Of a stretch of 64,000 bases of DNA, positions 1 through 64,000 are shown piece by piece; position 1 is the first letter of the stretch, and each line of letters starts with the position of its first letter. Made by a program: the position numbers and the translations under genes. The stretch comes from Mobula hypostoma (taxonomy: Eukaryota): NCBI RefSeq assembly GCF_963921235.1, contig NC_086097.1:12710001-12774000 (forward strand), in the 5' to 3' direction. The notes under the pieces were generated by a model, which saw only the letters and a list, made by a program, of their open reading frames with translations, had not been told where the DNA came from and ran no database searches.

Positions 1-471
1 TGAGTGGACAAGGGATTCATGTACGGTGCGATGTCTGTGGAAAGTGGAAAGTGGAAAGTGGGGGATCGGGAAAGGTGTGTTTGGTGGTGGGATCCCGTTG
101 GAGATGGCATAGGTTGCAAAGAGTTACTGGCTGGATGTGAAGGCTGGTGGGGTGGTTGGTGAGGACATGATAAATCCTGTCCCTGATTTGGTAGCGGTTG
201 GATGCAGTGAGGGTAGATTTGCACGAAAGAAGAGATGCAGGTGAGCGCAGTGTTGCTGGTGGAGGAAGGGAAGCCCTTTTCTTTGAAGAAGGAAGTTTTT
301 CATTCCATAATCAATTCCTCTGTCTTTGTTGTATCTGCTCTCAGGACGAAGCTTTTCATTCCAGAACGGAAATAGTCTATCTCCCGATATCTTTTGAACC
401 CACCGACTCCCACAGCTATGAGGGCTATACTCTTCTCAACCTGTCGCTTGTAAAAATACCGTTCCCTTCTC
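1..471. mobile_element. Old Penelope-like element fragments (minus strand ~1-296; plus-strand RT/thumb region ~300-471, resuming at 1333-1420)
   Basis: Decayed translation resembles the PLE RT C-terminus (PTDSHSY, ICSQDEAFHSRT). The fragment is split by the 472-1332 insertion. Confidence 0.7.
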
Positions 472-1332
472 AAACACGAGGAAATCTGCAGATGCTGGAA
501 ATTCAAGCAACACACATAAAAGTTGCTGGTGAACGCAGCAGGCCAGGCAGCATCTCTAGGAAGAGGTACTGTCGACGTTTTGGGCCGAGACCCTTCGTCA
601 GGACTAACTGAAAGAAGAGCTAGTAAGAGATTTGAAAGTGGGAGTGGGAGGGAGAGATCCAAAATAATAGGAGAAGACAGGAGGGGGAGGGATGGAGCCA
701 AGAGCTGGACAGGTGATTGGCAAAAGGGATATGAGAGGATCATGAGACAGGAGGCCTAGGGAGAAAGAAAAGGTGGGGGGAGGGGAAGCCCAGAGGATAG
801 GCAAGGGGTATAGTGAGAGGGACAGAGGGAGAAAAAGGGGAGAGAGAAAAAGAATGTGTGTATATAAATAAATAACAGATGGGGTAGCCTTCAACCTGAT
901 GGCATGAACATTGACTTCTCAAACTTCCGCTAATGCCCCACCTCCCCCTCGTACCCCATCCGTTATTTATTTCTAAATACACATTCTTTTTCTCTCAGTC
1001 CTTTTTCTCCTTCTGTCGCTCTCACTATACCCCTTGCCCATCCTCTGGGTTTTCCCCCCCTCCCCCTTTTCTTTCTCCCTGGGCCTCCTGTCCCATGATC
1101 CTCTCATATCCCTTTTGCCAATCACCTGTTCAGCTCTTGGCTCCATCCCTCCCCCTCATGTCCTCTCCTATCATTTTGGATCTCCCCCTCCCCCTCCCAC
1201 TTTCAAATCTTTTACTAGCTCTTCTTTCAGTTAGTCCTGGCGAAGGGTCTTGGCCGGCAACGTTGACTGTACCTCTTCCTAGAGATGCTGCCCGGCCTGC
1301 TGCGTTCACCAGCAACTTTTATGTGTGTTGCT
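472..1332. mobile_element. Fold-back (inverted) Penelope-like insertion with TSD
   Basis: Arms ~506-885 and ~955-1332 are reverse complements. Flanks are TACCGTTCCCTTCTC (457-471) and TACCATTCCCTTTTC (1333-1347). Degenerate hammerhead motifs lie at ~570-605 (-) and ~1233-1268 (+). Confidence 0.85.
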
Positions 1333-1439
1333 TACCATTCCCTTTTCTCACTTCCTCATTCTCTGCCGCATCTGCTTTCAGGATGCTGCTTTTCATTCCA
1401 GAACTAATGAGATGTCCTCCTGACGTAGATTTGAAGATC

Positions 1440-2478
1440 AACAAACACGAGAAAATCTACCGATGCTGGAAGTCAAAACAATGCACACAAAATTCTGGAG
1501 GAGCTTAGCAGGCCAGGCAGCATCTTTTGAAAAGAGTAAACAGTTGACATTTTGGACCTGTACTTTTCATCAGGACTGGAAATAAAAGATGAGAAGTCAG
1601 AACAAAAAGGTGGGGATAAGGGGAAGAAGTTTTATAAGTTAGTAGGTGATAGGAGAAACTGGGAGAGAGGGAGGATTGAAGTAAAGAGCTGGGAAGTCAA
1701 TTGGTGAAAGAGATAAAGGCTGGAGAAGGCGGGAATCTAATAGGACAGGATAGAAGACCATGAAAGAAACGGAAGAGGGAGGAGTGCCAGAGGGAGGTGA
1801 TAGGCAGGTAAGGAGATAAGTGAGAGAGAGAAATGGGAATAGGGAATGGTGAAGGAGAGGATGGGGCAATTAACTGAAGTTTGAGATATTGATGTTTATG
1901 CCATCAAGTTGGAGTCTATCCAGATGGAATACCTTCATTCTGTCTGCCATAAAAAACGAGATTTCTCAGTGGCCACCAATTTCAATTCTACTTCCTATTC
2001 TCATTCTGACATGATGAGGCCAGACATAGGTTGGAGGAGTGAACCTTGTATTCTATCTGGGTAGCCTCCAACTTGATGGCATGAACATAGATTTTGTGAA
2101 CTTCCAGTAATTGCCCCTTTCACCATTCTTCTTTCCTGTTTCCCTCTCACAAGTTCTGTCCTTACCTGTTCATCACCACCCTCTGGTACTCCTTCCCTTC
2201 CCTTTCTGCAATGACCTTCTGTCCTCTCCTATCAGATTCCCCTTTCTCCAGCCCTTTATCCCTTTCACCAACTTCCCAGCTCTTTACTTCACTCCTCTCC
2301 TGGTTTTACCTATCACCTTGTACTACTTCTTCCCCTTCCTCCACCTTTTTCTGTCTTCTCCCCTTCCCTTCCAGTGCTGATGACGAGTCTCAGGCTGAAA
2401 ATTGACTATTTACTCTTTCTCATAGATGCTACCTGGCTTGCTGAGTTCCTGTAGGATTTTGTATGTGTTCCTTTGGAA
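1440..2478. mobile_element. Older PLE 3'-end fragments in divergent orientation (~1440-1930 minus, ~1955-2478 plus)
   Basis: Same GIY-YIG C-terminal remnant, pyrimidine-rich 3' region and degenerate CTGATGA...GAAA motif as the other PLE copies. Confidence 0.7.
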
Positions 2479-2734
2479 ATGCCCGAAATGGCCGGGAATT
2501 AAAATTAAATGATTACATCAATTCAACAAATTAGGAAATGCGACAAATTTGAAGATATCAACAATCACCTCGAATGTTACAATGGAAGTGAAGATTTGGG
2601 GGGTGCAATTATCAAAAGCATGGTGTGAAGGCAATCCATTATCAGCACTGATTTTGTTATTTTACAGTCAAAAGAACACAGCAGCAAACACTGCAGGAAC
2701 TCCCCCATTAATAACTACTAAAAATCTAATACAC

Positions 2735-2943
2735 AGTATTATAGTACCGTAGGAGCATTGGTAGTGTTCTAATTTGTTCTGTATTTCATTTAAATACATT
2801 ATTTGTTACTCTGTTAAATAGTAGCTTGTAATTTTTATACGTTTTTAACTATTTCCATGAAACTTCAGCTAACTGTGGCAGCCACTTAACTGGGCCAAAA
2901 TGCTCTGGTCTCGATGTGTCCCAGTTAACCAGAATCCACTGTA
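2735..2943 (-). mobile_element. Tigger/pogo-like DNA transposon end fragment
   Basis: On the minus strand it begins TA-CAGTGGATTCTGGTTAACTGGGACAC, resembling a Tc1/pogo terminal repeat. Only one end is seen. Confidence 0.45.
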
Positions 2944-4311
2944 TATAAAAACATGACAAATTCCTATACCTTGTTTCAGGAGAATAGAATTAAAAAAAAA
3001 TATATATATGTATTCTATAGGGGCTTCAGTGATTCCGGTTGTTCAAAGCAGTTTATAGCCAAAGAAATACTTCTGAAGCTTAATGTTAAAAAAATAACTG
3101 CAGAAAGGATGAAAGGTGTTGCAAGCTGTGCACAGCAAGATCCCATAATAATAAAATAAAACTATTTTCTTATTTTGCTGAAGAACAAATATTTACCAGG
3201 ACATCAGGTTTAACCACTTCCTCACTTTTCTACAAAACAACGCCACATGCTCTTTTTCTTTCCTCTGCCCCAGAGGTCATATTGGGTTTTGATAATGCCT
3301 CACTCAAAGGATGTAGCATTAACAGTGAAACAGTCCCTCAGTGCCACGTTGTCCCTGATTTTTTTTTTCCTGACTCAGCAGAAAGCATCCCATCTATTGA
3401 GCCACTACTGAGACTTGGGATCAGATAGCACGTTTCTATCATCCTTCTTATTTAATACAGTTCAAAAAATTGTTGAAGTGAGAAGTATTAAAATAATTGG
3501 TTTAAATTTAATCATAATTCAGCAAAGTTAGCTCCCAGTAGTGCATAATTTCCAATTAGCATCTTAAGGATTTTCACACCATCACACCCTAATTGTTAAT
3601 TCACTAAATGTCCTCAGATATCATCAGAATAAAATAACACGGGTATATAAACAGCGATACAGAGAGGTTAAAATGGTATCTTCCTGTCCTGTGAGAGATG
3701 TGTTTTTTTTTAAATGAGGGTGTGGTGTCATGACTTGTTTACATTTTAAATATTATATGGTTACATTAACTGGCATATTAAGGCTTGGAGGTCTGAGGTC
3801 AACTCAAAAGAACAGAAATCATGACTTTATTAACGATAATCAATTATCTGTATTGATAGGGGTTTTATGGGAGGTCACAAAGTTAATTGTATGACTATTG
3901 TGCTTAATGGTTGGAAATAATGGCCCAAATAGCACCGTGTGGATTAGTGTTAGTAGATTCATAAATCAGGCCGAGATACTGTATTCCAAATGTTCAGCCC
4001 CTATCCTGATCACAGAATGATATTTGTGAAGGCAGCTGGGTTACATGTTTTGATGGTCTTCTGTGTTGGTTCATGGGGCCCTCCGCTTTGTGTTTGCTCA
4101 GTTTCAGGCAGGTCTCACTCAATAGACGGTCCCAAAGTATTAATTTTGCTCCTCTGTCCAAAGCTGCAGCCCGATCTGCTGAGTATTTACAGAATGTCCT
4201 GGATTTATTTCTGGCACGCTCTCCACTTTGTTTTTGAGATTAAGTAGCAGCAGGGAAGACATTGCAAGGCAGCTATGACTGGTGAATGGCCAAGCTAAGG
4301 AAGTAAACTGT

Positions 4312-4610
4312 GGGGCAGATCGATAGTGTAGTGGTTAGCACAACACTTTACAGGACAGGCAACCCGGGTTCAATTCACACCGCTGCCTGTAAGGAGTTTG
4401 TACGTCCTCGCCGTGACCGCGTGGGTTTGCTTTGGGTGTTCAGCTTTCCTCCCACAGTCCAAAGACATGGCTGTTAGTAGGTCCTTTTGTAATTGTAAAT
4501 TGTCCTGTGAGGAAGCCAGTGTTAACTTGGTTGGGGGGGGGGTGGTTGCAGGGTGCTGAGCCTCAAAGGACCAGAAGGGCCTATTATGCACTGTATCCTC
4601 AATATAAAAA
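4312..4610 (+). mobile_element. tRNA-derived V-SINE-like SINE
   Basis: A-box-like TAGTGTAGTGG, B-box GGTTCAATTC and core ...TTTCCTCCCACAGTCCAAAGAC...TGTAAATTGTCC. Related copies lie at ~8125-8420, 10450-10685(-), 13670-13950(-), 33865-34210(-), 38525-38765(-), 40540-40805, 40808-41065, 43110-43385, 46620-46835(-) and 61960-62150(-). Confidence 0.8.
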
Positions 4611-4815
4611 GTAGTAACTGCAGATTAGTTATCTGACAGTGTTGTGCAAAGTTGATTCTGGAGACACTGAGAAGTGGTTAACTGAAAGATGAAATGTCTT
4701 CCTTTCACACTTTGTGCAGTTCTTTGAGTTGCCAAAAGCAGCCATCATGGTAGACAATAGGTGCAGGAGTAGGCCATTTGGCCCCTCGAGCCAGCACCGC
4801 CATTCACTGTGATCA

Positions 4816-7800
4816 CAGAAACATAGAAACATAGAAAATAGGTGCAGGAGTAGGCCATTCGGCCCTTCGAGCCTGCACCGCCATTTAATATGATCATGGC
4901 TGATCATCCAACTCAGAACCGCGCCCCAGCCTTCCCTCCATACCCCCGACCCCCGTAGCCACAAGGGCCCTATCTAACTCCCTCTTAAATATAGCCAATG
5001 AACTGGCCTCAACTGTTTCCTGTGGCAGAGAATTCCACAGATTCACCACTCTCTGTGTGAAGAAGTTTTTCCTAATCTCGGTCCTAAAAGGCTTCTCCTC
5101 TATCCTCAAACTGTGGCCCCTCGTTTTGGACTTCCCCAACATCGGGAACAATCTTCCTGCATCTAACCTGTCCAATCCGTTTAGGATCTTATACGTTTCA
5201 ATCAGATCCCCCCTCAATCTTCTAAATTCCAACGAGTACAAGCCCAGTTCATCCAGTCTTTCTTCATATGAAAGTCCTGCCATCCCAGGAATCAATCTGG
5301 TGAACCTTCTTTGTACTCCCTCTATGGCAAGGATGTCTTTCCTCAGATTAGGGGACCAAAACTGTACACAATACTCCAGGTGTGGTCTCACCAAGGCCTT
5401 GTACAACTGCAGTAGTACCTCCCTGCTCCTGTACTCGAATCCTCTCGCTATAAATGCCAGCATACCATTCACCTTTTTCACCGCCTGCTGTACCTGCATG
5501 CCCACTTTCAATGACTGGTGTATAATGACACCCAGGTCTCGTTGCACCTCCCCTTTTCCTAATCGGCCACCATTCAGATAATAATCTGTTTTCCTATTTT
5601 TGCCACCAAAGTGGATAACTTCACCTTTATCCACATTAAATTGCATCTGCCATGAATTTGCCCACTCATCCAACCTATCCAAGTCACCCTGCATCCTCTT
5701 AGCATCCTCCTCACAGCTAACACTGCCACCCAGCTTCGTGTCATCCGCAAACTTGGAGATGCTGCATTTAATTCCCTCATCCAAGTCATTAATATATATT
5801 GTAAACAACTGGGGTCCCAGCACTGAGCCTTGCGGTACCCCACTAGTCACCGCCTGCCATTCTGAAAAGGTCCCGTTTATTCCCACTCTTTGCTTCCTGT
5901 CTGCTAACCAATTCTCCACCCACACCAATACCTTACCCCCAATACCGTGTGCTTTAAGTTTGCACACTAATCTCCTGTGTGGGACCTTGTCAAAAGCCTT
6001 TTGAAAATCCAAATATACCACATCCACTGGTTCTCCCCTATCCACTCTACTAGTTACATCCTCAAAAAATTCTATGAGATTCGTCGGACATGATTTTCCT
6101 TTCACAAATCCATGCTGACTTTGTCCGATCATTTTACCGCTTTCCAAATGTGCTGTTATCACATTTTTGATAACTGACTCCAGCAGTTTCCCCACCACCG
6201 ACGTTAGGCTAACTGGTCTATAATTCCCTGGTTTCTCTCTCCCTCCTTTTTTAAAAAGTGGAGTTACATTAGCCACCCTCCAATCCTCAGGAACTAGTCC
6301 AGAATCTAACGAGTTTTGAAAAATTATCACTAATGCATCCACTATTTCTTGGGCTACTTCCTTAAGCACTCTAGGATGCAGACCATCTGGCCCTGGGGAT
6401 TTATCTGCTTTCAATCCCTTCAATTTACCTAACACCACTTCCCTACTAACATATATTTCGCTCAGTTCCTCCATCTCACTGGACCCTCTGTCCCTTACTA
6501 TTTCTGGAAGATTATTTATGTCCTCCTTAGTGAAGACAGAACCAAAGGAATTATTCAATTGGTCTGCCATGTCCTTGCTCCCCATAATCAATTCACCTGT
6601 TTCTGTCTGCAGGGGACCTATATTTGTCTTTACCTGTCTTTTCCTTTTTACATATCTATAAAAGCTTTTACAGTCCGTTTTTATGTTCCCTGCCAGTTTT
6701 CTCTCATTATCTTTTTTCCCCTTCCTAATTAAGCCCTTTGTCCTCCTCTGCTGAACTCTGAATTTCTCCCAGTCCTCAGGTGAGCCACTTTCTCTGGCTA
6801 ATTTGTATGCTTCTTCTTTGGAATTGATACTATCCCTAATTTCTCTTGTCAGCCACGGGTGCACTACCTTCCTTGATTTATTCTTTTGCCAAACTGGGAT
6901 GAACAATTGTTGTAGTTCATCCATGCAAGCTTTAAATGCTTGCCATTGCATATCCACCGTCAATCCTTTAAGTGTCATTTGCCAGTCTATCTTAGCTAAT
7001 TCACGTCTCATACCTTCAAAGTTACCCATCTTTAAGTTCAGAACCTTTGTTGCTGAATTAACTATGTCGCTCTCCATCTTAATGAAGAATTCCACCATAT
7101 TATGGTCACTCTTACCCAAGGGGCCTCTCACGACAAGATCGCTAATTAACCCTTCCTCATTGCTCAAAACCCAGTCCAGAATAGCCTGCTCTCTAGTTGG
7201 TTCCTCGACATGTTGGTTCAAAAAACCATCCCGCATACATTCCAAGAAATCTTCTTCCTCAGCACCTTTACCAATTTGGTTCACCCAATCTACATGTAGA
7301 TTGAAGTCACCCATTATAATTGCTGTTCCTTTATTGCACACATTTCTAATTTCCTGTTTAATACCATCTCCGACCTCACTACTACTGTTAGGTGGCCTGT
7401 ACACAACTCCCACCAGCGTCTTCTGCCCCTTAGTGTTACGCAGCTCTACCCATATCGATTCCACATCTTCCCGGCTTATGTCCTTCCTTTCTATTGTGTT
7501 AATCTCTTCTTTAACCAGCAACACCACCCCACCTCCCCTTCCTTCATGTCTATCCCTCCTGAATATTCAATATCCCTGAATGTTGAGCTCCCATCCCTGG
7601 TCACCCTGGAGTCATGTCTCTGTGATCCCAACTATATCATAATCATTAATAATAATCTGCACTTTCAATTCATCTACCTTATTATGAATGCTCCTTGCAT
7701 TGACACACAAAGCCTTCAGGCGCACTTTTACAACTCTCTTAGCCCTTATACAATTATGTTGAAAAGTGGCCCTTTTTAATGCTTGCCCTGGATTTGTCGG

Positions 7801-7833
7801 CCTGCCACTTTTACTTTTTTCCTTAGTACTTTT
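4816..7833 (-). mobile_element. Young CR1 LINE, 5'-truncated, disabled
   Basis: Encodes an APE endonuclease and RT (FADD), with an (ATGTTTCT)n-type tail. A TGG>TGA stop lies at 7612-7614 and a 1-nt deletion near the ORF2 end alters the C-terminus. Confidence 0.95.
4894..7527 (-). pseudogene. CR1 ORF2 remnant (endonuclease-reverse transcriptase), 877-codon open stretch
   Basis: Motifs GDFN, SDH, PGPDG, YRPVSL, QHGF, LDFQKAFD, GVPQGSVLGP and FADD. An upstream in-frame stop removes the endonuclease N-terminus. Confidence 0.9.
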
Positions 7834-8120
7834 TGATCATCCACAATCAGTACCCCATTCCTGCCTTCTCCCCATACCCCTTCACTTCACTATCTTTATG
7901 AGCTCTATCTAACCTTTTCTTGAAAGCATCCAGAGAATTGGTCTCCACTGACTTCTGAGGCAGAGCATTTCACAGATCCACAACTCTCTGGGTGAAAAAG
8001 TTTTTCCTCAACTCCGTTCTAAATGACCTACCCTTTATTCTTAAACTGTGGCCTCTGGTTCTGGACTCCCCCAACATCGGGAACACGTTTCCTGCCTCTA
8101 GCGTGTCCAATCCCTTAATA
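7834..8120 (-). mobile_element. Older CR1 3' fragment (its extreme 3' tail lies at 4750-4815)
   Basis: Diverged homologue of the CR1 ORF2 end and 3'UTR, split by the young CR1 copy. Confidence 0.8.
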
Positions 8121-11100
8121 ATTGTAGAGTACCTGATAGCACGACGCTATCACAACTTGAGGCATTCTGGAGTTTGGAGTTCAATTCCGGTACCGTTCTA
8201 TAGGGAGTCACTGTAGATCCTCCTCATAGAATGTGTGGTTTTCCCCAGATGCTTGATTTTCCTCCCACAGTCCAAAGACATACTGGGTAGGTTAATTGGT
8301 CATTGTAAATTGTCCCGTGATTGAATTAGGGTTAAACTGGGGTTGTGGGGTTGTTGCTGCAGCATAGCTCAAAGGGCCAGAAGGACGTACTCAGCATTGT
8401 ATTGCTAAATGAATAAATATGGTAATAGACAATAGTAGAATTATAAATTGAAATACTTTATTGGAAGTAGTAACTCTCAGTTAAACTGCAGTGTCTGTGT
8501 ACAACAGTGTATCATAGACAAATAAAAGTACAAAGTAAATTTATTATCAAGGTATACAACCTGAGACTCATTTTCTAAGGCTATTTGTAGTAAATACAAG
8601 AAACACAAAAGAATAGATGAAAGAATGCACCCAACAGGACAAACAAACAACCAATGTGTAAAAGGCAACAAACTCTGCAAATACAAATAAATAATAATAG
8701 CAACAATAATAAATAAGCAATAAATATCAAGACCATGAGATGAAGAGTCCTTGAAAGTGTGTCCATAGGTTTTGGGAACAGTTTATTGATGGAACAAACG
8801 AAGTTAAGTGAAATTACCATTATTGGTTCAAGGCCGAGGGATAATAACTGCTCCTCATCTCAAGTAATGCAAACCAGTTCATCAAGTTTAAATATTCGCA
8901 CAAATGAAATTATCTTTTAAATATTTGTAATCATATCCAATAATTTAATGAACTCTTCACTGCAAACTGCACTTGACATCACCAATGGATCCAATCTCGG
9001 CACAAATTCTGGAGGATCATTTCTCTGTGTAGTCCATAAAGTCACAGAAGAGTACAGAACAGAAATAGATCCTTCAGTCCATCTAGTTCGTGCTGAACCA
9101 TTTAAATTGCCTCAGAATCTGTTCAAAACTGGTGGCTTTAAAATTATCTTCATGAATTTAGATACATTGTATTGAAAATTTTGATCACCAACATTTGCAT
9201 GACTAAATTCTCCACACCAATAATTTGTAAACAGCCAGAATTCTCAAACCTATTGCAGTATGTCACTGATTGTCCATAATCGGTTTGTCAGCTCTCATGA
9301 AAACCCTTAATGGCCATTAAATTCTTCAGGGATTTGCAACCCAGGTGAAACAACCTATCATGACAGTTGTAGAACCAGGTAATTTTAAATGGCTGTAAAT
9401 AGCTGCTGTGCCCAAGGCTTTTGCTCAGTACTGTAGTAATTGTGTGTATTGCACTGTACTCCAGCTGCAAAAAAAAATATGTGAATGATGATAAACCTGA
9501 TTCTGATATGGGTCTCTATTGTGGACTGGGAGTGGAAAGGAGTCAGGGAGGGGGGAATCTTGGTTGGGAAAAGGGGAAGGAGGAGCAGGGAATGGGAAGC
9601 ACAAGAAAGGCATTCTGTAATGATCAATAAGCCAATTGTTTGGAACCAAATGACCTTCCCCTGCCTGGTGTCTCAGAGCTGGGTGCACCCGTGTTATCCA
9701 CAGCCACTGGCACTCCTCTGCCACCTGTGCCACACCCCTCCATTCTCGCCATTCCCAATATTCTTTGCTCCTGTCAGATTTGACAGATGGGGGTCAGGGT
9801 TCAGGAGCATGGACTGCAAGATAACTGTGACCCTTCACTGCCATGGCCTCCTTACCCCTTTGCTGCAATTGTGATATGTCATCATCTTTCAACAGCTCAG
9901 CTGCTGAGATCTTGGTTGGATCCCTGTCTGGAACCTCCCCCTTAACTTTACCACCATGGGTGACACTACCAGGAGCTAAGCACCAGATTGCTAAACTCCA
10001 GACGGCATCACACTTGGAATCTCAGCAACTCACAAGCCTCTCCACCAGGACATGGTGACGACTCTTGGAGAAAATTGTCATCTTTTTGATGTGGTCAAGT
10101 ACCCTGCTATTATGGGCTTGCTAGCCAATTCTGTCTGGTAATCCTCCCTTCAACAAATTATCTCAACTTAATCTTAGACGGGTATATGGAGGAATTTAAG
10201 GTGGGGGCTTATATGGGAGGCAGAGTTTGAGGGTCGGCACAACATTGTGGACCGAAGGGCCTGTACTGTGCTGTACTATTCTATGTTCTATGTTCTATGT
10301 TCTAATCTCTGGTACATCGTTGCATTTGTAAACTGGTAGGTCTTGAAAATATTGAGTGAAGTCAAACTATAAGACATAGAAACATAGAAAATAGGTGCAG
10401 GAGTAGGCCATTCAAAGGAGTAGACCTCTCCAAAGTCTTTCCAAAATATTTATTTTGTCAAGATACAGCATGGGACAGGCACTTCTGGTCCAATGAGCCA
10501 CGTTGTCTAACAACCCACCTATTTAACACTACGGTAATCACAGGACAATTTACAAGGATCAATTAAACTACTAAGTCTTTGAATTTCTGGGAGGAAATCG
10601 GAGCATCCATGAGGAAACCCACACTCTCACGTGGAGAATATACAAACTCTTTGCCAACTGTGTCAGAATTGAACTCTGAACTCTGACCTCTCTCTGGTGC
10701 CCCTCCTTCTTTCCTTTCTCTCACCCTCTCTTACCCCTTCTCTTTCAGTCACCTGAAGAGAAGGGGTAAAAGGGGAGCCAGAATGGGGATTAGAAAAAAA
10801 GAAGGAAGGAGAAGGGGGAGAAATGACCAAAAGTTGGAAAAGCAATGCTTGTGCCAGAGGCGACACAGAAGGAACATGAGGTGTTGCTCCTCCAACCCAA
10901 GAGTGGCATAATTATTGCAGTAAGAAAGGCCATGGACTAACATGTGAGAATTGGAATTCAGTGTGAACTTAAAGTGGTTGGCCACCGGGAAATCCTGTCT
11001 GGTGTGAACGGAACAAAGGTGCTCAACAAAGCAGTCCCCCAGCCTACGTGGGGACTCACTGATGTAGAGGATTCTGCACCAACAACACTGGATACAGCAG

Positions 11101-11263
11101 ATGAACCCAGCAAAATTATTTATTGCACTTTATTGGATTGTATATGAGGAAAGAGTCAAAGTGGGAAAGAGACAAAATTAAAGATACAGGCAATTGGCAA
11201 TGCGGGCCATGCTAATGGGTGTGTTTCTCTAAAGCAGTCACCAATTCGTCTCTTTGTGGTAGG

Positions 11264-11468
11264 TGTTGTGTCTGTACACAACTACATATATAAGAAATAA
11301 AAGCACGGACGTGGAGATGACTTTTACTGGTATATTCATATTCTAGCGCGAGCAAGAGAGAGAACAATGCGCATGTGTACACAACTGGGCATGCACAGAC
11401 AACAGATCAATACATAGTGCTAAGGGGAGGGGGACATTGCTCTAAAAGAAATAGATCCATACATTACA
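11264..11468 (-). repeat. 3' LTR (~205 bp, TGTAA...AACA)
   Basis: Starts with TG immediately after the polypurine tract and ends with CA on the minus strand. Confidence 0.7.
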
Positions 11469-13560
11469 CTTTCTCCCCCTTTAGATTACTGCAACATAAA
11501 ACTAGATATGTACAAAACATTCAATTTCCTTTTCACAATCGATATTACAAATAAAGATGCTTTCACAATAACAGTTCATAACTAACCTCACAGTTCTAAA
11601 GGTTCAGTCCTTTTGGGTGGTATTCTGTTTCTTTCAGGATGGCACTTCTGGAGCTGTGGAGTGGCAGTAGGTTTGAAAGGTGTCTTGTCCAAGACAGCAT
11701 TCTCAGTTTCAATTGTCATGTTGCCGTCAGTGACATCACCATTGAGAGGCAAGCCCAGTGACTGTAATATATCCATCCTGTTGGATGCAATCAACTCAGG
11801 TGTGTTCTTTGATTGAGCATACAATAGCTGGTCCAGGTAACGTCTCCTTGTCTGACCTCCAACCTCCATTGTGAACTTTGGTAGTACAGTTCTTGTAGCT
11901 ATCCTATCAGGTGGCCACTTGTCTTCTCAGTAACCATGCGCTGGGAATTCCTGTCCAATCTCGAAGCTCCTTGCTGCTTCACATGGCAACTGGCTGAACT
12001 GTTTATTCTGCACTTCCCTCCAGAGGTGGTCTATGCGAGACCTCAAATTCCTTTTCACAAACAGCATTATAGGTGTTTGATTTGTCATTGCATGAACAGA
12101 GTTCATACACAAAAGGAAGTTTTCCCACCTTGTGCTATAGAAAAAAAAGTCCTCCTTGTCCTTCACTTCAATGGACTTCTTGGAGTTTTGGATAAACCTT
12201 TCAGCTAACCTATTTGTTGCTGTGTGGTAAGGAGCTGACTTGAAATGTCTGATGACATTTTTCTTCATGAACAGTCAGAATTCTTCTGCCATGTATTGTG
12301 GTCCATTGTCGCTCACTATTTTTTCTGGTAAGCTGTTTCTGGCGAAGATAGTCCTCAGAGCGGCGGCAGTCTTTGCTGAGATAGTTGACTTCATTGATAT
12401 AACCTCCAACCACTTCAAATAAGCATCCATATCAATGAGGAACATGGAGTCCATGAATGGCCCAGCAAAATCAACATGCATTCTTTGTTATGATGAAGAC
12501 TGCCACTCCCATTGATGCAATGGTAGCCTTGTGGGGTGCGTCTTGAACTTTTTGGCATCTTGAACAGCTTTTGGCCAAGTCTTCAATCTGTTTATCGATT
12601 CCCAGCCAGCACACATAGCTGCAGGTGAGACTCTTCATCTTGACTGTACCCAGGTGTCTTCATGCTGATTTTCTAACACTCTGGTGTGCAGTTTAGAGGG
12701 AACCACAACACAAAATCCATGCATCAGTGTTCTTTGACATACCGGGTGTTGATCTCGTCTCATTGAGAACTTTGGAAACATAGGGTTACCATGAGCTGGC
12801 TACCCTTGCATGGTGATTTCATAGATTTTTGGTAATGTTGCATGCCAGTCTGATGGGTAGGGATTGATCATAGTGGGTGAGTAGTTCATTGGATGTTATT
12901 AGTCTTTTTGTTTCCTTGAATGGTTTTGCACAACTTTCTAACCATTCCCGCTTTGATCTTGTCTGTAGCTGTGTGTTCAATGGATGCAGCACCGTAGCAA
13001 TGTTTGGGAGAAACCGGTGGTAATATTTATAAGGCCCAAGTATGACCTGAGTTGTGACGAATTTTCTGGTGACTGTAGCAATGCTTCAATCTTCTCTTGT
13101 GACTTACGTAAGCCATGTTTGTCAATGACATGTCCACAATATGAGATATCATTCTTGAGAAACTCACATTTGTCTCTTTGCACACAAACCATACTCACTC
13201 AGCCTGGTAAGCACTTTACCAAGGTTTTGGAGATGTTTTTCACTGTTTTTACCAGTCACAATGATGTCATGGTGTACCTGGGATATCTTGGAGCCTTTGG
13301 TCCATTGCTCTTTGCCAAATTGCTGGAGCTGGTGCAACACCAAAGACGAGACAATTATACTGGAACAGTCCCTTGTGAGTGTTGATTGTGAGGAACTTTC
13401 TGCTTGACTCCTCAATCTCTATTTGCATATAGGCTTGTGACAAGTCAATCTCTGAAAACCTCTCCCCTCCTGCCAAAGATGCAAATATATCTTCTATTCA
13501 CGGCAGGGGATACTGCATGGTACGGGTTGATGTTCAGCTTGAAATCCCCAAACAGACTAA
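11264..13560 (-). mobile_element. Decayed Gypsy/Ty3 LTR retrotransposon (RT and integrase remnants, 3' LTR)
   Basis: RT remnants (GGERFSEIDLSQAY, FGVAPAPAIWQR) precede integrase motifs (HVDFAGPF, IVSDNGPQ, SAPYH.ATN.LAERF). A polypurine tract AAGGGGGAGAAAG precedes the LTR. There are many frameshifts, and no RNase H is recognisable. Confidence 0.9.
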
Positions 13561-14003
13561 ACCCTGGAAGAATAGTGAAATCCATGAGGAAGGCTCATGG
13601 CCTTCACAAAATAATTTAGGCAAGGAACTGCAGGGGATAGAAGATCACGAACTACAAGTTATTGTATTTATTTAGAGGTAGAACATGGAATGGGCCATTT
13701 CAGCTCAGCAAGCCATTCCACCCAGCAACCTACCATTTTTTTAAAAACTCTAACCTAATCACAGGACAACTTACAATGAGCAATTAACCTACAAACCAAT
13801 ACTTCTTTGGACTGTGTGTGGAAACTGGAACACCTGGAAAAAACCCATGCAGTCACAGTGAAAGGGTACAAACACCTTATAGAGTTGAACTCTGAACTCC
13901 AACACCCTGAGCTGTAATAGCGCTGTGCTAACCGCTACACTACCACAGCACCCTAGTTTACACTCATGATCACTTGGTTCAGCAGGACGGTAAGTACAAT
14001 GGC

Positions 14004-15205
14004 AACACACACAAAATGCTGGAGGAACTCACCAGGTCAGACAGCATCTATGGAAATGAATAAGTAGTCAACGTTTCAGGCTGGGACCCTTCGCGGGACA
14101 GGAAAAAAGATGAGAAATTGGAGTAAGAAGAAGTAACAAAATTGATTGGTGAAAGAGATAAAGGGCTGGAGGAGGGGGAATCTGACAGAGAGGGTAAAGG
14201 TGGGGGGAGAAGGAGCATGGGGGAGAGGGGGAAGACAGAGGGATTGAGAAAGGGGAGGGCTGTGACAGAATTGTACGAAGTAAATTTGAGAGAAGTTGGA
14301 GGCAAAGTTGATGAAGCCAAAAAGCTCAGCGTGGGTGTGGGAGGCAGCACCAATATGGTTGTCTGTGTAGTATAGGAAAAGTTGGGGAGTTGGGGAGTGG
14401 TGCCAGTGTAAGTTTAGAACACAAACTGTTCCACCTAGCCAACAAAAAGGCAGGCATAACTGAATGCCCATGGATACGCCTTTGGGTTGAAGGAAGTGGG
14501 AGTAGCTGAAGGAGTAATTATTGAGAGTGAGAACCAGTTTTGCCAGATGGAGGAGAGTGGTGGTGAAGGGGAACTGGTTGGGTCTGTTGTCAAGAAAGAA
14601 CCGGAGAGCAGCAAGGCTCTCATGATAGGGGAATGGAGGTGTATAGGGACAGGACATCCATGGTGAAAATCAGACAATCAGGTCAGGGGATCTTGAAGTC
14701 ATTGAAAAGATACAGAGAGTGTGAAGTGTCATGGACATAGGTTGGAAGGGACTGGACCATGGGGGATAAAATAGAGTTGATGTATGCCGATATAAGTTTG
14801 GTGGGGCAGAAACAATGGGTCTATCTGAAGAAGGTTTATGAATCTTGGGCAGGATGTAGAAATGGGAGGTGAAGGGTAAGGGAACTAAGAAGTTGGTGGC
14901 AGTGGGTGGGAGATCCCTGGGTTTGTGATGGTGCAGGAGACAATGATTTGGAGCTCTGGGGTCCTGCTCAAGGGGCAAGTACGGGAAGGTGTCTGAGAGT
15001 TGCCAGCTGAAGGATAGAGGTCAGACCGCCATAACCTACATCATGCCCCTTGTCTGTAGGTTTGATGGTGAGGTTAAGATAAGTGTGGAGAGAGTGCAGA
15101 GCAGCTTGTTTAGAAGGAGCGAGGTTTGAATTGGAGAGGGGAGTGGTAAATTCGAGGCAGTTGATGTCTCGTCAGCAGTTAGCAATAAAAACATTCAGAG
15201 AGGAG
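14004..15205 (-). mobile_element. Penelope-like element, decayed RT region plus 3' end
   Basis: Remnants FYILPKIHK, RPIVS, LVLTLNN, KGVSMG and YACLFVG. The N-terminal part continues at 16808-17002. Confidence 0.85.
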
Positions 15206-15231
15206 TGTCCAAGAAGAGGACGATGGCTAAA

Positions 15232-16795
15232 GACCATAAGACGTAGGAGCAGAATTAGGCCATTCAGCCGATCGAGTCTGCACTGCCATTCATCATGGCT
15301 GATCCCAGATCCCACTCAACCCCATACACATGCCTTCTCACCACATCCTTTCTTGCCCTGACCAATCAGGAAGCTACCATCTTCTGCTTTAAATATACCC
15401 ACGGACTTGGCCTCCACTGCGTTCTGTTTCAGAGGATTCCACAGATTCACTACTCTCTAGCTAAAAATAATTCCTCCTTACCTCTGTTCTAAAAAGTTGA
15501 CTCACAATTATGAGACTGTTACCAAAATGCATCAATTGCACTATCTAAATCATTGACAAACAATATGAAAATTAACGATCCCAATACTGACACCGGAGGA
15601 ACATCAGTAGTCACTGGCAGCCAACCGAAAAAAGTCCAGTTTATTCCCATTTGCTGCCTCCTGCCTGTCAGCCATTCCGCTATCCATGTCAGTATCTTTC
15701 CCGTAATGCCATAGGATTTTATCCTGTTAAGCAGCCTCATGTGTGGTACCTTATCAAATGCCTTCTGAAAATCCACTGCCTCTCCTTTGTCCACCCTGCT
15801 CGATACTTCCTCAAAGAATTCTAACAGAATTGTTAGGCAAGATTTTCTTTTACAAAAACCATGCGGACCTTGATTTATTTTATCATTGGTCTCCAAGTAC
15901 CCCAAAACCTCATCCTTAATAATAGTCTTCAACACACTCTCAATCCCTGAGGTTAGCCTTACAGGCCTACAATTTCCTTTCTTTTGCCTTCCTTCCTTCT
16001 TAAAGAGTGGAGTGACATTTGCAATCTTCCAGTCCTCTGGGATCATGCCAGAATCAAGTGATTCTTGAAAGATCATGACCAATGCATCTGTTATCTCTTC
16101 AGCAACTTCTCTCAGGACTCTGGGATGCAGTGCATCTGGCCCAGGTAACTTATCCATCATAAGACCTTACTGTTTGCCTAGCACTTCTCCTTTCTAATAG
16201 CAGGGGCACTCACTCCTGCTGCCTGATACTCACGGACCTCTGGCTCACTGTTAGTATCTTCCACAGTGAAGACTGATACAAAATACTTATTAGTTTCACT
16301 TTCCATTTTTTTGTCCCTCATTACATCAGTAGCAACATTTAGCAGTGGTCCAATATCAACTCTCACTCCTTTTTACTCTTTATGTAACTAAAAAATATAG
16401 TATCCTGCTTTATATTATTGGCTAATTTGTCCTCATATTTAATCTTTTCCCTTCTTATAGCTTTTTTTGGTTGCCTTTTGTTGGATTTTAAAAGCTTCCC
16501 AATCATCCAACTTCTCACTCACTTTTGCTACCTTATATGCCCTTTCCTTGGCTTTTATGCAGTCCTTAAGTTCCCTTGTCAGCCAAGGTTGCCTACCCCT
16601 GCCATTGATAACTTTTTCTGAGGGACATATCTATCCTGTGCCTTGTGAATTAATCCCTGAAATGTCAGCCATCTCTGCTCTACCATGACCGCTGACAGTA
16701 TCCTCCTCCAATCTACCTGGGCAAGCACCTCTCTCATGTGTCTATAATTCCCTTTATTCCATGTGCTGCTTATGCTTCTTCCTCTCAAATGCAGT
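15232..16795 (-). mobile_element. Old CR1 LINE with internal deletion, nested within the PLE
   Basis: ORF 15519-16160 has PGPD, WKIANVTPLFKK and DFQKAFDKVPH. A CR1-type 3'UTR lies near 15235-15320. Confidence 0.9.
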
Positions 16796-16807
16796 ATTAC
16801 AAGGGAA

Positions 16808-17002
16808 AGGATTATAGATGTGGGCTGGCAAGTCCTTGCCAAAGATGTTGGCATGGAGATGGAGGTGGCAGAAGTGTTCTGCGTCATGATGGGTGTGGTA
16901 CTCACTGAGGTGCAGACGCAGGGGGACAAAGGCAAGGCCCTGTCTGAGGCCACAATGTTCTGCCTCAGACAGGGGAAGGTCAGAGGAGATTGTGAAGACT
17001 GA
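16808..17002 (-). mobile_element. PLE ORF N-terminal fragment
   Basis: VFTISSDLPLSEAE...GLAFVPL, homologous to 29900-30070. Confidence 0.75.
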
Positions 17003-17731
17003 CAAAGGTAAGGCCCTTACTGACGGAATACAATATCAGCCTTTGCATGACATAGGAAACAACTCGACATGTGATCAAATAATGCAAGCTGGGCAAAAAA
17101 AACAGAGCAGTTGAAAACAAATGTTTTTGCAGTCAAAAGGGTGATTCATTTAACAGGGCCATCAGCAATGGGCAAAGATCTGAAAACGGATGTGGATTTT
17201 CAATTTCGTTTCTCGTAGGAGAACAATCACTGGCCAGGTAATCGGCTGAGTGGATTGACTTTCAAAAATCCCACATGAACAAACACCTCAGCCCTTAACA
17301 AGACTGAAAAAAATAACTGAAAGATGAGCTTACAGTAAGAATGTTAACACACAGCCAACCACTCCTTCTTGTAAATTCATAAACAGTTTGGTCTTTTACA
17401 GCAATCTTTCACAATCTGAATACCTCATGCAACTGAAACTGATACTTTACACTCATTTGCCACTGGTCAATAACAGTTATCTGTGCGAACAGCACAGGCT
17501 TTTCCCAGATGAGCCACTCTAAAGATGCTCAGTGTACTTGTTTTACACAAGGAAGAAATCTGTAGCATCAGCTGCAGAAGAGGTTCTTGCCTTGAAATAT
17601 CAGAATGTCAGCCCTCTTCCAGAGGCTAACTTGGCTTCTGTGGATTTCCAGAAAATTTGGACTTTGTTGTACATATTTGCTACTTTTTTTTTGGCTTCCA
17701 AAACTGGGCCTGTCTCTTTAAAAGGCACACA

Positions 17732-17876
17732 CTATGGAACAGATTCTTTAACTTCCACCCACTCAGCCATTCGTTTGATCTCTACAATACTGGAAAATGC
17801 CTTGTTTCTTCCTGTAAATTCATCTTGATAAAGATTTTCTTCTTCTGGTGTGAAGGTTAAACACTGACATAAAGAA
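17732..17876 (-). CDS. Candidate terminal coding exon of an unidentified host gene (SLCQCLTFTPEEENLYQDEFTGRNKAFSSIVEIKRMAEWVEVKESVP*)
   Basis: Non-repetitive sequence with acceptor tatttcAG and a 47-codon open frame to TAG. No homology recognised. Confidence 0.35.
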
Positions 17877-19423
17877 CTGAAATATACTAGAAGTATTTTA
17901 AATTTTGAACACTGCGACGTAGAATAGTAGAAATAAATGCAATAAAACCCTCACAGTGAGTAGAATTTTTTTTACAGGGTAGTTTCATCACTGATTGCAT
18001 CTTTCACACTACACAGGTGCCTCTGATCATTAAACACCTCAAAAATTATATTTTGCTGATTCCTGATTCAGAATACAACAACTGAAAATTGAACCTCTGG
18101 CAATTTTCTCATTTTAACCTTTCCGCAGTGACTTACCTTGGAATGGCTGGCTAAGGAGTTTCTTTATTGAAATAGGGAAATCAAAACCTCGTTATATTCC
18201 TATACCTGGAAGTAGAAACAACACATCGGTCCTGAAAGGGTAAGTGCAGAATATGCAGATTCTGATGTCTAATTTTTCAACACCATTCCTCAAGGGGAGC
18301 CTGTTCCCATTCCGGGATTGTCCTCTGGGAGTGGTATTTTTATAACAGAAATTCCTAGTGTTAAGAGAAAAACTAATGGTTCGCTTCCATCTTGCACAGC
18401 ATGGTAGTACTGCCACTCATTAGCTCTGATGTGCTGCAAGTTGTGTTGAACTACACTAAACCTCAAAATGACACAAAATAACTGACTGAAAGGAAAACAA
18501 CATATTGTTCTTTTCTTGATACCTAAACATCATTATTTTGAATGCAACTAATTCACCAGTTGGTTTTAACCTTGGATTCAAACTGCTACTTCATGGGTGG
18601 AACATGCACTCCAGGTTCAAATTTCAATGCCATATGGGAGGAATGCACCTCTGTCAGAGGTGCCATTTTCAGATGGGGCGTTAAACAAAGATTTAGTCAT
18701 CCTTTTCACAATCACAGAAAAGGTCACGTGATTCAATCATGGGCTTTCCTCCCCCCCACTTCCCTACTCTGACCTTTTATCTCTTCTCACCTGTCTATCA
18801 CTTCCCCCTGAAACCCCTGCTCCTTCCTTTTTTTCCCTATGGTCCATTCTCCTCTCCAATCAGATTTCTTCTTCAGCCTTTGACCTTTTCCACCCACCTG
18901 GCTTCACCTATCACCTTCTAGCTATCTTCATTCCCTCCCCCTCCCCATCTTTTTTATTCTAGCATCTACCCCTTCCTTCTCAGTCATGAAGAAGTTTCTA
19001 AGCCTGAAGTGTCAGGAAGCCGCCCAACCTGCTGAGTTCCTCCAGGTTTTTTTTTGTGTGCTGCTCTGAATTTTCAGCATCTGCAGACTTCATCATATTT
19101 ATCAATCAGCAATGCTTTCTGGCTAATATCGCCAAACAGGTTAGTCTAGAAATGTGATCATTAGGACAGATAGCTTGGGCACACTTGCCATATTGGAACA
19201 ATGGACTTGAGAACTGAATGACCCAGTCCTGTGCCTGAAAACACTGCAACTTGTAACTTTCTGGTGCAGAGGAGTTGAAATTTGGATACAAGTATCAGGA
19301 TACTTTAAAGGGTAGACAGTGATGGCAAGGCCACTTCATTCTGTACAAAAAGGACGGGTTACACTTAAATCCTCGGGGGACCAATATCCTGGCAGGGAGA
19401 TTAGCGGGGGCTACTGAGGTGAC

Positions 19424-19430
19424 TTTAAAC
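19424..19430 (+). promoter_or_regulatory. Putative -1 ribosomal frameshift slippery site T TTA AAC
   Basis: X XXY YYZ heptamer in the ORF1 frame directly before the ORF1 TAG. The -1 frame is ORF2. Confidence 0.7.
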
Positions 19431-19438
19431 TAGAATGG

Positions 19439-22438
19439 TTGGGGGGTGGGAATCAAATTAAAGCGGCTAGGTGTGAGGAGGTTAGTTCACAACAGAGGGA
19501 TGGGAACCAGTGCAGAGAGACAGAGGGGTGTAAAGTGAGCGTAGAAGCAAAAAGTACAAAGGGGAAAAGTAAAAGTGGCAGGCCGACAAATCCAGGGCAA
19601 GCATTAAAAAGGGCTAAGAGAGTTGTAAAAGAGTGCCTGAAGGCTTTATGTGTCAATGCAAGGAGCATTCGTAATAAGGTGGATGAATTGAAAGTGCAGA
19701 TTGTTATTAATGATTATGATATAGTTGGGATCACAGAGACATGGCTCCAGGGTGACCAGGGATGGGAGCTCAACGTTCAGGGATATTCAATATTCAGGAG
19801 GGATAGACACGAAGGAAGGGGAGGTGGGGTGGCGTTGCTGGTTAAAAAAGAGATTAACGCAATAGAAAGGAAGGACATAAGCCGGGAAGATGTGGAATCG
19901 ATATGGGTAGAGCTGCGTAACACTAAGGGGCAGAAGACGCTGGTGGGAGTTGTGTACAGGCCACCTAACAGTAGTAGTGAGGTCGGAGATGGTATTAAAC
20001 AGGAAATTAGAAATGTGTGCAATAAAGGAACAGCAGTTATAATGGGTGACTTCAATCTACATGTAGACTGGGTGAACCAAATTGGTAAAGGTGCTGAGGA
20101 AGAGGATTTCTTGGAATGTATGCGGGATGGTTTTTTGAACCAACATGTCGAGGAACCAACTAGAGAGCAGGCTATTCTGGACTGGGTTTTGAGCAATGAG
20201 GAAGGGTTAATTAGCGATCTTGTCGTGAGAGGCCCCTTGGGTAAGAGTGACCATAATATGGTGGAATTCTTCATTAACATGGAGAGTGACGTAGTTAATT
20301 CAGAAACAAAGGTTCTGAACTTAAAGAGGGGTAACTTTGAAGGTATGAGACATGAATTAGCTAAGATAGACTGGCAAATGACACTTCAAGGATTGACGGT
20401 GGATATGCAATGGCAGGCATTTAAAGGTTGCATGGATGAACTACAACAATTGTTCATCCCAGTTTGGCAAAAGAATAAATCAAGGAAGGTAGTGCACCCG
20501 TGGCTGACAAGAGAAATTAGGGATAGTATCAATTCCAAAGAAGTAGCATACAAATTAGCCAGAGAAAGTGGCTCACCTGAGGACTGGGAGAAATTCAGAG
20601 TTCAGCAGAGGAGGACAAAGGGCTTAATTAGGAAGGGGAAAAAAGATTATGAGAGAAAACTGGCAGAGAACATAAAAACGGACTGTAAAAGCTTTTATAG
20701 ATATGTAAAAAGGAAAAGACTGATAAAGACAAATGTAGGTCCCCTGCAAACAGAAACAGGTGAATTGATTATGGGGAGCAAGGACATGGCAGACCAATTG
20801 AATAATTACTTTGGTTCTGTCTTCACTAAGGAGGATATAAATAATCTTCCAGAAATAGTAAGGGACAGAGGGTCCAGTGAGATGGAGGAACTGAGCGAAA
20901 TACATGTTAGTAGGGAAGTGGTGTTAGGTAAATTGAAGGGATTGAAGGCAGATAAATCCCCAGGGCCAGATGGTCTGCATCCCAGAGTGCTTAAGGAAGT
21001 GGCCCAAGAAATAGTGGATGCATTAGTGATAATTTTTCAAAACTCGTTAGATTCTGGACTAGTTCCTGAGGATTGGAGGGTGGCTAATGTAACCCCACTT
21101 TTTAAAAAAGGAGGGAGAGAGAAACCGGGGAATTATAGGCCGGTTAGCCTAACGTCGGTGGTGGGGAAACTGCTGGAGTCAGTTATCAAGGATGTGATAA
21201 CAGCACATTTGGAAAGCGGTGAAATGATCGGACAAAGTCAGCATGGATTTGTGAAAGGAAAATCATGTCTGACGAATCTCATAGAATTTTTTGAGGATGT
21301 AACTAGTAGAGTGGATAGGGGAGAACCAGTGGATGTGGTATATTTGGATTTTCAAAAGGCTTTTGACAAGGTCCCACATAGGAGATTAGTGTGCAAACTT
21401 AAAGCACACGGTATTGGGGGTAAGGTATTGGTGTGGGTGGAGAATTGGTTAGCAGACAGGAAGCAAAGAGTGGGAATAAACGGGACCTTTTCAGAATGGC
21501 AGGCGGTGACTAGTGGGGTACCGCAAGGCTCAGTGCTGGGACCCCAGTTGTTTACAATATATATTAATGACTTGGATGAGGGAATTAAATGCAGCATCTC
21601 CAAGTTTGCGGATGACACGAAGCTGGGTGGCAGTGTTAGCAGTGAGGAGGATGCTAAGAGGATGCAGGGTGACTTGGATAGGTTGGGTGAGTGGGCAAAC
21701 TCATGGCAGAAGCAATTTAATGTGGATAAATGTGAAGTTATCCACTTTGGTGGCAAAAATAGGAAAACAGATTATTATCTGAATGGTGGCCGATTAGGAA
21801 AAGGGGAGGTGCAACGAGACCTGGGTGTCATTATACACCAGTCATTGAAAGTGGGCATGCAGGTACAGCAGGCGGTGAAAAAGGCGAATGGTATGCTGGC
21901 ATTTATAGCGAGAGGATTCGAGTACAGGAGCAGGGAGGTACTACTGCAGTTGTACAAGGCCTTGGTGAGACCACACCTGGAGTATTGTGTGCAGTTTTGG
22001 TCCCCTAATCTGAGGAAAGACATCTTTGCCATAGAGGGAGTACAAAGAAGGTTCACCAGATTGATTCCTGGGATGGCAGGTCTTTCATATGAAGAAAGAC
22101 TGGATGAACTGGGCTTGTACTCGTTGGAATTTAGAAGATTGAGGGGGGATCTGATTGAAACGTATAAGATCCTAAAGGGATTGGACAGGCTAGATGCAGG
22201 AAGATTGTTCCCGATGTTGGGGAGGTCTAGAACGAGGGGTCACAGTTTGAGGATAGAGGGGAAGCCTTTTAGGACCGAGGTTAGGAAAAACTTCTTCACA
22301 CAGAGAGTGGTGAATCTGTGGAATTCTCTGCCACAGCAAACTGTTGAGGCCAGTTCATTAGCTATGTTTAAAAGGAAGTTAGATATGGCCCTTGTGGCTA
22401 CAGGGGTCAGGGGGTATGGAGGGAAGGCTGGGTTCTGA
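19439..22438 (+). CDS. CR1 ORF2, intact APE endonuclease + reverse transcriptase; the annotated start is TTG
   Basis: 999 open codons with motifs NARS, ITETW, GDFN, SDH and FADD. The first in-frame ATG is at 20042. Confidence 0.95.
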   Translation: MGGGNQIKAARCEEVSSQQRDGNQCRETEGCKVSVEAKSTKGKSKSGRPTNPGQALKRAKRVVKECLKALCVNARSIRNKVDELKVQIVINDYDIVGITETWLQGDQGWELNVQGYSIFRRDRHEGRGGGVALLVKKEINAIERKDISREDVESIWVELRNTKGQKTLVGVVYRPPNSSSEVGDGIKQEIRNVCNKGTAVIMGDFNLHVDWVNQIGKGAEEEDFLECMRDGFLNQHVEEPTREQAILDWVLSNEEGLISDLVVRGPLGKSDHNMVEFFINMESDVVNSETKVLNLKRGNFEGMRHELAKIDWQMTLQGLTVDMQWQAFKGCMDELQQLFIPVWQKNKSRKVVHPWLTREIRDSINSKEVAYKLARESGSPEDWEKFRVQQRRTKGLIRKGKKDYERKLAENIKTDCKSFYRYVKRKRLIKTNVGPLQTETGELIMGSKDMADQLNNYFGSVFTKEDINNLPEIVRDRGSSEMEELSEIHVSREVVLGKLKGLKADKSPGPDGLHPRVLKEVAQEIVDALVIIFQNSLDSGLVPEDWRVANVTPLFKKGGREKPGNYRPVSLTSVVGKLLESVIKDVITAHLESGEMIGQSQHGFVKGKSCLTNLIEFFEDVTSRVDRGEPVDVVYLDFQKAFDKVPHRRLVCKLKAHGIGGKVLVWVENWLADRKQRVGINGTFSEWQAVTSGVPQGSVLGPQLFTIYINDLDEGIKCSISKFADDTKLGGSVSSEEDAKRMQGDLDRLGEWANSWQKQFNVDKCEVIHFGGKNRKTDYYLNGGRLGKGEVQRDLGVIIHQSLKVGMQVQQAVKKANGMLAFIARGFEYRSREVLLQLYKALVRPHLEYCVQFWSPNLRKDIFAIEGVQRRFTRLIPGMAGLSYEERLDELGLYSLEFRRLRGDLIETYKILKGLDRLDAGRLFPMLGRSRTRGHSLRIEGKPFRTEVRKNFFTQRVVNLWNSLPQQTVEASSLAMFKRKLDMALVATGVRGYGGKAGF

Positions 22439-23164
22439 GTTGGATGATCAGCCATGATCATAATAAATGGCGGTGCAGGCTCGAAGGGCCGAATGGCCTA
22501 CTCCTGCACCTATTTTCTATGTTTCTATGTTTCTATGTTTCTTATTTGCCAGTTATGCATGCATACCACATGCAAAGTGATTGTGCCCTTGGTGGACAAA
22601 TTATAGGGACAATAGTTGTGCTTGTAGTGAGGGTTAACATGGCTCTGAGATTACTCTCTGTGATGCTTTTCCACAATTTCTCATATTAGAAAGGCTGTCC
22701 AACGAGTCTCTAGATCTTTAGACTGATGTGGAATACACTATTTAAAGCTACTGTAGATTTACAATAATCAACTTTCTTTTAATTATGTGCAGATTATTCC
22801 TCAGCAATGACACCTCTTTAGTAATTAATGTACTTCACCTTCACAGAGGGTCACCCTGCTTTGTTAAAAACTGTTGCTTTATCAGACAAGACCCACAGGG
22901 ATTAAAACAACAGCAGTTTACCAACCAGAAGCTGTTAAAAGGAATTGAAATCAGCTTCCTTTGCTTCTCATCATCCTGCTGTTGCTAATAGAAGTGAAAT
23001 ATCGTATTCACCTAAACGAGAACAATGCCACCTTTTCAAAAAACAATAAATAAAAATAAAAACAGATGTTAAGATATTATGCAGAAAGCATATGCAGACT
23101 CTGGGTCAGGGGTTAAAGCTTTAAAATATTATTGTGATGGAACAGATAGTGTAAAGCAATGTAA

Positions 23165-23718
23165 CACAACACACACAAAATGCAGGAGGAACTCAGCAGG
23201 TCAAGCAGCCTTTATAGAAAGGAATAATCAGTCGATGTCACAGGAAAAGACCCTTCATCAGGACTGGAAAGAAAAGGGGAAGATGCCAGAATAAGAAGGT
23301 AGGGGGAGGGAGAAGAGTACAAGCTAGAAGGTGATAGATGAAGCCCGGTGGGTGGGGAAGATGGGGGATGAAGTAAGGAGCTGGGAGGTGATAAGTGGAA
23401 AAAGTAAAGGGCTGGAGAAGAAGGAACCTGATAGGAGAGGAGAGGAGGTGGGGCATCAGAGGGAGATGATAGGCAGGTGAGGTGAAGAGTTAAGATGGAG
23501 GTAGGGAAGTGAGGAAGAGGGAAGAGGGAGGGGAAAAGTTCCTGAAGTTGGAGAAATCGACGTTCATGTCATCAACTCGGAGACTATCTAGGCAGAATAT
23601 AAGATGTTGCTCCTCCAACCTGAGAGTGGCCTCATTGTAGCAGAAGCAGCAGCCATGGACCAACATGTCTGAATGCAAATTGGAATTGAAATGGTTGGCC
23701 ACCAGAAAATCCTGCTTT
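23165..23718 (-). mobile_element. PLE 3' fragment (GIY-YIG C-terminus and 3' region)
   Basis: ANHFNS...EATLRLEEQHLIF remnant. Similar fragments lie at ~10750-11110, 18738-19100, 32270-32590, 54350-54770 and 57945-58440. Confidence 0.8.
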
Positions 23719-24351
23719 TAATGTCTATTTAAGCAGAAAATGTGCAAAAGGGACTGACTTCAAAAGATGTCAAGTCCTCAATTTAAACGAAGAAAATGGA
23801 ATAGAAGCATTTGCTAAAAGGCTAAGAGTTGGATGGAACTGGAGGAGAATCATTAATATGATGTACACTGTTCCATATTATCTAATGTTTTGGTTGATAC
23901 GTGCGCTGAAATATACCTGTCAGGTGAAATTATTGCTCCTGGCTATGATGCTAAATAACAAGTCTCGGTGAAAAGTGCTTTTGGGTTGCATCTCCACTAT
24001 GTATTTAGCCCTCCCCACAAGTGAGAACATCTACAACGAGCACTGTCAGAGGAAAGAGCATCCATTATCAAGGACTCTCACCACCCAGGTCATGCTCTCT
24101 TCTCACTGCTTCCATCAGGGAGGTACAGGAGCCTTAGATCCCACACCACCAGATTCAAGAGCAGTTATTGCCCCACAACCGGATTGGGTAGCCTCACAAA
24201 CTCCAATCTGAATTGATTCCACAAGCTAAGAACTCATTTTAAAGATCTCTACAACTTGAGTTCTCAATATGGATTACTTATTTATTATTATTTTTTTTAT
24301 TTGCACTTGCACAGTTTGTTACCTTTTGCATAGTGGTTGTTTATCCATCTT

Positions 24352-24939
24352 CCCGGGGGAAGCGACAGTGGCCCTGCCTCCGGCACAGAGTCTGGCCCTG
24401 TAGCTCAGAAGGGTAGGGCAAGGAAGAGGAGGGCAGTTGTGATAGGGGACTCGATAGTAAGGGGGTCAGATAGGCGATTCTGTGGACGCAGTCCAGAGAC
24501 TCGGATGGTAGTTTGCCTCCCTGGTGCCAGGGTCCGGGATATTTCTGATCGTGTCCAAGATATCCTGAAGTGGGAGGGTGAAGAGCCAGAGGTCCTGGTA
24601 CATATAGGTACCAATGACATAGGTAGGAAAAGGGATGAGGTCCTGAAAGAAGAATATAGGGAGCTAGGAAGGGAGTTGAGAAAAAGGACCGCAAAGGTAG
24701 TAATCTCGGGATTACTGCCTGTGCCACGCGACAGTGAGAGTAGGAATGCAATGAGGTGGAGGATAAATGCGTGGCTGAGGGATTGGAGCAGGGGGCAGGG
24801 ATTCAAGTTTTTGGATCATTGGGACCTCTTTTGGCGCAGGTGTGACCTGTACAAAAAGGACGGGTTACACTTAAATCCTAGGGGGACCAATATCCTGGCA
24901 GGGAGATTAGCGGGGGCTACTGAAGTGACTTTCAACTAG
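24352..24939 (+). CDS. CR1 ORF1 C-terminal SGNH/GDSL esterase-like domain (5'-truncated)
   Basis: Blocks VIGDSIVRG, LPGA, HIGTND and DGLHLN. The TTG start at 24337 lies in flanking DNA. Confidence 0.9.
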   Translation, partial: PGGSDSGPASGTESGPVAQKGRARKRRAVVIGDSIVRGSDRRFCGRSPETRMVVCLPGARVRDISDRVQDILKWEGEEPEVLVHIGTNDIGRKRDEVLKEEYRELGRELRKRTAKVVISGLLPVPRDSESRNAMRWRINAWLRDWSRGQGFKFLDHWDLFWRRCDLYKKDGLHLNPRGTNILAGRLAGATEVTFN

Positions 24940-24944
24940 AATGG

Positions 24945-27944
24945 TTGGGGGGTGGGAATCAACTTAAAGAGGCTAGGTGTGAGGAGGTTAGTTCACAACA
25001 GAGGGATGGGAACCAGTGCAGAGAGACAGAGGGGTGTAAAGTGAGCATAGAAGCAAAAAGTACAAAGGGGAAAAGTAAAAGTGGCAGGCCGACAAATCCA
25101 GGGCAAGCATTAAAAAGGGCTAAGAGAGTTGTAAAAGAGCGCCTGAAGGCTTTATGTGTCAATGCAAGGAGCATTCGTAATAAGGTGGATGAATTGAAAG
25201 TGCAGATTGTTATTAATGATTATGATATAGTTGGGATCACAGAGACATGGCTCCAGGGTGACCAGGGATGGGAGCTCAACGTTCAGGGATATTCAATATT
25301 CAGGAGGGATAGACATGAAGGAAGGGGAGGTGGGGTGGCGTTGCTGGTTAAAAAAGAGATTAACGCAATAGAAAGGAAGGACATAAGCCGGGAAGATGTG
25401 GAATCGATATGGGTAGAGCTGCGTAACACTAAGGGGCAGAAGACGCTGGTGGGAGTTGTGTACAGGCCACCTAACAGTAGTAGTGAGGTCGGAGATGGTA
25501 TTAAACAGGAAATTAGAAATGTGTGCAATAAAGGAACAGCAGTTATAATGGGTGACTTCAATCTACATGTAGACTGGGTGAACCAAATTGGTAAAGGTGC
25601 TGAGGAAGAGGATTTCTTGGAATGTATGCGGGATGGTTTTTTGAACCAACATGTCGAGAAACCAACTAGAGAGCAGGCTATTCTGGACTGGGTTTTGAGC
25701 AATGAGGAAGGGTTAATTAGCAACCTTGTCGTGAGAGGCCCCTTGGGTAAGAGTGACCATAATATGGTGGAATTCTTCATTAACATGGAGAGTGACGTAG
25801 TTAATTCAGAAACAAAGGTTCTGAACTTAAAGAGGGGTAACTTTGAAGGTATGAGTCGTGAATTAGCTAAGATCGACTGGCAAATGACACTTAAAGGATT
25901 GACGGTGGATATGCAATGGCAGGCATTTAAAGGTTGCATGGATGAACTACAACAATTGTTCATCCCAGTTTGGCAAAAGAATAAATCAAGGAAGGTAGTG
26001 CACCCGTGGCTGACAAGAGAAATTAGGGATAGTATCAATTCCAAAGAAGTAGCATACAAATTAGCCAGAGAAAGTGGCTCACCTGAGGACTGGGAGAAAT
26101 TCAGAGTTCAGCAGAGGAGGACAAAGGGCTTAATTAGGAAGGGGAAAAAATATTATGAGAGAAAACTGGCAGAGAACATAAAAACGGACTGTAAAAGCTT
26201 TTATAGATATGTAAAAAGGAAAAGACTGATAAAGACAAATGTAGGTCCCCTGCAAACAGAAACAGGTGAATTGATTATGGGGAGCAAGGACATGGCAGAC
26301 CAATTGAATAATTACTTTGGTTCTGTCTTCACTAAGGAGGACATAAATAATCTTCCAGAAATAGTAAGGGACAGAGGGTCCAGTGAGATGGAGGAACTGA
26401 GCGAAATACATGTTAGTAGGGAAGTGGTGTTAGGTAAATTGAAGGGATTGAAGGCAGATAAATCCCCAGGGCCAGATGGTCTGCATCCCAGAGTGCTTAA
26501 GGAAGTAGCCCAAGAAATAGTGGATGCATTAGTGATAATTTTTCAAAACTCGTTAGATTCTGGACTAGTTCCTGAGGATTGGAGGGTGGCTAATGTAACC
26601 CCACTTTTTAAAAAAGGAGGGAGAGAGAAACCGGGGAATTATAGGCCGGTTAGCCTAACGTCGGTGGTGGGGAAACTGCTGGAGTCAGTTATCAAGGATG
26701 TGATAACAGCACATTTGGAAAGCGGTGAAATGATTGGACAAAGTCAGCATGGATTTGTGAAAGGAAAATCATGTCTGACGAATCTCATAGAATTTTTTGA
26801 GGATGTAACTAGTAGAGTGGATAGGGGAGAACCAGTGGATGTGGTATATTTGGATTTTCAAAAGGCTTTTGACAAGGTCCCACACAGGAGATTAGTGTGC
26901 AAACTTAAAGCACACGGTATTGGGGGTAAGGTATTGGTGTGGGTGGAGAATTGGTTAGCAGACAGGAAGCAAAGAGTGGGAATAAACGGGACCTTTTCAG
27001 AATGGCAGGCGGTGACTAGTGGGGTACCGCAAGGCTCAGTGCTGGGACCCCAGTTGTTTACAATATATATTAATGACTTGGATGAGGGAATTAAATGCAG
27101 CATCTCCAAGTTTGCGGATGACACGAAGCTGGGTGGCAGTGTTAGCAGTGAGGAGGATGCTAAGAGGATGCAGGGTGACTTGGATAGGTTGGGTGAGTGG
27201 GCAAACTCATGGCAGAAGCAATTTAATGTGGATAAATGTGAAGTTATCCACTTTGGTGGCAAAAATAGGAAAACAGATTATTATCTGAATGGTGGCCGAT
27301 TAGGAAAAGGGGAGGTGCAACGAGACCTGGGTGTCATTATACACCAGTCATTGAAAGTGGGCATGCAGGTACAGCAGGCGGTGAAAAAGGCGAACGGTAT
27401 GCTGGCATTTATAGCGAGAGTATTCGAGTACAGGAGCAGGGAGGTACTACTACAGTTGTACAAGGCCTTGGTGAGACCACACCTGGAGTATTGTGTGCAG
27501 TTTTGGTCCCCTAATCTGAGGAAAGACATCTTTGCCATAGAGGGAGTACAAAGAAGGTTCACCAGATTGATTCCTGGGATGGCAGGTCTTTCATATGAAG
27601 AAAGACTGGATGAACTGGGCTTGTACTCGTTGGAATTTAGAAGATTGAGGGGGGATCTGATTGAAACGTATAAGATCCTAAAGGGATTGGACAGGCTGGA
27701 TGCGGGAAGATTGTTCCCAATGTTGGGGAAGTCCAGAACGAGGGGTCACAGTTTGAGGATAGAGGGGAAGCCTTTTAGGACCGAGGTTAGGAAAAACTTC
27801 TTCACACAGAGAGTGGTGAATCTGTGGAATTCTCTGCCACAGCAAACTGTTGAGGCCAGTTCATTAGCTATGTTTAAAAGGAAGTTAGATATGGCCCTTG
27901 TGGCTACAGGGGTCAGGGGGTATGGAGGGAAGGCGGGGTTCTGA
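24945..27944 (+). CDS. CR1 ORF2, intact endonuclease + reverse transcriptase
   Basis: 999 open codons; the first in-frame ATG is at 25548. Confidence 0.95.
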   Translation: MGGGNQLKEARCEEVSSQQRDGNQCRETEGCKVSIEAKSTKGKSKSGRPTNPGQALKRAKRVVKERLKALCVNARSIRNKVDELKVQIVINDYDIVGITETWLQGDQGWELNVQGYSIFRRDRHEGRGGGVALLVKKEINAIERKDISREDVESIWVELRNTKGQKTLVGVVYRPPNSSSEVGDGIKQEIRNVCNKGTAVIMGDFNLHVDWVNQIGKGAEEEDFLECMRDGFLNQHVEKPTREQAILDWVLSNEEGLISNLVVRGPLGKSDHNMVEFFINMESDVVNSETKVLNLKRGNFEGMSRELAKIDWQMTLKGLTVDMQWQAFKGCMDELQQLFIPVWQKNKSRKVVHPWLTREIRDSINSKEVAYKLARESGSPEDWEKFRVQQRRTKGLIRKGKKYYERKLAENIKTDCKSFYRYVKRKRLIKTNVGPLQTETGELIMGSKDMADQLNNYFGSVFTKEDINNLPEIVRDRGSSEMEELSEIHVSREVVLGKLKGLKADKSPGPDGLHPRVLKEVAQEIVDALVIIFQNSLDSGLVPEDWRVANVTPLFKKGGREKPGNYRPVSLTSVVGKLLESVIKDVITAHLESGEMIGQSQHGFVKGKSCLTNLIEFFEDVTSRVDRGEPVDVVYLDFQKAFDKVPHRRLVCKLKAHGIGGKVLVWVENWLADRKQRVGINGTFSEWQAVTSGVPQGSVLGPQLFTIYINDLDEGIKCSISKFADDTKLGGSVSSEEDAKRMQGDLDRLGEWANSWQKQFNVDKCEVIHFGGKNRKTDYYLNGGRLGKGEVQRDLGVIIHQSLKVGMQVQQAVKKANGMLAFIARVFEYRSREVLLQLYKALVRPHLEYCVQFWSPNLRKDIFAIEGVQRRFTRLIPGMAGLSYEERLDELGLYSLEFRRLRGDLIETYKILKGLDRLDAGRLFPMLGKSRTRGHSLRIEGKPFRTEVRKNFFTQRVVNLWNSLPQQTVEASSLAMFKRKLDMALVATGVRGYGGKAGF

Positions 27945-28077
27945 GTTGGATGATCAGCCATGATCATAATAAATGGCGGTGCAGGCTCGAAGGGCCGAAT
28001 GGCCTACTCCTGCACCTATTTTCTATGTTTCTATGTTTCTATGTTTCACTGTGTGCAGTGTTTCACTGATTCTATTG

Positions 28078-28700
28078 AAAACTAAAGAAATTTGGCCTGT
28101 CCCCTAAAACCCTCACTAATTTTTATAGATGCACCTCAGAAAGCATTCTTCTAGGGTGCAGCACAACCTGGTATGGAAGTTGTCCTGTCCAAGACCGAAA
28201 GAAGCTGCAGAGGATCGTGAACACGGTGCAGAACATCACACAAACCAATCTTCCGTCCTTGGACTCACTTTACACCGCATGCTGTCGGAGCAGTGCTGCC
28301 AGGATAATCAAGGACACGACCCACCCAGTCAACAGACTTTTCATCCCTCTTCCCTCCGGGAGAAGGCTCAGGAGCTTGAAGACTTGTACGGCCAGATTTG
28401 GGAACAGCTTCTTTCCAACTGTGATAAGACTGCTGAACAAATCCTGACCCGGATCTGGGCCGTACCCTCCAAATATCCGGACCTGCCTCTCGGTTTTTTG
28501 GCACTACCTTACTTCCCATTTTTCTATTTTCTATTTATGATTTATAATTTAAAATTTTAATATTTACTCATTTTAACTATTTTTAATATTTTTAATATTT
28601 AATATTTGTAATCCAGGGAGTGTGAAGTGCAGAATCAAATATCACTGTGATGATTGTACGTTCTAGTATCAATTGTTTGGCGACAATAAAGTATAAAGTA
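28078..28700 (+). mobile_element. Rex1/Babar-like LINE 3' fragment with 5-bp TSD
   Basis: IIKDTTHP...LPSGRRLRS...SFFPTVIRLLN. TATTG is present at 28073-28077 and 28701-28705. Confidence 0.85.
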
Positions 28701-29014
28701 TATTGTGTTTCTTTCTATTTACTGTGAAAGCCGGCAAGAAAAAGAACCTTAGGGTAGTATATACCCACATGTGTATTTTGATAATAAATTTACTTTGAAG
28801 TTTTGTCAAACAAGGTCAGGGACAAACTTTGAATAGCTGTCACAGAATAATATTGTTGCTCTCTGTTTTAGACCACAAGTGAGGAATGGACTGTTGAGCT
28901 AAGTCGTTTTGTGGTTCTGTACATAATACCCAAAAATCTGATTGCCTGATGGAACAATATTAGAAATAACCTCAAAATTGGTGCACATTTGACACTTATC
29001 TTGCATAATCTCAC

Positions 29015-29108
29015 CTAGATGCCCTTGATCTCTATTGAGCTGGGATACATAGCTTCTGCTCTCCACAAGTTCATATAATTTTCCACACAAATTTGGCCCT
29101 TGGTTCTT
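29015..29108 (-). CDS. Candidate internal exon (KNQGPNLCGKLYELVESRSYVSQLNRDQGHL)
   Basis: Acceptor aagcAG, donor GTGAGA; 94 nt, phase 0 to 1. Confidence 0.4.
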
Positions 29109-29600
29109 CTGCTTGAACAATGTAAAGGGTCAAAGTTCAAAGTGCAGATAGTCAGTAAATTCGAAACCAGAAGTGGAAACTGTTAAGAAATAATGATTAA
29201 TTTTCAGAGACTGCAATTAAAGATATTCTGCAGTTTATATGTGGTAGAAAGAAAGAAATTCTATTGTCTTGTGACCTGGGGAATGAATTATATGGCCAGG
29301 TGCAAGTACTTTGGACTTCAAGATATTGTATAATCTCCAGTTACAAGATCAAGAAATACAAGAGCAATAATTTTCCCACTACCCACATAATTACAACCAA
29401 AAGTGTTGCTTTTCGTTATCTTGGTCTGGAGCCTGATCAACCCTGGATGAGATGAATGGGTGAGAGTGTCTGGTGTTGAAAGACCTGAAACACCCAATTA
29501 TCCCAGTTTACATCACTGATGATGTGTTCCAGCTCACTCCATGTTAATAAAGGCAAGTAGTGTTAAACCAGGTTAATGAAAGCATGGGCCAGATTAAGGT

Positions 29601-30243
29601 TCACAACACGCTGGAGGAACTCAGCAGGTCGAGCAGCATCCGTGGAAATGATCAGTCAACGTTTCGGGCCTGAACCCTTTGTCGGGACTGAGGAGGGAAG
29701 GGGGCAGAGGCCCTATTCTTATTCTCCCACTACCCGCTTTCCTCCCCGCGACTCCCAACCTTCCTTCTACCCCTCATTGCCCCTCCGTTCCTCTGATTCC
29801 TCATCCACCCCTAACCCTGCTCGCCCTGAATATCCCAACTCCCACCTCCTGAGACCTCCCACTCTTTACCCTCCTCTGACCACAGCCCCAACCCTTGCCG
29901 TGTCTTCACCATCCCCTCTGACCTTCCCCTCTCTGAGGCAGAATGTTCTGTCCTTAGCAAGGGCCTCACTTTTGTCCCCCTCCATCCACACCTCAGTGAG
30001 TTCCATGCCCGCCATGACGCAGAACTCTTCTTCCGTCGCCTACGTCTCCGAGCCCACTTCTTTGGCAATGATTCCCCTCCCCCTACTGATGACCCCTTCT
30101 TAGAGCCCCTGCCCCCTCCTTCTTCAGTCCTGACGAAGGGTTCCGGCCTGAAACGTTGACTGATCGTTGCCCGACCTGCCGAGTTCCTCTAGCGTGTTGT
30201 GAGTGTTGCTTTGACCCCAGCATCTGCAGAGTATTTTGTGTTT
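29601..30243. mobile_element. Short PLE derivative with inverted hammerhead-containing termini and 17-bp TSD
   Basis: Inverted termini ~29602-29715 and ~30100-30202 enclose a PLE ORF N-terminal fragment. Flanks are ATGGGCCAGATTAAGGT (29584-29600) and ATGGGCCAAATTAAAGT (30244-30260). Confidence 0.85.
30125..30162 (+). ncRNA. Minimal type I hammerhead ribozyme motif (PLE)
   Basis: CAGTC-CTGACGA-A-GGGT-TCCG-GCCT-GAAA-C-GTT-GACTG. Confidence 0.7.
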
Positions 30244-30919
30244 ATGGGCCAAATTAAAGTGGCCGGGTCGAGTGACAAAGTAAAGAAACACAAGAGGGAT
30301 AATTTTCTGACTGCCCGCATAATTACACTGCAGAAAGAAAGATGGAGAAACTAGCATGTATGTTCAGATCTGTTCTTTGTGTTAGAGGTAGGGACTGAGT
30401 GAGAGACACACAAAAATAGATGAAGCAGGAAAAGGGCATGTTATGGGTGACAGGGACACTTAGTGATGGATGCTATCTTTCTGAGGCATCACCTTTTGAA
30501 GATGACCATGATGCTGGGGAGGCTAGTGCACATAATGGAGCTGGAAGAGTTTGCAACTTTCTGCAGGTTTTACCACCCAGTCCTTGGTTCAGAGTACTGA
30601 CTGGTGAGAGGATTTCTTTTTGGAGTGCACCCAGATCTGACACCATGGATAGAGCTGAGATAGGCCAAAAAAGCAATGGCTAAAAGGGATATTAGGGATA
30701 TTAGAGTTAGGGGAGCAGGCAGGCATTTCTGTAGTTGAAGATTTAAGTCAACATGGTACTTTGGCACTTTGGTGTCATGATTGTACATGTAAATCAGCAA
30801 AGGTAGAACATTCTGAGAGGGAGGGATGAACTACCAGAGTACCCGGTCCACATCAGTAGCAATGGCACTGGTAAGCAAAGGGTCAGTCCATCTGACAATA
30901 TTAAATGAATCAGGTATTA

Positions 30920-31340
30920 GACTAACAACCAGGACATTAAATAATGTAAAAGGAGAGAGAAAAGAATGAAAATAAGTGAGAGAGTGTACATGGGTTCATC
31001 ATCCATTAAGAAATCAGAAGTCAGAGGAGATGAAGCGGTTCCTAAAATGCTGAGTGTGTCTTCATACTGCACCACCTCCTTGATGGTAGCAAAGGGAAGA
31101 GGGCATGTCCTGAGGGTTATGAGGGTCCTTAATGATGGATGCCGCCTTTTTGAGGCCTCGCTTTGGAAGATGTCCTCAATGCTGGGGAGGTTAGTACCCA
31201 CAATAGAGTTCACTGAGTTTGAAACTTTTACCATTCCTGTGCAGCTTGTGGTGCAACCGGTCAGAATGCTCTCCGCAGTACATCGGCAGGAATTTGCCAG
31301 AGTCATTGGTGACATACCAAATCTCCTCAAACTCCTAATG
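30920..31340 (-). mobile_element. Old Rex1/Babar-like 3' fragment
   Basis: LRRFGMSPMTL...ESILTGC remnant. Related tails lie at ~8520-8860, 23990-24350, 32900-33290, 45580-46080 and 53430-54200. Confidence 0.7.
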
Positions 31341-31675
31341 AATGCACTCCAGGCTCCCACCACTGTGTAAAAATCTTAGACATGACAACACTCCTACATT
31401 TTCCTACAATCACCTTAAAGGTTTCAGATGAAATAAAATAGGGTAATAATAATAGAGGAGGGCTGAATTCTTGCTGAAAGAAACAATCACAGTTGTGAGG
31501 AGGAACAGTGAGCTACAGGCATAATGATCCTCAAGTGAGGCTTTATGTTTGAATCAAAGAATGAAAAAGAGTAATAAAGCTACTGGGAATGCATCATAGA
31601 CTGTAAATAGTCTGAAGGAGAGGAAAGAACAAATCTCTGGTGAAAAGCAAAACAATGGTAATGGATGGAAACTTG

Positions 31676-32165
31676 CACTCAGTATGTTCATGGTGTCCTG
31701 TTGCTGAATCCCATCCATCTCAACATGTTATGCATTCAAACATGATTTTCTGCACATTACATTGTTACACATGGTTACCTGAGTTACTGTTGCCTTCCTG
31801 TCAGCTTGAACCAGTCTGGCCATTCTCCTTTGAGCTCTTTAATTAACAAGGCGTTTTCAACCACTCATCTGCAACTGAACAGATGTTTTTTTTTGCTTTA
31901 CACACCATTCTCTGTAAACCCTAGAGACCATTGTGCATGAAAATCAGCAATTTCTGAAATACTCAATCCACCCCATCTGGTGCCAACAATCATTCCATGG
32001 ACAACATTAATTAGATCACATTTCTTTCCCATTCTGGTGTTTGGTCTGAATGATAACTGAACCTCTGATAACTGATATCTGCATGTTTTCATGCCACATA
32101 ATTGGCTGATTAGATATTTGCATTAATGAGGTATGCAGGTGTTCCTTGTAAATTGCCATTGAGTG
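31676..32165 (-). mobile_element. Non-autonomous Tc1-like transposon
   Basis: Ends CACTCA.../...TGAGTG-TA. Transposase N-terminal remnant MGKKCDL...GMIVG...GLSISE. Confidence 0.7.
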
Positions 32166-35100
32166 TAACTTGCTTTAGTATGGACTGGGATGCAGTCAGT
32201 ATAACAGTGAAGTATATCTTTTACATATATACTTATGAAAGTATAGAAGAGGACAGGGAATTCCTAAGCAACACACACAAAACACTGGAGGAACTCAGCA
32301 TCCGTGGTAAAGAATAAACAGTTGACATTTCAGGACAATACTTTTCATCAGGACTGAGGCAGTTCCTCAGTGTGGAGGAGCAACACTTCATATTCCATCT
32401 GGGTAGCCTCCAGCCTGATGGCGTGAGTATCAATTTCTCCTTCCAGTAAACAAGTTTCCTCCCCCACTGTTCCCCATTCTGATCTTTTACCTCTTCTCAC
32501 CTGCCAATTACTTCCCACGGGACCCCTCCTCCTTCCCTTTTTACTGTGGTCCTCTCTCTTGTCCTGTCAGACTTCTCCTTCTCCAGTCTTTGAAGCAGAA
32601 GTGGGAAGGAAGAACAGTTTAATTTCAAAGAATGATACTGTTCAGGTGTGTTTTCTCAAGACTGATTAAAGGTCATTGACTCTCCAAAACATGCTGCCTG
32701 ACCTGCTGTGTTTCCAATCATTTTCTGTTTTCATTTCATGTGAATGGAACATCAGCAAGAAAGCATTTTTCCGCTCATCATCTTAACTCCATTTGACTCA
32801 TCATTGTTATGGAAAAGTGCAAGGTGCTAAGAAAGAAAAGTGAGGAAACACTGACTTTATGTGGATGAACAAAATTGACTTGAAGTGGTGAACTTGAAAG
32901 TAAATCAGCATCTGGCCACTGGGTGCTTTTCAAGAAAGAGATCCAAGGGCCGTGCTCTCTTTTCACTGCTGTCTCCTGGAAGGTGGTACAGGAGCCTCAG
33001 GACCTACAGCACCTGGTTCAGGAACAGTTGTTACCCCTCAACTATCAGGCTCCTGAACAAGAGGAGATAACTTCACTCACCCCAACACTAAACTGTTCTC
33101 ACAACTTATGGACTCATTTTCAAGGACTCCACAATTCATTCTCAATACTTATTGCTTATTTATTATTATTTTACCTGGATTTTTTTGTTGTTTCTTTGTA
33201 CTTACTGTGGGTGCCTGCAAGAAAATAAATCTGAAAGATGTGTGCGGCGACATATGTACTTTGATAATAAATTTACTTTGAACTTTGATAGTTCTCATGC
33301 TGAACCTGTTTATATAAAGAGAAACTGTGTGTTTACCAAATCCAGATATCCTGGTTGACAGAGAGGGCATGATAAAGAGAGATAAATAAAGGAGCTAATG
33401 CCAGACAGTGAGAATTTAATACTTCATCAGGCCCCTAGAAGTGTAAAGGAGAGAAATTTAAAAAGTTATTAGGGCCAAAAGTCAAAGGATATCTATTGAT
33501 GTGTTGGCAAGCACGGCAAGGGTAAATGATAGCAATGAGTATGGTCAACAGTAACATTCCAATAACCTTATTCCCTTGGTAATGTCAGATTTTTTACTGT
33601 ACTGTAAATGATTTGTTAATTTTTTTCATGCAAGTCAAGGTTTACACTGTTCAATGGTTCCATTTATAATCAGAGAATATATACAATATACAACATGAAA
33701 TTCTTACTCTTCGCGGACATCCACGAAACAGAAGAAAGACCCCAAAAAATGAATGACAGAAAATGTTAAAACCTTGGTACATGTAATAATAAACCAACTC
33801 CAAATGCTGTTTTTACTAATACCCAAACATTTTTATTCCACTTCTTTTACATGTTACACACACTATTTATCTAGAGATACAGCGTGGAATAGTTCCTTCT
33901 GGACCTTGGAGTTGTACCCTCTGACAACACCGATTTAACCGTAGCATGATGTCCAGCATCTGCAGATTTGCTCATATTTCTGATTTTACCCTATCCTAAC
34001 CATGGGACAATTTGCAACAACCAATTAACCTACTAATGTTTGGACTGTGGGAAGAAACCAGAAGACCCAGAGAAAACCCACACATTCCATTAAGAGGACA
34101 TACAAACTCCTTGTAAGTGATGCTAGGATTGAACTCCAAACTCTGACACCATCATGCTAATAGCATGTGCAGTGGTTAGCATCATGCTAACCACTGCACT
34201 ACCGTGATGCCCCAGTTGCACAAATAAATGTCTCTGCAAGTTTAAAGAAGTCCAGAGTGCTTGTATATATACCACAAGTTTAAAGAGAGCAGGATGTATA
34301 CACAAGTACTCTAGATCTTAGCTCTGATTTCAAGCACACGCATGTTCCTGACTGTTGGTGCTCTGGACGCCAGTCCTGGCTCCAGCCACGTACTCAGCCC
34401 ATTGTCTAACCTCGATTCTGGCTGCACACCCTACTTGCAATCGGGACCCCAGCATTCCTTCCTCCTCATATAGTTTATCACTTAGATCTCAAGTTAGTAA
34501 AACTCATAATGTAATAATTCAAATACTGATCCATCAAGATCCAAATCAACTAAATGGCACATTATTGGAGTTTTACTAATTAGGGATCTAAATGGTAAGC
34601 TGTGTGAGTAGGAAGATGTACTCACATCTTCATAAAATAGAGAGGCTGTGCAAAAACTTTAGTTAAGAAAGGAAGATTATGAAATATGAGAAGGGATAAA
34701 CATGGGAAGAGATTAGCCTTTATGAAAGTAGCTCAACCGTTAGGTCTACATAAGGCACAAAATAAATTAGCATAAATAAAATTCTAGAGGACCTCAGCAG
34801 GTCAGGTAGCATTTACGGAAAGGAATAAAGGTGTCTCAGATAGAGACTATTCATCATCATTTCTGGTCCGCCAACTTTATAATTGTTTAAAGAAATTAAT
34901 TCTCGTGTACAAGGATCATGACAGAATTGGAGTATTAGCCTTGTACCGTTGCTGATAATGAGAGGAAGAAATAAGTAAAGTAATTTTAGACCAGCTATTT
35001 TAACACCAGTGTAACCAAGCAAATAATTGGAAATAACTGCGATGAACAATACAGGCCTTCATTTAGAAGGGCACAAATTAATCAATGACAGTCAGCACAG

Positions 35101-35385
35101 AATTGTTAAAGGAAGATCATGGTTGACTGATGATTGAATTTTTTTTTGAGGTAGTAAAGACAGTCAATGAGGAGAGTATGTTTGATGTAATCTACCAATG
35201 TTAACATAACTTTTAACCAAGTGCACCATGGAAAACTGTGAAACACCATGGACTAAACAACAAATGGGGTGCTATTGTGATGGTGGAGAGACAGGTGGAT
35301 CTCAGAAAGTAGGTCTACAGATCCCTATTGAAAATGAAATAGTCAATAAGCTGGTCAACAATTCAATACCCTTTTCCTTCATTAC

Positions 35386-35538
35386 ATCTAATATGGAAGA
35401 GAAGTTCTCTTGGTTCTGCAACATAGACTCCTCTTCACTTCTGTTTTTTCTTGAGAAAGTGTGCAAGATCACAGAGAATCTACCCAATATCCTTCTGAGA
35501 TCTTCCTTTTTGAGTGTGTCAGTCAACTCAGCATGAAG
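35386..35538 (-). CDS. Candidate internal exon (LHAELTDTLKKEDLRRILGRFSVILHTFSRKNRSEEESMLQNQENFSSILD)
   Basis: 153 nt, phase 0 to 0, donor GTAATG. The acceptor ttttAG abuts a TE tail, which weakens the call. Confidence 0.4.
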
Positions 35539-35540
35539 CT

Positions 35541-37400
35541 AAAAGTAAACTTAGTATTGAAGTACATGCATGTTACCATATACAACCCCTGAGATTCGTT
35601 TTCTTGCAGGCATACTCAAAAACTCCAATAACCAGAATAGAATCAAGGAATAACCATACCATCAGGGCAGACAATCAGTGTGCAAAAGACAACAAACTGC
35701 AAATATACAAAACCAAATAAACAATAAGTAACAACAGCATGAGATAAAGAGTCTTTAAAGATGAGTCATAGGTTATGGGAGCAGTTTAGTGACGGGGCAA
35801 GTGAAGTTATTACCTCTGGTTCAGGAGCCTGATTGCTGAGGGATAATAACTGTTTCTGAACTTGGTGGTGCGAGACTTGAGGCTCCTGTATGTTCTTCCT
35901 GATGGCAAGAAGAATTCATGGACTGGCTGACGGGAGTCTCCGATGATGGATACTGCTTTCCTGCAACAACTCTCCATGTAGATGTGTTCATTGATGGGGA
36001 GGGATTTACCCGTGATGGACTGGTCCATATCCACTTCTTTTTATTGGATTTTCCATTCAAGGAAATTGGTGTTTCCATACCCAGCTGTGATGCACTGTCA
36101 ATATACTATCCGCCACACATCTATAGAAGTTACTCAAAGTAGTGGATGTCATGCCGAATTTTCACAAATTCTGAAATGTCATATTTTCTTCGTGGTTGCA
36201 CTTATTTGCTGTTCCGGGACAGGTCCTCTGACATGAAAAGACAGAGGAATTTAAAGTTATTGGCCCTCTCCCACCTCTGATCCCTTGATGAGGACTGGCT
36301 CACGGACTCCCAGTTTCCTCCTCCTAAAGTCGATAAACATCCCCTTGGTCTTGCTGACATTGAGCAAGAAGTTGTTGTTATGGCACCACCTAACCAGATC
36401 TTCAGTCTCCGTCTTATATGCTGTTTCATCACCACCTTTGATTTTGCCAGTGACAATGGTGTTGTCAGTAGACTTAAATATGGCATTGAAGCTGTGCTTA
36501 GCCTCACAGTCATACGTATAAAGAGATTAGAGTAGGGAGCTAAGCACACAGCCTTGTGTGCGCTTGTGCTGATGAAGATTGTGGTGGGGATGTTGTTGCC
36601 AATCCAAACTAACTAGGGTTTGCTAGTGAAGAGATTGAGGATCCAATTGCACAAAGAGGTATTTAGGCCAAGGTCTTGAAGCTTATTGATTAGTTGAGGG
36701 GACGATAGTACTGAATGCCAAGCTGTAGACAATAAATAGGACTCTGATGTAGGTACCTTTGTGTCCAGATGTTCCATAGTTGAGTGAAGAGCTAATGAAA
36801 TAGCACCTGCTCTCGACCTGTTGTGCCGATATGCAAATTGGAACAGATCGAAGTCACTTCTCAGGCAAGAGTGGATATGTTTCATCTCTAACATCTCAAA
36901 GCACTTCATCACTGTGGATGTAAGTGCTACTGGACGGTAGTCATTGAGCACGGTTACCACATTCTTCTTAGGCACCAGTAATTGAGGCCTGCTTAAAGCA
37001 GTTTGGTACCTCAGAATGCCGCAGTTAGAGATCTCAGTGAACGCTCCCACCAGTCGATCAGCACAGGTATTCAGTACTCAGTCAGGTGAACCATCTGGGA
37101 TTGATGCTATCAGCAGAGTCACCCTCCTGAAGTATGACGTCACGTTGGCCTCACAGACTGGACTCATTGGGAGCTGTGGGAGTTCGTGATGGTTCCTGAC
37201 ACTTTTGAGTCAAAGCATGCAAAGAAGGCATTGAGCTCATCTGGAAGTAAAGCCCGGTTGGCACCTATATAGGTGACGTGATTTCACTTTATAAGCGGTG
37301 ATGGCATTCAAGCTCTGCAGCCGTCAAGCATTCTTTAACGGATCCAAGTCACTTCTCTGGCGGAATTGATATACTTCATCACCATCCTGTCAAAACACTT
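35541..37400 (-). mobile_element. Decayed Rex1/Babar LINE
   Basis: LNDYRPVALTSTVMKCFE, QFAYR and LCNWIL remnants with frameshifts; the 3' tail is near 35541. Confidence 0.85.
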
Positions 37401-38771
37401 CAAGACTGTGAATCCAAGTGCTGCTAAACGGTAGTCATTGACAGTGTTCTTAGGCTTGGAAACGGGTTCTTTGACCTACTGAGTCCACGGAGAAAAATCA
37501 AATACCCACTGACACCAATCCTACACTAATATCAATTTATCTCCTCTCATTCTCCTTAACTCCCCCAAGGTTCTACCACTCGCCAATGTACTGGAGTTGA
37601 ATGAGAAGCATGGACATTATGCCAGAAGAGTTTGAGCACTACATGCTCTTCTGATCTCCATGTTTTGGAAAGATGTGGCTCACTGGAGAGAGTGCAAAGG
37701 AGATCACCAAGGACGTTGCATGTAAAAGAAAACTTTGCTCTAAGGTCCTATCAGACATGTCTGCTTTGGAATGGAGAAGCAGAGAGGAATAAGGCAAGAT
37801 GTATAAAGTTATGAGAGGCTTTGATTGAATCAATAAGATCTTTTTCCCTTTGGTATGTGGTCTAAAACCAGGAGGCCAACATTTAAAGTGATTGCTAAAA
37901 AGTTAAGAGAGGAAATGAAACAAAGCCTTTTCATCTTCAAGGTGCTAGCGATCCAGAACTCACTGCTGGAGGAGAGAAGTCGAAATTCAAGAGTCTGAAA
38001 GCAGACTGGAAGAACCATAGATAAAATGCTGAGATGTTAAACTAAGTAACTCTTTATTGACATGCACAATCAAGGTGGGAGAATGGCTTTCTCTGAGCTG
38101 TAATTTCCCCATAATCCCATATATATTTAAAAAAATCTTAATTTTAGTACAGAATCTGGAAACTGATTCACAATTTTGTTTCTCCCACAATTCAGGAAAT
38201 CAAAAACATTGGCATTTTGCTCCTAATTAAGTGGAAGGAGTGTATTTTTTTTTACAAATGTGGAAGTGATTTATTTCTAAAGTAAAAGATTTTCAAAGTT
38301 GGTGATGTATTATGGAAAATGCCAAGGTTGAAGATTTCATTTATTTTTGATTTTCATTCAAAGTTTAATACTCATTCATTTCTGAGCTCTGCGGACACTA
38401 TTAATATTTTTTGTTCACTGATTAAATTATTTGAGGAATACCTTGGGTAACTACTGAGCCTCACACAAGAGTGAATGAGTTAATAGGCAAGGGAGGCAGA
38501 AAATAATTTATTCTTTTAAATTTCATTTAGTTATACAGCACAGTAACAGGCCCTTTCGGCTGAAGAAGCAAGTGATCCCCAATTACAATGAGAGTACTAT
38601 GTCTTTGTATGCAGGTCTTTTGGAATGCAGAAGGCAGCTGGAGCACCCAGAGGAAACCAACGTGATCATGGAGAGATTGTACAAACTTCCTGAAGCCGGC
38701 AGTGAGGTGAAATTGAACTCTGGTAGTTGTTGCCGCACTAACCACTGCACTATTGTGCTGTTCCACAATAA

Positions 38772-39190
38772 GGGTGAAAGAGTACAGAGAAAACTTACAA
38801 GGATGTTGCCAGAACTGGAGGACCTGAGTTATAAGGAAGGATTGAATAGATTAGAACTTTATTTCTTGGAATGCAGAAGGTTGAGAGGAGATTTGATAGA
38901 GGTGTACAAAATTATGAGGGGTATAGACGGAATAAATGCAAGCAGGCTTTTTCCACTGAGGTTGGGTGGGGCTACAATCAGAGGTCATGGGTTGAGGGTG
39001 AAAGGTGAAAAGTTTAAGGGGAACAGGAGGGGAAACTTCTTCACTCAGAGGTCATAAGAGTGTGGAAGTTTAAGGGAAGTTTGGGTAGGTACATGGATGG
39101 TAGGGATATGGAGAGCAATGGTCCCTGTGCAGATTGATGGGAGTTGGTAGTTTAACTGGTTTGGCATGGACTAAATGGGCTGAACGCCCT
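38772..39190 (+). mobile_element. Old CR1 3' fragment
   Basis: ERVQRKLTRMLP...RRLRGDLIEVYKI. Similar fragments lie at ~37680-38040, 50862-51785 and 58445-58715(-). Confidence 0.85.
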
Positions 39191-39593
39191 GAAGCAGGTC
39201 TTGACTCGAAATGCTAACTGTTTACTTGTTTCCGTAGATGCTGCCTGACCTGCTGAGTTCCACTGGCATGTTTTGTGCATGTTGCTTTGGATTTGCAGCA
39301 TCTGCAGATTTTCTCATGTTAGTATTAAAACTACTCTCTCCTCCCACAGATCTTGCTGACCAGCTCTATTTTTTTCCCCCAGTTGTCTGGTATCCACAGT
39401 GCCTTCTTTCCAATTAAGTTGCAGTCTCAACAGAAAACATCAATAGTTGTTAGGCACCATCTGTGAGGAGAAGAGCAGATTTAAAGCTTCAGGTATAAAG
39501 CATTAAGTTTGTTTCTTCTCCCCACAGAGGCTGTCTACACATGTTGAGTATTTCCAGTGAGCTGTTTGTATTTTTGACTTCCAGCATCCAGAC

Positions 39594-39670
39594 CATTTTG
39601 CTCTTGGATTGAAGTTCCAATAGCAAGACTCTGTAATAAGCAGCAGGGTCTTGACAGACAAGGAGAACAA
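39594..39670 (-). CDS. Candidate internal exon (VVLLVCQDPAAYYRVLLLELQSKSKM)
   Basis: Strong acceptor ttttccctctatatAG, weak donor GTCTGG; 77 nt, phase 1 to 0. Confidence 0.35.
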
Positions 39671-41067
39671 CTATATAGAGGGAAAACAAAGCTACAGTCA
39701 TTCTTCATTGGCAAGGTTTTCAAAAGGGATAATGACAGTGAAACTCGCCACTAAAAATACCGAGCAGCATGAACAGGCAATATTGCTGCTGAAAGGCAGC
39801 AGCTGCTTCGTGCTCGCACAAACTTCAAGTGCACCTCCACAAGATGTTAGGCCAACTGCAGTTGCAGAGCTGCCTCAGAGAGGAAGGGTTGCCTTTGCTT
39901 AAGTGACTAGGCAGCATTCCTGTTGTGTCTGTCCAGCAAAGGCATAAAGGATCGTTACAGTGGATTCTATTGATCTACAACCCTTCTCCACCTCGCACTG
40001 ACTAGCATATCGTTCCAGTCATGAATCAGCCCTCAAGAACACATCAAAATAAGAAACAAAATGCTGTAAATTCTGGATAACCGAGATAGCACAACATTCT
40101 TCAAATACTCAGTGCACTGAGGTTATTTATAGTGTTTTTTTTTGTATAATGATATTGCAGCTGATGTCCTTTTGATCAGAGATTGTAGATTTAATCATTT
40201 TGAAGTGCCAAGTCTAAAGAAAGAGAGAGGAGTTAATAACATAAGAACAAGACTTGAGTATTTTAGGACAGAAGTGGTTAAATGGTGAAAGCAATGATTG
40301 TATGAGCTGATGACATGTGAAGAGAAACAAGGAGACAGTGACAGAATTGTAACCAGTACTCGTTATCTGAAAACAAAATGGAAGTGACAGTTATAATCTC
40401 AGGTTTGTGAAATTGCTTATTGAGTCACCAGGTCTCTAAAAGGGCCTAATCGAAAGAGGAGGTGCAGTTAATTTAGTTTCTAAGTTTACATTTATCTTTT
40501 TTGGAACAGTATTTGAGGTGGAGGGCAAAGAGGTCAGAATGGCAGCGTAGTGCTTACACAATGCTTTACAGTACCAGCGACAAGGGTTCAATTCCCACCG
40601 CTGCCCGTAAGGCCTTTGTACGTTCTCCCCGTGACTGCGTGAGTTTCCTTCGGGCGTTCCGGTTTCCTTCCGCAGTCCAAAGACTTATCGGCTGTTAGGT
40701 TAGTTGGTCAGTTAGTTGTCCTGTAATTAGGCTAGGGTTAAATCGGGTGTTGCTGGTTGGCCTGGCTCGAAGGCCCTGTTCCATGCTGTATCTCAATAAA
40801 TAAATAAAGCAACACTATTACAGCTTGGGGCATTGGAGTGCTGAGTTCAGTTCTGGCATCCTCTGGAAAAAGTCTGTACAGCCTTCTCGCGAATGCATAG
40901 ATTTCCTCTGGGTGCTCAGGTTTCCTCCCACATTCCAAACATGTACCAGTTTATAGGTTAATTGATCATTGTAAATTGCCCTAGGGTTTACAATTAAGCT
41001 AAGGTTAAATAGATGGGTTGCTGGGTAGTGTGGCTTGAGGGATAGAAAGTCCTGTCATGCACTGTTT

Positions 41068-41517
41068 GGGTTGGGTGCTCCTTATCCGATATGCTTGGGC
41101 TGGATGTCTTTTGGAATATTTGCATCTCTATAATGAGACAGCTTGCAGATGGGACCCAAGTCAAAACACTACATCTACCCTGAAGGTAGTTTTATACAAT
41201 TTTTAATAACTTTGTGCATGAAACAAGAATGTGTACTTTGAACCATCAGGAAGGTAAGCCATTGCTATTTCAGCCACACAGCTGGACATTTAGTGGCTGT
41301 TGGCCAGTACCATCATTCCTGGCTCTGAATTTATGTGCTACTGGTGATGACCGCTGACCAACTGGGCTCCACTCAGGCTGCATGAAGATACTGCTCAGAA
41401 ACCTGCACATCTCCTGGGAATCTTCCCAGCACTGTGTGGAATTTTCCATTTTGTGGCATCACGTCAGCACTCAATACAATTTTAGATTTTGGGAGGCAGA
41501 TAAGGTGTGCTCGACCC
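41068..41517. mobile_element. Tigger-like MITE
   Basis: Imperfect terminal inverted repeats GGGTTGGGTGCTCCTTATC / GATAAGGTGTGCTCGACCC. Confidence 0.6.
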
Positions 41518-41735
41518 ATATCTTTAAATAAGAAAAAATAAATAAACACTACCACCTAATCTGCATTCAGTCTCCAGAACTGAAAAAAAGAAACCGCCAT
41601 GAGGGAGAAAAATGCTAAGGTGCAAAATCTGACAACAGAACAAGTTACTTAATGTGGAATGTAACAAGAGAACTTGGGGCACTGGCTGGCAGGAAGAGAG
41701 GAAGTGAAAAGATGAATGATGTCTTCTCTTTTTAC

Positions 41736-41808
41736 CTATGTTTAATAGGTCATCCTTGGTGAAGTCCATCAACACAGGGGTGCCAGCAAAATCATCTTTC
41801 CTACTCTC
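41736..41808 (-). CDS. Candidate internal exon (ESRKDDFAGTPVLMDFTKDDLLNI)
   Basis: 73 nt, phase 0 to 1, donor AG|GTAAAA. Confidence 0.4.
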
Positions 41809-42141
41809 CTAGACTCTAAAGGGACAGTTACCTCCACAGCACAATTCTACTACCTTCCCTCACCAATACATATACGAAAAACAACAAGTTATTCTCTCAC
41901 TCTCACCTTCCCACTGTTGAAGGTACCACTTTATTTCCTTCAGGTGAAACAGCTTCACCAACCTGAAATATTTTCTCCCTTTCTCCTCTTCTCCCTTCAG
42001 ATGCTGGCTGACTTGTTGTGCTTTCCACTTTTCCAAAACATCTCAAAAATGAACACTGTAGACTCAAGTACTGACAAAAGAGGGCACTAGTTTTACACAG
42101 TGACACTCACTAGACTTTTTTTTAAGACTTGAGAGACCCAC

Positions 42142-42291
42142 ATGTCCTTCAGTAGAACCATACGTCAAAACTTCTCTTAAAAGGGTAATATCAAATTTTG
42201 AGCTGGCCAATTTTGCTGTACCAACTGTCAGGAGTGTAGCCTTTTTAAGTTTCTCACAACTAAAATCTCCTCTGCTCATTTCTGTGGACAC
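42142..42291 (-). CDS. Candidate internal exon (VSTEMSRGDFSCEKLKKATLLTVGTAKLASSKFDITLLREVLTYGSTEGH)
   Basis: 150 nt, phase 0 to 0, acceptor aacAG, donor GTGGGT. Confidence 0.4.
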
Positions 42292-43774
42292 CTGTTCTGT
42301 TAAGTGTGTAATAATAAGGGTCGTTTTCAGTTAAGTGCTCAGTTTTGCATTCTCTACCAATCCCCATTTCCACCTTTGAAAATGCTAATCTGTTAAACTG
42401 AGCTAATTATGGGAACAATTATCATGCCCTTTTCTTCTATCTGTGAGAACCCAGCCATATCTTTAACTGTTTCCTGACTAGTATGACCCAAAACAACTAC
42501 ATGTTCCACTCTTCAGAAGACACTTTGAACTCTATTGCTTCCAGAAGAACTTGCTGAGGAAGCTGTTGATCCACCTCAATCATTCCAGAGGCTGGGAATC
42601 AAATTAGGTTTAAAGCAATCAAATTACGGGAATGCACCATCGCAATTGAAAGACATCTAAAACTGAAGAGGTGCTTGGTAGAATAAAGCAAGAAATACTG
42701 GAAGTAATCAACGTGAACTTATAATTCTATTTCTTTCACCACAGTTTCTGCTTATATTGTTGAGTAGCTAGGCACTTCTTGTTTAATTTCAGATTTCTAG
42801 CATTATTTCCATCAGCAAAGCAAATTCCCATTGAGGGAATATGTGCTGGGATTCCTTATGGGGTGAAATATGTGACATATATGTACTCGTTTAATAAATT
42901 TACTTTAATGTCTTATGGTCTCATTGTCTTCCCACAACTTTTGGCACCCACAATAATAACATAGAACTACATATACTAAGTGTTAACCTTACTCATTTCA
43001 ATCAGGGATAATGTAAGTCATTATTTGTCCCATCTGATGTCTGATTTTTTTTAAAAGTCTGGGTTGATATTCTCCTAATCCCTGTAATATAACTCCACTA
43101 GTGATCAAATTGCGGTGCCTTGGTAGAGTAGCAGTAGCAACTCTCTTACAGCTCGGGGCATTAGAATTTTTTTCCGGTGCTGTCTTTAAATCCTTCCTAT
43201 GGGTTTTACGCTTGGGTTTTCCCCGAGAGCTCTGGTTTCCTCCCACAGACCAAAGATATTCTGGGTAGGTTAATTGGTCATTGTAAATTGTCCCGTGTCC
43301 CGTTTGCTTGGGGTTTCTGGGGTGGCCTAGCTCAAAGTGCCAGAATGGCCTATGTCCACACTGCGTCTCTAAATAGATAAATAAATTCACTAGCAGTCAA
43401 ACCAGATCTTCAGGGATAGAAATTCATCCAAGTCAGAGAGTCATAGTCACACGATGCAGAAACAGGCTCACCAAGTCTGTGTCGACCATTAAGCACTCAT
43501 TTACACCGACCCTGCTCTAATCCCATTTTGTTCTTCCAACTTCAGATTCTACCACCTATCTATTCTTGTGGCAATTTACTGTGGTGAATTAATGTACCAA
43601 GCAGCAGGACTTTGGGATGTGGGATGAAAATGGAGTGTGAGGCAAAAGGGAGAACATGCAGACTCTACACAGCTCCTGAGGTCTGGTATGAACCTAAATT
43701 AATGGCCCTGTGAGGCAGCAATTCTACTAGCTTCCCCCTTGTATACCCATATCTGCTCTTCTTTTGATTTCTAT

Positions 43775-44975
43775 TTGAATTGAATTGATCTTATTTCTTA
43801 CATCCTTCACATACATGAGGAGTGAAAGTCTTTACATTATATCTCCATCTAAATGTGCAATGTGCAGTCATAGTAATTTATAGGAAATAGAACAGTCAAT
43901 GTAATGTAGAGTACACTCAAGTCAGCGTGAGCTCATCAGTCTGATGTCCTGGTGGAAGAAGCTGTGCGGGAGCCTGTTGGTCCTGGCTTTTATGCTGGGG
44001 TACTGCTTCCCGGATGGTAGCAGTTGGAATAGATTGTGGTTGGGGTGACTCGGGTTCCCAATGATCCCACAGGCCCTTTTTACTCACCTGTCTTTGTAAA
44101 TGTCCTGAATCATGGGAAGCTCACAATTGCAGATGCACTGGACCTTCCGCACCACTCTCTGCAGAGTCCTGCGATTAAGGGAGGTACGGTTCCCATACCA
44201 GGCAGTGATGCAGCCAGTCAGGATACTGTCAATTGTGCCCCTGTAGAAAGTTCTTAGGACTTGGGGGTCCATACTAAACTTCCTTCACTGTCTGAGGTGA
44301 AGGAGCTGCTGTTGTGCCTTTTTCACCACACAGCTGGTGTGTACAGACCACGTGAGGTCCTCTGTGATGTGGATGTCGAGGAACTTGAAGCTATTTCCCC
44401 ACTCAACCCCAGATGCATTGATGTCAATAGGGGTTAGCCCGTCTCCGTTCCTCCTGTAATCCACAACCAGCTCCTTTGTTTTTGCAACATTGAGGGAGAG
44501 GTTGTTTCCTTGACACCACTGTGTCAGAGAGATGACTTCTTCCCTGTAGGCCACCTCATTATTGTTTGAGATAAGGCCAATCAATGTAGAGTCGTTGGTA
44601 AATTTAATTAGCAGATTGGAGCTGTGGGTGGCAATACAGTCATGGGTATAGAGGGAGTAAAGGAGGGGCCTCAGTACGCAGTCCTGAGGGGCTCCTGTAT
44701 TGAGAGTGAGAGGGGTGGAGGTGAGGGAGTCCACTCTTACCACCTGCTGGTGATCTGACAGGAAGTCCAGGATCCAGTTGCACAAGGCAGGGTCAAGGCC
44801 GAGGTCTCTGAGCTTCTTGTCAAGCCTGGATGGAACTATGGTGTTGAATGCTGAACTGTAGTCCAAGAACAGCATTTCTCACACAAGCATCCTTCTTCTC
44901 CAGATGTGTAAGGTTGGTATGTAGAGCAGTGGCTATTGCGTCATCTGTCGATCGGTTGTATCAGTAGGCAAATTC
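43775..44975 (-). mobile_element. Rex1/Babar LINE, 5'-truncated
   Basis: MLFLDYSSAFNT, TGAPQ and IKFTND (mutated catalytic motif), with a (TTCAA)n-type tail. Confidence 0.9.
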
Positions 44976-47171
44976 AGGTTTATTGTTATTGAACAGTATA
45001 CATGCTACCACCAAATGAAATAATGTTCCTCCTGAGCAAATTGCACAACCCAGTACATGTAACTCGGGTACAACTGGAAATAAATTAACAAATATTATAC
45101 TGCAGTTACGACATAAATCAAAAAGTAAACAGTATACTCTACTGGAGTTTCATACGTGATGAAGCCTGGATAGTGTCAGGGAGTCTTACAGCCTGAGAGG
45201 AGAAGCTGTTTCCCATCCTAACAGTCCTTTTCCCAATGCTGTGGTACCTCCTGGCTGATGGTAGGAAGTCAAAGAGATTGTTGGATGGATGGAAGGGACC
45301 CTTATTAATCATTATCATTAAGGAACACATTTGTCCAGGTATGAATAATCTTTCTGCTCAGATCTTGCCACAAGTATTTTTTAATGTCCATATACTTAGG
45401 GAAACTAAATTTCAGTTTTTGACCATTTATATCAAGTGATAACATCTGACCCAATATAACACTCCCACTCCCACAAGTACTGAAAACATTGCACAAACTA
45501 TATCCACATGGTCATTATGAAACCATGACCTGGCGATTTAGAATGATTTTTAACTGAATAGATGTGCAAACAAAGTTGCTTGTACAATGGATTTTGTTCC
45601 CATAGAGAATCAAAATGTCATTCAACGGTGTCCAACACGTCACCAGCAACAGCTTACCCAGCATCAAGGGCATAGATACATTACTGCCGAGAAAAGGGCC
45701 AGTAATGCTATGAAGGATCCCACCCACCCTGCTTGGACTGTTTAACCCACTCCCATCAGGGAAAAAGCTGCATAGCATCCACACAAAAACCACCAGACTT
45801 AAACAACAGTTACTTTGCTCAAGCAGTAAGGCCAATAAATACCTTCAGCCACAAACCCATCCCACCACCATACTTGATCATTTCCTCAGTTTCCTTATGT
45901 ACAGACCCTCCTGTACCAAGTGTCACTTTATGTATTTGTATTTATTGTGTGTTTTTTTTATTATTTTGTTCTTTACTTACTGTGCTTTTTGGGCTCTTTA
46001 AAATCCAGAGTAACAATTACTTAATTCTCCTTTACACTTGTGTACTGGAAATATCATTAAGCAATCTTGAATCTTGAATTTGTAACACTATAATATTTTT
46101 TGACAGATTCGTCTGAACTGCTTCAACAAAGCATTTTGAACCTTTGAGTGTATATTTATAACTTCAGCAAATACATTTGTTAAATGCCCATTTTCTAGAC
46201 CTTGGTGTTAAACTATTGTACAGATTGCTCTCAGTTAATTGGGCTTAACTATCTGAAGTTGCTCACGCACAGGCTTTCTGAGAACACAGCTCTGGTAGAA
46301 CTGTTTCTTAAGTGGTTTAGAGTCAAGGAAAATTCTTTGAATCTGACTGGCCAAGCAGTTGGTAAGGTCACCTCTACACAATGTTCCCGCATGGCTGGAG
46401 AGTTCTAAATCCACTTACAACTGAATTTACAGCTCTCGGTCTCTTGGGAAGTCTAGTTAAGTACAAACACATCTCTTAAAAAATTACAATATTAATAAGA
46501 TTTGTTTTTTTTTTTGCCTAGATGTTTGCAGTTGATCCACAGACATGACTTCAAATCCCACGAAAGCAGTCCTGGAATTTAATTTCAAGTAATTAAATAA
46601 AATCTAAGATCTGGAATTTATTTTATTTAGAGATACAGCGCGGAACAGGGTCTCCTGGTCCAACGAGCCGTGCTGCCCAGCAACCCACCTATATAACCCT
46701 TGCCAAATCACGGAACAATTTACAACGACCAATTAATCTACTTAACTGGTACGTCTTTGGACAATGATGGCGATTGAACCCGGTCTGCTAGCTCTGTAAT
46801 AGTGTTACACTAACTGCAATGCTACCATGCCACCCCAATTAAAGTAAAAAGTTAGTCACATACTTTGAAAATAGTGGATTGTTGTTTAACATACTGTACT
46901 GTCTAAAAGACTTAGGCACATATATATAACTAGGGTGCCTAAAACTTTTGTATTGTACTGTAGTAATCTGATATATTGCACTGTACTGCTGCCACAAAAA
47001 AAATCATGACATAAGACTTTTACACAGTACATAATATTCATTAATGTCCTTAAGAGAAGCAAACCTGGTATGGTCTCCATATGATCCTCAAAACCAGCAA
47101 TGTAGTTCACTTTTGATTGCCTTCAGGGTAATGGGTCATTAGGGATAGACAATAAATACCGGCATTGTTAA

Positions 47172-47545
47172 TGATAAGGTGGCGAGGTGGAGATATGTCT
47201 CTACCAAAGGAGGTGTAAGGCGCTTCTTCCCTCTACTGGACTGCAGATCACCCTTAGGCAAGGGGTAGCACCTGGTTAGCCCCTGAACAGGGTCATGTGA
47301 AGCTTTGGGAGCAGGTGGTGGGTGGTTGTATGAGCGAACAGTGCATATCACAAGTGGTGGTTATGCAACCACTGACGCCAGGCAGACAATCACTGAAGAG
47401 TATTGATAATGGCTGGGGTCACCCGTCTTGTAAAGACACTGCCCAGAAGAAGGCAATGGCAAACCACTTCTGTAGAAATATTTGCCAAGAACCATCATGG
47501 CCATGGAGACCATGATCGCCCATGTCATATGATAGGGCACATAAG
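47172..47545 (+). mobile_element. Probable RTE-related non-autonomous retroposon
   Basis: Contains GAAGAAGGCAATGGCAAACCAC...TTGCCAAGA, resembling RTE/BovB-type terminal sequence. Confidence 0.5.
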
Positions 47546-47612
47546 GAATGAACTACCAGTGATGACAGTTACTCAGAGATGAACAAAGGAAACCTTGATG
47601 TGTGGTATGAAG

Positions 47613-47985
47613 GTCATCATCATAGCTTGTCACACTAGCCAGCCACTCTAGCGTTGTTTGGTCGATGTTGAGCAGGTCAGTGTCAGCTAAATCAGGTGAG
47701 AGTGGGCAGTTGCGCAGAACGTGTTCAATGTTCTGCACCCTTTCGCCACACTCACAGGATTCTCTGGTCTTTAAACCCCACTTCACCATATTGTCTCCCG
47801 TCCTACAAACTCCCACTCTTGCTCTGTTGAGAGTGCACCACTTCCGTCTGTCAAACAGTGCCCTGTCTGGCAACATTTCTGTGGGGTCTTGCACTGTATT
47901 GTTTGGTGGGGTTCTGGCTTCTGTTTGTTGCCAGAGGTCAATCCTGTATGTTTGGGGGGATGTTCCAAGCAATAGTTCCTCCACT
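47613..47985 (-). mobile_element. Vingi/Ingi-like LINE 3' fragment
   Basis: WCTLNRARVGV...KWG...CECG...EHVLRNCP zinc knuckle, followed by a (TGA)n tail. Confidence 0.65.
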
Positions 47986-49016
47986 CTAGCAAATCTTGTA
48001 TGAAGGTAAAAGGCAAAATAAGGGCACAATTGTCATTAACAAATGGAAAGTTTGATTTTAATCAATTTAATATGATTTTATGAATAATTTTTTCCACTTA
48101 GTCTCTGAGTTGGTGGGGTTAGTGTTCTTGCTGATAAGTTAGAAATGTGCATTTAATCCCTGCACTGGAAAATTGAGCAGAAAGCTGTAATTGCCAAAGA
48201 GCTAAGATGCTGGACATGGTGTCTTTCAGATGAGCCCGTTTTCTGTGCCAGTTTAATGTAAAAAAAATTCTGTGCTGCAACATTTTAGAGCTAATAAGTT
48301 ATCTATTGTATAATTTTCATCCTCCAATAAGCATGGATTATCTGCTGACACAGGCGACTGCATGTTGGAATCTCGAGCAACAGGATGGAGGGTCTCGACC
48401 AGAAACATCGGCTGTCGATTTCCCCCCCACGTCATCTGCTATTTATTCTAGAGCAGTTCTGGGAGTATCACATGTGTGGATTGCATCTCACATTTCCAAC
48501 AATAGTTACAACACTTCCAAACTTCTGCATAGGGTTAAAACACGTTAGACTATCTTAAAGTCGTGAATTATGTCACATACAGTAGTAATTTTATGTATTG
48601 CACTGAATAGCTGCCACAAAAGAAAACATATGTGAGTGATGATAAAGCTGATTCTGATATGGGTCTCTATTGTGGACTGATAGAGGGAAGGGACCAACGA
48701 GAGGCGAATCATGGTTGGGAAAAGGGGAAGGGAGAGGGGAGAGAGTGGAAAGCATCAGAGAGACATTCTGTAATGATCAATAAACCAATTGATTGGAACC
48801 AAATAACCTTACCTGGTGTCTCAGGGCTGGGTGTGTCTACAACCCCCCCCCCCCCAATGTCCCTGGCACTCCTTATCTGCCACCTGTCCTGCATCCTTCC
48901 TGCGCCTCTACACCCTCACCATTCAGGGCATCCTTTGCTCCCAACAGATTTACAAACGCACTTTCTACTCCTTGTTAACAAATACAGTACCGTGCAAAAG
49001 TTTTACGTGCCTGAGC

Positions 49017-49068
<52 letters not shown>
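49017..49068. repeat. (TA)n(TG)n microsatellite in a hairpin loop
   Basis: Read directly from the sequence. Confidence 0.95.
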
Positions 49069-49070
<2 letters not shown>

Positions 49071-49863
49071 TAAGACTTTTGCACAGTATTGTCTATGAAG
49101 CCTTTTTATTTCTTTACTTCAGTGGCCCTGATGCTACATTGAAAATATAATTTATTGCCTCTATGAATGATAAGGATTTTTATGCTTCCATAATTCAGAC
49201 AATTTTCTTCAATCCCACTGTCACATGGTCCATCTGCTGGTGTGCTCTACTGTGAAGAAAATATACAAATGGACAGAAGTGACCAATGAACAGACCAATA
49301 CCCCTGCTACCCCTATTCAGAATGGAAGCACTAATCTGCAATTATGATCCAATGTTTAGTAAAAGGTAGTAGAAGATGTTATGCTTTGTAGCTTGGAATT
49401 GTTAAACTATTTCCAATGAAGACATGGCAGTCCGAAATGCAGGTTTAATTTCATATGTACTTTAAGTGAAGTGCAAACGTATCACATGGTAGCGTGGTGA
49501 TGCATGCAGTTCATGTATTTATACATATAACCCATAATGGATTATTTAAATGAACAGAAATGCCTAATCAACCAATATATATACAAGATTATTCAAACAT
49601 TATTAAATATTAAATACACAACAAAGGAATTGCTACATTTTCTGCTGAGTAAGAGAAACTATCTCTGTAAATGTGGTGACAGTATTTGTGACAGTATGTA
49701 TTCAGGTTTGCCTGTTCATCTTGGGTTTGGTGACTATCAGACACAGGAGCCTACATCTGTATCTTTGTGGAACAAAGTGAGCACAGCTGTCAAAGATGGA
49801 AAATAATAATCCTTGCAAACAGCAAGTTGTTTGTCTTGTTTTTCAGTTTAACTTTTAAAGCCG

Positions 49864-50402
49864 CAAACACAAGGAATTCTGCAGATGCTGGAAATTCAAG
49901 CAACACACATCAAAGTTGCTGGTGAACACAGCAGGCCAGGCAGCATCTCTAGGAAGAGGTACAGTCGACGTTTCGGGCCGAGACCCTTCATCAGGACTAA
50001 CGGAGGGAAGAGCTAGTAAGAGATTTGAAAGTGGGAGGGAGAGGGGGAGATCCAAAATGATAGGAGAAGACAGGAGGGGAAGGGATGGAGCCAAGAGCTG
50101 GACAGGTGATAGGCAAAAGGGATATGAGAGGCTCATGGGACAGGAGGCCCAGGGAGAAGGAAAAGGTGGGGGGGGGGAAACCCAGAGGATGGGCAAGGGG
50201 TATAGTCAGAGGGACAGAGGGAGAAAAAGGAGAGAGAGAGAAAGAATGTGTGTATATGAATAAATAACGGATGGGGTACGAGGGGGAGGTGGGGCATTAG
50301 CGGAAGTTAGAGGAGTCCATGTTCATGCCATCAGGTTGGAGGCTACCCAACGGAATATAAGGTGTTGTTCTTCCAACCTGAGTGTGGCTTCATCTTTACA
50401 GT
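49864..50402 (-). mobile_element. Young 5'-truncated PLE insertion with a perfect 13-bp TSD
   Basis: ACTTTTAAAGCCG at 49851-49863 and 50403-50415. GIY-YIG C-terminus (CKDEATLRLEEQHLIF) plus 3' region. Confidence 0.9.
49963..49998 (-). ncRNA. Minimal type I hammerhead ribozyme motif with intact core
   Basis: AGTC-CTGATGA-A-GGGT-CTCG-GCCC-GAAA-C-GTC-GACT. Confidence 0.8.
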
Positions 50403-50586
50403 ACTTTTAAAGCCGTTGTTTTGGAAAAAAAAGTACTTGCTTTGCTTCCAGAGGTTGACAGAGCAATTCCTATGTTATCAATAAATAGCAACAGCAATGA
50501 GAGCTAAGATTTCTATGCCAAAGATATCCTCATGTATGGAAGGGTTAACTCAAGAAACCTCAGCATTGAAAACATGTGTGCCATAC

Positions 50587-50710
50587 GGTGCTGGGGAATT
50601 TTTGGAACTGTCTGAATTCTTGTAAACGCCAACTCTTAAAAAGCCCCCTCAAACGTCTGTGTGTTTGGTGATCAGAGGGCATTTGCTTTGCACTGTGTGT
50701 TTTATCTGCA
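50587..50710 (-). CDS. Candidate internal exon (ADKTHSAKQMPSDHQTHRRLRGLFKSWRLQEFRQFQKFPST)
   Basis: 124 nt, phase 2 to 0, only one frame open; acceptor ttgcAG, donor GTATGG. Confidence 0.4.
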
Positions 50711-52009
50711 CTGCAACCAAAATTAAGCAACATGCAACTTTGGTGCTTTTCAAGAAAAATCAAAGTTTGAATGCTAGCTTTAGGAGAAGGGGTGTGGTAA
50801 TTGTACGATGAGCTTCTATTATATACAGCATAGAAACAAGATTTGGGGTGTAGTGTACAGTGAGGAAGACTATCGTGGCTTGCATGGACCAGCTGGAAAA
50901 ATGGGCGGAAAAAGTGCAGATGGAATTTAATGCAGACAAGTGTGAGGTGTCGCACTTTGGTAGGATCAACCAAAGTAGGTCTTACACAGTGAATGATAGG
51001 GCATGAAGGAGTGTGGCACAACAAAGAGGTCTGGGAAAATAGGCCCATAATTCATTGAAAGTTTGATAGGGTTGTAAAGAAAGCTTTTTGCCCATTGGCC
51101 CTCTTAAATCAAAGTATTTAGTATATAAGATGGGATGTTCATTTGAAGTTTATAAGACATTGGTGAGGCCTAATTTGCAGTACTGTGTGCAGTTTTGGTC
51201 ACCCACCTACAGGAAAGATGTAAATAAGGTTGAAAGAATACAGAGAAAATTTATAAGGATGCTGCCAGGTCTGGAGGACCTGAGTTATAAGGCAAGACTG
51301 AATAGGTTAGCAACACACACAAAATGTTGTAGGATCTCAGCAGGCCAGGCAGCAGCTATGGAAAAGAGTACAGTCAACGTTTTGTGCCAAGACCCTTCAG
51401 CAGGAAGATTGAGAGGCAATTTGATAGACGTACACAAAATTATGAAGGGTATAGATAGAGTAAATGGAAGCAGTTTTTTTCTATTGAGGTTCAGTAGGAC
51501 TACAACTAGAGGTCATGGGTTAAGGGTGAAAGTTGAAATGTTAAAGGGGAACATGATGGAAAACCTCTTCGCTCGGAGATTTATGAGAGTAGAATGAACT
51601 ACCAGTGCAGGTGGTGCATGCAAGCTCGATTTCAATGCCTAAGAAAAGTTTGGATAGGTACATGGATGGTAGGGCTATGGAAGGCTATGGTCCTTGTGAA
51701 GGTCGATGGGAGTAAGTAGTTATACTGCCACAACATGGACTAGATAGGTCCTGTTTCTGTGCTGTAATTTTCTCTGACTATGACGCTGTGATATAGAACT
51801 CAACAGCACAATACAGACCCTTCGGCCCACAATGTTGAGCTGACCTTTTAACCTGCTCAAAGGTCAATCTAACTCTTTCCTCCGACATAGCCCTCCATTT
51901 TACTATCATCCATCTGCTCATCCATCTGCCTATCTAAAAGTTTCTTTATTGTATTAATTTGCATGGTTACATTTTTATGTGTCTCTGCAGGTGTCACCGT
52001 CCCCTTAAT

Positions 52010-53028
52010 CCACAGTACGTGTGCTTGCAACACTGTGTATCTGACAGAGTGATCAGCAGCACTGGGGCTCCACAGGGGACTGTCTTGTCTCCCTTTCTCT
52101 TCACCATTTACACCTCGGACTTCAACTATTGCACAGAGTCTTGTCTTCTTCAGAAGTTTTCGGATGACTCTGCCATAGTTGGATGTATCAGCAAGGGAGA
52201 TGAGGCTGAGTACAGGGCTACGGTAGGAAACTTTGTCACATGGTGTGAGCAGAATTATCTGCAGCTTAATGTGAAAAAGACTAAGGAGCTGGTGGTAGAC
52301 CTGAGGAGAGCTAAGGTACCGGTGACCCCTGTTTCCATCCAGGGGGTCAGTGTGGACATGGTGGAGGATTACAAATACCTGAGGATACGAATTGACAATA
52401 AACTGGACTGGTCAAAGAACACTGAGGCTGTCTACAAGAAGGGTCAGAGCTGTCTCTATTTCCTGAGGAGACTGAGGTCCTTTAACATCTGTCCGACGAT
52501 GCTGAAGATATTCTACAAGTCTGTGGTGGCCAGTGCTATCATGTTTGCTGTTGTGTGCTGGGGCAGCAGGCTGAGGGTAGCAGATGCCAACAGAATCAAC
52601 AAACTCATTCGTAAGGCCAGTGATGTTGTGGGGATGGAACTGGACTCTCTGACGGTGGTGTCTGAAAAGAGGATGCTGTCCAAGCTGCATGCCATCTTGG
52701 TCAATGTCTCCCATCCACTACATAATGTACTGGGTGGGAACAGGAGTACATTCAGCCAGAGACTCATTCCACCGAGATGCAGCACAGAGAGTCATAGGAA
52801 GTCATTCCTGCCTGTGGCCATCAAACTTTACAACTCCTCCCTTGGAGAGTCAGACACCCCGAGCCAATAGGCTGGTCCTGGACTTATTTCATAATTTACT
52901 GGCATAATTTACATATTACTATTTAACTATTTATGGTTCTATTACTATTTATTATTTATGGAGCAACTATAACAAAAACCAATTTCCCCTGGGATCAATA
53001 AAGTATGGCTATGACTATGACTATGACT
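52010..53028 (+). mobile_element. Rex1/Babar LINE 3' part with open RT C-terminus
   Basis: TGAPQGTVLSPFLF and FSDD, with a (CTATGA)n tail. Confidence 0.9.
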
Positions 53029-55084
53029 AAATGCTGCATGATATGGGGTAGTGTAGAAGTATCAAGATAGCATCTTCTTAGCGCAAGTACTTATCAACCA
53101 CAATATACCAGTGATGTTACAATTTAAGCTGTAGCTGGTAATTCACTGCCCATAACCCTCTCTCAGTATATTATTTAGTGCTACAATTTAATGTGGCTAA
53201 CTCTACCAGGATCTTGCCTCATCTTGTAGGCAGTAGTATCAATTCTTATATTTTTCATTCTTTTTTTATAATGCAGGTATCACTTTCAAGGCCATCATAT
53301 AACAACTGTCTCTAACTGCTCATAGGAATGTGATGATGTCTTCTGAATAACGTGGTCCATTTGGTAAAAATACTCTCAACGTCTGATTTGTTAAGGGATC
53401 TTCATCCAATGACAATGAAGGAAATTTAATGAATCAAAGTTCGAAGTAAATTTTATCATCAGAGTACACATATGCCACCACATACAACCCTGAGAGTCAT
53501 TTCCCTGTGGGCATACTCAGAAAATCTTTGGAATTGTAACTATAACAGAATCAATGAAAGATCAACTAGAGTGCAGAAGACAACAAACTGTTAAATGCAA
53601 ATCTAAATAAATCGCAGAAAGTAATGAGAACATGAAATAACAAAATAAAGAGCCCTGAAAGTGAGATCACTGGTTGTGAGAACATCTCAATGGATGGGCA
53701 AGTGAATGTAGTTATTCCCTTTTGTTCAAGAGCCTGATGGCTGAGTGGTAGTAACTGTTCTTGAAGCTGTTGGTGTGAGTCCTGAGGCTCTACTATCTTC
53801 TACCTGATGGTAGCAGTGAGAAAAGAGAATTGCCTGGGTGGTGAGGATATCTGATGATGGATGCTGCTTTCCTACAAAAACGTTTCATGTAGATGTGCTC
53901 AATGGCTGGGAGGGCTTTACCGTGATGTACTGGGCCGAATCCACTAACTTTTGTTGGATTTTCCTTTCAAGGGCATTGGAGTTTCCATACTAAGCCATGA
54001 TGCAGGCAGTCAATACACTCTCCACTACACATCTATGGAAGTTTGTCAAAGTTTTTGATGTCATGCCAAATCTCCACATACTCCGAAGGAATTAAAGACA
54101 CTGTCGCGCTTTCTTTGCAATAGCATTTCTATGCTGGGTCCAGAACAGGTCCTTTGAAATAGTAACACTAGGAATTTAAAGTTGCTGACCCTCTACCTCT
54201 GATTAGGACAGGGTCAGAATGATGAAATGAAAACAGAAAATGCTGGAGATACGCAGCAGGGCAGACAGCATCTGTGGAAAGAGAAACTGTTAGTAATTCA
54301 GGTCAAAAATCAATCACCAGTACTGAGAGAAAAAGAAGACTTAAGCAACACAAACCAAATGCTGGAGGGTTTCACCAGGTCAGGCAGCATCTATGGAAAC
54401 AAATAAATATCCAAGGTTTCAGGTTGAAATCTTCTTCAGGACTGGAAAGGAAGGGGAAAGACATCAGGATAAAAAGGCTGAGGAGGGGAAGGAGGATAGC
54501 TATAAGGTGTTAGATGAAGCCAGGTGGGATAAAGGGCTGGAGAGGAAGGAAGGAATCTGATAGGAGAGGAAAGTGGACCATTGGAGAAAGTGGAGGAGGA
54601 GGTGATAGACAGGTTGGAAGTGAGGAATAGACGAGGAGGGGAGGAGGTGGGAAGAATTTTTTTTACCTGAAGGAGAAGTCAATATTCATGCCATCATGTT
54701 GAAGGCTACCCACATGGAATATAAGGAGCTTTTCCTCCACCCTGAGAGTGGCCTTATCGTCGCATAAGAAAACTTAAGAACTGGGAAGTGTTTGGTTGTG
54801 GTTGATGGATGTGCAGGTGCTGAAGTTCCCTTGCACTTGCTATCTTTATTATTCTCTTTGGTGGAGGTCAGAGGTTACAGTCTTTTGTAGACAGTGCCAA
54901 TGCAGCCTTGCAGTGTGCACTATATATAAAATGTTCAACAATCAGACTCCTGAACCAATGTGGATAACTTCACTCACCTCAACACTGAACTGGTCCCACA
55001 ACCTTTGGATTCATTTCAGGTACTCTAGAACTCATGTTCTCAATATTATATACTTACTCTCTCTATATATTTTTTTTTTCTCAG

Positions 55085-56175
55085 CTCAAGCTGGTTAAGC
55101 CTGAGGTATGGGCATTGCCAAGCAATTTCTCCCAATTGCTAGGAACTTTTGGACTATTCTAGTGGTGTTTAGTTTTGTGGATTTCTGGAGATTTACATAC
55201 ATATTGCTGTGTAGCCTATTTGTTTAATGTTATTGTGCAGTGACTTTGGGATGATGCCAGTTGTAGATATTACTATTGCCACAACGTATACGCTGTTAAT
55301 ATTCCATAGTCTTTCAATTTCCTCTTTTAATTCAGCATATTTCTGGTGTCTTTCGCTTATTGATTTCTGTATGTTATGTGTGTTTGGAATGGCTGTATCT
55401 ATTAACTAAGTTGTTATTACTTGTTTATCCTGTAATATTACATCTGGATGGTTATTATGGATTGTCCTATCTGTAATAATGGATCAGTCATAGTATGATT
55501 TGTGGGATTCTGAATCTAAAACTGGATCAAGCATGTATTTATAGTGAGGTATGGTGTCTTTTATGAGTTTGTATTTTAAAGCAAAATTGTAGAGAAAGAT
55601 GTTTGCTACTTGATCGTATATGTGTAAGTAATCAATTAAGCTAGATTGCTGCAGGATCCTGTAATATGTTTGATTGTTTCTAGTTTCTCTTGGCATTTTC
55701 TGCATTTATCATCTTGAATTTGTTGGTCTTTTATTAAACATTTTTGATTATTTTTGGTGTCAAACACCTGGTCCTATGTCGCCACGAGGAACCCCTCTGT
55801 TACTGGGAAGAGGTCTCCAACTCTGAGCCAGATGGTTGACGCTTCCTTGTCGACCTCTAGTCTGCTCAGATGGTGGGGATGTTTTCCATGGAGGGTCATA
55901 CTCTTTCACTGGTTAACCTTTTCTTCTATAGTGCTTATTTCTTCTTCTTTCTGGGTTGTGCTATCTTTTAAGTTTAGTCGTGTGTACTTCTTATCAGAAA
56001 TGCAGGAGTGCAGAATCCTGTTTTCATTGATGAAACTATATCCTTAGAAGTTTTGTTTGACTGTTGTGTAAATTGTTTATGGCTGCTATTCCTCTTCCTC
56101 ATTCTGTCCCAGGTAGTGTTCATCTAAGTGCGGTTGAGTGTATGTAGTATTTCTAAAATTTGTCATCTCAGTTCT
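55085..56175 (-). mobile_element. Decayed R4/Dong-like non-LTR element (restriction-like endonuclease C-terminus)
   Basis: Minus-strand translation WLRVGDLFPVTEGF...CRKC...ETIKHITGSC (CCHC), then NHPDVIL...LID...KYAEL, with stops. Confidence 0.75.
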
Positions 56176-56490
56176 TATTTTTCTTTGTAGATTTTCCACT
56201 TATTATTATTATTAGTATTTTATTTGCACAGTTTGTCTTCTTTTGTACATTAGTTGTTTGTCAGTCTTCATTATGTGTGGTTTTTCATTGACTTTGTTGT
56301 ATTTATTTGTTCTACTGTGAATGCCTGCAAGAAAATGAATCTCAGGATAGTATATGGTTATACTTTGGTCATAAATTTATTTTGACCTGACTTTAACTTG
56401 AAGGTTCATGGAAGGAGAAAATGGCAAAATTGGAGGGAAACCCATTGTGCCCCAGACACTATTATCAGGTAAGTGACTGGTCAAGGTTAC

Positions 56491-56585
56491 CTCTCTCCTG
56501 TTTTTCTGGCAGCTTCACTTGTGCCCTTAGTCTGGTTACTTTTCAGATCAACAGTATTCCAAGGATGTTTCTGGGAATTTGCCAA
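56491..56585 (-). CDS. Candidate internal exon (LANSQKHPWNTVDLKSNQTKGTSEAARKTGE)
   Basis: 95 nt, phase 0 to 2; acceptor ttacAG, donor AG|GTAACC. Confidence 0.4.
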
Positions 56586-57184
56586 CTGTAATATTATTGA
56601 ATTTCAAAGAACATGGCAAAGCTCTGCAAGCCTCTGTAGTTCTGGAAGGATATACGAATTTACCCTGGAAACAGAACAGCAGAGATACATTGAATGGCTT
56701 GGAGGAAATAATGGGGTTGTCCTATGATAAGAGAATGAGAATACTGCCAAATAGTGACTCCAGTCGGGAAGGATGAGATTTGATCTCATTGAGATATGCA
56801 GGATTTCCAGAAGGATTTTGACAAGGTAAATGCTAAACAGTTGCTTTCTCTGACTTTCTAAAAATAGCAAACTTATAGGATAAGGGATCAGCAGAATAGG
56901 ACAGAGATAGAGAAAATTGACTTACGTAGTGAGTGTAAGTTCTTTGAATTTCGAAAACTTGGTCAGCGTTGAATGGGCTGCACAGCCGTGGACTCAGTTT
57001 CGGGGATTCTGCAGTTGATCTTCTGCTTATTTCTTTTTTTACTGTTTGCGCGATTTGCACTCTTTTGCAAATTGGTTATGTGGTTGCCTTGATGTATGAG
57101 TTTTTTAGGTGAATTCAGTTGCGTTTCTTTGTTTTGTGAGTTCTTGCAAGAAAACGAATCTCAAGGTTGTATATGGTATATTTA

Positions 57185-57700
57185 CAGTACTGTGCAAAAG
57201 TCTTAGGCACACATATATATAGCTAGCGTGCCTGAGACTTCTGCACAGTACTGTAGTAATTTTATGTATTGCACTGTACAGCTGCAGCAAAAAAAAACAA
57301 AATTCATGTCATATGGAGTGATGATAAACCTGATTCTGATATGGGTCTCCACTGTGGACTGAGAGTGGGAAGGGGGCCGGGAAAGGGCATTCACAGTTGA
57401 GAAAAGGGGAAGGGAAAGTGGGAAGCAGTGGAAAGCACCAGAGAGATATTCTGTAATGATACATAAATTAATTGTTTGGAATCAAGTGACCTTGCGTGTC
57501 TCAGGGCTGGGTGTGTCTGCACCCGTGCCACCCCCCACACCTGGCACTCCTTCTCTGCCACCTGTCTCACATCCCTCCCGCGGTGTTCCACCCTCACCAT
57601 TCCCAACATCATTCACTACCCGGAGATTTACAGACTCACTCTTCACTCCACATTCACAAATACAGTACTATTCAAAAATTGTAGGCACCCTATGTATATA
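57185..57700. mobile_element. Composite repeat: 69-bp TA-flanked palindrome, ~410-bp core, and a second partial palindrome
   Basis: CAGTACTGTGCAAAAGTCTTAGGCAC...GTGCCTGAGACTTCTGCACAGTACTG (57185-57253). Related copies lie at ~9408-9785, 46893-47030 and 48578-49090. Confidence 0.75.
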
Positions 57701-58830
57701 TGTTTCAAGTGTGAAACAGAGAGATTCTCAAACTTCAAGGAAACCAGAGACCATTGGATTAAGTGATCAAATTACACTGAATGTGTGATTAACTGTGATA
57801 TCGTTGAATAGCACTGTTGACTCTGGGAGCCAGAGGGCTCAGCCCTCTTCTGTTTCTGGTATCCTTTATCATGTTTCCTTATTAGACACGATTGTTGATC
57901 TGGCTTTTGTGTGTTACATGGATGAAATAGACAGGAAACTGGAACACATAAACAAAATGCTGGAAGAGCTCAATGCATCTGTGGATGCAAAAGGTGCATG
58001 TTGACATTTCGGGTCAAGAACCTGCATAAGGAAAGAGGAATGACGGTCAGTGTACAGACGTATACAGGAGGGGTGGGACAAAGGTTTGTAGGTGTTAGGG
58101 ATACAGAAAGAAACAGGTGGTGTGGGAGAGAGACAGTGAAGCCAAATGCAGATGGAAAGTACAATGTGTCATTTTCCACTTGGGCAACCTAAAATCCAAT
58201 GGTATGAACATAAGATTTTCCAATTTCAGGTATTCTCACACTCCCACATACACTCATTTGTCCACCATGGTTTCTTCTGCTTTAGTTTCCCTTTCCAAAA
58301 AGCTTCCCTCTCTCCCATCTGATTCCATCCACCCATCATCTGCTCACTCATGTGTTTCCACTTTCTGGCTTTTTTTCTTTGTCCCATCCCTCATTCTTAC
58401 TTCAGCAAAATGAGTAATCTTTCCATTTTCCTCTCAGTCCTGATAGAGTTAGAGAGCTATAGTAAACCAGCAGGCCCTTCGGCCCACCTAGTCCATGCTG
58501 AACAATTTAATCTGCCTAGTCCCATCGACCTGCACCCAGGCCATAGCCCTCCGTACCCCTCCCATCCATGTAGATATCCAAACTTCTCTTAAACTTTGGA
58601 ATGAAAGTTGTATTCACCACTTGTGCGGGTAGCTGGTCCACACTGTTACCACCTTCCAAGTGAAGAAGACCCTCCTCGTGTTCCCCTGAAACATTTTAAC
58701 TTTCAGCCTTAGCACCTTAAGGATCTGAACCTGAAACATCTTTTTCCCTCCACAGAAGTTGCTTAACCTTCCAAGTTCTGCAGGCATAATTATTTGCGTG
58801 TGTGTGATTCACATATTGCTTGCCACTCAC

Positions 58831-58858
58831 CAGTCCAAGTCTGAAAGTTGCCCATTTC
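58831..58858 (-). CDS. Candidate 28-nt micro-exon (KWATFRLGL)
   Basis: Near-consensus acceptor tatttcAG and donor GTGAGT; phase 2 to 0. Confidence 0.4.
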
Positions 58859-59327
58859 CTGAAATATACTGACACAGAATGCTTAATTTCTTCAGGAGGA
58901 ACAAATTGCATTCAACATTGTGCATTCATCAGTAAAATCTTCACTTCTGACTTGATTCACATTCAGATCCAAATTTATTTATTGCATGTACATTCAAAAA
59001 CAGAATGAAATGTATCATTTGTGTTAACAGCCAACACGCCCAAGGATGTGAGGGGGCAGCCCGTAAGTGTCACCACACATTCTGGTGCCAACATAACATG
59101 CCCACCATGCTTGGCAGAAAAGACAACAAAACAGAGCACAACAAGCACCAAAACAGCAACAGCAAAACAAGTCCCTTTCCAACCAAAGTCCTTTGGTTGT
59201 CCTTTGTCATGTGCCCACGTCACTGACATTTGAATGCAATGTGGAGGTGTAGACCACCTCCACATGGTCTCTTGAATTCCCCCATATCCCGTCCCTAAAC
59301 CCTAACCTGACATCCAAATCTCCTACT

Positions 59328-59638
59328 AAAGGCATCCGTTAGTCTTGCGAGACCATGGATCTGTGCCTGGAAAGTCTTCAATCTCCAGGGCGCAGGCCTG
59401 GGCAAGGTTGTATGGAAGACCAGCAGTTGCCCATGCTGCAAGTCTCCCCTCTCCACAACACCAATATTGTTCAAGGGAAGGGCATTAAGATCCATACAGC
59501 TTGGCACCAGTGTCGTTGCAGAGTAATGTGTGGTTAAGTGCCTTGCTCAAGGACACAACACGTTCCCTTGGCTGGGGCTCAAACTCACAACCTTCAGGAC
59601 TCTAGTCCAATGCCTTAACCACTTGGCCACGTGCCCAC
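59328..59638 (-). mobile_element. tRNA-derived SINE (second family)
   Basis: A box TGGCCAAGTGG, B-box-like GTTTGAGCC, and a GTGTCCTTGAGCAAGGCACTTAAC segment. Confidence 0.8.
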
Positions 59639-59888
59639 ACCAAATCTCCAATCTGTCCCCAAAATCAACCCTATGAAACTAAAAATAAAACTGCAAAAAA
59701 AAACAACTAAGACTAAATCGTGACCTCAATGGAGACCACATTTTGGCGTAATTTTGACCCCCAAGTCCCCAGATTGGGTTACAAGCCTAACTCCCTGTTC
59801 AGCATCTCAGACTGATCACGAAGAGCAAGTTTTCAATGAAACTGCCTGACGATGTTAAAACTAACCAATTTGCAATAATGTCTTGGGC

Positions 59889-61546
59889 TCAGACTGTTAA
59901 CCGAGAGAAAAAGGAGGTCACCCTCAAAGCGGGTCTCCCACCTGGTGAACCGCTTCTCTCACTTTCCACCTCCGATGTTTGAGCCACCCTGAGCAGGGTG
60001 AATGTACGGAAGGCAGCTGGTCCAGATGAAATACCTGGCCGTATGCTCAGAGTCTGTGCAGGACAGTTGGCTGGGGTCTTCACGGACATTTTTAATCTGT
60101 CTCTGGCCCAGGCAGTTGTCCCCATAAGCTTCAAGATCGCCACCATCACACCAGTGCCGAAGCATTCCACTGCCACGGGCCTGAATGACTTCCGTCCAGT
60201 TGCACTCACCCCCATCATTGCAAAGTGCTTTGAGAGACTGGTTCTATCACATCTGAAATCCTGTCTGCCCTCTACCCTGGACCCCCATCTATTTGCCTAT
60301 CACACCAACAGGTCAACAGAGGATGCCATCTCCAAAGCACTTCACTCTGCCCTGACCTACCTGGACAGCCCCAAGTTTTACGTCAGGATGTTGTTCATTG
60401 ACCTTAGTTCAGCATTCAATATTGTGATCCCCTCCAAGCTGATTACCAAACTTCGCCAGCTTGGTATCAATGTATCCCTCTGCAATTGGACCATGAACTT
60501 TCTGACTAACAGACCCCAATCAGTTAAGTTAGACAACCTCTCCTCCTCCACTCTTACCCTGAACACCGGCGTGCCTCAAGGCTGTGTGCTGAGCCCTCTT
60601 CTGTACTCCCCTTTCACTTATGACTGCGTTCCTGTACATGGTTCTAACTCCATAATCAAGTTAGCAGACGACACCACAGTGGTTGGTCTGATCAGAGGGA
60701 ATGACAAGACGGCCTACAGGGACGAAGTCCAGCACCAGGCTGCGTGGTGTGCCGGCAGCTACATGGCCCTTAACGCCCAGAAGACCAAGGAGATCATTGT
60801 GGACTTCAGGCACGCCAGGAGTCACACTCACCTCCCCATCTACATCAATGGAACTGTAGTGGAGCGTGCATCAAGCTTCAAGTTCCTTGGTGTCCACATT
60901 TCCGAGGATCTCACCTGGTCCCTGAACTCCTCCATCCTGGTCAATAAGGCACAACAGCGCCTTTATTTCCTGCGGAGCATGAAGAAAGCTCACCTCCGTC
61001 CCAGGATACTGACGGACTTTTACCGCTGTACCATTGAGAGCATACTCACCAACTGCATCTCAGTGTGGTATGGCAATTGTCCCATATCGGACCGCAAGGC
61101 ACTTCAGAGTGTGGTGAAAACTGCCCAGCGGATTATCGGCACCCAACTGCCCACCATTGAGAACATCTACCATAAACGCTGCCTGGGCAGGGCGAAAAGC
61201 ATTATCAGGGTTGCATCTCACCCTAACCATGGACTTTTTACTCTCCTCCCATCCGGTAGGCGCTACAGGAGCCTCCGCTCCTGCACCAGCAGGTACAGGA
61301 AGAGCTTCTTCCCTGAGGCTGTGACCCTGCTGAACCTCACATCACAGCGCTAAGCAGTATTGCACCCGTATTGTACTGTCTCAGTACTTTTATATTTGTG
61401 TGCTGTAGCACTTCTTTTATTCGCAGTTATTTTGTAAATAACACTATTTTTTGCATTTCTGGTCAGATGCTAAATGCATTTCATTGGCTTTGTATCTGTA
61501 CTTGGCACAATGACAATAAAGTTGTATCTAATCTAATCTAATCTGA
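59889..61546 (+). mobile_element. Rex1/Babar LINE, 5'-truncated, with open RT ORF 59998-61353
   Basis: [23 protein letters not shown] and LADD, with an (AATCT)n tail. No endonuclease domain is retained. Confidence 0.92.
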
Positions 61547-61599
61547 TCTGAGCCGGCAGCATAAATGGCTGTCAAATGGACTGTCGTTGTTTTGTTGTT

Positions 61600-61805
61600 C
61601 CTTGTCCGAGTCCAAGTCGGAGTCCTGACTCCTTGTCCAAGTCCAAGTCGGAGTCCCGGCTCTGTGTTCCAGTCCAGTCCAGTCCAAGTCAAGTCTCCGA
61701 GTCCTGAGTCAAGTTCCAAGGCTCCGAGTCCTAGTCAAGTCCTGGTTCCAAATTCCCAGTCAAGTCAAGGTCCTGGTTCCGAGTTCCAAGTCAAGTCAAG
61801 TCTGT
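61600..61805. repeat. Degenerate (AGTCC/AAGTC)n tandem repeat, possibly inside an LTR fragment
   Basis: Read directly from the sequence; the LTR origin is a guess. Confidence 0.65.
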
Positions 61806-61873
61806 CTCCGTGCCTGTGTCCTGCACTTCGGTCCGCCCTCAACGCCCCCTTGTAAGACCATAGTTACTTAGAG

Positions 61874-61953
61874 CAGGGGTTCTCAACCTGGGATCCACAG
61901 ACTCCTCTATTAATGATAGGCGTCCATGGCATACAAAAGGTTGTGAACCCCTG
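61874..61953. mobile_element. 80-bp hAT-type MITE
   Basis: Terminal repeats CAGGGGTTCTCAACCT / AGGTTGTGAACCCCTG; 8-bp TSD ACTTAGAG / ATTTAGAG. Confidence 0.85.
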
Positions 61954-62472
61954 ATTTAGAGATACAGCATGGTATCCTTCCAGCCCAATGAGCCTGCATC
62001 ACCCATATGCTCAATTAAACTACTAACCCATATGACTTTTAGAAAGTGGGAGGAAAGCAAAGCGCCAGGAGGAAACCTTAGCAGTCTTGAGGAGATTGAA
62101 CCCAATTTGCTGATGTTGTAACAGTGTTACACTGACTGCTGTGCTACCATCCCTGATTCTGTGAACTACAACCATCTGTCTTTACAGAGGTGTGGTTCAA
62201 CTCAGTGTATATGGGTTTCTATCCATTTCAAGCTTATCTGTCCCCGTGACACTGCACTCAGTCAAAGACAACCTTGATCAAGAAAAGCACTTATACCTCA
62301 CCTCTGGAATTCAACTTCTTTAGCTCCAGGGCAGTTTATGTGGGCAGCAACAATGGTGCAGCCAATGGAGTAACAAGTACACAAAGTGCTGGAGGAACTC
62401 AGCTGGTCGGGCAGCATCAATGGAGGGAAATGAACAGTTGAAGTTTCGTGCCGAGATCCTTCAGCCAGTATA

Positions 62473-64000
62473 AGAAACATAGAAACATAGAAAATAGGTG
62501 CAGGAGTAGGCCATTCGGCCCTTCGAGCCTGCACCGCCATTTATTATGATCATGGCTGATCATCCAACTCAGAATCCTGCACCAGCCTTCCCTCCATACC
62601 CCCTGATCCCCGTAGCCACAAGGGCCATATCTAACTCCCTCTTAAATATAGCCAATGAACTGGCCTCAACTGTTTCCTGTGGCAGAGAATTCCACAGACT
62701 CACCACTTCCTGTGTGAAGAAGTTTTTCCTAATCTCAGTCCTAAAAGGCTTCCCCTTTATCCTCAAACTGTGACCCCTTGTTCTGGACTTCCCCAACATT
62801 GAGAACAATCTTCCTGCATCTAGCCTGTCCAATCCCTTTAGGATTTTATACGTTTCAATCAGATCCCCCCTCAATCTTCTAAATTCCAACGAGTACAAGC
62901 CTACTTCATCCAGTCTTTATTCATATGAAAGTCCTGCCATCCCAGGAATCAATCTGGTGAACCTTCTTTGTACTCCCTCTATGGCAAGGATGTCTTTCCT
63001 CAGATTAGGGGACCAAAACTGCACACAATACTCCAGGTGTGGTCTCACCAAGGCCTTGTACAACTGCAGTAGTACCTCCCTGCTCCTGTACTCGAATCCT
63101 CTCGCTATAAATGCCAGCATACCATTCGCCTTTTTCACCGCCTGCTGTACCTGCATGCCCACTTTCAATGACTGGTGTATAATGACACCCAGGTCTCGTT
63201 GCACCTCCCCTTTTCCTAATCGGCCACCATTCAGATAATAATCTGTTTTCCTATTTTTGCCACCAAAGTGGATAACTTCACATTTATCCACATTAAATTG
63301 CATCTGCCATGAATTTGCCCACTCACCCAACCTATCCAAGTCACCCTGCACCCTCTTAGCATCCTCCTCACAGCTAACACTGCCGCCCAGCTTCGTGTCA
63401 TCCGCAAACTTGGAGATGCTGCATTTAATTCCCTCATCCAAGCCATTAATATATATTGTAAACAACTGGGGTCCCAGCACTGAGCCTTGCGGTACCCCAC
63501 TAGTCACCGCCTGCCATTCTGAAAAGGTCCCGTTTATTCCCACTCTTTGCTTCCTGTCTGCTAACCAATTCTCTATCCACATCAATACCTTACCCCCAAT
63601 ACCGTGTGCTTTAAGTTTGCACACTAATCTCCTGTGTGGGACCTTGTCAAAAGCCTTTTGAAAATCCAAATATACCACATCCATTGGTTCTCCCCTATCC
63701 ACTCTACTAGTTACATCCTCAAAAAATTCTATGAGATTCGTCAGACATTATTTTCCTTTCACAAATCCATGCTGACTTTGTCCGATCATTTCACCGCTTT
63801 CCAAATGTGCTGTTATCACCTCTTTGATAACTGACTCCAGCAGTTTCCCCACCACCGACGTTAGGCTAACCGGTCTATAATTCCCCGGTTTCTCTCTCCT
63901 TCCTTTTTTAAAAAGTGGGGTTACATTAGCCACCCTCCAATCCTCAGGAACTAGTCCAGAATCTAACGAGTTTTGAAAAATTATCACTAATGCATCCACC
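62473..64000 (-). mobile_element. Young CR1 LINE, disabled, running off the window edge
   Basis: Same family as the other young copies. Nonsense TAA codons at 63748-63750 and 62917-62919. Confidence 0.95.

Follow-up and report, generated by a model that had tools for sequence, protein, structure and literature searches.

A conserved slippery heptamer at the ORF1-ORF2 junction of a vertebrate CR1 LINE: a candidate signal for programmed -1 frameshifting

Near-identical copies of a CR1 LINE are present in the window, which is the whole 64,000-nucleotide stretch of Mobula hypostoma DNA that was analysed. At the junction of this element, ORF1 ends in a slippery heptamer that adjoins its stop codon, and ORF2 lies open in the -1 frame. 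The motif, its phase and the open -1 frame were observed directly, and the motif proved to be fixed in the family and conserved at the nucleotide level between ray-like and bird-like junctions. The best reading of this arrangement, based on comparison of sequences, is that the element probably uses a programmed -1 frameshift to produce an ORF1-ORF2 fusion protein.

Results

Copies of the element in the window

Copy A and copy B, which lies 5.5 kb downstream, were 99.1% identical over 3201 nt (blastn, within the window), and (CTATGTTT)x4 terminates both; the tandem repeat of copy A occupies 22510-22542. CR1 LINEs typically carry short tandem repeats at the 3' end and are frequently 5'-truncated. 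All near-identical copies in the window either showed 5' truncation or ran past the end of the window. The main features are as follows.

19341..22542, + strand: CR1 LINE copy A, 5'-truncated, with the 3' end (CTATGTTT)n (blastn against copy B and tandem repeat)
19341..19433, + strand: remnant of copy A ORF1, last 30 codons (C-terminus of the SGNH esterase, ...ATEVTLN*), with TAG at 19431-19433
19418..22438, + strand: copy A ORF2 frame (-1 to ORF1), encoding a basic linker of about 75 residues, an endonuclease and a reverse transcriptase
24334..24939, + strand: esterase tail of ORF1 in copy B, given from stop to stop; start of the element at about 24350
24930..24936, + strand: variant heptamer of copy B, T_TTC_AAC, a rare form in the family according to the reads
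24924..27944, + strand: copy B ORF2 frame, 1006 codons, then (CTATGTTT)n at 28016-28047

Pfam searches revealed Exo_endo_phos and RVT_1 domains in the -1 frame of copy A, and the ORF1 frame of copy B matched Lipase_GDSL_2 (E 9e-17) and the ORF1 protein of PDB 4C1B (E 6.5e-29). The element is assigned to CR1 on the basis of sequence identity, which was 42-48% between ORF1 and reptile and frog proteins and 41-45% between ORF2 and bird-like loci. By domain content, it is an ordinary vertebrate CR1 member with an esterase ORF1. CR1 was abundant in the Mobula hypostoma genome.

Layout of the ORF1/ORF2 junction

The following elements were located at the junction of copy A.

19415..19417, + strand: TGA, located two codons before the heptamer and closing the -1 (ORF2) frame
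19424..19430, + strand: slippery heptamer T_TTA_AAC in ORF1 phase (ACT TTA AAC), abutting the stop codon (sequence, family reads and column conservation)
19435..19461, + strand: out-of-frame ATG (ORF1 +1 frame) opening an 8-codon ORF that cannot give ORF2
19439..19441, + strand: in-frame TTG, a possible near-cognate restart codon if ORF2 is reached by reinitiation
19441..19450, + strand: G-tract GGGGG-NN-GGG, 10 nt after the heptamer, a candidate stimulator (conserved columns)

As the first-pass annotation had described, the sequence itself places TTTAAAC in ORF1 phase immediately before TAG, with the -1 frame closed by the upstream TGA and then open through 22438, for about 1004-1006 codons from 19418. 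The overlap between the two ORFs, which had been put at about 16 nt, was 16 nt in copy A, with the heptamer inside it. The first in-frame ATG of the ORF2 frame was indeed at 20042, within the endonuclease; it is, however, codon 209 of the open frame and becomes codon 202 only when counted from the TTG at 19439. The window contained 11 occurrences of TTTAAAC, both strands counted, and one of them was directly followed by a stop codon. With the element's own codon usage, the chance of a canonical in-phase heptamer at the last two codons is about 0.4%, and about 1.3% given the residues x-Leu-Asn. Since copy A is truncated at 19341 and retains only the last 30 ORF1 codons, it cannot itself make the fusion protein, and the proposal concerns the family.

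Family form of the heptamer

The family form was judged from summed contig depth in four runs (X1, X5, X13 and X15) with four organism labels. At the site of the C in copy B, the depth carrying A was 455,720.6 of 455,788.2 in X1, 735,377.8 of 738,887.2 in X5, 13.2 of 13.2 in X13 and 58.3 of 58.3 in X15. As A made up at least 99.5% of the depth in all four runs and the broken TTTCAAC form less than 0.5%, the family carries TTTAAAC, and the form in copy B is a rare variant. In the reads, loose ends from diverged subfamilies enter TTTAAA or TTT after varied codons (AGT, GCT and GGT).

Conservation across junctions

Among 22 metagenome loci, 12 were translated and 7 of these, all bird-like, had a complete junction; judged by their coordinates, the remaining 10 stop before reaching it. 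L006 was decayed (TTTTAAAAAAA, without a stop codon) and was left out, L004 and L008 stop short of the junction, L020 had no recognisable junction and L021 was bacterial. TTTAAAC followed by TAR was present in 5 of the 7 complete junctions (5/8 with L006 included). The remaining two had TTTAAAA and TTTACGA, each followed by TAG, and in both the -1 frame stops within 49 codons. The codon preceding Leu ended in T every time, while its residue varied (T, C, A or S).

Along the heptamer, the columns agreed in 8, 8, 8, 8, 7, 7 and 6 of 8 junctions. Agreement at ORF1 wobble positions averaged 3.9/8 upstream, compared with 8/8, 8/8 and 6/8 inside the heptamer. The -1 frame was closed 1-5 codons upstream in 7/9 junctions, and in the intact copies its open stretch downstream measured 1004, 1006 and 953 codons. 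We thus found the junction heptamer to be conserved at the nucleotide level beyond protein need, in lineages of limited independence, as the DNA base comprises one ray-like family, the loose ends of its relatives and seven bird-like loci that are related to one another. The first-pass annotation had made its proposal depend on conservation of the heptamer and stop codon, and both the reads and the ray-like versus bird-like comparison revealed such conservation; the -1 frameshift is therefore the best explanation. The argument from the lack of an ATG fared less well, as it holds for the window family and is lineage-specific: all seven bird-like junctions contain an in-frame ATG at +3, +6 or +9, in one case as TAATG.

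No relative was found among the viral contigs searched. The only matches in genome contigs, four bacterial SGNH loci, were set aside.

The G-tract and the search for a stimulator

A G-tract of the form GGGG(G)-NN-(G)GG, 10 nt after the heptamer, was common to ray-like and bird-like junctions, and six tract columns were G in 8/8 junctions, ORF2 wobble positions included. The conserved junction cassette spans 27 nt. The G-rich tract had been placed 6 nt downstream, at typical spacing; a GG does lie there, but the conserved tract begins only after a 10-nt spacer, at 19441, compared with the usual 5-9 nt.

The folding searches gave no sign of a structure. The local fold at the ray junction was no better than that of shuffled sequences (z +0.57), and only one of six loci (L001, z -2.3) folded better than its shuffles. 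RNAalifold returned 0 pairs in a consensus fold across junctions, the G-tract formed no downstream long-range duplex beyond those of shuffled sequence, and the single Rfam match of the junction was at chance level (E 0.9). Neither a first stem nor a duplex partner was found for a stem-loop or pseudoknot 5-9 nt downstream, with tools that do not model pseudoknots directly. A strong "upstream" duplex for copy A was rejected, as it lay in the DNA that flanks the element. A G-quadruplex appeared in the predicted minimum-energy fold of only 2/6 loci.

The G-tract is thus not a folded stimulator of coronavirus type: the searches yielded neither a hairpin nor a consensus structure nor a long-range partner, and the spacing is 10 nt rather than 5-9. 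Lacking a fold-back partner, the tract would more likely work by way of a bound protein or a two-tier G-quadruplex than by a pseudoknot. Taken together, the -1 frameshift proposal stands as the best explanation by conservation, although the arguments from the missing ATG and from the G-tract as a stimulator are weaker than had been claimed.

ORF1 ends in related proteins

Among 91 esterase matches that reach the end of the core, 61 ended in LN* (shark, ray, eel, turtle, lizard and bird-like). This count and the tail counts below are enriched, because the LN columns formed part of profile A1 and the seed proteins of A5 had been chosen by their ends. The residue before LN was one for which a T-ending codon is impossible in 1 of 52 distinct ends, against a background of 17% (p 6e-4, kinship uncorrected). 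Five database models (two from Hypanus, one each from Limosa and Chrysemys, and one more) read the site in the other frame as FKL; those of Hypanus, Chrysemys and Limosa continue as FKLNLQ, FKLDVQ, FKLGNL or FKLEVK.

In a crab-like group, a tripeptide that fits a canonical heptamer was present in 102 of 116 tails where 22 were expected, at the protein level only, and 23 of 164 rows had no fitting tripeptide. The tail classes alternated among GN, KN, FF/FL/GF and LN, and a tree for which the tail had been left out showed several changes between them. Gln preceded GN in 23/28 cases and LN in 0/58, as G_GGA_AAC and U_UUA_AAC, respectively, require. No read-through model for the QGN/SKN/FFR group was present among the best 120 protein matches listed. 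From these protein ends, we infer that the heptamer has been switched in invertebrate-like ORF1s; Asn and Gly are also common helix caps.

Discussion

Proposed mechanism

We propose that the signal would consist of three parts in the RNA, namely U_UUA_AAC, the adjoining stop codon and the G-tract 10 nt downstream. Most ribosomes would stop and release the ORF1 protein, while a minority would slip back one base and produce a fusion of esterase, linker, endonuclease and reverse transcriptase. Tandem slippage of tRNA-Leu and tRNA-Asn would give the junction ...EVTLN-LEWLGGG, and the predicted junction peptide of the fusion is ...EVTLNLEWLGGG. Pausing may be aided by the stop codon in the A site, and the G-tract may stimulate slippage. 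In bird-like lineages, the ATG just past the stop codon may add a second route by reinitiation.

A broader reading is that esterase-ORF1 CR1 elements, from crab-like forms to sharks, turtles, lizards and birds, share an ancient -1 fusion of the Gag-Pol kind. The heptamer would have been swapped repeatedly, and the vertebrate G-tract would act as a protein switch, bound by a host G-rich-RNA binder or by the ORF1 protein, and not through RNA folding. We offer this extension tentatively and regard it as rather doubtful. If it were true, the system would mirror the poly(C) mechanism of PRRSV in a cellular genome, and the host or the element could tune ORF2 output.

Alternative explanations

The main rival is that ORF2 is translated separately through termination-reinitiation, starting from an ATG or near-cognate codon that lies 1-3 codons past the heptamer (ATG in bird-like loci, TTG at 19439 here), because an in-frame ATG occupies this region in all seven bird-like junctions. 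The heptamer, stop codon and G-tract would then serve as a termination or pausing context or be the remnant of older frameshifting. Reinitiation has been reported for SART1 and proposed for L1 (PMC5972666, PMC2881922, PMC10275272), and in caliciviruses it is described as largely insensitive to start-codon changes and tolerant of non-AUG codons (PMC5972666). The predicted ORF2 of a close relative (P0177) starts with M-W-Q-G, with an M that the caller may have put for GTG or TTG, and both P0177 and P0131 were called from a start at the junction position. However, the ATG position wanders among junctions, and no such ATG is present in the two window copies or in the Hypanus, Chrysemys and Limosa FKL models, copies that may themselves be decayed or rely on near-cognate codons. 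Moreover, reinitiation leaves the X_XXY_YYZ pattern with its fixed wobble bases unaccounted for, and it explains neither the T-ending codon rule nor the switching between ends that fit a heptamer. We therefore regard it as unlikely to be the main route to ORF2.

TTTAAA is also a weak poly(A) hexamer, and poly(A) sites have a G-rich downstream element. The junction could accordingly be an RNA-processing signal, giving an ORF1-only mRNA or serving splicing, and an A/T hexamer followed by unpaired G-runs, with no fold-back partner for the G-tract, suits this layout. Such a signal does not account for the exact codon phase, the adjoining stop codon, the conserved seventh base or the GN- and FF-type ends of relatives, and it leaves ORF2 translation without an account. 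The bases following AG differ (AA, GT, AC and CT), and there is thus no conserved splice donor; a candidate donor at TAG-GTATG, present in only 2/9 junctions, was rejected. We consider this explanation improbable.

The heptamer might be a by-product of protein constraint or inheritance alone, with Leu-Asn capping the last esterase helix and Gly-x-Gly opening the linker, in keeping with an amphipathic helix-like segment closed by LN in 61 proteins, glycines encoded by the G-tract in the ORF2 frame and a window copy that has both frames intact despite its broken heptamer; this reading is strongly disfavoured and highly improbable, as both frames keep their synonymous positions fixed amid scrambled neighbours, each independent lineage has a chance of about 1.3% given x-L-N and the broken heptamer is below 0.5% of depth in 4/4 runs.

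Significance

How LINEs translate ORF2 has been described as an open question (PMC3894237), and the cases that have been worked out, L1 and SART1, involve reinitiation. CR1 accounts for 11.8% of the chicken genome (PMC11835228). If the -1 frameshift operates, the polymerase of CR1 would be joined to a membrane-binding esterase, the ORF2 starts in current annotations would be incorrect, and vertebrate genomes would hold many copies of a frameshift signal whose stimulator does not fold and may be based on protein or a quadruplex. Natural stimulation by a G-quadruplex was "not currently known" according to a 2016 review (PMC5009743).

Comparison with known systems

A vertebrate CR1 subgroup has a type IVB ORF1 with a zinc finger or leucine zipper and an esterase (PMC4120745, PMC3905857); the words "frameshift" and "stop codon" are absent from the main text of these two papers. 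No report of a CR1 frameshift was found in the literature searched, which did not cover the founding CR1 papers.

The junction resembles viral -1 frameshift sites, such as U_UUA_AAC of the coronavirus IBV and the retroviral gag-pol and pro-pol sites, in its heptamer, phase and short overlap and in having a polymerase ORF in the -1 frame downstream of a structural-type ORF (PMC3542737, PMC5009743). U_UUA_AAC, G_GGA_AAC, A_AAA_AAC and G_GGU_UUU are among the most shifty heptamers on mammalian ribosomes (PMC5009743). In contrast to the viral sites, CR1 has an unpaired G-tract at 10 nt and not a stem-loop or pseudoknot 5-9 nt downstream, its stop codon directly follows the heptamer, and the host is a non-LTR retrotransposon. 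The nsp2 frameshift of PRRSV is trans-activated by nsp1beta and PCBP at CCCANCUCC; its stimulator is a motif bound by protein and located 11 nt 3' of the shift site (PMC5009743). It shares with CR1 a short, unstructured motif at a fixed 10-11 nt 3' of the shift site; the motif is C-rich in PRRSV and G-rich in CR1, and PRRSV enters the TF ORF by a -2 shift.

Among non-LTR elements, a -1 frameshift is stated to be necessary for ORF2 translation in the APE-type Dictyostelium TRE5-A and TRE3-A (PMC5911963), which differ from CR1 in clade, ORF1 and host; the review's statement gives no signal. SART1 ORF2 translation is coupled through UAAUG and needs an element downstream of the stop codon (PMC5972666, PMC2881922, PMC10275272). 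SART1 and mammalian L1 resemble CR1 in having a bicistronic LINE RNA with ORF2 dependent on ORF1 translation, and TAATG is present at one bird-like locus. They nevertheless make a separate ORF2 protein, the cited parts of these sources mention no slippery heptamer in them, and, unlike them, the window family lacks an in-frame ATG for 208 codons.

The zebrafish element ZfL2-1 (PDB 4C1B) has a homologous ORF1 esterase (E 6.5e-29) and differs in being an L2-type element. Its ORF2 is reportedly proposed to be translated by suppression of the ORF1 stop codon, an in-frame readthrough rather than a -1 shift, which would likewise yield an esterase-ORF2 fusion.

CR1 copies in the window

The window is a stretch of animal genome whose protein matches point most to rays (Hypanus, Mobula and Leucoraja). 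The first-pass annotation had proposed a programmed -1 frameshift at the ORF1/ORF2 junction of a CR1 LINE, and direct reading of the sequence confirmed its coordinates for the junction of copy A. Two copies of this family carry the region of interest:

19341-22542 (+), CR1 LINE copy A, 5'-truncated, with the last 30 ORF1 codons retained
about 24350-28047 (same orientation as copy A), copy B, 99.1% identical to copy A

The ORF1 of copy A ended in ACT TTA AAC TAG, with the slippery heptamer T_TTA_AAC (19424-19430) directly before the stop codon, and the -1 frame was open from 19418 to 22438, containing the endonuclease and RT domains. The first in-frame ATG of ORF2 was codon 209, not codon 202 as originally annotated. 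Copy B retained about 200 ORF1 codons, among them those of an SGNH esterase with homology to PDB 4C1B, and read T_TTC_AAC at the heptamer position. The window alone thus offered one copy for and one against; copy A cannot itself encode the fusion, and the question therefore concerns the CR1 family. The two copies lie 5.5 kb apart, and their near-identity and unbroken 1006-codon ORF2 frames point to a young family.

Two further family copies (96-97% identity) were found at 7835-4805 (-), beginning past the junction, and 63999-62473 (-), cut by the window end. Old diverged CR1 fragments at 15244-16755 (-), 7834-8137 (-), 38776-39051 (+) and 50884-51691 (+) had no recognisable junction. RT frames of another LINE group, which we take to be Rex1/Babar-like, were present at 59983-61353 (+), 51938-52870 (+) and 44285-44878 (-); the first two were about 25% identical to the RT of CR1.

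Conservation of the junction

The copy B junction (24760-25120) was compared with contigs of four runs (DNA or unlabelled; four organism labels; taken from 23 listed runs). The A of TTTAAAC at 24933 accounted for 99.98%, 99.5%, 100% and 100% of the summed contig depth, which is not equivalent to copy number, and this near-fixation identifies T_TTC_AAC in copy B as a rare variant. Among the best 40 of 77 contig rows, no other change was found within 24930-24939, and nearby ORF1 wobble sites were variable. Loose contig ends of distant subfamilies were diverged upstream and then read TTTAAA or TTT after AGT, GCT or GGT. Conservation in the family, which the first-pass annotation had set as a test, was borne out by the dominance of TTTAAAC in all four runs.

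A metagenome scan with an esterase alignment, the first row of which lacked the junction, yielded 22 loci; the junction was complete in seven, named bird-like because their junction peptides resemble the Limosa model P0197. Alignment of the junctions, also suggested earlier, revealed TTTAAAC plus a stop codon in copy A and in five of these seven loci (TAR in each). In an ungapped comparison of copy A and the seven loci, column agreement across the heptamer was 8, 8, 8, 8, 7, 7 and 6 of 8, and the mean at upstream ORF1 wobble positions was 3.9 of 8, with the independence of this conservation limited by the comparison of one ray-like family with seven related loci. Beyond the spacer of 10 nt, four G were invariant in all eight, as were two further G downstream of them, ORF2 wobble positions included, and the common motif was TTTAAAC-TAR-N7-GGGGG-NN-GGG. 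The -1 frame was closed one to five codons upstream in 7/9 junctions and, in intact copies, open for about 1000 codons downstream.

ORF1 protein ends

LN* ended 61 of the 91 esterase matches reaching the core end (eleven search-profile rows were among the inputs); named entries of shark, ray, eel, turtle and lizard origin are among these 61. U_UUA_AAC requires T as the last base of the preceding codon, and no codon for E, Q, K, M or W ends in this way; these residues preceded LN in 1/52 distinct ends, where the background is 17% (p 6e-4, uncorrected). Five models in the databases, built on frame-broken copies, read the other frame as FKL, which establishes the DNA, not translation. In four public models (P0002, P0197, P0014 and P0004), CR1 ORF1/ORF2 sequence forms part or all of the model, and their host-gene names (hydroxyacid oxidase 2, adaptin ear-binding protein, NCOA5 and VSIG10L2) are probable mis-annotations.

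A second ORF1 group, to which named proteins of the crab Chionoecetes belong, ended in QGN*, SKN, FFR, GFL or LN. A tripeptide codable by a canonical heptamer was present in 102 of 116 tails versus 22 expected, and Gln preceded GN in 23/28 cases and LN in 0/58. On a FastTree phylogeny of 164 esterase cores without tails, five end labels required 27 changes, the GN, KN and F-type ends being mixed among one another; 23 of the 164 rows had no heptamer-fitting tripeptide. At the protein level, and presuming an ORF2 downstream, these ends look like swapping among the heptamers ranked as most shifty in a review (PMC5009743).

One crab-like cluster (P0329, P0330, P0334, P0343, P0298 and P0301), nested among QGN* relatives, ended in CRG*, VSR* or VGR* without such a tripeptide and may use another route, e.g., readthrough or reinitiation. 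Two LINE-type ORF1 esterases filed under anammox MAGs (P0358 and P0376; Ca. Scalindua, Brocadiaceae) are probably animal DNA in bacterial bins.

Routes to ORF2 and comparison with known systems

The junction feature is real, conserved and not explained by protein need. Its probable function is -1 frameshifting, through a cassette that is unusual in not folding and that belongs to one of the major LINE groups of vertebrates. Production of ORF2 by reinitiation is reported for SART1 and proposed for L1 (PMC5972666, PMC2881922 and PMC10275272). It would fit the in-frame ATG at +3, +6 or +9 in all seven bird-like junctions, one of which has a TAATG stop-start overlap right after the heptamer (L012:4502-4506), as in SART1; it would also fit the TTG at +9 in the window family and two shark- or ray-like ORF2 predictions beginning at the same place, where M may mean GTG or TTG. 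However, reinitiation leaves the heptamer unexplained, and we consider it unlikely as the main route, although the two processes could act side by side. An RNA-processing signal is a highly improbable reading of the motif, and protein constraint an even less credible one.

With frameshifting as the preferred reading, the G-tract (19441-19450 in copy A) would be a candidate stimulator. The G-rich tract noted in the first-pass annotation was indeed conserved, but at a spacing of 10 nt instead of 6 nt, and folding of the downstream sequence, proposed there as a check, revealed no fold-back structure. The ray junction gave z +0.57 against shuffles, only L001 among six loci folded better than its shuffles, the consensus fold of the junctions contained 0 pairs, and no downstream duplex exceeded shuffled controls. 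A two-tier G-quadruplex was predicted in 2/6 loci.

No CR1 frameshift proposal was found in the open literature, as represented by parts of PMC11835228, PMC5009743, PMC5911963, PMC5006619, PMC5972666, PMC3905857, PMC4120745, PMC2881922, PMC10275272, PMC3542737, PMC4072516, PMC3894237 and PMC9841425; an earlier mention of the site may stand in the papers of 1997 on CR1 from chicken and turtle, in Kapitonov and Jurka 2003 or in Repbase entries. In the first 300,000 of 609,807 characters of PMC11835228, 'ribosomal frameshift' refers to retroviruses, and 'CR1' is absent from the first 300,000 of 449,034 characters of PMC5009743. For two Dictyostelium elements, TRE5-A and TRE3-A, PMC5911963 states a -1 shift, and among LINEs in general the idea thus has a precedent. 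Stop codons compete with frameshifting (PMC9841425), and RNA-structure stimulators sit 5-9 nt from the shift site (PMC3542737). The fixed 10-nt spacing of the CR1 G-tract is less like that of these structures and closer to that of PRRSV, in which a protein-bound motif lies 11 nt from the shift site (PMC5009743).
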